NCBI GenBank assembly: GCA_000934665.2
Contig: JYFJ02000883.1
Span: 1-64,000 of the forward strand
Source: Catajapyx aquilonaris
Taxonomy: Eukaryota
Direction of reading: 5' to 3'
DNA length: 64,000 bases
Below are positions 1 through 64,000 of this stretch, in pieces; position 1 is the stretch's first letter; every line of letters begins with the position of its first letter. The translations under genes were made by a program, and so were the position numbers. The notes below the pieces were generated by a model. That model was not told the origin of the DNA. It saw nothing but the letters and a program-made list of their open reading frames with translations, and did no database searches.

Positions 1-97
1 TGGTCAAAGGAACTTGTAACTGTAACTAGTTACTTTTTTGGACTGAATAACTGTAACTGTAACCAGTTACATTTCAAAAGTAACTTACCCAACTCTG
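1..97. mobile_element. Terminus of a probable hAT-type non-autonomous element (MITE), truncated by the window edge
   Basis: Clustered GTAAC/GTTAC subterminal motifs ending in AAAAGTAACTTACCCAACTCTG, resembling the CAGTGTTGGGTAAGTTAC-type termini of animal hAT MITEs. The other end is outside the window. Confidence 0.5.
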
Positions 98-130
98 ATA
101 ATTTTAGGACAGTGTAGCAGTGTTACTTAC

Positions 131-1118
131 TGAGTTTACTGAGGAAGTTGACATGATGGAACTGACTGCTGCATTGCTAGAATTGGGGACAAACCGACAT
201 CCACTATTGGGAAGACTTGTGTTAAGGTTGTAGGTGCATGCAGTGTCATCCATTATCATAGAGCCAGACAGAGGCTGGTCAGTGCAGTAATTTGGATGGA
301 TATGAACATCATCACCATGAGAGGTTGCATAGAAGAGTGGGTACAAAGGGTCATCAGGGCAGCCGTGCTCTTGGAAAACCCCGTAGCGATACTGAGCCCA
401 CTGTCGCACAACTTCCTTCCCTGAAAAACAAGCAGAGATAACAAAACTCTCCTCTCCTTGTGTCTTTCAGAATGACCTACCTGAGTCAAATGTGAGGTTC
501 ATTTGATTGGAGATGAACCCCGGAGTGAACTGAATGAATTGACCTGGTTGACCGCAGCCACCGATGCGCGACATATGTGGAACGTCACCAAAGAGCTCAT
601 TTCTGAGTCCAATTCTCACGTCAGCATCCTTAAAAAATTTGAAACAAAATTGAACGTGTATGATTCAACATTATGGTCTTCTTACATTATGAAATTTCAC
701 TAGATTGATCCAAGTTTTTTTAAGTATCTAACGAGTAATCACGGATATCACTCATGCATTCCACCTTACATAACATACCTTATACACACTGTCTGTGAAA
801 TTTTCCGTCGTCATTGTCCATGATTCTGGTATAAGTATTTTCACATCTCTAAAATAAGCTCTGTGATGTGTCGCCTCATACAAAACTGCACTTGCATTTG
901 TCATCAATTCCTGCAAATTCAAACAGTTTAAAAACACATAAAATTTTTTTAACAAATTGTAATAATACCTGAATGCCACTAATAATGGATTCATCTTGAA
1001 CATTGGAAGCAATTGCCACTAAAAGGTCTGAGTATCCATTTTGTGAAATAGTGACACTCTCTACTTGTGACCATCGGCAAAGAATGATGACAAGTAGGAT
1101 ATGACGTAGCACGACCAT
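131..1118 (-). CDS. CLCA-family (calcium-activated chloride channel regulator-like) protein, copy 1, 5' part; the gene continues beyond the left edge
   Basis: Exons 1118-969, 910-779, 628-481 and 420-131 join in frame at GT-AG sites. They give a signal peptide, then NGYSDLLVAI, LYEATHHRAYFRDVKILIPESW, DADVRI..GGCGQPGQFIQFTPGFI and VRQWAQYRYGVFQEHG, which is the CLCA N-terminal domain. Confidence 0.9.
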
Positions 1119-1662
1119 GATGTGACATCAAATACAGACACCAGCTTGAAAGTGCGTCTTGACTGGACGGATGTGACATTGAGTAGTGGAAGACAGTCTC
1201 CGATGGTCAATCATTTTTCTAATCAATTGTTATCGGCATACCTTCAGGTCATGTACTACTCTAATCGCTTTCGAGGGGGATAAAAACACTGATAGGATAT
1301 CGTCAAGGAGGTGAAAAACTCATTGTGTTGATCCACAAAATTTATTTAACACATCACTATCAAAAATACGAAGTACACAGTTTGTTCATACTGCTCAGTG
1401 CTGGAATTATCCATGGAAAAAATGGGGCGTGATGATCAACTAATAGGAAAACAAACCAGTGATTGTCTTTGGCATCTGTCGGGTGTGACAACAACAATAT
1501 TCACAAAATATACAGAGGTGGGAGAGATGACAAGAAAAAAAAAATCATGAGCCTCTTGTCCTTGTCATTGGCTCAGGCAGTGACAAGTCAGTCACACACT
1601 GACTAGACAGTAATGGCTAACTCTCCTCTTGGCACATTAACAAAAAAAAACAAAATGTTTGA

Positions 1663-11678
<10,016 letters not shown>

Positions 11679-14600
11679 TGTTACAACACAAACACACCAA
11701 AAGAAGTCACTTCCACATCACTTATCTCAAAAATGCACTTTTTTTATTATTTCCCAGATAGTCGCCAAGCACTTATCTCCAGTCAACAACCAGATAACAG
11801 GGACGCAGGCTTGGCACTAAACTGCAGGTATCTGGAAAATAGGAAAAGTGTTAATGAGCTGTTCCCAAAAATCATTTGCTTTCACTTTTAAGAGGGGGGG
11901 TCATATTCCTGTAGGTTCGGGGGGAACTAAACTACTTCCGTGTGTTATTCTCCCATGGGGACCGAAGGCCGTTTGGGCGGTCACCACCTGTACGAAGGAC
12001 ATGTGACACTGACCATCGAGGACAACGCCAACGTGTAACTACGTTCAACAATTAATTGAAATTCAAACATTTCCAACCTAATATTACCAGGAGGGCCAAA
12101 AATTGGGCTGTTACGCAATGTAGCCATATACAACAAATTACCTGTCGCACTAATTACTCCCCTAAAAATAGTCATGCCATACTGCTCATCCAGCTCAAGT
12201 TCATGGACTTTTTAACTTTGAGGCGCTTCTTGAGCCGAAGAAACCGGCCGAACCATGACCTGGCAAACCGATCTCATCTCCAGATTAATTTCGGTAGGCT
12301 CGTGTTCATGACCGGAATTTCTCTTTAATGCTCCATGGAAATGAATCGCGCGGGGGCGGTATGGCGCATCCAATGATGACGACATACAAAAGGTCATATA
12401 TTATGTGAACCCTCCAATTCAATCAATAAGAGGTCAACTGGTGCCCTAGCTTCAAAATTATTATATCGTGTGGAGCATGGGAAAATGGCCACGCGCAAGT
12501 TTTTAGGTTCGCGTGCAGGCTGTAATTGCATGGTTTAAAAAAAAAATGTACAAAATGCAACATTGTATAGAAAAAAAAGTGTATTGATGTCTTCCAGGCC
12601 ATTGCCTTGAACATGTCGACCAGGAAAACATCAGAACAAGTTTAGTTGAGCAGGTATTTCACTCCACATTTTTGCCAACGTGTTAATGTGCCGACCTGAT
12701 TGTCCGCCGTTGATCACACCCGTCACACTCACGTCCTGAACTCTTGTGTAAGCCCATAATTTCAACCCCCCATAAAAGTGGAGCACATGCAATGTAATAA
12801 TTTGGCACATACACCCCAAAATTGCGTAAACATTTTCGCAATACCATACCTGCTGTCACACAACAATCCAACACCAGACACAACCTCACTCGTCCAAAGC
12901 CAGACCTCAACTGCGGCTTTTGCTTTGCTTTGGAGGGGGCTGGTGGGGGGCTGGTGGTGGGTTGGGTATATAAAAGCACATGCTCGAGCCGGGACCAATC
13001 CAGGGCTGGGCACAAGGCCGAGGTCTGACCGGACACCTAGGTCACGACTTAAAAAAAATAAAAATAAAATTTCAGAGGGTGGCCATCTGTGCTTTTTTAG
13101 GGTGGGGTGAGAGAGTCGCCCACCTTTTTTTCTTTTTTTTTGAAAAGGGGGGGCCGCCCATCCGCCTCGGGGCCAAACCCGAGCCCGTTCTTTATATGGC
13201 AGAAATTAGATGGTGGGCTAATCCAGTTTTTGGGGCTGTGAAGGACGATTTTGCACGGATTTTTGCTCCAATCCAAGGGTGTAATTTGGTGCAGGTGGAT
13301 TCTCGACCCCCGTTTGTCACACTTGTGATTAATCTTAAGCACCCTAGTCTCAGGCGTTTATTAAGCAAAAAAAGAGGAATGTAATTTTCACGCTACTTTT
13401 TTTTTCTTGGTCAGTTTTGTTCATTTCGAGTGGGAAAATAATAATACAAATTGAGGCGAAAATACTGTACGGATTTGTAATGTCACTGAAAAATATTTTC
13501 GCTTGACACTTTGTCTAAAAAATGAGTTACGTGATGTGCAAATTATGTCTGCATTGTGAAAATATTCGAATTAGCTTTTCTGAATCTAAATGAACTTTAA
13601 ATGTTGCGATTATATTTAAAAATTTCTATAATAAGTCTGAATTTTTCTCTGTTCGGAAAAAAATAGCTAACTTTTTTAGTGTAATTTCTGGTGAAAATAT
13701 TTGCGTGACATCAACTGTTAGAATTGTCTCAAAACCGCAGATTTTTTTGTAAGGCGCATAACTTTATCAAAAGACATTCCTGGCGATTACAACTCACCTA
13801 CTTTTCATAGTTTGCAGGTTGGACTAGTGAAAAAACGCGGAAACAGTTGTTTTTTTTTCACAGCAAGACTTGATTTGGTTCTGGAGGGTCGACAGAACGA
13901 AAGGAATAATGGAACTTGTTGGACCGGGGCCTTTCATGCAATAAACACCAATTTGTACCGCCTGTAACTATACGTAGTTTACATGGAAGGTACAGTACAA
14001 AAAAATGAGGCGTGAAGACATTTTTTCGAGGATGGGTGTGGGCATACGACACCAGCAAGTAACGGGAACCACTTCACACATCTTTGATTTCAAATGAACT
14101 TAATACGAATTCCTTTGTTACTCCGGGAAAAATTCACAAAAATTCCACCGCTAAAAATTCATTTGAAGTCGAGACCTTTTGGTTTAAGTAATTACTGGCA
14201 ATGTTGTCATCATTTTCTTGCTCCGGTACTGCACAGTTGGTTCCGCTTGGCGCAATTTTGCCGCCCAAGTTGCCAGATTTACTTCCCTTTTAGAGGACTA
14301 CTCACCGGAAACAACAATTTTTAGCTGGTGGGGACGAGTCAGCAAATTGGCCTTTTTGCGATTGCATTGTTTCTAAGCTCGAGACACAAAGGTCGCATTT
14401 GAGGAGCTGTCCATCATCGGGCGCCTTTGATTATAGCTGCAATGTGGGTCGTGACAAATGTATCAACAATGGTGGAAATTCGACCTTGAAATGTACAGCC
14501 TGCACTGGATGATACAATAGAATATCTGCAGCAGACAAATTGCTATTGCCATAATTATTGGATGTCTTTCAAAAAATCGACAATAAGGAAGAGGAAATCC

Positions 14601-17600
14601 TCCTGATGAACAAACCGTAGAATATTTATCTCATCATTATCACTTTATTGCGACATTTCCATGTGATCCGCAGTTGACGTAATGTACTGTGTATATATAA
14701 CTGGGTTTTTAAAGACAAACGTACACTGAACCACTTGCAATTTTTAGGTCACAGTCTGACCAACCCAGCCAATGAATGACCCGTCGACAACAATACTCCC
14801 TAGAAGAATATATCTTAAAAAATCAGAGCACTTTAGAGGCAAAGCGTGCGGCTAAGTGCATGCCCCCAGCATGATCTACACAAGACTCCTTAAAAAAACT
14901 CCAACAGGTACCGGTTTTACTCCATCATCATATGTGGCACGAGGGCATGAAGGAGATGGGAGTAACCACCAAAACGCATGCCCGGCCATGCGAGCACTTT
15001 TTGTCCACCTCGTGCCATGTCTTGCCTTCCCAACATTATTATTTTTTTTATCTCAATCTTAAAAAAAACAAAATGGGAAATAAGGCTCGTATTATTTTAG
15101 TCCACGTACGGTTTTATTTTTATCGAATATTCCGTATCACGTGTTGGTAATTACATTTTTCTGTGACTCGTTTTGGCACTGTCTGTACCCTTTGCCTCTC
15201 ATCTACATTCCAGGTCCTGACATACGAGCCACGAGTGATCCCCTGCCTTCACAAAACTCTTTTAACGACCATTTTGTGGCCCGATAGCTAATCCGAACCA
15301 CTTTGGAGGCCTCTAATAGGATTGCATAAGTCACTCAATTTTTTTTTCGTTAAAGAAAGGTGCGTTTCACCCCCGCTAAGAGCACTGGATTCAAACTCAA
15401 GACAGATATGGCCGCCGATCTTTTTCTTTGACCTGTAAAAAAAAATTAAAGGGGGAGAATTTTAGGACCCTGTGGCGTTTTTGCATACATGAAGGGAGGA
15501 CCTGGATGACCTTTAGACTTGGCGGACCCCTCCCCATAAATAACAGCTGGGGTTCAGGTAGCCCCCTGAGGGGCACAAACCTGAGTAATGGTAATGTCAT
15601 TGCTATCTTTAAAAAAATTTGCACTTGTCTATCATAAGCAGAACATTTTTATGGCACACTTTAAAAGAAAAGTGCGTCATTGAAGTTGACGTCAGATGTT
15701 GCGAAAAAATATATATCCAGATCATTGGTCAGCTCCCTAGCAACTGTTCCTCCAGCAATTTGTCTTAATAGTCCTTCAAGCACTGCACCGGTTCATCTTT
15801 TATGTCCCTTTTGTCCGAGAACATGCCGTTATCGGATCACGCCACTCCCTATGGCCCCCTAAAAATTTTGTGCGCTGTGAACATATGAACACCCTACACT
15901 TCTTGTATAGTGTACCTGCCGCTGCCCCACGTCACGATCAAAAGGAAAGAAAAAAAATACCGTTCACTTTTCATTCCCTCTCTTGTGTTGCAGTTTCGTG
16001 CGACCCCGCCCTAACCTGCTTGCTAAAATTCTTTTCCCTTTGCTTTACCTTCTCGGGGAGTTACGTTTCACGCCTTATATTATATTAGACTGGTCTTGTG
16101 AAGCAGCTTCCTGGTTGTCCTTCTGATGGCCCAAGTTAATCAGGGCTGATAACGGGCTCGAATATTCTTCTGAGCCCAAGTGGACTGTTTTTCCTTCAGT
16201 TTTGCACCTGGCACGAGTTGTAAAACCTCAGCAACAAAAAGGAGGAGCGCGTGATTTCCATTGTTAAGTTGCTCATAAAATTGGATTGCAGGTGCACTGA
16301 GAGGCTGGAATTGGAATTAGTTGTTTGACACAAAAAAAAATTTAAATAAAATTCATGATTAGGGAAAGCCACTGTTCCATATTATCAGCTTTCAAACAAC
16401 AATATGGTAATTCAGAATGGCTTGAAGCAAGGCACGTACAATTTTTTATGTCAGAGAAACTCGAGCCAGTATTGTTTTCAAGAGACCCCATGATCTGAGA
16501 CTACAAAGTCCGCAGGATAAGACGCCCAAGTCCCAAGGATATGCAAACAGTTTTCTTGAAGCTCTGAGGCTTGATAACCGTCAAGGAATTGTGTGCACAT
16601 GATAACCCGGTTAAGCATTTCCCCAGCTTAGAACATGTCATGATCGGCATCAGTTTTTTAACAGCCCAGCAAATTCGGAAGTTTTGCTCGTGACAGATGA
16701 AGTGAAATCGAGGTCTCGAGAAAAAAGGAAGAATCCGGAATCTTCGTTCACATGAGAGGGGACGGGACAATTTGGCTGAAGTTGCACAATGGTCTGTCGT
16801 CCGGAGAGTTGATCCGTATCGACCATTAAACCGTGACTGGACTTAATTCGGGGTGTTCATGCGGGAAATACCTATCTAGCGTTACCATTATTCTGTGACG
16901 CAAGAACAAAAATTGGGGGAGATATTCTGCGGATTATAATGCGGAAATTTGACATGTATTACGACACTGATACAGTAATACCAATTTGGAAATAATAAGG
17001 AAATCGGTGAGGAAAAATCAGCTTAAATTGCGAATTATTATAATGTGCAATATTTGCAAAGGACGTCGCAAAAAAAATTCAAGGTGGGCGAGAAATACCA
17101 ATTAATACACAGAATACAAGAATATTGAAAAACTGCTTACAGGCCACAATGGGGAATAGAAATGATCGACTTTCTCCTACAGTTTTACACCTAGATATCT
17201 CTGATAAGAATCTAACTAAATCAACAGATTTTCAGAAACAAAGGAAAATTTTTCACATTGGTTTTTTTTGCCCTTCAGTTTGATAATTTCTTGAATTTTT
17301 GATCTAGTTTCAGTTTTTATTCTTCCTCAATTCCCTCTTAAATGAGTCAAAAAAGTGGTCTAATTCCCGCGGTAAAAAAACAAGCAGCTGCAGCTTTACC
17401 CTCCCAAGAAAATTACGCACGAAATGCGCCTAATTACGCACACATGTAAAGGCTTGTCTTTTCCCGCAATTAAAATGTGGCCAAGGAGAAACAAACCCCG
17501 TAAAAATTCCTTTACAGTGCATTATTCACTCAATATTAAAATCAGCTTATCTCAAGGCCGCATCCCCCGCAGTGAAAAACCTAACCTTTTTCTCAAACTT

Positions 17601-20600
17601 CTCCATAAATTCTGGAAAAAATTGTATAAAATTCTACCCCCTTCGATCTGCACAAATTATTTTTTTTTGTGACCTATACGGCTATTATCCATAGGTCCCC
17701 CCCTACAGGAAGCCAGTTTCATAATGAGCGTCACCCCTATTAGTAGTCCATAAGCGCAAGTGACGCTCTTTTTACTGAGAAAAATGATGCGCATAAACTC
17801 CGATAAATAACTGATGAAAGATACAAAATGTAAACAACGTCTTTTTAACCCCTCCAGCTATTCATGAATAAAGGGAATTATGAGACGAAGGTATTATGGG
17901 TTGGGACTGAAGAAAGAAAGAAAAAAAACGTTTAAGAAAAGAAGCCCTCGAGGGTATATAGTAGAAGACAAGAGCATAATTCAATCTTGCAAAGGTCTTG
18001 GAACCGAGCCTAAGGATAGGAATGTCATAACATTTCCATCCCGTCATGCTTCAGCTTTAGGGCTCGTTCAAATGTGACTTGCCGCGGATTGCTCCAGGCA
18101 AACTTAGATTCAATTCAATTTTTTCCATTAGCCTAATTCTCAGCGTGGCTTCACGTGTGTGGGTGTGTAAGGTCATGGCAACTGACTCGCAAAATGGCGT
18201 CATTTATAGGTACCCATTGCTGTACACACAAAGAAGAGATATACTACAAGGTTGCATCTTTTTAGCCGTTTATATCAGTAGGCTGACTGTTAGACCTAAT
18301 CATGAAAAGTGTTGCAATAAGTTATCATACTTGGTATATACCAAGCTGTTAGATAAATTGTCAGTAAGGAATTGCAAGAATGTATAACAGTGCTGAACAA
18401 TACGAAGCCAACATATGCTCAACCCTCCCGAAAAAATCAGGAAATGCACCACTTTGTCTCTGCTGGACCTCGGCCCTGAAACCATTTGTCTGAACCACAA
18501 GAATTCGGAAGCCATATGGAGGACTTTCCTAAGCATCTGTGTGTCGCCATGCAGCCGGTGACATTTAGTCTGACCCCCCTTGAGATGCACCATTCCCTGA
18601 GAAAAACTGAACCTTCTTCCTCTCCGGGTTCTTTAAAAAAAAAGGCGGTGTCTTCCGGGGGCCAGGAAGTTGACTTCAGGGAGAGGTCCCTCCGGAGCTA
18701 ATTTGAATTTTCACCCGTCTCTTTTGCCGGCACACAAAAACATACACGCCCATTGTTTCGAAAAACTGGAGAGTTTATTTTGAGAGCAAACACTCTGTTC
18801 GAGGATCCAGTGAATATAATGTCAAACTCGTGGTCGGTTTGACCACAGCCTTTTCAAGTACACTCATCCTTCCTTCCTTCCTGTACACTTCCGACACCGC
18901 TGATCCGAACCGAAAATGGCAGACCAGATTATACACCTGCCCCGCTTCCGTCGTCAACATTGCGTATATCCTGGGTTGGGCAAGCACTACTCCACTGCCC
19001 CAACTCATCACAGAAATCCTCTCTTTTTTTTCATAATGTGCGACACGCATATATTTAGAAAACTAATGTGAGTTCTGAAATAATGTTCTGCAAATTGTGT
19101 ATACACTTGCCCGGATCAATTATTCCAGATGACCACAGGGGAAGTAAACTTGAAATTTCGGTGGCATAACGTGCTCACACCGGTCCACACCGGGTTCTGA
19201 CCTTCTGCAGGCCAAATAGGGGGTTAAACGATAAAAGGTGAACGCCATTCACGCCCGACCGAATATGCAAATGCCACTCCCACATTTTCGGTTACATTTT
19301 TTTTTTAAATATCCCACCCCCATCAAGCTTACCTCCCCATTTTGAATCTAATTTTGGTCTAAAATAATCTCTTTTTCTATCCCCCGTTGTTTCGAGACTT
19401 ACGAGCTGGGAAGTCCCTCTTTGCAGGAGGCCCAAGAAGAAACCAAGCCTTGATTCACCCCTGCTGGCTTGGGCCCTAAATAATTTCCAAGTTCTCCTTG
19501 GGGTTCTCCTGGAAACACATGGAGGTCACGGATGTTGTTTACAGCTTCAATTTAGAGTAAGGTCCGGTATGGCATCGAACAGGCACAAAGAAACGTTTAA
19601 GACTTAAAATAAACAGTGCACTGTCATAACTCAGTGTTCAGGCTCGGTCATTTTAAGTTGACATAAATAAAATTTTAACTGACATTTCGAGTACCGTGGG
19701 GGCCATACCCGAAAACTGAAGGGCGCCAATTACGGACGATTCTTCCAAAAACGCGGCGGAAAGGTACTAAAAGTCCGAGACCATTCCTTTCAAGGTCGCT
19801 CAAAATGGCCTCAAAAAAAGGCAGCCATAACTTTCGGGGCAAGTTTCCAGACTGTAAAATGGAATTATAATAATTACGGGGTTAAGCAAAACACGAGCCT
19901 GGTGCCTCAGAGCGGAACAGGTTCAAACACACAAACCAGACGACGGAATCCCATTTGTTGCAAAAATGGCGGTTGAAACAATATTAAGATATACGTATAC
20001 ATCGGCAAAATAAATAATGGTAAGTGCTATATGTGATCAATATATTTTTTCACCGAAATTCGGTTATTTTTGGCATCCCCCATCCCCGTACAGTGCAGGA
20101 CAATGTGTGCCAGAATGTCACGATCAGTATGGTGCTTAAAAAATGAGTTCCAATGTCGTTTCTATGGCGCTCCCTTACCTCATTCACCAAATGGCGACCG
20201 CAACTTTGGGGAACATCGCGTGGCCACCACAGCAAGTGTTTCATACAAAATCGACCCAACTACCCCCCCTCACCTGCCTAGTAGGGCTTGTCTGACTCAA
20301 AGTTTACGTTCGGTTACTCCTGGCAACGGAAGCACCTTCCGGGGTCACCTGCATGCATATATGAGGGCATATACATGTACACAAGCTGAGCGAGAGAAGG
20401 GGACATGGGTTTGCAACAAAGGGATGGACCGAGTTGTGTCCGATATGATGGCGTGGGAAAATAACGACTGGAGTGCGCGTTAATTACATCGTAATAATTG
20501 GGGATATTGTACAGGGTGGGCCATATCCTTCCGTAGGTTTGGTCGAAGGGGGGGAAAGTTTTGTATACATCCGGTTAGTTGCATGAGGCTTCAAAATTTA

Positions 20601-23600
20601 TTTCACAAAGGGAACTCTTCGTGATGCAAGCATGACAGACTGTCCAGTTCAATTTATTAAATTGTTTGGTCTCATTTAGAGAGCCTGATGGCACATCTTA
20701 CGAGGGAACTGACCGGTTGAGCGATCCGGTAACAAACAATGAAAATGTCAACTATTATGAACGAAAAAAAAACAGGCAACATTTTTGTGGATATGAAAAG
20801 GTGACAGGATAATGGAGAAATTCGTTGTAAATAACAATTAAATGGCCGTTTCATTGTTTAATGTCTACAATAATCAACAAATTAATATTTTTCCATTTTC
20901 TTGTCACTTTTTCGGACTTATTTGGCCTGTCGCATTTACGCAAATGAGAGAAAATCGTCTGTCGTTTCTTTGGTTTAGAATAAGTAGATCCCGGTACAGT
21001 TTGGCACAGATATCCGGATATACCTTACTCCCTTATAAATAACTCGGAGTCAACACATGCTAATGAAATCTTGATCCACACACGAAAAGACGGCTATAGG
21101 AGCCCATCCTCCAGAGTGGGCCCCTCCACCCACCTCCGAACCCATAATTGGACAGATCCGCAATACGAAAACAAACCCACTATACGAATCACGAAATGAA
21201 GAGAATCCAACTCAGCGCAATCCAGCACGATTAATTCAGAACCGTGACTAATCCCAGTGCAGTTTATATACACTCTGGGGTGTGTCACTCTCAAAGTCAA
21301 CGCAGCCACCTGTCAAAAGTGACTGAATCATCATACGAACTTGACCTTTTGTACCCACGCAGTCAGACATGCATATGGCCCCGCACGATACCATTTATCA
21401 GGTCTGATTCCCTATTCTTTTTCCTGGAACTAGAAACAAAGGAATCAGTTACAGGGTTGTACAAATATTCCATCAATTTCTGATAAGCGATACTAAAAAT
21501 ATTTGTTTAAAAAAATTGAGTGTCCCAAACACTGCTGACCATGCAGTGTACGGGACTATATAAATCATACCGTATTGCGACATAACACAAGACCACTGAC
21601 CACCGTTCGGTCTACCAACCTCAGGTTCCAACTGGATGACTGGACCATGACAAGTGAAACGAAGGCGATGGGAACCATGTACTTCCCACCCCCAAAAAGA
21701 AGACAATTTTTTTTTAAACAGAACCCCTTTTGTACAGCATAAGGCACATTCGTCTGTGGTCGTGTTTTCGGAGCGGGGCCATTTTTCCCATGTAAAACGC
21801 GGAAATGATGGTTCTTTCCGTCCGAACAAAAAGACGGTAACGGCCAACGTCCTGCGCTCAATTAAACCACCATAAAAAGATTATGACGCCAGTAACGTTT
21901 TCTGTACATCCGAAACCGGTATGGCGCCCGTGGTCGTAAAAAACCGTTCGGAGAGAGACGAATATACACCAATTTTGTAAGCATCGGCTTGTAAACTTTT
22001 AAACTGAAAAAAGGAGGAGGAGAAGATAAAGGCCTCATCCTTGAGGGGGTTACATCAAATTACATTCCGCCCGATCATTAGGCCGATTCTCCAATTTGCC
22101 GCTAGACCTCCCCTGAACGGACGGTACCCGCTAACTAATCCCCGAATTAATACCTTTTGATGCCAGGGTACGCGTCCCTTTGTCCTCAGGTCCTTTCCAC
22201 GAAGGAAAATGCAAGACTACGAACAAAAAAAAAGTTTGGTGAATTATTCTTCCAGGCTTCAGTGACGTGTAACTGATGATAACGTTAGGCTATCAAGGGA
22301 ACTGCCGTTTAGTAAAATTGGACCCCTCAAATTGGGCATCACCCATGGATGGACATCTGGCAGATGTGGACCAAATCGCTAAATAATTGTGGTTGAAATC
22401 AAGGGTAAGGCCAGGATCCGCGACTGTCCATGTAGTTCAGTATCATTCACATAGATGGAGCATCCTCCCTCTCTGCACACTACTGATGACTCGCCGCGGA
22501 CAAACATCGCCACAGATTTTCCGATGGATATTCCCAAACATTTTTGTCGTTACACATACGCACCTTTTGTTTCCATCATCTCATTAACTGGAACTTGATT
22601 AGCACACTTGTGCCAGTCATCTGTGACGTTGAATCAATGTCGGAGGGGGAGATACAACAGCAAGCCATTTCCTGCACGACTTACGTGTGAATTGGCCGTC
22701 ACGCTCCGGTAATGAACAAAAGTGGGCAGAGAGAGCTGAGTCGCAAAAGTGCGTACTTGTAAAGGAGATGAAAAATTGTTTCAAAGCACGCTAAAATTCC
22801 TGCATAAACTGTATGGTCCACCTAAATAATATGATGGGCGTTTTTTTGAAATATTTTGAGGGGTATGTTGAGACAGGTGGAGCCAGTGCGGCTCACGTAT
22901 ACAGTACGGTTCTCTCTCGTCCCCCATTATTTGTCCGGAAGGGAAAAGCAATTACGGGACGGTTTGAAACGACGCCGAAAAACCAGCGGCGGTTTTACAG
23001 GCTCGCACATTTTTCAAAAGGGGGTGGAAAAAACAGGGCCAGCTGCCTAGTCATCCTAGAAACCGACTTTGACAGGTCGAGAAATTAATGCTTCACAAGT
23101 GAAAGTCATTACGACAATTGGTACACAAAGTTAGAGTCTAAAATCGCGCCAAAAACAAAGGGGACTGGTCAGAATATTAATTTGAAGATCGCGAAGGTCA
23201 GGAATATTTTAATTCTCTCTATCCTTGCTCCTTGGGGGTTCCCTTCCTCTTGATGGACGAATAGAGCCATAATACTCCTGCAGGGTTTGAAAATAATTTT
23301 CTTGACCAGCCCCCCTCCAGCTCCTAATCTGTCTCCAGCAGATCTCGTGCTGGCCTGATGCTCCAGTCAGCAGACACTCCAGGGGGGTAACAACCAGAGA
23401 ACAACATGGCCTAGGTTTTTCGTTACACACCTGTCATATATTAAGAAAAGTCGGGTAGTTTGCCTAGTGGTACACACCCTGTTACATGCACCTGTTCGAT
23501 TCGGAGGTGACAGGTGCAAAAATTGGGCCAAGAGGGTCATCCACATGTGCAACCAGGTTTTGCATACTTACTTACCAAAAAAGTTTTCGTGTGACTGCCA

Positions 23601-26600
23601 CATGGACAAGCTGCCGGTACACACATAGGCCTATAAAAATTTAGTGAGTAATTTCACACCATGCAAGACAGGTCATCTATAATGAAGCCTGACACGCGAT
23701 AGGGCTCCACGTTTCAATTACTTTGAGATTTCTCAACGTCCCTGGCAATCGCTTAACGTCAGCCATTTTGTAATTGACTGCCGCATCATTTCGAATGAAG
23801 AGGACCAGACAAATTTTTTTTAAACGATCGTGCATGATGCCCAGGAGGTCCCCTGAAGATATATCCCGCCCCAATGTTATGCAGGGCTTGGGAGGTGGGC
23901 TGAAAAGAAATTAATTGCAGGTTTGTACTTTTTCCATGGGGTGCCTTGGAGCAAAAGGGGGCTATGGAGAAATATGACGTCTGAGAATTGGTTCCTATAT
24001 AAAGATGGGCGGCATCTGGGAGACTAATCACGGCCGGTCGGAAGAAAAAGGGACAAAAGAAAAAGGGGGGAACTGCTGAAGGGTATGTCTCAAATGGTGC
24101 GGGGGATGTTTGGTTCCTTTTCCTGTGCCCTCCCTAAAATAAGGGGGAGGTCACCCCGGAAATGGAGGGTTGGAACCACCCTTCCGCTGAGGATGACCTT
24201 TGTCTTGTTTGAGAGAGAAGGTCCGCATGGTGCTCAGATTATAGTCGAGGAGAAGTTTACGAGGTTTATGCAGTTGGCTGGGACACAGCTGGTTCTATAT
24301 GCATATGCTGGCCCAATCTGTGTATGGTAATAATGGCACTTAACTAAATAAAAAGTACTGTCCACGGAAAGGAAGGACAGAATTGAATTAAATATCAACA
24401 ATTCTTGTAGCCCTGCCAGTCACGGTAGGTCGCATTGCACGCGAGCGACAGCCAGTTGGGCTGTCCGTGCCGCAGACCAGCGAACGTTATTGTGGCTTTC
24501 CCAATTTGCCATGGTAACCCGTGCCACTTTTACCGTGCCATTTTTATCTACATTCGGTATAGGCCTAGTTATTATTCATATACCCAGCATGGGTGGCAAT
24601 GTATGTGAAATAACTAGACCAGGTCACAAATGACAAAGTCACACTCTCTAAAGGTCAAGAGAGACCAGACGAGATGTCACCATTGTGTTCAAGCTACACC
24701 CAATTATTTATACCTGCGATATATTTTGTCCTCAATCCTTCAGCACCCTTGACACCCAGCTCGGTTTCACTCGGTCGCCAACTGCCATGCTTGACCTCCA
24801 TAGAAGCCGGTTCGAAATAAATATCGGTTCCAACAGTAATTGGATCAAAATACACTGGTCCAGAGGCTCAGACAGAATCGCTTCTTCCAGAAAAAGAAGA
24901 TCTCAGCTTTTCAGTAGGGGTTCTCCCAAAATCCGGGCCATAATTTCATTGCCTATCCCCCCCCCCCCCCAAACCTCAGCTTGTAAGCCTCTTTTCAAGG
25001 GGGGCGGAGAAAGACCTTTCTTCCAACACGGCCAGTTTTCCCTTTAAGATGAGGAGGAAGAAAAAAAAAGAGCTTGGTAATCCTGGGAGGCGTCTCTTTG
25101 GCACAGCATGGGATACGATGGATGGATGCCTGCTGGCTGGTGCCTCTCCTCTGGGACCACTTCCCAAATGGTGTTTTCGGCCCCCGATGTGGGGAAAGTC
25201 TTAAGTACAGGGTGAACCAGATGGCCCTCAGACTACTCTACTTGTAAAGGTCGGGTGCGTGACCTGAACTTTCGATTCACCCTGTATATATCCCACCAAT
25301 GTTTCGAAGGCCACAAGCGCGTGCAATGCTTGGTCTTCACGGACGATTAGCTCGGTGGTCCAAGCTTCGAAATGGTCGCTACCAAAGTCCCCATTGTCCA
25401 ATTTAGAAGGTGGCCCACCTACAGGGCGAGGCTTCAAAAGAACTTCTTTCTTCTAGTTCTCCTCCCCGACGATTTAGAGAGGGGGGGACAGCCCACCCTA
25501 CTCATATTATACGCTTTCTTTGGTTTTTCAAAAGGCGCTTCCTCACTTATAAAATACAGTAGTGGGTTTTATAGTAGGGGGGGGGGGGAAATAGTTCATG
25601 CATATATGCAGGAAGTTGGGTCTGTATAAATTGTCGGCTTCTGAAGGCTCAATGGGGGGTACCGTCATGAGCAACAACGACGCTGACAGCCGAAAAAAAA
25701 TACTTTTTTAGTATTATACTCAGACAAAATAGATGAAAATACACGTACCAATATTCGCAATATCTGATAACAGGCCTTAAAATAGAGCTGAGATAACGCT
25801 ATCAAACGATGATAACCTCCACGTTTGCTCATGAGTGACACTCTAGGGTCATCCGGTATGCGATGGAGGCAAAGGAGGTTGCGACCTGTACAGGGTGTGT
25901 CCCAGTGTCCCTGTGCCCTACCGATGATCCCTGCATCCTCTCTCATTCAAGTCGCCAAACAGACTATGTTATACCACCACCCCTACTTCCGTTTTTAGAG
26001 GGTACCGCCCACGGAAGAGGCTGCTACGTGGGTGTCCCTTACATTTTTTTTTCCAACAAAAGAAGGATTTCGCTCAGTAATTACGCGGAGGTGCGCGACT
26101 CGACCGGAACCTCCAAAAAATTAGTCGTTGAAATATCCATTAAAAATGGATCATCTTCACCTCTCTGAAGCGCGCACCTGGCTCAACACGTGACACTGAT
26201 TCATCAACGTAAATTATTTAACTCCCAAATTAATTTCCAGCCGATTGCAAAACACCGATTTGGTTCCCATGGAAAGTCACACCGGGCACCATTTGACTTG
26301 TGTGTGAACCAAAGTTCTGTGCAAATCCCTTTCCCTACAATAATCAGAACCGCCCATTAATTCTCCCCCTCTTGTAAAATTGCATGTTTAGCATTGCAGA
26401 TTGAGTACCCAAGGTGAGTTTTATCCCCCCCTCCCCTTGCCTGAAAAAGCCATACGCAAGCCCATTTGACAATAATGGGTCCCACGCAATCTGATAATAA
26501 AAGTGAATCACTGTTTCCTCCAGAGATGACTCCGTCTAGTCCTTATAACATGGAGGGCGTCCCCTTTTATTATCATCATCAAAAGCAATTTTGTCTACGT

Positions 26601-29600
26601 TCCACATTAGCATGTCATTTCCCGAGTGTGACAAGCCCTCACTCGATCTGGATCGACCAAATCCGGATGCTGATTAATCGAATAATTCGGAGGGGCCGCT
26701 GCGGGACTGCTTAAAAAGCAATCGGAGTGTATGACTAGGCGATATATTCACAGGGGGAAGTCTTTTCGCCTTTCTAAATCCATTTTGGTATACTGATAAG
26801 AATATGCAGGATTCCGAAAGGTGACTGGCTTAATTTCCGATGCCTAATCGATAGTCAGATGCAATTATTGAAGCTCCGGGTCTTAAATATTGCTTGCGAC
26901 ATGGTTCTAATTAAGAAGTTGAGAGCTCACTTCGATTCAGCAGATTATCAGCTATTTTTTTATATATATTTAAATAGAAACGGACCAAACATTAATTTGG
27001 AGGCTTTCAACGGTTGCGTCCAAGCTTCTCCAGCAGTAGACCAAAATCAGATTGTGTGTAAAAATTTTCAGGCGGCTCATAAATAACAGTGTTATCACAA
27101 ATCCACAGCGCCATGCATCTTCTCCAAACTACTGTTTGGAAGAAAGAAAGAAAAAAAAGTAGTATAGGGGGGTGAAATATCTCTATTATCACAAGCATGA
27201 ACCGGCATCGTGAGTGATAACAACGTCAGACGTGATTATAATTCTGTCCAACAACTGCACATCCAACACAACTATATACAAGGGGTTAGCTACCTTCTCT
27301 TCCAAAAAATGAAACAAAAGGTGCACGACCATCATGTAGTAATTTCCACCGCTCATTACACCCTCTCGAGAGCACTGACTCCACCCGAACGCCGGGTATG
27401 ATTGGTCCAACCCTATTATGTTACTTAGGTGTGGTTCCTGGTAAAGTTCCGCAATGTCATGAGAACCGCCCTGATATGGCCGAGAAAAAAAAAAGATGGT
27501 AAAAATGTCCTGAAGGAAGTGTGTTGTTCTACGATGCGAGGTGAGACGAGACAGACACCGCGTGTGGGTAATTACTCCTCCTTCTGTAATTAATAAGGTG
27601 CTTACTCTTTAGTTACTGGGGGTATCAGCGTAACTGTACGTGTTGATGTGTGCAGGTCAGAGGCACCGGCAGCTAACACACGTTCCGCAATTCGTGGTCA
27701 GGGAAGAAGAAAAAAAAGACGAGTAGGAACACGGTACAGAGGTACACGCACTTGTTCAAAAAAATGCCGGAAATGTTGTCACAGAATGTTGGTGACACTA
27801 ATAGCTGGAAGTGTATGTAGCCCAGACATACATAACAACAAACTTTCTGCTTTATATTAGAGGTACGTAAGATATTGCAACATTTAAAAAAATATTTGCT
27901 ATCAGAGAAAATTACATTGCAATCACTACACTGCAGATGGATTATCTCAATGTCTGTCGTTGCATTAGTATTTGACTCGGATTTGTCAGGATTTGTCCAG
28001 ATCAGTCAACACAAAATCTAGCGGATTTAGTTGCGTACGTGCTTAGCTTTTCCAATCCTGTGTCTCAAAAAACCGGTCGTAATAAAGAAAAAAAAGGCTA
28101 ACCCGAATCTTGATGTGTGGCAAAGGCGGTGCCGACCGTATATACAAAAGCTGCTCTTGCTTATTAATTATCCCAAAAAAAATTCCGTTGTTTCTGTTGT
28201 CATACTCTGCATGTTACTTCCCTTACCCTGCTTTGCAAATATGATACCGACCCGGACTGACGACCGTGGAGACAACTATTGCAATTATTCATAAAGACAC
28301 ACAAGTCTAGATGGAGACGATACACACCCTCGCACGTCTCCAGCACACGCACAGCACATACCACCAGTGTCGGTGGCATATGTCCAGAGGTCTTTGACAC
28401 TACTCTTCTCTCCACACCCTGTATCCAATATGTTTAATGCAGAGGCTATGCCAAGGAGTTAATTGCTCTAAGGCGTTGAAGGCTGTTTATAATCTGCTGG
28501 TAATTGGTGCAGTGCCAAAGGAGTGTATAGAAAAAAAAAGAGTTTACCATATCTCAAAGGGGTTTAAAATATATGGGTGCAGAATGCTAATTGGGTTGCC
28601 AATTCTCACCTCGTTACCACTTCAATTTTCTAACCGCCAATAATGTGAGAGAGGGTCATAACTCTTGGGCTAGACAATTGCTGGAATTTTAAGAGAGGCA
28701 GTAGCAGATATTACAAACGCATCTTTGCATTTGAAATAGTCTACAAGATGTGTGTAGGTAAAAGTTCATTACATTTGCATTAAAATTAACCTCCAACACA
28801 GGTTAAAATTAATGGAAAATAATGCATCGTGTGTTCTTTGAACGTATATAAGGTACACATCCATTAGACAATTTGCTGGAAAATCGCTTATGTAATAACC
28901 ATATTCTTATGAGAATGATAAATTATGAACGGCTGTGTGGTCCTCGCTTAATATCAAACGGACCTTCGAAATGACTTTCATATAATAGAGAGGCATGATG
29001 TCATTACTTGAACGAACGTTCATTTATTTTAGCTGGTGGGTGGGCATGCAATATTGTGCGGCAGTATCGACCTGTGAAATGTTCGCAATATTTGGTACCA
29101 ATTTTCTTAATTTCCATCCAACCCCGTTGTACTTATCCAATTGTTAAGTGCTCCAAATTCATGACCAAATTACGTACAATATTAGAGCCAACATCTCGCC
29201 TACTACGAGTGACGTATTTTAATCAGGAAATTCCAACCTCTCCTACTGCACATTTCTTCGAAGATAATTTTTGCCCCATCATGCTAATAATAAGACATCC
29301 GGTTCTCACGATTTGCACCAAAGTTTTGCATTCCTCTCGACAAGTTGCCGGCTAAACGTTCGCCGAAAAGTGAAACTGCAAATCTGTTGTCCTTCACTTT
29401 GCCGTGCACCAGACTCGGGCCAAAATGTGAGGTTGGAGACCTTGGGCGTGTCCTCACCCATTCGAATTCCAACTTTCTTTTTTGCTTCAATAATATTCTG
29501 AGACTCAACACACACACACACGCATTTCTTTTCCAAACGCATATTTTTGTAACATTCCGTTACGTCAATTTTACTGAAACCCAATAATTTTAAGGTACCA

Positions 29601-32600
29601 TATGGACCTCAGGCGGGTATATTTTTTTGTATACTTCTTAAAGGTTGGCGTTAATAACCGGAGCCGAGCAAACCACGAAGACCTTCCGGCGCAACGTGAT
29701 AATCAGGTAAGCTCGAGGTGGGCCACTTGGGCGTGGAACCCTACTTTACCTGAAGGCATTTCTTTTTTTTTAAAGCCGTTATATCCCCCCAACAGGAGCA
29801 TCAGTTGAAAAAAAAGCAAAGTCATGTCTCGAAAGAACATAAAGCGCTTTGTCACATACCTTTTCTTTTTAGAGGTGATTCAGCAAGAGGTATGATGTGA
29901 CTCCGGGCTTGATCTGCTCTTGCCAAGTCGTGAACAATAGAACTTGGGATTGCTGCCAGCGGAATGTCATAATTGTTTACTCATAAGGCTCCTTATTGCG
30001 GCGCCAGAAGGCTTGATGATGACGCGGATGGCTAGGGTACGTTGATCTGAAAATATGAGGCTCTTACATTTGTCAACACTGGTTCAAGGTAAGTGTGTAC
30101 AGTGCGCTAAATTTGAACATTTATCAGGCTGCGCGTTAAACGTACAAACTGTTATCGTATGTTTGCCAATTTGCTGGAATAATAAACCTTCAGCTACTAA
30201 CTTCCTGATCTGTCCTGAACATTGTGCAGCTGATGTAATAATTTAAAAAAAGCGGCAGAACCTGAAACCATTACTGGTGTAGTAATATACAGAGATTGGA
30301 TCGCATTATATGAAAGGCCTTCCTGAAATCAGAAGCCTCGAAAGGGTCCCGGCACTATTAAGCTGTCATGAAGGTGTGGCAAGCGATCAACGCAACACAA
30401 GCGACGCTTAAAGCCCTTTAAAAAATATATGAGACACAATTTTTGAGCCGGAAACGAGGTCTGCTAACAAATCACCAGATTTTGCTAGGGTAAGCCAATT
30501 TTATACGGTTTAAAAAAAGGATATATGTACAGTCCCCCCTCCTTTAAAAAAAAATGCTCATAAATTGCCTGGTACACGGACAGCCGGTCCCTTCCAAATT
30601 GAATTAACTGGCCCAAGGGTTCCCAATTGGATTTCTAGGCAACAGCTGCCCAACAAGGACCCAACCGCCTGCGGTCTTTTGCACAAAGACACCCTCCTCC
30701 TATAGACCAGTCCGGATTTTTCGAGAGAAAAAAAAAATAGGGGGTGTCCTGTATCCACTAGAAATGGGCTTAGATTTCCTATTGGAACCATCGAGGTGTA
30801 AAGTTATTCAGACCCAATTCAACGTGAGAGGGCTCATCTTCATTATGCTCCACTTTACTTCAGAGTCAATAGAGACATTTCACAGGGTGGATAACAATGT
30901 GCGTACACTTCCTCCTTTTTTTCTGGTACAATTTTTTTTTTAAGCTGCGTGTAAGGGCGTATACCACTCATTCTAAGCACACCTGTCGGGCGAGGCGGAA
31001 TTTGGTTAGACTGCGTAAGTGTATTGCATCGGAGTTGACAACAATAACAAGCGGAGGAGTGGCAAAAGGAACGAAAAGAAAATATTCGGTCCGCCCACTT
31101 GGAAATACAAAGGTCTCGAGCCATTGTGGGCGCGCATATGTTGGAGCCAAAGTGCAACAAAAAAAGAAGAAGAAGAAGAAATAATGATGCTCAGTATTCA
31201 AATGAAAGCAGTCGTGCAATGTACCGAGCCCACACTTTAAAAAAACGGTACACACATTTTGGAGTTTAACCGTTACAGTACTGTACGTAAAAATGCGGTT
31301 AACGCCCCAAAATAATTCGGAATATGTTTAACCTGTGTGGTCAAAACAGTTCTTTGTCCTGTGATGTCTTCCAGAAAACGAACTGCAATTTTTGTCCATT
31401 GCTGTCCTGTACGGTATGTTTTAAAATGTAGGTACAACACACAGGTTAATTCTCATAAATCTTTGCCCTTTCCGTGCGTAACGCATCTTGACCTGTGCAC
31501 GGAATAGTTCAAGTGTAATTAGTCAGTATCGGAAGAGCCAAACCAGGATTCCTTGGCGGTATCCATAAAACCTTGACCCTGACCATATCGTTCCATATGA
31601 GACATGCAATAGGGTGGAAAGGAACTAATTGCTCGCTTAGCACATCACCTTTCGTGCTAAGGTGTTACCCACGAAAAATTCACGCGCCTTTAAAAAAAAT
31701 ATGGATGTTAATTGGAGGTCACTCATAACTTGATTGTGCCTTATTACCATATCAAATCATCTGGTTATGGCGTCTATAAAAAGCGTGCTCAACCATTGTT
31801 CTGTGAGTCGTTTGGCCTACTGTCAAAATAAAAGGATAGATTTGTCACGCAGTTTTTTATGGATGGACAAAAGAAAATACCTAGGGATGTGCTAAGCATG
31901 ACTAAAAATTTTCTTTTCGAAAGGATGAACGTGCCCTTTTTGGTTTAATCGGCTGAGAAGGACTCCTTGTGTTTTCTATTTGCACACAATCCTCCTTTGT
32001 GGTCTTAAAAAATTTTCCTAAGTCATAATACGACAGCAAACGACGCTCACATTTCTACGAAAAAGGACGGGCTTAAAAACGCTTTCTTCTTTCCCCTCCC
32101 AAAAAATGGTTGTGCCTACAGACTGCATCTGTCAACTGGCCACCAAATCATTCAGCCCATCTGATCTGTCAGAAAAACTCTGAACCATAATCCGATTAGG
32201 AGGACCAAACAGAAAGGACCTCGTGTCTGCCGAATTCACCACCGAGTTGTTTCAGCGGTCGCCCAACTATACGGTAATCAACGCCAAATCCCCAACTGTC
32301 GATCAGGATTTGTCTTTTTTTTCTGTGTCCCTCTGTACACTGCAAGAGTGTTGCACTAAACGGTCCAAAAGCTGATTGTTGCCCATTTAATTTCCAATTT
32401 TCAGTCTGAATATTCATCGTTTGGTCTACTAAATATTATTTTTTTGTCCCACTGTTGGCGACCTGTACTCACGGAGTCGCCATAACGACCCAACCCATAC
32501 ATTAACCACTAAGCACAGCGTCACGAATCTTATGGGAGAATGATGGTAGGCCCTAGCTGCTTTTGCACGGTGAGTAGAAAAAAGAAGAGGATTTTTCCCC

Positions 32601-33674
32601 CCAACGATCTACATTGTCCACCTCCGAAAAATTTACTTTGACCTTGGTTCAGGATGGGGGGCGCCTTCAGAAGGCGAGGCGTGAAGCTAGGACAATTTAA
32701 GCTTATTAACAGATTACGAGAGCGTGATTTTTCTAAGGTGGTGCAGGTAAGTCCAAAAGCGGTAATTCTAGATCGTGACCCGACAGCCAACTAAATTTTT
32801 TATAAAAAAGTATTCTAAGACGATCCAGATTGATGCTGTGCACTCAGAAAAACCGGACTACTTTTTTTTAATATACGAAAATCGTTGTCAGTCATGCGTC
32901 TTAATTGGACACTTGTGCATGTACACAGTGCTAATGGGACCATTTCGCACATTATGCTTATGAAAAATTTAAAGGAATTTTCAGTGGTTAGCAGCTCACA
33001 AAAATATTCCCACGAATTACGCTCGATTGATCCTTCCCATTTCTATTTTTTTTGAGGGGTTTAAAAAAAAAAAGTATCCCTTCAGGGTTCATCCTCAATA
33101 AAGCTTTCCACTCGAGGGGCACCAGTCAAGTGCCAACATCCATCAAAAAAGAGCCCGTCTCAACACCGCTTGATTGATTACACACATTGCGAGTATGTGT
33201 GTACTTCCCCCTTTAAGAAGACTGTCTTACATATGTGACCAGTTAAGAAGTTGATAGGATATGATGTGGTTACGACATTGACAGTGCATCGCTCTCCCTT
33301 GAGGGGTTGCATCGCATTCCTTTGGTCCCCATATGCCCTTTCGAAGCATGGTTTGATTTACACACTGACAGCTCACAAGTAGGTTCCCTGATATTTTACA
33401 GCTTTCTCAGAGTATCGGGTGCAGAGTTGCGGACCGTTTGGGTTAGGGTAACATGATCGGTCAGCACAGCTGGAAACAGGCGCAGGAATGAGACGTCCAA
33501 AGAAGAAAACACCCTTTATTATACTGGGCGCTTAGAAAAGTTGACAAAAATTGAGTACCACGAAATATCCACTGCTTAAAATATTGTAGTGCCAATAATG
33601 CAGTTCAGATCTGATTTTTTAAAAATAGTCTTGTCGTTTTACACCAGCCTACTGATAGTACTGTTTGTGGCACA

Positions 33675-36600
33675 TTAGACGTATGACATAGTCCTGACTG
33701 TGACGTCGTTAGGATTGATCCCAGTTCGAGCCAGGTTCTTCATGACTGGAAATGACCTGGGCGGAACAGTGGGCTGGGAATACACCGGATTGTGTTGTGT
33801 CCTCGCGTCTTTTGGTTGGTCATAGTCGTTCATGACTATGGGATTACGGATAGGCAAAGTTCTGTCCCGGTTGCGCGTGTAGCTCCGGAAAGTGGAAGTG
33901 GACGGATGTGACCTGAGGGAGTGCTCTGACTTCCAATCGGGGTATTTCTGACCGCTGCTGTCGCTTATGTCGTCTACGTCGTCTGATGACTCGTCGCTGA
34001 TGCTTGGTCTTGTCTGAGGCGATGTAATGTTGGTGTGCTGCGGCAACATTGCGACCATTGGGTTGATCTGCGCTACTCTGGGAGGAGTCACGGGTCTCGG
34101 ACGGTTGCGTCGTAACTCCACTGAGTTGTTCACTGGCGACACGACAGGGACAGACGGTGTCGCCGATGTCTGCAAATAGGACAGTCACTTAACAAAAGTA
34201 TGTATGAAAACACCGATGACATACCTGTGAATACTCAGGCAGCAAGTCCGGCTCCCCTTGCCGTTGCCGTTCCGCGTGTATGATCTGACCATTGTCTGAC
34301 ACAATCCGGAGCGAACCGTCGTCGTCCTGCAGATACGCGTTGCTGATGTACACATTGTATCGAGGTTTGTCCCTGGTCTCTTTGGCCCTCTTCATACAGT
34401 AGCAGAAGATGAGAATGATGACCAGAAGAAGGGTCAGAAAAGCACCGACTCCGCCGATTATGTAGCATATCTGCGCTAACGTCAACGACACTCCGACAGG
34501 CTTCGACGTCGTGGTGTTGAACACAATCGGAATCGCGGTAGTGGTTGTGGTCGTCGTGGTTGTAGTAAAGTTATATTTTCTGGGACTGGGCCTGGTATAG
34601 TTGCTTGTGTTGCGTGTGGTGACCCACGAGGTATGGAAAGGCGTGGTGCTGGGATACTCCAGAAGGAATGTCACCGTGTTGGATATCGGTGACTGGTTCG
34701 ATGCTTCGTCCAGGCTTCGAACACACACATAGTATATCAATCCTACACCGTTGGAAGCGGCTCGTTCTATCTGAAGGGATATGTTCTGGAGTCGAGCATG
34801 AGGCGTGTATTCGGCAACCAGTGGCCCTTTTAGTGGACACTGGGACGTGCTCAGGTTACGAGGTTCTGATCCGCACAGTACGGTGTACTTGAAAGCTGCC
34901 GACATTATAAAATAACATGATCATAAAAATGTTCATAAAGAATCAAAATAATATATGACTTGAGACAAGGAAAATAACTATAGGTTATGTCTGCACATAG
35001 ACACGGGTCTCGGATTTTTCGCCCCACCGTTTCGCCCCGGCGTATTGCCCCCCGTGACAATTTACACACGAGGCCAGGTCACTTCTCTAGAAATGCCCAG
35101 CGGAATGCTTCAAAGTGGAATATGTCACGGGGCCAATATTCCGGGGGCGAACCGGCGGGGGCGAAAAGTCCGGACCCCCATAGACACACCAGGCAACCTT
35201 ATTGAAAGTTTGCATATCAGGCCTTGACTATAACCCTTGTTTTTCCTAGAGCAATATATTTAGACTTGGCGTACCAAAACCGGTTGTGTAGTTTCCACCG
35301 GGTATGCTCCATTCAAGTTGCAGATTCTTCCTTGGAAAGCTGGTGATTCTGAGGTCCGCCACTCGACTCGGAGGGTACACATCGGTGTCTATGTCTTTGT
35401 CCAGATAGAAAGTTAATCCGGGGCTGAGTATTTCGAAATCTGGGATCCGCCTTGTCTCGTTGAACTGGACTCTGCTGCCACAACATGGGGTCCACATGTC
35501 TGAAACTACGAATACCTCACTTTACATACGGATACTCCAATTTGACGTGACTGTAGCGTACACTTGCCATTTTTTTGTTCGGAGCGTATCGCAGATGTCA
35601 TAAAGGCGGCTCTGTCCTTACTAGTCGCCTTAATCTGAACGTAGTAGTACCCGCGGTAATTAAACTTGTCAAAATACGCGGAGTAAATTCCGTCTCCAGC
35701 AGTAATGTCTGGAACTGATAACATAGAGGTTGCAATTAAAAATAATTGTCCCACAATAAATGGGTATGACAAACCTCCGCTGCCATCGTCAATCAACAGA
35801 ATCTCAGCTGTCCGAACGTGTTCATTTGGACGAAACACGAGGGCTTCGACAGTGACGTTGGACAAGGGACGTCCGAGTCTGTCCACCACTTCGGCGTACA
35901 AGATGGTCGGAAACTGAAGAGGATTGGCTGGACTTGTGGCGGACTTCTTGTCAGTCCAACCGCGAACTGTGATCACAGGAATCTTTCGGTAGTCCATTCC
36001 AGTCAGCTCGTATCTCAAATCGAAAAACACTCCTTGATTTCGAATGTCACCACCTACATTCATGTCATATGTCCAATTTCCAGCCTGTAACACGATTGAT
36101 ATAATTATGATTAGCCCTATTCTGCTACACATAAAATAAATATTGTCCAATGAGCACTTGCAAAAGTAACCGCAAATTGGTGTGAACTTTAGAGAATCAG
36201 TTGTGCAGGTCGGTTACAAGCGCCTGCTGCATTTTATGATTTGTCATAAAATTTAATCTGCCCGTTTGTTTCCTGCGCATTGTTCACTCTCACAGCCACA
36301 AGGGTTATTGTAAGATTGCAATATTATTTCAGGTGGAAATGGTGTCAATAATTTCACATAGAAATGGGTTCCAGTCTGAATTCTTTTGGCTTGTTTGTGT
36401 TGTCATAAATATAGCTATACAGTTTCTAATGTTTAAATCCAAACTCTAGATCAATTCTCCTTAGGCATATCTAAAAACATAACAATAAAATCAGCATAGG
36501 GCTTACCTGAAATGCACACTTGCTGTCAATCAAACCAGTGTAACACATGGTAATGTTTTCCACAAACACGGGCGTAATGATGCAATTATCATGTAACGGA

Positions 36601-39140
36601 GTGTGCAAATGTAACACAAGAAGGTCGTATATTGCAAACAAAAAGAAGGACCTTCCGATCGAAGGTATGTAGAGTGTCCCTTCAGTTTCGTATACAACAA
36701 TATTTTTCTCCTGAAACATAACAAACATTTCAAAAGGTTTGTCATTTGCGTTTTTAAAGAAATGGTATTACCTTAATAGTAAAACGGTGCTCCACTTTGT
36801 TAACAACATCTATCAATAAATCGGCCATAAAAATTGCAGATTTGAGGCTTGCATTTGGAATCGCGTAGAAATCGCCAACTTCTGCCAGAACCAGAAGAGA
36901 CGAATCCGCGCTTTGAAAAGTGATAGTCCTAATTGGACTTCCTTGCTCCTGAATATCATCTTTGACCTGCCTTAAAACTAGTATGTCCGGAAATGACACA
37001 GTCACAAGAATCAACTGCCACTGCAGGAACAAATCCTCCTGAAACCAATGTTTCAATTGAATTCAGTTTGCAAAATAAAATAATACTGGTTCACTGCCAC
37101 AGTCTAGTGCTCAAAATTGTTACAAGTAATTGTTTGAAGAATAACACTAGAGAACAAAATTGAACTTTTCAGCGCATATGAATGCATTATAGAAACAGCT
37201 AAAATTGTTCATGTGCCAAAATCATTGTTGACTAGTGTAATTTCTGGGGTAAACAAATCGTTGAGCCGAAAACTTAGACAGTGCAGCATATAGTGACGTA
37301 CCGTACCGAATTAATAATATTTTTGGCTGTTTTCCAACCACAATGAGATAGAGAGCAGTTGGACAATTCAATATGCTGCTTGTCGTACTCAGTGATGGCT
37401 AAATATAAGTTTTGGAGCCGATTTTTGTTGGTCATCGGAACTGGACTCAGCAATAAGTTTGATCCGTTCTGGCCGAATATTACAACAGACACGAAGGACT
37501 TGTCTGATATGTAGAGTGAAAATTCCATCAGAGCGATCTTGATGTCTCTGTAGTAATCCTGGAAAAAGCGAAGAACACAAAAAATGGTATTATTCACTGA
37601 TCAATACACACATTTTTATACAACTTGCCTTCATGGCGTCGGACACTTCTAGCATCAGTATGTATCCTGGATCTCTCTGCTGGACCACCCTAAAATCAGG
37701 TGCTGTTGATTGCATTTCAGGGATCGGGTTTTGTCTCTTCCAGGAGAAGTCTGAATGGCTCTGGACAACTTCCCATGTGCTGCTTCCCATGCACAAAAGA
37801 TTGTGTTTTGTAGGAGCCTCAGGTACGTGCGTATCGTTGGTACAGAAATGGATTATCTGAGAGAGATTAAAACTAATCGAATCAGGTCATCACACTTGAC
37901 AACAAAGTTCACTCACTGATGGTAATGTTGACGGAAGAAGAAGAGACGAGGTTGCGTTTTCAAAATAATTTGGGATCATCAACTCCTGGGCTCTGTCACA
38001 TGTGCTTTGACACAAAAAATGGAAGAGTGAGTTACAATTTTTGGCACAAAAATGGTCGCTGTACTTACATGTTAGAAACAGCATTTGAGACGTCCATGCA
38101 ACTCGTGAGAGAGCATTCTCTGTACGGATTGTTGTACATTGGTGGGTAAAATCCATCTCCGTCAAAGCCTATTTCGTCATAAACTCCGTAGCGATGTTTG
38201 GCCCATTCGTGAACCAAAATTTTCCCTGCTCATAAAAATGTGTCATCAGCTCATAAGCATATTTTGATCGAAAATTCCACTCATTAAATGCCCAATTATT
38301 ATTTACTTTGAAAAATCTCATTGGCATCCCTGCTGGTCGCCTAAACTGAATGAACCAATTGCATTCAACTGTGGCCAATAATTGTTACTTTTTATTGACC
38401 GATTCTAATCAACTGACCATCAGGGGGTGGCAATGCCGTCTTTTAAAACTAAAGAGCCTTCAGCCATAATTGGCCTTTTTTTTCGTCACGTAGTATAATG
38501 TGCCCTAGAAAGCACCTAACACGTCGAATAATGGGTTAGCTCACATAAACCGGTTTCAGAGCCAGTGTTTCAAAAACATCTATACCATTGTTAGACGTGT
38601 TGTGTACCTTCCAGGATGTGTCTATATAGCTGTGGACATTATGACCATCAGTATGCTAAACTCACCAAGTTGTGAAGCTGAACGTTTCGTGTTCGTGAAC
38701 AATCCTAGTGGCATGTACACTCCGTCTGCTGGTTCTCCGCACAGCCCGTACTGCTTTGTCCATGGCCAGTTTGAAGCCATTGGATTTCCATTGACCAACT
38801 TGAAGTCAGCGTCGTCCCAGTTGGTCCAAAACTCAGGGTACTCGAAGGTGGTGTTGCAAGTCTCACCTTGCTTCCAGGACGGAGGCACCAGGATGGTTAT
38901 GGTCTCGAAAGACGCGTGTCCTCCAGTTGACTTGAGGAGAAGACTGGACGAGTTGGAAAACGCATCTTTCAGAACTTGCAAGAGTGACTCGCAGTCCTTT
39001 GGCGTTATGGTGTCTATCTCCTCAGCGATGGCCACCACCACTCGTTGGTACCTGTCGTCCTGCAGAGGCGCGTGTTTGGCCAGAATAACCACACACAATA
39101 AGCACCACCACAGCAACAGTGTCCAGTTAAGTCGCATCAT
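33675..39140 (-). CDS. CLCA-family protein, copy 3, complete multi-exon gene with TM helix and cytoplasmic tail
   Basis: First exon ~39140-38666 has a signal peptide, YQRVVVAIAEE and PWTKQYGLCGEPA. The next exon has GKILVHEWAKHRYGVYDE. vWA start is YILMLEVSDAM. Later motifs are LLIDDGSG/PDITAGDGIYSAYF, CCGS and DVYPPSRVADL. TM is ICYIIGGVGAFLTLLLVIILIFCYCM and the protein ends RTMSYV-stop. AATAAA on the minus strand at 33515-33520. Confidence 0.9.
35005..35178. mobile_element. Palindromic GC-rich MITE (Mutator/MULE-like) with a 9-bp target-site duplication, in a CLCA copy 3 intron
   Basis: ~55-bp imperfect TIRs (GGGTCTCGGATTTTTCGCCCC...CGTGACA / TGTCACGG...GGGGCGAAAAGTCCGGACCCC), flanked by the direct repeat CATAGACAC at 34996-35004 and 35179-35187. 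Confidence 0.85.
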
Positions 39141-39783
39141 GATGAGCGATGACCCACTCGAAAAATTCCTTCAGAGTCATTAGTCTATACTGGCAGTATT
39201 TCAGACAACAGCAGGCAGCTGCTATGGAAGCCCGAACATACCCTGGCTTTGCCGTAATAGTATTTTCGTTGTAGTCCTTATCGGAGTCCAGCCTATAAAA
39301 CGACCGCGTAGAATCGCTCTTACATTCGCCATGCCATAGATAAGACTTGTTTGAATAAAGAGGCCTTGCGTCAAATATTGTGCTTCGAGACTTTTTAGGT
39401 CTATTCACGACCATGCTGTGCTGCCATTGTAGTGATTTAACTTCAATCGACTTTTCTAGAAAAGTCTGAAAGTATATGGCCCGATGTATAACATGTAAAT
39501 CAATGGAAATAGATGGTCCCAATATTTCACACCTTGTGATAAGAAGTAATTATTATACTGTCTTAGACGAAAGTGTCACATGTAATTTTCCGGCCGGACG
39601 GTTCTTCACAAACGTCAATAACATTTTGACAGTAATAAGCAGTTGCATACTGTAATTTTCTTCAAAATGACAAAAGTCCAACTTGGTATCTGCGATACAA
39701 GGTTTTGTTTTCAGCACGCTATCCATGCTATAAAACAGCGCAAAAAAATATATTCGGAAAATGCAAATCTTATGTCAGTAACA

Positions 39784-42427
39784 ATGGGTCGGCTGGCCAC
39801 TCTTGTGGCTCTATTCACTTGCTCGTCGGCGACAATCATCAGCAGCGGTTATCAAAGATGGCATATGGACAAAAGGCAGTCAGACTGTGTGTATCGGGAG
39901 GTTAAGGTGTTTTCCAAGGTCGCCTGCGGTGCACAATGCGACATAACCAATTGCTCCGGATTCAATTACCGCCAGAATGATTACGAAGCCGATTGTCAGT
40001 TGCTCAGCTGTAACCAGGATTTTGACACCCTGGTATTCGCAAAAGGATGGGAATTGTTTGTGCAAGTTAAAGGTGAGATTTGTTTGCTGTACTTAATTTC
40101 GCACCATTCCATTACTATAGCCTTATTATTTTTATATGTTATTTTATGCATTTGTAGCCTATGTTTTTTTTTGTTATAGTCGAGGCCCGCACCAGTTTGA
40201 AAGAAACCAAGCCCATGAGCAATGGCGTTTTGTTAGAAACGCCAGCAGAATTTGATGCAACAGACGACCTTCAATGCCCAGGTCCCATCCAGCCCAACAA
40301 TGTTACCCCATCAGAAACATTGAGCAATAATTCGCCAACATCGACAGCTCGACATGTCACGACAGTGTCCCCCAAAATTACTGATCAAAAAGCACCGATT
40401 GCAACTCAAGGCCCAACAGGTGCCATACGGACCGAAACTTCTTATCAGGGAACAACGTACACAGGTATATTCAAGGCAACGACTGCGGTATCATCCACCG
40501 GTGCAAACATTAGTCCAAATGTGTCAACAACTGCGGAAACCGAATTGGCACATGTGACTGCAACCACTGCAGAAACTACTCTTAGGCCAAGCACCACAGT
40601 AGTTTCTCCGGTTGATGAATCTGAAACCACTTATCGGGTCACTGATTCTGCGAGTAGCCATACGACTCGGTCGACTGTTACGTCTACTGAACCCAATCCA
40701 AATGAACTAACTTCAGGCGGTGATACTTCAAATGATGCTGCTCATGATGGCACAACTACAGCTGAAATTAAAATCACAAGTAGGCCCACTACAATTCGGG
40801 ACCGACCAGCATCCAAAACTACAACTGATTCATCCGTCACAAATGTACCGCTTAAAACAGCTTCAACTGTGTCGAGAAAAGAGTCCACCAGTGTCAGAAG
40901 TACGTGGCAAAGCACTTTTCTCACCACGGTTCGGAAAATGAGTGATCAAACTACTCAGGTTCCAATCAAACGCACGCAAAATTCAGAGTTGTCGTCTAAA
41001 GTCACGGCGAGTGCGTCAACTGTAATTTCGACAACAGAGAGGACAGGTAAGACCAGCAGTTTGAAGAGCACGAAATCAACCAAATCATCACTCTCGACAA
41101 ATCCATTGACGACCCCATCATCAACAATGCATACAATCTCGTCAATTTCTTCCCAATTGTCAACGAAAACTACAAGATCAGAGGGTCCAACAACTGTCCG
41201 CTTACAAAGTACGGGTACTTCTTCACCAAAGCCTGACAATACCACAACAGCTCGTATGTCAACGCAGCCTAGAAGTTCTTCAACTACTGCTGCAATAAAG
41301 ACCACCAACTCTTCAACAGTGGCGTCGACAGCCACTACTACTTTCCAAACTAATTCAAGTCCCACAACTGCGTCGACTTTAAGTATTTTAACAACTCTTA
41401 CTAATAATGCTACAACAATAGCAACAACACAAAACGCGACATCTTCGTCAACGACAATGTTCCCAACAACATCTGCAACAACTAAAACAAGTCAGCAGTC
41501 AACAAAAACCAATTCGCTGCCTACAACAACTACTGGAAATCCTTCAACACCAATTACGTCTACAACGTCTACGTCTACAAGTACTCAAACTACTGCAGCT
41601 ACATCCACAAGGCCTTCAAGTACAGCACAGACTTCAACAGCTACAAACACTCCAAGTACAACCAGCACTCAAACCACAACAACGTCAACAACAACAACGC
41701 CTACAACAACCATAACTTCGACTCAGTCTACAACACCTACAACATCAACCAAGGCGCCAACCACAACAACGCAGTCAACCACAAGTCCTTCAACTAGCAA
41801 ACCGACAACAAGCACTTCAACAACTCAAACCACAACAACTTCAGCAACAACCACGCCTACGACGACCACCACAACTGAGACTACTACCTCAAAGACAACT
41901 GTAACACCAAGTCCAAGCACAACAACAGACACATCATCCACTCTCACAACCCCAACAACCGAAGCGACCACCAGCAATAGCAATAGTGACAACAATGAGC
42001 CCAGGAGTCGGACTCTTCCTCTCAAGTCGTACCTAATATTTGACGAGTCAAAGAGCAGGAACGATTCAGAGCTAGTTTGCGCAAGTCACAATAACTCTAC
42101 AATAGTTCAGGTGGAAAACCAGGCTGCTCTAGAGGAACTCTATGAGGTCATTCAAGACACTCCTGGAGACGAGTATTGGACAGCTCTCTACAAGAGGAAG
42201 AACGGAACAGTTTGCAATATGAATGGTAATGTAGCCACAATAATTAGTTTCACATTTTAATAATGAAATTTTGTGTTTAATCCGCAGGTATTTGCCCGAG
42301 TGACATTGAAAAACCGGCATTTTCGCTAATGGGTCGCTGCGGTTCGGCCGTAAGCGGAGAAAATCGCAGTAAATGGGGATTGGCTTCATGTGATTCGCAA
42401 AAGCATATAATATGTCAGATTAGATAA
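39784..42427 (+). CDS. Secreted PAN/Apple-like + Ser/Thr-rich mucin stalk + C-type lectin-like domain protein (~824 aa)
   Basis: Exons 39784-40072, 40180-42225 and 42288-42427 join in frame. A signal peptide precedes a PAN-like SKVACGAQC...CSGFNY...CQL segment and a ~600-aa T/S-rich tract. The CTL-like end reads SYLIFDESKS..C..EYWTAL...RCGSAV..KWGLASCDSQKHIICQ-IR-stop. No TM segment seen. Confidence 0.8.
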
Positions 42428-44046
42428 TAATAGCGCCTCAGTTATGATGTTGCGAAAACCAAGTGGCGACAAAGTGTAGAATCCCAATTTTTATGCGTCA
42501 TAAAATTAATTAATCACATTTTTGAATATTTCAACATTGTTACTAGCACTACTGATTTCCACTTTCACCGTTTGGGGTCTCAGGAGCCTCAGCTAGGTTC
42601 CTCAGCTTGCACTGCTTGTGTGCCATCTCATGCCCACCTGTAAAACTACGTGTGAGTTGCTAGCAAGCCCGATATTATTTTCTAACAATATTTTGACCTC
42701 ACTTTTCGTTAAGCCCGTATGCCTGATAGCAACAATGCAGAATGCCACTGATTGATTATTATTCGTAGAAGTGATAGGGAATTGTACACACACAGTTTGT
42801 GCTTCAGAACTTGATATGTTTTATCAACACAGCGGAAATAGTTGTGTCCTAATAGGAAAAATATCGTACCTTGTTATCCAGACTGTGTTGCAATAAAGGT
42901 AGTGTCCATCACAGTTAGCAAGTTTCCCCCCGCAACAATCTGCTTACTAAGCAGCTATTTTAAACACTTATTTTTAGAAGTAGGCAATAGGCCTACAAGC
43001 ATAATTTTCTGGCATTATGAAGTTAAATGTGTGGATGTGAAAGGAATTTCAGCGTGAAAAATGTTATGGAAAATATGGCACAATACCAAAAATTTAATGT
43101 TGTACTATATGTGAATTCCTAAAGAGTAAAATTGCAGCCCAAATTATTGGTTTCCTTTTCAGTCTTATTTCAAAGGGAACTTATTGTAGGAAGGAAAAAA
43201 GTCTGTAAATCAGGGTCTGTTTTATACACAAAAAACTACTGTAGTTATAACACCATTTCAACCCAGAGTATTTCGTCCCTGATATTTTTCTGAAAATTTT
43301 CACAAATATGGAGAATGACATTTTGTCCATTTCCAAATTTAACTCATGTAACTCAAAAAAATGTGCATTTAGGAAATATTCTGCAAACGGATTTGAAACC
43401 AATGTAAAAAAATTTGAAAAGTTCCCTACCAGCTCAATGTTACAAATAAAAATGTTATACTTTGCTTGCCAATGTAGATAGAAGAAGTAAAAATACTGAC
43501 ACATACTACTGTAGTATTATTACTAAATTGTCTTATACCAGTACCAGTGTTTGAAACAATCGATTGCAATATTGCTTATAGAACGCAAGAGGGATCCGTT
43601 TCATTGTGTTCATATATGGCGCCCAAATCTTGGCTTCATCAAAGATGGCGTCTCATCTTACAGCGCTCCTGCGCAGATGTTGCGACAACTACAAGTTTAT
43701 CTTTACAGCAAGAGATGGGGCGAGAACATATTGGCTCCTTCTTCAAGACAATAAACGCAATTAAATGACTACCAATATATATAATTATGGCGTAATTTTC
43801 CGCTGAAACGTTCACTCGCGCGTTATTGATTACTGGACAATTAATAAACTCCAGGTTTAATTAGGTAGTAAATGTCACGGCCATACCAAAACTTGAAGTA
43901 CTCGTCTCAACCTAGTTTCGTTGGTAATTTCACAATCATATCAAACCAATAAGTGAAAAAAAAAGAAAAAAGAAAAATCCTGGCTGTCAAGGCTCAATAT
44001 GAAAGAGCCATACAAGCCAGGCATTTCCCTTAAAAAACCAATAAGT

Positions 44047-44143
44047 GAAAAGAGGCGGTCTCGTACAGTCGTACTGTGCCAGCCCCGTCATAAACCAAAA
44101 TCCAAAGACAAACAAAAAGATGCATTGTTGCTCGCCACCCAAA
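44047..44143 (-). repeat. Inverted partial copy of the dispersed repeat found at 53235-53902 and 55475-56115
   Basis: Reverse complement matches TTTTGGGTGACGAGCAACAAT...TTTGTCTTT.GATTTGGTTT...GTACGAGACCGCC.CTTT. Confidence 0.75.
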
Positions 44144-44250
44144 ATAAGTCGGGTCAATGCTTCATAAATAGACACAATTATTTCAAATCATCGTCCATTT
44201 GTGTGTACTGTATTTAAATAAAATATCTTATTTCCCTTCCTTTTTTGACA

Positions 44251-44354
44251 CCTTGTTCAAACTGAAGCGGAGATTTGACATCCACTGATTATGAATGCCA
44301 TATCTCACTTCCTGGTTCCGATCAAGCAATCCGAGGCACTTGCGAGGCACGCGC
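44251..44354 (+). pseudogene. Relic exon of a third serine-protease paralog
   Basis: CACTGATTATG..CCATATCTCACTTCCTGGTTCCGATCAAGCAATCCGAGGCACTTG matches exon 5 and the following intron start of the downstream proteases (TATCTCACTTCCTGGCTCAGACCAACAAGTCGACGGTACTTG). No flanking exons found. Confidence 0.7.
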
Positions 44355-44706
44355 ATGGTCATGTGCATAATACTATTGCGAAGTTATTCTGTAGCCTACT
44401 TGACACAATTTTTTTTTTAAATCAGAAAGTATGACTGTAACTGCAAGATAAGAAAATACACGTTGAATATTTCTAGTAACTGACAATGTAAGTACCACTC
44501 ACTTATTGTCCTGATCTGAATCTATACCATATAATTTGTATCATCAGGAGCAGGAATAAAAATAACTGATCTCTTGGAGCTTTAGGCATTTAATGAAGTT
44601 AATTTTTAAAACACTCTCCAATAATGTAGCCAAAATTGAATCATGTTGACATTTCCATCATGGAGAGGATTGACATTATGTTGATGGGTACATGAACCTT
44701 ACTTTG

Positions 44707-44743
44707 CTTATCGCGGTTATGTCCACTGATAACAGCTATAAAA
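44707..44743 (+). promoter_or_regulatory. Core promoter of serine protease A: GATA sites plus TATA box
   Basis: CTTATC at 44707, TGATAA at 44727 and TATAAAA at 44737, about 45 bp upstream of the ATG. Confidence 0.55.
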
Positions 44744-44783
44744 AGCGGAAGAAAATCAGAGAATCTTCAATCATTTTTGCACC

Positions 44784-46150
<1,367 letters not shown>

Positions 46151-47084
46151 ATCCGGTTTTTGTATACCATTTTATTTTGTACTGACAATAAATTTTTTTG
46201 GGTTCTACGTAACTGGATGTTTGTCTTATCTCGCTTGGTTATCACATACCACAGGTTATGCGACTCCAGTCGTGTGTGGGATGAAGGCTGACTTCTCAAG
46301 TGACGTTGAAGTGTTTATGGGTTTACATACACGTCACACAGGAAGTTATCTTTGCTACAGATAGTCCGGACATGGCAATATTATTACAAGTAATCAACCG
46401 GAAGATTATCAGACTAAAAATTTTCTTGCGTTTTATTGTCACACCAAAGTTAGCCAAAGTCATGCAATAATTACAAGTGTTTACGAAAATAATCACAATC
46501 TATAGTGTAGGCGACTCACACTGGCGCATATCACTAAAATTGCATCAAAAACAAGGCGGAATATGTTGCGAACTTTATTTGCAATATTAGTAAATCCTGC
46601 TCACACAACCGGCATGCGTCCAGACGATAAAAGGTGGTCTAAGTTCATAAATTATCTTCAAGTATAGTCGTCTCACATATCTCAAAAAAGGCGTATAGTG
46701 ACGTATAGAGGAATCGATACCTGACGCCACATTCAACCTCAGCATGTTTGCAATCCGTATAGACAAGATAACTCCCACAATTTTTAGAAGGCCTACTCCC
46801 AAATTAGTCCTGCACGTCAGACAAAATGTGTAGAAACTGTACAGGTAACCAAGGTGTAGATGATATAACCACCCTCGTGGGAGTAAATAGAAGGGGATGG
46901 GTTCGATCATGATCGGAGACTATAAAACCCCTCTTGAGAATATAAATATAAGTTGCTGACGGTGTCTCCCTGGCGGGCGATCACTATCCTGATAACAAAT
47001 CTCTTACGTTTGACGCTGGGGAGATATAACTAGACTACTGTGTATATATATCTCTGGAAGAAGACACAGCTACTTTGATTCTGC

Positions 47085-48610
<1,526 letters not shown>

Positions 48611-50780
48611 CTTATTCAATAATGAATCTTCATACGCAATAAAATATTTTTTTGGGTAAAAGGAAAACTGGGTGTTTTAGTCCTTACTTCACATTTTCTT
48701 ATCAACCGCGATGGGTAGGCCTACACACACACACATGTGTGGATGGGCTTGTGTGCAATCACAGATGAGGTTGTCAACGTCACTCTTAATAGCGCCATGA
48801 TAAGAAAAAACATGACGTTACCATTACTGTCAACCCTTCCCGGAAATACACACATCCAACAGTCACGACTATGACAACATTCACTTCGGAGCCATATGCC
48901 ACTAAACATTTGGTTAAAAATTATTATGTAAATATTGCATAATTATCAGCAGTAATATGCTGGACAATACAAATAAATCGGCAATTCATTTAGGAATTGT
49001 CTGTAATTATTGCAAACTTCTATAATAGGATAAATGATACAAAATTCGGCTTTCTGATTGGATTGTCATTATCCGAAAGTTAATTATTGTGAGGAAAAAA
49101 TATCTTAACACCTTATTCCGCTTCAGATACCTTCCAATTTCCATTTCAAGCCGCATTATCGAGGTGCTATAATTAGCTCTTCAAACGAGAGCATGAATTT
49201 GCATCGCAATCAAACCCACCCACAAAATGAGATTAAACCTATCTCGCTCAATTGAAAATCTGGTTAAGGGCCCGGTACGGAAATAAATCCCAAGAACAAA
49301 GGAGAACAATAGGGTGCGTCACCATCTAAGAATCCTCGAGATTACTGGTAATGAGGCCACAGCCATAAAAACGCATGAAAAAAACCACCACCCCCTCTAT
49401 TCATATACCTATACGTAACACTGCAAGCCTCAGATTTGGCCGGGATCATAAATAAGTAATAGCTCCTTGAAAAGGCTCAGTTTTGCAGCACCCGCACGCA
49501 TCGTAAGTATACCTTTAAAGTCTCCCTTATAAGTTTTACCAGAAAAAAAGAAGAAGTTGCAATCGCATGGACCAGAAATTGAATTTTTTCTTCCATCACA
49601 AGTTTAAAGGCAATAAACCCAATCGGGTGTTGTGTAGGAATAAATAACTCTAATCGAGTGCGCGCTTCATTGTCAAGGGCTTTTCTCGCATCTATTTTTT
49701 AGGATGCTGGCGAGACCTGATAAGTATGGCTGGTTAAACCCAAAACCACTTGTGGCAGGGCCATTGATTGGAAGCAAAATCGAATCTCCTCTGTCTCTTT
49801 TCCGGGGCTTACTGACCCGTACACCTTGCCTTCAAACCTCATTCCGGACACCCTTTTTTTTTGTGCGTCACCCGGATTATATTTGGTAGGGATCCGGCCC
49901 TCCTCCAGTATATATACCAGGTACTTTGCCATTGGGCTGGTCAGGTTCCTCAGGTTCTTCGGATCGTCTGGAACTCATCGTCTCAACAGCCTTTTAGGTA
50001 AGAAAGCATTGTTGTGTACAAATAGAGTCCAACCAACGCTTGCTATAAAACAATGTGCATGGGTAGTCAAAAAGTCTCGTTTCATATAAATTAAAATACT
50101 ATCCTTTATATGGGACGGGACTTTCCGGGTACTCTGCACTTATGCACCGATTGAATTACTTCGAGCAACTGTGTGTGGTATGTGCATGTTTGTTTTGCAG
50201 TGTAATTTTTTTATAAAAGTTTAGTTTCGATGGGCCAAGTCATCATAAGGAAACGATCTGGTCGCTAGAGTGAACAATAACATGTGCAAATAATATCACG
50301 TGAGAATTACGCTACAATCAGTACAAAACACCCTGTAATGTAATTCTCAACAATGGCCAGAATTATTGGTAATTTATTGGCGATTAAGCTCATTATTGGT
50401 TTTGCAAGTGTGCTACTTGCAATTATGTTAAATTTTTGCAGTTTTTGATTGCAGTTTTTTTATTGTTTGTTATCAGTGTTGAAAATAAAAGCCTTTTGTT
50501 CAATGCGTTCGTTTTTTAATGCTTTCGAAGTGTTCGTGTGAGCTGTAAAAAAAATTATGAGTTGGCGCAACCAGCAGCATGCAAAAGATAAGTAACGAAC
50601 AATGTGTGTCAACAAAAGTTTTCGGACAATGCTATCTTGGGGAGTTGTATTACATATACAATAATCATGACGATTTGTACTGCTTATGCTGATGGTAATT
50701 GTCCGAATCTTTTTTTTTGCATTTCTGCAATATTGTTATATGCTGCACAATTCTGTACATGAACGAATTTTCAGACAACA

Positions 50781-52772
50781 ATGCAGCCAGCATCATCCAG
50801 AACATGGCTTTGGCTATTGGCCCTCCTTTGGCCAACAATCGTCTTGTGCTTCGGAAAGGAACACTGCGCCAACAATGATGTCGGAAGCTGCTTCCACACT
50901 GAACAGTAAGTTGTCACAACCTGTGTTTAATCATGCTGCTCATTAACTTTGAAATTTTCAGAATCACGCCTAAAGTCGAATCCGAATACTCTGAGAACTT
51001 CAAACCACCGACAGCTGTCCGCTTCGATCGTCGATTAGACTCTCGTCGAGTGCTGGCCGATCGTCGTACCGTCGATGACAGGAGACTGTCAGGAGACCGA
51101 CGAACTGTCGATGACAATCGGCGGGTGTCTCTCGAAAGACGTGAAGTTGACAGCAGCAGACGAATGGACACGAGAAGACTGACGATACAGAGACGTTCAG
51201 TTGACGACAGACGAATGTCGGCAGAACGACGATCAGTCGACGACCGACGGTTGTCTACCCGATCAATTGACGACAGACGAGTAGATGCACGAATGTCAGC
51301 AGAACGACGATCAGATACTCAGCGACTAAGCGAACGTCGATCTATCGGTGTCAGAGAAGAATCTCGACGCGTCACAGCACGTGACGTTGACAGCAGACGA
51401 ATGATGTCCAATGAGCGACGACAAGTTGACGACAGACGCCTTGAGACTCGACGATTGTCAGCAGAACGACGTGATTATGAGAGCAGCAGGCGATTGGCTG
51501 AACGTCGTTTGGTTGACGGCAGACGTGAAGACACTCGACGGGTGACAGCCGATCGACGTTCTGTTGACGACAGACGAGCAGATGCCAGACGTGAAGACAC
51601 TCGACGAGTATCGGCCGAACGACGATCTGTCGATGATAGGCGAGCAGATATGAGGTCGGCTGAACGACGTTCACTAGACCGACGTGCAGAAACACGACGA
51701 TTGACATCCGAGAGACGAGCCATTGACCAAAGACGTGAAGACACTCGACGTGTATCAGCCGAACGACGATCTGTTGACGACAGGAGAGAAGACGCACGAT
51801 TGACAGAACGACGAGCTGAAACTCGACGACTGACAGCAGAGAGACGATCCGTCGACGACAGACGAGAAGTAGTAAGGTCAGCAGAAAGGCACTCACTCGA
51901 TCGACGTGAGGACACACGACGAGTATCAGCTGAACGACGTGCACTTGAGAAACGAGCGGAAACTCGACGACTGACAGCTGAACGACGATCTGTTGACGAC
52001 AGACGAGCAGATGCCAGAAGGGAAGACACTCGACGAGTATCTGCTGAACGCAGGTCTGTTGACGACAGACGAGCAGATATGAGGTCGGCTGAACGACGTT
52101 CACTAGACCGACGTGCTGAAACTCGACGACTAACGGTTGACCAAAGACGTGAGGACACACGACGTGTGACTGCCGAACGACATGATACAACCGATCGTCG
52201 TGAAGACACTCGACGACTTGAGAGCAGACGTCTGGACAGTCGCCGTCGTACAGGAGACACACGCATATCACGCATCGCCAATGACGTATCAACCCAGACC
52301 AGACTCGACAACAACCGACACGCATCACGTCGCACGGAAGAAACGCGTGCGGTCGCACGACACACCGAGAGCACAAGACTGGAAGCCAAATCACATCGGA
52401 CTGACTGGGATTCAATCAGAACCGTCGATGGAGACATGACCCAAATTATTGATTCAATGAAGAAATTGCCCGTAAGTAATAATTGCACAAGGCTTAAAAT
52501 ATTGTTAATTTATATAATTTGACCAAAGCGAACAATAACAACAATGAAACATTTTCTAGCTGATGACCACAATGTACGATACTCCTCTCAACAATCTGAT
52601 GGATAAGGTTCCTCAAGAGTAAGTGTATTCGCAATAATTCGGTTTGTGCAAATTTAACACCAATTTTTCCAACTTTTTTTAAAGCAAATCCTGGGCCAAC
52701 TTCTTCGCCAGCAGCTTATGCGGAGGGGTAGCAATATACATGATGGTTTCGAGAAATTCCAAGACTCTGTGA
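50781..52772 (+). CDS. Uncharacterised signal-peptide protein (~593 aa) with a long Arg-Arg/Asp/Glu repeat domain and a short hydrophobic C-terminal segment
   Basis: Exons 50781-50905, 50962-52471, 52560-52618 and 52685-52772 join in frame (1782 nt) at GT-AG sites. N-terminus is MQPASSRTWLWLLALLWPTIVLCFG and C-terminus is WANFFASSLCGGVAIYMMVSRNSKTL-stop. Confidence 0.75.
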
Positions 52773-53234
52773 TGTGTCTGACTCAAATCTATTCGTTGTC
52801 TCATGTACTAGTTATAGTGTAGCCTTGATCAGAATTATGAAAATTATTTTTCTAACCAAAATTTAACTTTGGAAACTCGAATAATTGGCAATGATGAGTG
52901 GCATATAGTGATTCCCCAATGTTAGCTATAGTTTAGTGGATATTATAATAATTATTGGATGTCACTTCCTGCCGGGGATGGGCAGATGAAGTCTTAACCG
53001 TACATTCCTCAATGTGATGTGTAGGCTAATTATTTTTAAAAAAAGGCTTACTTCAAGGCGCACTGTGATCTCTGTAATTTAATGTCATAAGCACAGTTGA
53101 AAATAAAATTATTATGTTGTCAATCATACAACAGGAGGTTATACACATTATTTTATCATCCCGTGGTATGCAATATTAACAATGAATCATTTTTCTAGCT
53201 TGTTCTCTCATTAATTCATATTACACTAATTACA

Positions 53235-53902
53235 GTAAGAATTGGATCACATTTTCTCGCCAACAATTGAACCCAACCAGCTGTGCCTTAAGCCAGCCCG
53301 GTTTCGGGTGACGAGCAACAATTCTCCTTTTCTTTTCAGGTTTGTCTTTTGATTTGGTTTTTTTGGCGGGGTGGTACGAGACCGCCCCTTTCCTACAAAA
53401 ATTATTCTGTCCAATTATTTCTACAATAATGGTCAGAAGAAGATGTCAGATCACTCAGATGTGATATCCACGAAATAAGAGACCTGATCAGTGATCATGT
53501 AAGAGCATAACAAAGATAGAAGCAATGACTTTGGGTTTTGGCATGCCAGTGTCATTTACTACCTGATTAAACGTGGGTTTTGGTCATTGTTCCTTAATCA
53601 ATAATGTTACTGAAAACATTCCAGTAAGAAATTACACCATAATTACTTGCAATGGTGGTGATTTAATTGCTTTTATGCTGTAAAAAGGGGAGTCTGCATG
53701 TGCTGGCGCCATCTCTGGGTCCATGTCTGAACAAAGAAAATATTGCCGCCACCTTTGATTACACCAGACGCAATAAAGCGATAAATTTATTGTTTTTTGG
53801 TTGTTTTTTAAATAGAAAGATTGGCTAGTAAACTTTCTTACAACAGCTTAAAAAAGTATTGAAGACTGTAAATTGCTAGGTTACTTAGATTGAGTATCAT
53901 AC
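53235..53902 (+). repeat. ~650-bp dispersed repeat, copy 1
   Basis: Long near-identical alignment with 55475-56115, e.g. ATCACATTTTCTCGCCAACAATTGAACCCAACCAG and GGGGAGTCTGCATGTGCTGGCGCCATCTCTGGGTCCATGTCTGAAC. Confidence 0.92.
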
Positions 53903-55195
53903 CAAGAAGTTTGGATTTTTTTAAGCCCGTTTTTTGGGGGGCAGAGGTGGCAATTTTGAGCTGTCAAATTGCAAGCACTAATTTTTTCGGCAGTTTGTCA
54001 GGAACTAATCAAGGTACAAGATGAGCTCGGTCTCCATTTATACTCGGAAGAGCTTCTAGAGCAGTGCTTCGCAATTTCTTTCGTTGGCGACCCCAAAAAA
54101 TTGCCTTGCTGCGATTCGGGATGGGAACTTTTGGTGATCATGTGTAACTTATTATTATTACTAGCAGTGGAACCCGTTCTTCGCACGGCCTGTTTCTATG
54201 GTAATCACAAACAAAAGTCTGTTGCCATAGCAAACGATTTTTTTTGCCTTATACATACGTAGATTATCAAACAACATCATGTCAGTCAACATACACAGAA
54301 GTGATCGAAAGCGGAGGGATAATTGGACAGTGGTATGCAATAATGGATCAACCCCTAAAAATGTCAAAATTGACGAGTTAACCCCAGGAACATACACCCA
54401 AAGGATAGCACTGGTTGACTGCTGGTACTTCATTCAGTTAAAATCAAGGTGGCGAAATCTGCATACTTCTGTCACAAATGACCGAAAAGAACACTGAATT
54501 ATTTTCACAGGTATGACCTGCAAGGCCCTTTTCTCAAAACTGGTCTCGCGTGGGTTGACGCATTATTGCATAACACCGTCCAATTTTCAAATACAGTAGG
54601 TACCTGTTTTACACCACTCCATTTTACGCCGTGTTACGTCAACGCCGGTTTGAAAATGACATCATAAAATCTTTAAATTGAAAAATTGTGACAAATATGA
54701 CGATAACAATACACAATCTGAACATACACTTCAACACTTCCGAGTCCAAATGCACCACCATAAAATAATGCTATTTTTTGTCTTTCGTGCTGGTGCCTTG
54801 TGGCGGGTTCTATCGATAAATACAGTACTGTATTGTTGGTCTCATTGTAACCCTCCGAAGTCTGTTAAAAACCCTACGTCTACTGCAGTTCTTGCCAAAA
54901 GGAGGGAAAACAGGCATCAGAACCAGATGACCCTTAACCTGCAACCTCCCATTTTAAAACGCGCATTATAAATGTTTGATATAGTCGGAATTAAAAACAA
55001 CGATTTAAGCACTGTATCAGGGAAATTTTTGGAAATCTTGGAATCTACCGTATCTCATTTACTTCCATTATAATTTTGTCTCGTTTCCCCCCTTTTCATT
55101 TTACGCCGCGTTTGCGGGAACCAATTACCGGCGTAAAGCGGGTACTACGTGTATCCTTATATGGGGAGCCTTGGGTGACTAGTATAAAAGTGCTT

Positions 55196-55370
55196 TTTTT
55201 CATACCTTGGAGTGGGCTACCAATACACCGAATATCAAGAGAATCGGTGAGGTTTGACCTCTGCCCCCCTCCAATATGGGTCACAGGGTCATTTTGATCA
55301 GGTATAAATTATAGATGCGTTTTTCATCCCTTGGGGTGGGCTACCAATGCACCGAATTTCAAGAAAATCG
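55196..55370 (+). repeat. Two spaced copies of a ~51-bp unit (55196-55246 and 55320-55370)
   Basis: TTTTTCATACCTTGGAGTGGGCTACCAATACACCGAATATCAAGAGAATCG versus TTTTTCATCCCTTGGGGTGGGCTACCAATGCACCGAATTTCAAGAAAATCG. Confidence 0.8.
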
Positions 55371-55474
55371 AAAAAATGTCCCAAGATGTCAGGGCAAAAT
55401 CTCAAGACATCATATGAAGTCCGTAGTCGTCAGAGGTTAATTTAGTGGCGTAGAAATATATTGCACACTTTGTT

Positions 55475-56115
55475 GTAAGAATTGTATCACATTTTCTCGC
55501 CAACAATTGAACCCAACCAGCCTTGGCCTACGCCAGGCCGGTTTTGGGTGACGAGCAACAATGCTCATTTTTTTTCGGGTTTGTCTTTTGATTTGGTTTT
55601 TTGGCGGGGTGGTACGAGACCGCCCCTTTCCTACAAAAATTATCCTGACCAGTTTGCATTCATAACAAATGGTCAGAAGATGATGTCATATGTGAAATGC
55701 ACGAAATAACAGACCTGATCATGTAAGAGCATAACCAAGATAGAAGCAATGACTTTGGGTTTTGGCATGCCCATGTCATTTACTACCTGATGAAACGTGG
55801 GTTTTGGTCATTGTTCCTTAATCAGTAATGTTACTGAAAACATTCCAGTAAGAAATTATACCATAATTACTTAGACTGGTGGTGATTAATTGCTTTTATG
55901 TTGTAAAAAGGGGAGTCTGCATGTGCTGGCGCCATCTCTGGGTCCATGTCTGAACAAAGAAAATATTGCCGCCACCTTTGATTACACCAGACGCAATGAA
56001 GCGATAAATTGTACTGTTTCATAGAAAGATTGACTAGTAAACTTTCTTACAACAGCCCAAAAAAGTAGGTTTTGAAGACTGTAAATTGCTAGGTTACTTA
56101 TATTGAGTATCATAC
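55475..56115 (+). repeat. ~650-bp dispersed repeat, copy 2
   Basis: Direct-orientation duplicate of 53235-53902 with small indels. Confidence 0.92.
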
Positions 56116-57035
56116 GGCGACCCCAAGAAATTGTCTTGTAAAATTTTCGACACATTTCGATCTGAGCGGCCATTCCAGGTGAGATCAGATTAAATAAAAT
56201 CAGATGTCCACCCAACATTTTTCTAAAATTTTGAAATTTGGCATACAGAAACGCGCAGAAACGTTATGTTCACATGTGAGTGTGTGGATTTTTTCGATCC
56301 GCTAGCATCCATAGTTAACGAGCAATGACCTGGTGAAAATTTGCATGCGCTAAAATTTGATCATCACGTCAACATCTATACACTGCTTTTACAGCTCGTT
56401 TACACTTGCATAGTATAGATGTTACCAAATATTTATCTTGATTGGAACTACCTTTCGGCTCATACGAGTCACGTCAAGACGATTCTCATATTACTACTGA
56501 ACGATTTTGGTCCTTTCAGAAGCACAAAAAATACTCCGCAAGAAACAAACGTAGCATTTGCCTAATAACATCCTTCCTGATCTGCACCCTTTGGTTATGT
56601 AATGATAAGTTAGTCCCGCACACGACTAGCTCTGTGTATGAGTTCAGAGTGCTCCTCCCCTTCCTGTGATGGTAAAGTCGTCCAATTATCAAAATAATTA
56701 TGAGAATTTAAAAATTTGAGCACAAAAATTCAGATTTTTGATCAGGTTCTTTTGGACAGATTGCAGTAGGGTAGCAATATGAATTATCGTATTATGATCA
56801 TGCCAATTCTGATCAAATGTTTGCCATTCAACCATTCAACTTACAGTTAGGAGCACTGCAACTCATCTCGGGTGCTGGACAATTCACACACACTCAACCA
56901 CGGTAAAAATTTGGTTTATTGGCGGTAAAAAAATAGTTCAGCAAAAAAAAATATTGTGCATTTAAATCTGCAAGTCATATCTCTCTCTCTCTTTTTTTTT
57001 TACATCCACATGAACGAATACGTCTTCACAATCTC

Positions 57036-59735
57036 TCATATTTGAACTAGCTCTTGAATCGTGCCAATGATTGCATCCAACTTCAGCCTGTATGCTGCGA
57101 GCTCTCTGGTTTTCTGATGAACTGCCTCCTCCATCTCCTGGTTTGGACCTTTGCTCCCTCGATTGTGGAACGCCCGCACCAGCAACTGCAGCTGCTCTTC
57201 CCTGAACATAAACCTGGAATCCAGATTATCCAAGTGTTCCTGGATTTTCTCCACCGCTTTGGCACCCTGGAAAAAGGATAGTCGCATTCCAATGACACTG
57301 TGTGCGGAGGCCAAACCAGCTGAACTTACTGGAGTCATCAGTCGCTTCAAATCCTGCACCCTTTTTCTCAGATCTGCATTTGCTTTGTGTAACATCTGGT
57401 TTTCCCCTTTCACAGTCCGAGCCTTTTCTCTTCGCGCTTCAATTCTGAAAAGGGTGGCATAGTTCTTGTAGACATGGTAGCATAATGGTAATTAAGGGCT
57501 GCACACATCAGTACCATAGCTCCAAAATTCTGCTTCTAACAGCCTGAGAAACGAGACCTCCAACAAGAAGTGTCTCCTGAAACAGGCGCAGGACAATAAG
57601 CTTACCCACGAAGCTTCTTCTCAAGCGCAGCAAGTTCTTCCTTGTACTTTTCCAAGGTATCCTCCAACTCTGCTGTCCTGGTGGCTGAGAACCTAGCCGC
57701 ATACTCTGCCTTCAGTTTCAGCAATTCACTTTCGTACTTCTCTTGGAGGGACGTCCCGTACTTCAGGTCCACCCAAAAGAGGGAGAAAAAGTGATCAACA
57801 CTCGTAAAAACACCTAGGATATTTCACTTAAAAAGGAAGGAAACGCAAAATGATACCTTCTTGGCAGCAATCTCGCCAATGGTCTTCTTCTCTTCCTCAA
57901 GGCGAGCTATTCTGTCGTAATGTTGGTCCTTCATGAGCTGCATCTTGCCTGCCAACACCTTCAGCTGGTGCTGCAGGGCAGCCACCTTCTCGTCTGTGGT
58001 TCCCAGTCCGTCAATCTTGGTCATGTCTGCAATTTTCATATTGGACCGATGAGAACTACTTATAAAAAACGACTTGCAACTACAGCTGTAGCTTCAGAAC
58101 CCAAGCGCTGGCATCACAATGGCAGTATAATGGCTTTCAACAATTTACTAATGAGTAAAGGGTAGCGATGAAGACTGTACTTCCAGTAGATATTAGAGTA
58201 GGCTGTTACTGCCTTTAAAAAAAAAAAATCCTGACCTTTGACTATCTCCTGCAGCCTGGTGTGCTCCTTCTGCAGCTTGTTGTGAGACTTCTTGATCACT
58301 TCCAGCTCCTTCTTGAGCAGGTGAATCTCTTTTTCCTTGCTGAGGATGTCCTGCTTCTGCTTTCGGATGGTGCTGAGGAGGGATGGGTCCGCTCTGCTCT
58401 TGGGCAGCCCAGGCAGCGGTCCTGCCTTCCTTACCAGGCATCCAGCACTCCCAGACTTGGAGTGATGCTTCGACAACCGTGTGGGAGATGGACATGGCGA
58501 AGGCGTTGGGGCAGGAGAAGGTATCTGAGTTTCCTTGGCGAAACTAGTGACATCCATAACCTTGCCCTCCCTCTTTTCCTGCAAGATATTTTTTAAATGG
58601 TTTTGACAAAATGTGTGAAACGTCTGGTTGCATCATCGGCAGTTATCTCCTGAGCATGCAGTTTTCGGAGCTGCTTAATCAAAAGTGAAGCCTATCTTCC
58701 TTCACAGCATCGCCAACCTATGCAAGAATACAGACCTTGTATCTCTGAAACTCCTCCTGCAGGTCTCTGTACTGCTCTTTGGTCTTATCGTCATGTTCGT
58801 CCAGCATGTTCTCCAGCTCCCGGACTCGGGACTCCAGGTACATGGTCCTGCTGGACTTGAACTTGTTGCTGGAATCCGAAGACTCAGTCCCATAAATGAT
58901 GGGACCGTCTGGCGTCCTCTTGCACAGCTCCGACTCCAGTTTCTTCACCTTGCTCTGCAGGAACTCCACCTTCTTGTTGTATTCGGCCAGCTGGCTGTAG
59001 CTGCCTGTCCCGCTGCCCAACCTAGAGCTGGTGGGCGTCTTCTTCTTGAGATTCCGAATCTCCACCTCCTTCAGCTTGGCATCCTGGCGCAGCTTGTTGA
59101 CCTCCACGTTGAGGTCACTGTTGATCTTGGTCCAGTGGTCCCTGCTGCTGTTCAACTCACGGCGGGTGGTCTCGATGAGCTTGTCCTTCTCCCTCAGCAT
59201 GCATCGCAGTTTTCCTTCACTCCCCTGCAGGAGAGAGGTGCCCACATTCCATCAGTAAGTCATGCAGCAGTCACTCAGTGAGACTTGGTAAATTCAAGGT
59301 CAATGTACCAGATCGCACCTAACATCAGTAACAGAAATTGTTGGATTTCTCAGCGGGAGAAAACCGTTCCTACCAATACGAATTCATTCCCACACGTACC
59401 ATGCGAAGTCCGTCCAGAACCGCCTTGGTTTCGGAGAGCTCCTTGTTCCTCTCCCCAAGAACTTCCTTATGTCTGCTGACAGTTTGCTTCTCTTGGTCCA
59501 GGGCTTCCATGAGAGTGCCAACCTTCTCTTCCAACCTTACTATGGACGCTTTGAATTCGTCAGAAGCTTCGTTCTTCATGCTGAGTTGGCTCTGGAGGCA
59601 CCTTATCAGGGAGTCGCTCTCTGAGACGGAGGTGGGTAGAAATTGCTTCACCCCTGGTTGGGTTCGGATAGTTAGAGAACGCTTGTAGGCTGCTCTCTCC
59701 TTGAAGAGTAGCTCATCTTTCATCTTTACTTCCTC
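57036..59735 (-). CDS. CEP162: Coiled-coil centrosomal protein, CEP162 (QN1/KIAA1009)-like; 5' end uncertain
   Basis: About 7 coiled-coil exons. YLESRVRELENMLDEHDDKTKEQYRDLQEEFQRYK and the C-terminal TP..K..IQEHLDNLDSRFMFREEQLQ...KTRELAAYRLKLDAIIGTIQEL match my recollection of conserved CEP162 blocks. AATAAA on the minus strand at 56915-56920. Confidence 0.7.
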
Positions 59736-60191
59736 CTGAAAAGTGCAAAATTTTTAAAATCGACATCCTTCAACTGGACAATAAGTGGCGTTGTACTGAG
59801 TTAATGTTTCACCTGCACGATGGGAGTTTAAAAAAACAACAACTTGTAAACCATCAAGTCTGCATGTGCATTCCACACTGCATAAATCATTTCCCATGCA
59901 CAAAATGGATATACTGCAGAGGGGCTTCATTCGTTAAGTTACTCACGACATTTTTGTCATTTCAACCCTCAGGTGCATAACAAGCTCCGCACAAGGCCAA
60001 TGCCACATGAGGCAAACAATCTGGCTATCCAGTTGGGGAGTTTTTTAAAGAAAGGTTCACAAAAACAGCCTGACAAGGACAAGCAGGGTCATCAGCAGAT
60101 GGCCAGGAGGCGAATATGCAAATGGGGACTGGAGGAGGACCCTCGCATATAAGGGCCTCCCAGCCCGGTCTTTGAACCAGACGCGGCCAGG

Positions 60192-63100
60192 ATGACACCT
60201 TGGAATCCCCTCATATTCCTCCCCTTCCTCCTGCTGGTGTCCTGCACGCCCGTGGAAGAGACCACAACTCTTGGTCCCGAGGAGGGAAAAGAGACGTACG
60301 AGGGCTTCCAACTGTTCCGAGTGCAGCCTTCGACTCCAAGGGAGGCCCAGGCCCTCAACTCCCTGACAAGGATCGAGGGACTAGACTTTTGGGGCGGGAC
60401 AGTGAGGGCCAACACCTCTAGCGAGGTACTGGTGGCCCCGAAAGTGCTGCAGGATTTCATCTCCCTACTGGAATCGCAGGGGATCGAGAAGGAGGTCCTA
60501 ATAAACGACCTGCAGGTAATCCCACATGCATGCATCTAATGTAAAAGCTAGCCATAAGACTAAATTACATAGTACTAAATAGTACTTTCAACAGTGTACG
60601 GCTCTGAGACGTAACTTGGATGGGAACAGACAGTTGCAATTGGCTTGTGATGGCATGCTTTGCTATTATTTTGTAATCGAATAAGATTTAAACTGAAGCA
60701 TAATTCTGATTAATGAGACGGTTTTTGGTAAAAGTAGTTAGATTAGTTTCACGTGCATGTGGCCTAATTAAGAAACCTTAATGACCACGTTCAGTAGCAC
60801 GACTTGAACGCACTAATTGAGATGATCATTAACGATAGAGAAAATGAGGGTTTAACAGGAAAGCAGCAGACGCAAAAGGGAATTAGTTGTGTTAATGCCA
60901 AGATCCCCGTGAATTACGGCTCTTCTCAACATCCTTGGAGAGTGACCTTGGCGGCCTGTGCCAAGCTTATTAGCAACAGAGAACTCCTGACTGTTGGAGA
61001 AACATTTCCGACTGCAATGGCTCCAGGTTTTCAATAGGCCTGGCACTTCCCGTGGACATGAGAATGGGGCATTAATTAAGGAATGGGCATAAGTGCACCA
61101 TCTTTGCCGTGTAAATTTCTAATTTCAGCCAAACAAACCTGACACCATGCAAATTTTCCACGGTTATATGCCCTGCAATAGTCCACAACTTAACATTTTG
61201 AAATCAAGGTTAAGATATGAGATCATTCGGTTTCTTGATAAACAAAGGCAATTTTCGGTGCCTACAATTCAACGCTTACGGCAGTGATGTCATTACCACG
61301 TAGCTCTGTACTTGGTGAAACGCTTTCTGATGTGAAATATGATACTCTCATGAATCCTCAGGTGGCAAACAATGTGTATGTACCGTAGTATTGTTGAAGA
61401 ATTATGTAAGTTACACTAATATTATTCCATGATATCATGAGCACTACTGCCCTACCTTCATTTGCAATAGCGTAACAGAAACTATGAATACTACCACTGG
61501 TGAGGCAACCAAGTCCAAGCCATTACGCCCCACAATCCAGTTAAGAAATGCGACATTACGTAAAAGCAAGACCCTTAACTGTAAATGCATGTCATCGCCC
61601 AATGTCAAGATCAACCACATTCGGCGAACAGGTACGGGCAGGGTCAACGATCCAATCGGTTAAAAAAGGACACGAAGGCAATACAAACAAAAAAAAAGCG
61701 ATACCCACAGAAGGGATGCAGGGAATCCCATATGCAATGTGTCTCTCTCCACTCTCTGTGTGATCAGTATCCAAACAGGTTATATATTTTTTTTTGCGTC
61801 CATCCTAAAGACAATATGCAAATGAGGGGTGAGGCAGGATACTTGACTAGTTGAGGGAGGGAGGAGTTCAAAAAACCAAGGTGGAATGTGCAGGACAATC
61901 ACCTCAACTCATCACTTTCCCTTGACACCAGGATGCCATTGACAACGAGAACCCCATTGGGAATGGCGAGGAAGAGGATGCGCTGGAGTCAAGGCAGGGG
62001 CACAGGATGACATGGACTGGATACCACAAATATGACAGTACGTCTTCATGTTGTAACAATGCGCATCCAGACCTGATTTAACTTTCCATCGCAATCCGCA
62101 GCCATCACGGGCTACCTTCGCTACCTGGAAAGCGCCTACCCTGATCTCTGCTCTGTGATAACCATCGGGAAGTCCTACGAGGGTCGGCCTCTCAACGTAC
62201 TCAAGGTTTCCAAAGGAGGTGTCCCCAAGCAAGCCATGTGGATTGACGGAAGTCAGTTGGGTTACAGTCAACTTCACATTTCTGCCCGCCAATCATTCGC
62301 TTTTCAAATCTAGACTGCTGTCACTATTTTTGCCAAATTAATAATCAGGCCACAATAACAATGTTGTCAGAGATGTCAGCCCAACCTATTAAAACATCTC
62401 GCTATCACTGATAGTCCGGATAATTTGAATTAAGCGACTCCAAATTGAGACTTTACACTCGTTCCTCTTCAAGCCATGCACGCCAGAGAGTGGATCACTG
62501 CAGCTACAGTCACCTACATCATCAACCAGTTGCTCTCCCAGAGCCGGTCACACCCTGAGCTTCTGGACCAGATGGACTGGTACTTCCTGCCAGTGGTCAA
62601 CCCCGACGGATATGAGTACAGCCACACGTATGGACCGTAATTAATTACTATGTAACTTCCTCTACCATTTCTTAAGAATGAGAAACTTTGCACAGTGCAA
62701 CATCCTTCATGGCCACTATTTTCCATACAGTAGTACAATAATAATATTCCCAGGGTCAGCACAATAATTTTAAAGGTTTATTATGCATGCATGTGATGGC
62801 TGTTTTTCATAAGACAACTGATGCTTCGTAAACACCATGGTAATGATCATTCAGTGCCTCTGAGGCACTCAGATGGCCATATCAGCAGTATTTTTGTTTA
62901 CTGGAAGTGTCGCAGGACCAGACAAATTAAACAAAGACGATGATAACAATAACAATCGTCAACAACACAATTTGTTGGAGCCACTCTAGTTGTGGGTAAT
63001 TACTACAAGCATATATTATCATGTTTCCTCTGAGACACTGAATTTTCCACCTATGAGATTTCCCAACCAAACCCAACAGTAAGAATCATGTAGGGCATTG

Positions 63101-63991
63101 TTGTGGTAATCACATTGTTATCACTAGTAACAAGACTGAATCATGGTTAAGAATTGAATCCAGCTGCAGGAGCGTTCAGATTTTCTTTGAATTTCACTGG
63201 CTTGATTGTCCGTCTGTAACTGTACAGTCCCTTTGTAAGACTTGCATTACTGTAAGCAATCCCATGCACTGTAAACCATCAATCACAGTTAAGCTTAATC
63301 GCCTGACACTTTTCTCTCCTCCAGCCGCCGCCGCCTGTGGCGCAAGAACCGATCGAAGCACAAGAGCAGCCCGTTTGGCTTCCTGGATTGCTCCGGAGTG
63401 GACCTGAACCGCAACTGGGACATGCAATGGATGGTGATCGGCGCCTCGCAAGATCCCTGCTCAGACATCTACGCAGGACCCAGGCCATTCTCGGAACCAG
63501 AGACCAAGGCCACCTCCGAGTACATCGCCCAGAACGCCAACCAGATCAAGGTGTACGTCTCCCTGCACTCATACTCCCAATACATATTCGTGCCGTGGGG
63601 ATACACCAAGGAGCGGCCGAGGGACCACCCGGACATCTACGCCCTAGGGCTCAAAGCGCAGCAGGCACTTGAGAGGGTGCATGGTACCAAATATGTGGTT
63701 GGAAGTGCACCTGAGCTACTCTACTCAACAGGAGGTATTAGCATATTAAAAAAAAAGCACTGTGGGATAAAAGCAATGCCTTAAAACAATCCCCCCTTTT
63801 CAGGTGCGGCTGATGACTGGGTGAAGGCCAAGGCTGGCATCAAGTACACATTTACATACGAGCTGCGAGACAAGGGTCGCCACGGGTTCATCCTCCCCGC
63901 TAGCCAGATTGAGGCCACCGGGCAGGAGACCTGGGCTTCCATCAAGGCCATGGCAGACGAACTAGTCGCCAAGAGACTGAAGTTTGATTAG
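60192..63991 (+). CDS. Zinc carboxypeptidase M14A, carboxypeptidase B-like preproenzyme, complete
   Basis: Signal peptide and propeptide in exon 60192-60515. Then [35 protein letters not shown] (H69/E72), [32 protein letters not shown] (H196), GAADDW (Asp255, basic-residue specificity) and YELRD (E270). TAG at 63989-63991. Confidence 0.93.
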
Positions 63992-64000
63992 CCGGACAAC

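What the first reader, a model, noticed from the sequence alone, without database searches (positions are those of the whole stretch)
50781..52772. Unrecognised secreted or anchored protein made of dozens of Arg-Arg-punctuated charged peptides
Seen: the long ORF becomes a four-exon gene with a clear signal peptide and two Cys near the mature N-terminus. About 450 aa follow in which RR recurs every 4-7 residues between acidic spacers (SVDD, EDT, VSAE, AET, SLD), with almost no Lys, Cys, Pro or aromatic residues in the repeat core. A short hydrophobic C-terminal segment ends the protein. RD/RE-rich polyampholytes are usually nuclear, so a secreted one is unusual. Inference: it is either a polyprotein cut at dibasic sites into many short acidic peptides, or an extracellular polyampholyte (coacervate, adhesive, cuticle or mineral matrix) with a TM or GPI anchor. 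I cannot assign a family.
Basis: partly seen in the sequence, partly recalled or inferred. Interest (0 to 1): 0.8.

Follow-up and report, generated by a model that had tools for sequence, protein, structure and literature searches.

The report
Secreted arginine-pair repeat protein, arthropod orphan
A real, spliced, apparently single-copy arthropod gene encodes a secreted or loosely membrane-tethered protein whose 440-residue core repeats arginine pairs between short acidic spacers, a charge pattern otherwise known from nuclear condensate proteins; no relative was found and its job is untested.

Summary
The gene is real. Four coding exons (50781-50905, 50962-52471, 52560-52618, 52685-52772) give 593 aa, and all three introns appear as GT..AG joints in spliced contigs of run X1. 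The host is an arthropod. The protein has a signal peptide, two Cys, a 439-aa core (33% Arg, 23% Asp/Glu, 64 RR against 36 in shuffles, no Pro, one Lys) and a weakly hydrophobic C-terminal segment. Corrections: the core is strongly basic (net +48, pI about 11.6), a GPI signal is unlikely, and 27 of 64 RR are followed by an aliphatic residue that disfavours convertase cutting. Internal duplicates are under purifying selection (dN/dS 0.08), spacers included. No homologue or paralogue was found. Best reading (0.4): a secretory-pathway scaffold that condenses through arginine, working like nuclear Arg-enriched mixed-charge domains or like a basic granin, while meeting the definition of neither. 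Rivals: selective polyprotein yielding nonapeptides with an internal RR (0.2), single-helix stalk (0.2), arginine store (0.07). Function is untested; one animal lineage, one expression data set.

The parts
49703..49997 (+). Upstream non-coding exon (5' end uncertain; TATA-like box near 49909)
   Evidence: Joint 49998>50756 in one X1 contig, depth 2; a further GT..AG joint 49502>49703, not shown to belong to this gene; sequence
50781..50905 (+). Coding exon 1: ATG, signal peptide (residues 1-25, 50781-50855), Cys29 (50865-50867) and Cys37 (50889-50891)
   Evidence: Translation and hydropathy; Cys positions; donor seen spliced. Signal peptide judged by hand, no SignalP available
50906..50961 (+). 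Intron 1, 56 nt, GT..AG
   Evidence: Joint 50905>50962 in X1
50962..52471 (+). Coding exon 2: short acidic linker, RR core, C-terminal linker
   Evidence: covered by X1 contigs
51020..52336 (+). RR core, residues 62-500: 64 RR, 33% Arg, 23% Asp/Glu, net +48, kappa about 0.03
51523..51705 (+). First copy of an internal 183-nt duplication
   Evidence: 87% DNA identity to the second copy; 19 synonymous and 5 non-synonymous differences, dN/dS 0.08
51952..52134 (+). Second copy of the internal duplication
52472..52559 (+). Intron 2, 88 nt, GT..AG
   Evidence: Joint 52471>52560 in X1
52560..52618 (+). Coding exon 3 (linker)
52619..52684 (+). Intron 3, 66 nt, GT..AG
   Evidence: Joint 52618>52685 in X1
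52685..52772 (+). Coding exon 4: weakly hydrophobic segment (residues 568-586, 52692-52748, with Cys577), 7-residue polar/basic tail, TGA
52773..53107 (+). 3' UTR and AATAAA signal (53102-53107)
   Evidence: X1 contig ends at 53095; AATAAA at 53102

Best explanation
A secretory-pathway scaffold protein that condenses through arginine. The signal peptide takes it into the ER (inferred from sequence). The core offers about 64 RR 'stickers', each partly neutralised by the next acidic spacer, with a net positive surplus; it would self-associate and bind polyanions (nucleotides, sulfated glycans, acidic proteins) into a granule core, gel or surface coat (inferred by analogy). The weak C-terminal hydrophobic helix tethers it to the granule or plasma membrane, and the Cys29-Cys37 pair forms a loop or cross-link (inferred). 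Cutting at some RR sites could later shed or dissolve the assembly (speculative). Shown: the gene, its splicing, its composition, its charge pattern and selection on the repeat. Not shown: localisation, condensation, partners, tissue.
For: Arg over Lys 146:1 and NCPR +0.11; in R-MCD experiments Lys substitution abolishes condensation, net positive charge strengthens it, and the effect depends on length (bioRxiv 10.1101/771592). Charges are far better mixed than in shuffles (kappa 0.032 against 0.146 +/- 0.023; opposite charges at lag 2: 115 against 66, like charges 4 against 71), so the pattern is selected. dN/dS 0.08 between duplicates, p 7e-8; non-Arg codons alone 11 synonymous against 4 non-synonymous, p 2e-5. 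The layout (signal peptide, N-terminal Cys pair, charged body, many dibasic sites) parallels granins, which condense in the secretory pathway (PMC9526250, PMC8201018). A secreted Lys/Arg-rich cohesive protein exists in flatworm glue (PMC8621496).
Against: No 60-aa window meets the published MCD definition: 0 of 380, best FCR 0.63 against 0.7. A well-mixed alternating R/D peptide did not phase-separate in another study (PMC9324279 abstract). The core has no Pro and 4 Gly, and AlphaFold2 draws a long helix, which is not what a disordered coacervate former usually looks like. Letter-for-letter conservation of spacers is more than a purely compositional role needs. Granins are acidic; this is basic. 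No homologue, tissue or localisation data.
Confidence: 0.4

Rival explanations
1. A polyprotein cut selectively by prohormone convertases. RR followed by S, E or A is cut; RR followed by V, L or M is not. This releases about ten related nonapeptides with an internal RR, six SVDD and an N-terminal disulfide-loop fragment.
For: Signal peptide and 64 dibasic sites. The sites fall in two classes: 19 of 21 RR preceded by T/S are followed by an aliphatic residue, against 8 of 43 of the others (Fisher p 4e-8). Ten matches to the nonapeptide pattern. Spacers are under purifying selection.
Against: Arthropod precursors usually use KR (PMC6585902); here 1 KR. One amidation Gly in 64; no RX[KR]R furin site. 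Many predicted products are 3-4 residues or unique. A C-terminal anchor is unusual for a precursor (own knowledge). The two-class statistic is inflated because the units are duplicates of each other.
Confidence: 0.2
2. A type I membrane protein whose core is a solvated single alpha-helix of up to about 66 nm, a stalk that holds the small disulfide head away from the cell or binds polyanions along its length.
For: AlphaFold2 on exon 2 alone gives helices 26-133 and 167-474, mean pLDDT 70, blocks of 79-89 over residues 181-400. No Pro, 4 Gly. Opposite charges at i+3 enriched, 100 against 66. No hydrophobic stripe at helical angles (z 0.6-0.7), so not a coiled coil.
Against: No excess at i+4 (64 against 66; acid-to-base only 14). 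Asp exceeds Glu and S/T/V are abundant, all poor helix formers (recalled scale). With a 7-row repeat alignment only 1 of 5 models exceeded pLDDT 57. The longest SAH named in PMC10335832 is 90 aa. Single-sequence AlphaFold2 tends to draw charged repeats as helices (own knowledge). The TM segment is marginal.
Confidence: 0.2
3. An arginine/nitrogen store, or a sacrificial substrate for Arg-specific proteases, a ribosomal analogue of cyanophycin.
For: 2.04 N atoms per residue in the core; protease and carboxypeptidase genes lie in the same window.
Against: Spacer sequence is conserved. Single locus. The neighbouring proteases have Gly where trypsins have the S1 Asp (numbering recalled). Neighbourhood is no evidence of function in an animal genome.
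Confidence: 0.07
4. A cationic defence protein that, intact or in pieces, precipitates microbial polyanions.
For: Net +45 in the mature chain; secreted cationic peptides can kill by condensation (PMC10028949).
Against: The positive charge is dispersed and locally neutralised; predicted fragments are neutral or acidic; no amphipathic pattern.
Confidence: 0.06

Closest known systems
Arginine-enriched mixed-charge domains (R-MCD: U1-70K, CPSF6, FIP1L1, NELF-E; fungal SPA-5), bioRxiv 10.1101/771592
   Same: Long, Arg not Lys, Asp-rich, well-mixed charges, net positive
   Different: Lower charge density (0.56; best window 0.63 against 0.7); RR doublets with S/T/V/L/A spacers, not RD/RE dipeptides; signal peptide and C-terminal hydrophobic segment, so not nuclear or cytosolic; no homology
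Granins (chromogranin A and B), PMC8201018, PMC9526250
   Same: Signal peptide, Cys pair near the N-terminus, charged low-complexity body, many dibasic sites
   Different: Basic (pI 11.3) instead of highly acidic; RR only; regular 5-6 residue period; hydrophobic C-terminus; no Pfam or sequence match
Multi-copy arthropod neuropeptide precursors (for example orcokinin B), PMC6585902, PMC9552230
   Same: Signal peptide and repeated units flanked by basic residues
   Different: Almost no KR, no amidation Gly, units of 3-5 residues, 27 of 64 sites with aliphatic P1', C-terminal hydrophobic segment
Single alpha-helix (ER/K) domains, PMC10335832; trichohyalin (recalled)
   Same: Charged, Pro-free, i+3 ion pairs, predicted long helix without hydrophobic stripe
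   Different: Asp over Glu, no Lys, period about 5.5, no i+4 excess, extracellular, far longer
Macrostomum adhesion protein 1 (Mlig-ap1), PMC8621496
   Same: Secreted, repetitive, strongly basic, cohesive role
   Different: Gly/Arg/Lys-rich, 5407 aa, with lectin, vWD and EGF domains; none of these here

Membership tests
R-MCD (definition in 10.1101/771592) | At least 60 aa with fraction of charged residues of 0.7 or more and +/- ratio 1:0.7-1.3 | tested here: not met
   0 of 380 windows; best FCR 0.633; 0 of 380 with S-x-E serines counted as phosphorylated; 58 of 380 only if every Ser is counted (definition)
R-MCD (definition in 10.1101/771592) | Arg strongly over Lys, net positive | tested here: met
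   R 146, K 1, NCPR +0.11
R-MCD (definition in 10.1101/771592) | Condenses in vitro; nuclear speckle or cytosolic location | not testable with these tools
   The signal peptide argues against a nuclear location; condensation needs an experiment
Granins | Highly acidic | tested here: not met
   pI 11.3, net +46; feature list from PMC8201018
Granins | Multiple dibasic sites | tested here: met
   64 RR
Granins | Homologous N-terminal disulfide loop or family match | tested here: inconclusive
   Two Cys eight residues apart, but no Pfam family for exon 1, exon 2 or exon 4
Granins | Calcium binding and aggregation at low pH | not testable with these tools
   Needs protein
Arthropod neuropeptide polyprotein | Signal peptide | tested here: met
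   Hydropathy and small residues at -3/-1, judged by hand
Arthropod neuropeptide polyprotein | Cleavage sites usually KR, without aliphatic P1' | tested here: not met
   1 KR; 27 of 64 RR with aliphatic P1'; rule from PMC6585902 and PMC9552230 passages. 36 RR remain formally cleavable
Arthropod neuropeptide polyprotein | Repeated conserved paracopies | tested here: inconclusive
   10 nonapeptide matches and 6 free SVDD under selective cutting; 1 amidation Gly in 64
Arthropod neuropeptide polyprotein | Mature peptides seen by mass spectrometry | not testable with these tools
   No peptidomics data
Single alpha-helix (SAH) domain | Opposite charges at i+3 and i+4 | tested here: inconclusive
   i+3 enriched (100 against 66), i+4 not (64 against 66); definition from PMC10335832
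Single alpha-helix (SAH) domain | Helical, monomeric, non-cooperative melting by CD | not testable with these tools
   AlphaFold2 helix only
GPI-anchored protein | Small omega/omega+2 residues, spacer, then an uncharged hydrophobic C-terminus | tested here: inconclusive
   Manual reading with recalled rules: the chain ends in 7 polar/basic residues and no fitting omega site precedes the hydrophobic stretch; no predictor available
Type I single-pass membrane protein | One 17-21 residue hydrophobic helix followed by basic residues | tested here: inconclusive
   KD 1.37 against 2.9-3.7 in neighbouring TM segments; summed Hessa-type value +2.2 for the best 17-mer (recalled scale); Arg and Lys follow it

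The most novel reading that the evidence does not exclude
An arginine-driven mixed-charge condensation domain, known from nuclear speckles and fungal cytoplasmic plugs, put to work in the secretory pathway as a basic, membrane-tethered counterpart of granins, with two kinds of RR site (cuttable and protected) that let a convertase switch the condensate off or release defined nonapeptides.
Probability: 0.25. Interest if true: 0.72.

Novelty: new variant of a known kind. Interest (0 to 1): 0.47.

Why it matters
Arg-enriched mixed-charge domains are studied as nuclear and cytosolic condensate formers, and known secretory-granule scaffolds are acidic. A selected, regular, basic version with a signal peptide would extend that chemistry to granules or the extracellular space, and offers a natural sequence for testing how Arg doublets and acidic spacers set the balance between helix, gel and cleavage. 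The sober view: invertebrate genomes hold many lineage-specific secreted low-complexity proteins, and without relatives or tissue data this may remain one more of them.

Tried and rejected
Homology, all blank. Pfam: 0 families for exon 1, exon 2, exon 4 and two terminal pieces of exon 2; exon 3 was too short to scan. Word-indexed protein search: none at E<=0.001 among 8000 scored candidates; 1 at E 4.2, a bacterial-type acetyltransferase-like protein with a DRR tail; none at E<=10 among longer proteins; shorter proteins were not searched there. phmmer over 1.84 billion representatives: 4 hits at E 8e-7 to 7e-4, all unrelated simple repeats (a fish RPA1-like model, two bacterial, one metagenome). 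Calibration: 3 of 3 decoys keeping RR positions with shuffled spacers scored 36-61 bits and fully shuffled decoys were not reported, so an equally regular relative would probably have shown, a looser one not. Atlas: no usable hit. PDB sequences: only E 0.04-0.9 helical matches, none for exons 1 and 4. Foldseek: none; VIA-align: generic long helices, Z up to 10 at rmsd above 10, uninformative. Metagenome contigs: 249 and 597 pattern matches, none confirmed. Own genome: only the gene itself; two weak hits were 15-nt tandem repeats; 9 of 10 matches to an RR[ST]VDDRR pattern lie in this gene, control 2. No RNA holder was listed by record. A self-association prediction was not obtained, so that question is open. 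Papers: searches listed nothing describing such a protein; most subscription journals are not held. I recall insect database entries with signal peptides and RR-rich bodies under automatic names such as 'zinc finger CCCH domain-containing protein 13-like'; no call confirmed this. Rejected: artefact or non-coding repeat (spliced, 19 of 24 differences at third positions); antisense ORFs at 51372-52415 and 51475-52509 (shadows of the repeat); coiled coil (no hydrophobic stripe).

Full report
Observation. The window holds a 539-codon open frame at 50903-52522 on the + strand. Canonical splice sites give four coding exons, 50781-50905, 50962-52471, 52560-52618 and 52685-52772, 1782 nt and 593 aa (my first attempt had the exon 2 end off by one). 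One public run, X1, holds the stretch; its kind is not on record. Its contigs skip all three introns at exactly these places, each GT..AG, and also skip introns of the neighbouring protease gene, so they derive from spliced RNA. The joint from the signal-peptide exon to the repeat exon has 150 letters on its short side. No one contig spans the whole gene. A contig ends at 53095, just before AATAAA at 53102. A low-depth joint 49998>50756 shows a non-coding upstream exon. This is one data set and may be the same stock as the genome.

Host. The genome (286 Mb) has 66 matches to the Chitin_bind_4 cuticle domain, none in 14 control genomes, so it is an arthropod. Searches for PBP_GOBP and 7tm_6 gave one weak match each and do not place it further.

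Anatomy. Residues 10-24 are hydrophobic (KD 2.3) and end in small residues suited to signal cleavage after about Gly25; this is a manual call. Cys29 and Cys37 lie in a 36-residue acidic head. The core, residues 62-500, is 33% Arg, 14% Asp, 10% Ser, 9% Glu, with one Lys, no Pro, no Cys, four Gly and two aromatics. It has 64 RR against 36.2 +/- 3.2 in 2000 shuffles, and one RRR against 11; 51 of 63 intervals are 5-7 residues; the charge period is 5.3-5.8. Net charge is +48, pI about 11.65, kappa 0.032 against 0.146 in shuffles (approximate implementation). A 67-residue linker follows, then a 19-residue segment of KD 1.37 and seven polar or basic residues. TM segments of two neighbouring genes score 3.74 and 2.92, so this anchor is marginal. 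It fits a GPI signal poorly by recalled rules.

Selection. A block chosen by the DNA repeat finder (51523-51705 against 51952-52134) differs by 19 synonymous and 5 non-synonymous changes, dN/dS 0.08, p 7e-8. The 38 non-Arg codons alone give 11 against 4, p 2e-5, and 19 of 24 differences are at third positions. Eight RRSVDD units have seven different DNA spellings. The protein sequence, spacers included, is what is conserved. The ratios came from blocks picked for amino-acid identity and are biased low; I rely.

Relatives. None found; the calls are listed under Tried and rejected. The most telling is phmmer over 1.84 billion representatives, a library that includes NCBI animal proteins: 4 hits, all unrelated repeats. 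Decoys with the same RR spacing and shuffled spacers scored 36-61 bits, at or above the weakest reported hit (35.3 bits). A looser relative, or one from an unannotated genome, would be missed. The spliced ends could only be searched exon by exon, and at 28-58 aa those searches are weak. In its own genome the gene appears single-copy.

Polyprotein reading. Arthropod precursors are usually cut at KR, and sites followed by an aliphatic residue are rarely cut (passages of PMC6585902; PMC9552230). Here there is one KR, no furin site, one Gly before an RR, and 27 of 64 RR are followed by L, V or M. Cutting at every RR is therefore unlikely. But the RR fall in two classes: those after Thr/Ser are nearly all followed by an aliphatic residue (19 of 21), the others mostly not (8 of 43). 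Selective cutting would give ten related nonapeptides and six SVDD. The classes are not independent, since the units are duplicates. I give this 0.2.

Helix reading. AlphaFold2 on exon 2 alone gives two long helices, mean pLDDT 70, pTM 0.25. With a seven-row alignment of repeats the best model is again a helix, but four of five models fall to pLDDT 51-57. Opposite charges are enriched at i+2, i+3 and i+7, not at i+4, and there is no hydrophobic stripe. SAH domains rely on i+3 and i+4 pairs, and the longest named in PMC10335832 is 90 aa (passages). Fold searches returned nothing or generic long helices. I give this 0.2.

Scaffold reading. In bioRxiv 10.1101/771592 (abstract, sections 6 and 10, passages) Arg/Asp mixed-charge chains condense in a length-dependent way, Lys cannot replace Arg, and net positive charge strengthens condensation. 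The core has these traits but fails the paper's definition: 0 of 380 windows reach a charged fraction of 0.7. PMC9324279 (abstract) found that an alternating R/D peptide did not phase-separate, which counts against. The layout resembles granins, which condense in the trans-Golgi and are tethered to membranes (passages of PMC9526250 and PMC8201018), but granins are acidic. It works like these, perhaps; it is a member of neither. I give this 0.4: every step beyond the sequence is inference. The scaffold and helix readings are not exclusive.

Literature. Searches listed no description of such a protein; I saw listings and abstract starts only. PMC8621496 and PMC10028949 were read as passages. Veenstra 2000 was not read; it is cited through the two papers above. 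No supplements were opened; supplementary tables of proteomics papers could hold a relative. Trichohyalin, cyanophycin, protease numbering and GPI rules are recalled.

Verdict. It is an expressed, selected orphan with an unusual secretory R-rich mixed-charge core. Lineage-specific secreted repeat proteins are common, and there is no family or tissue context, so interest is moderate, 0.47.

Noticed in passing
window 50755-50756: An X1 contig has 5 extra letters behind 50755 that supply the AG acceptor used by the joint from the upstream exon; the window allele lacks them, so its 5' UTR must splice or read differently, perhaps at the AG just before 50775 (inference).
   Followed up: partly
window 50759-50878: An out-of-frame ATG 22 nt upstream of the main start opens a 39-codon frame overlapping the signal peptide; weaker context than the main ATG.
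   Followed up: partly
window 49502-49703: A further GT..AG joint on the + strand (depth 9) upstream of the gene; a longer 5' UTR or a separate transcript.
   Followed up: no
window 44785-46150 and 47086-48610: Two tandem serine protease genes (Pfam Trypsin) read LDSGG and FDSGG where GDSGG is usual, with Gly at the trypsin S1 position (numbering recalled). A third partial copy lies near 44280. The second gene is spliced in X1.
   Followed up: partly
window 47916-48176: The joint listed as 47913>48175 reads as a GC..AG intron when shifted by two.
   Followed up: no
window 53218-53787 and 55458-56010: Two copies of a non-coding element of about 600 bp, 79-98% alike in blocks.
   Followed up: no
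window 1663-2772 and 33675-39170 (minus strand): CLCA-like genes: Pfam CLCA N-terminal match at 38622-39167; two exons with a strong TM helix and cytosolic tail.
   Followed up: no
window 39622-42260 (+): A mucin-like Thr/Ser-rich frame of 700 codons, flanked by Cys-containing pieces that look PAN-like and lectin-like to me; no Pfam match.
   Followed up: no
window 57036-59281 (minus strand): Coiled-coil gene whose C-terminus reminds me of CEP162 (recalled; only weak coiled-coil Pfam matches).
   Followed up: no
window 63299-63784 (+): Zinc carboxypeptidase exon, Peptidase_M14, E 2e-40.
   Followed up: no
L005:1459-1788 and L007:1442-1703: The same 15-nt tandem repeat at two unrelated loci, one apparently inside an ionotropic-receptor-like gene; the cause of two spurious protein hits.
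   Followed up: partly
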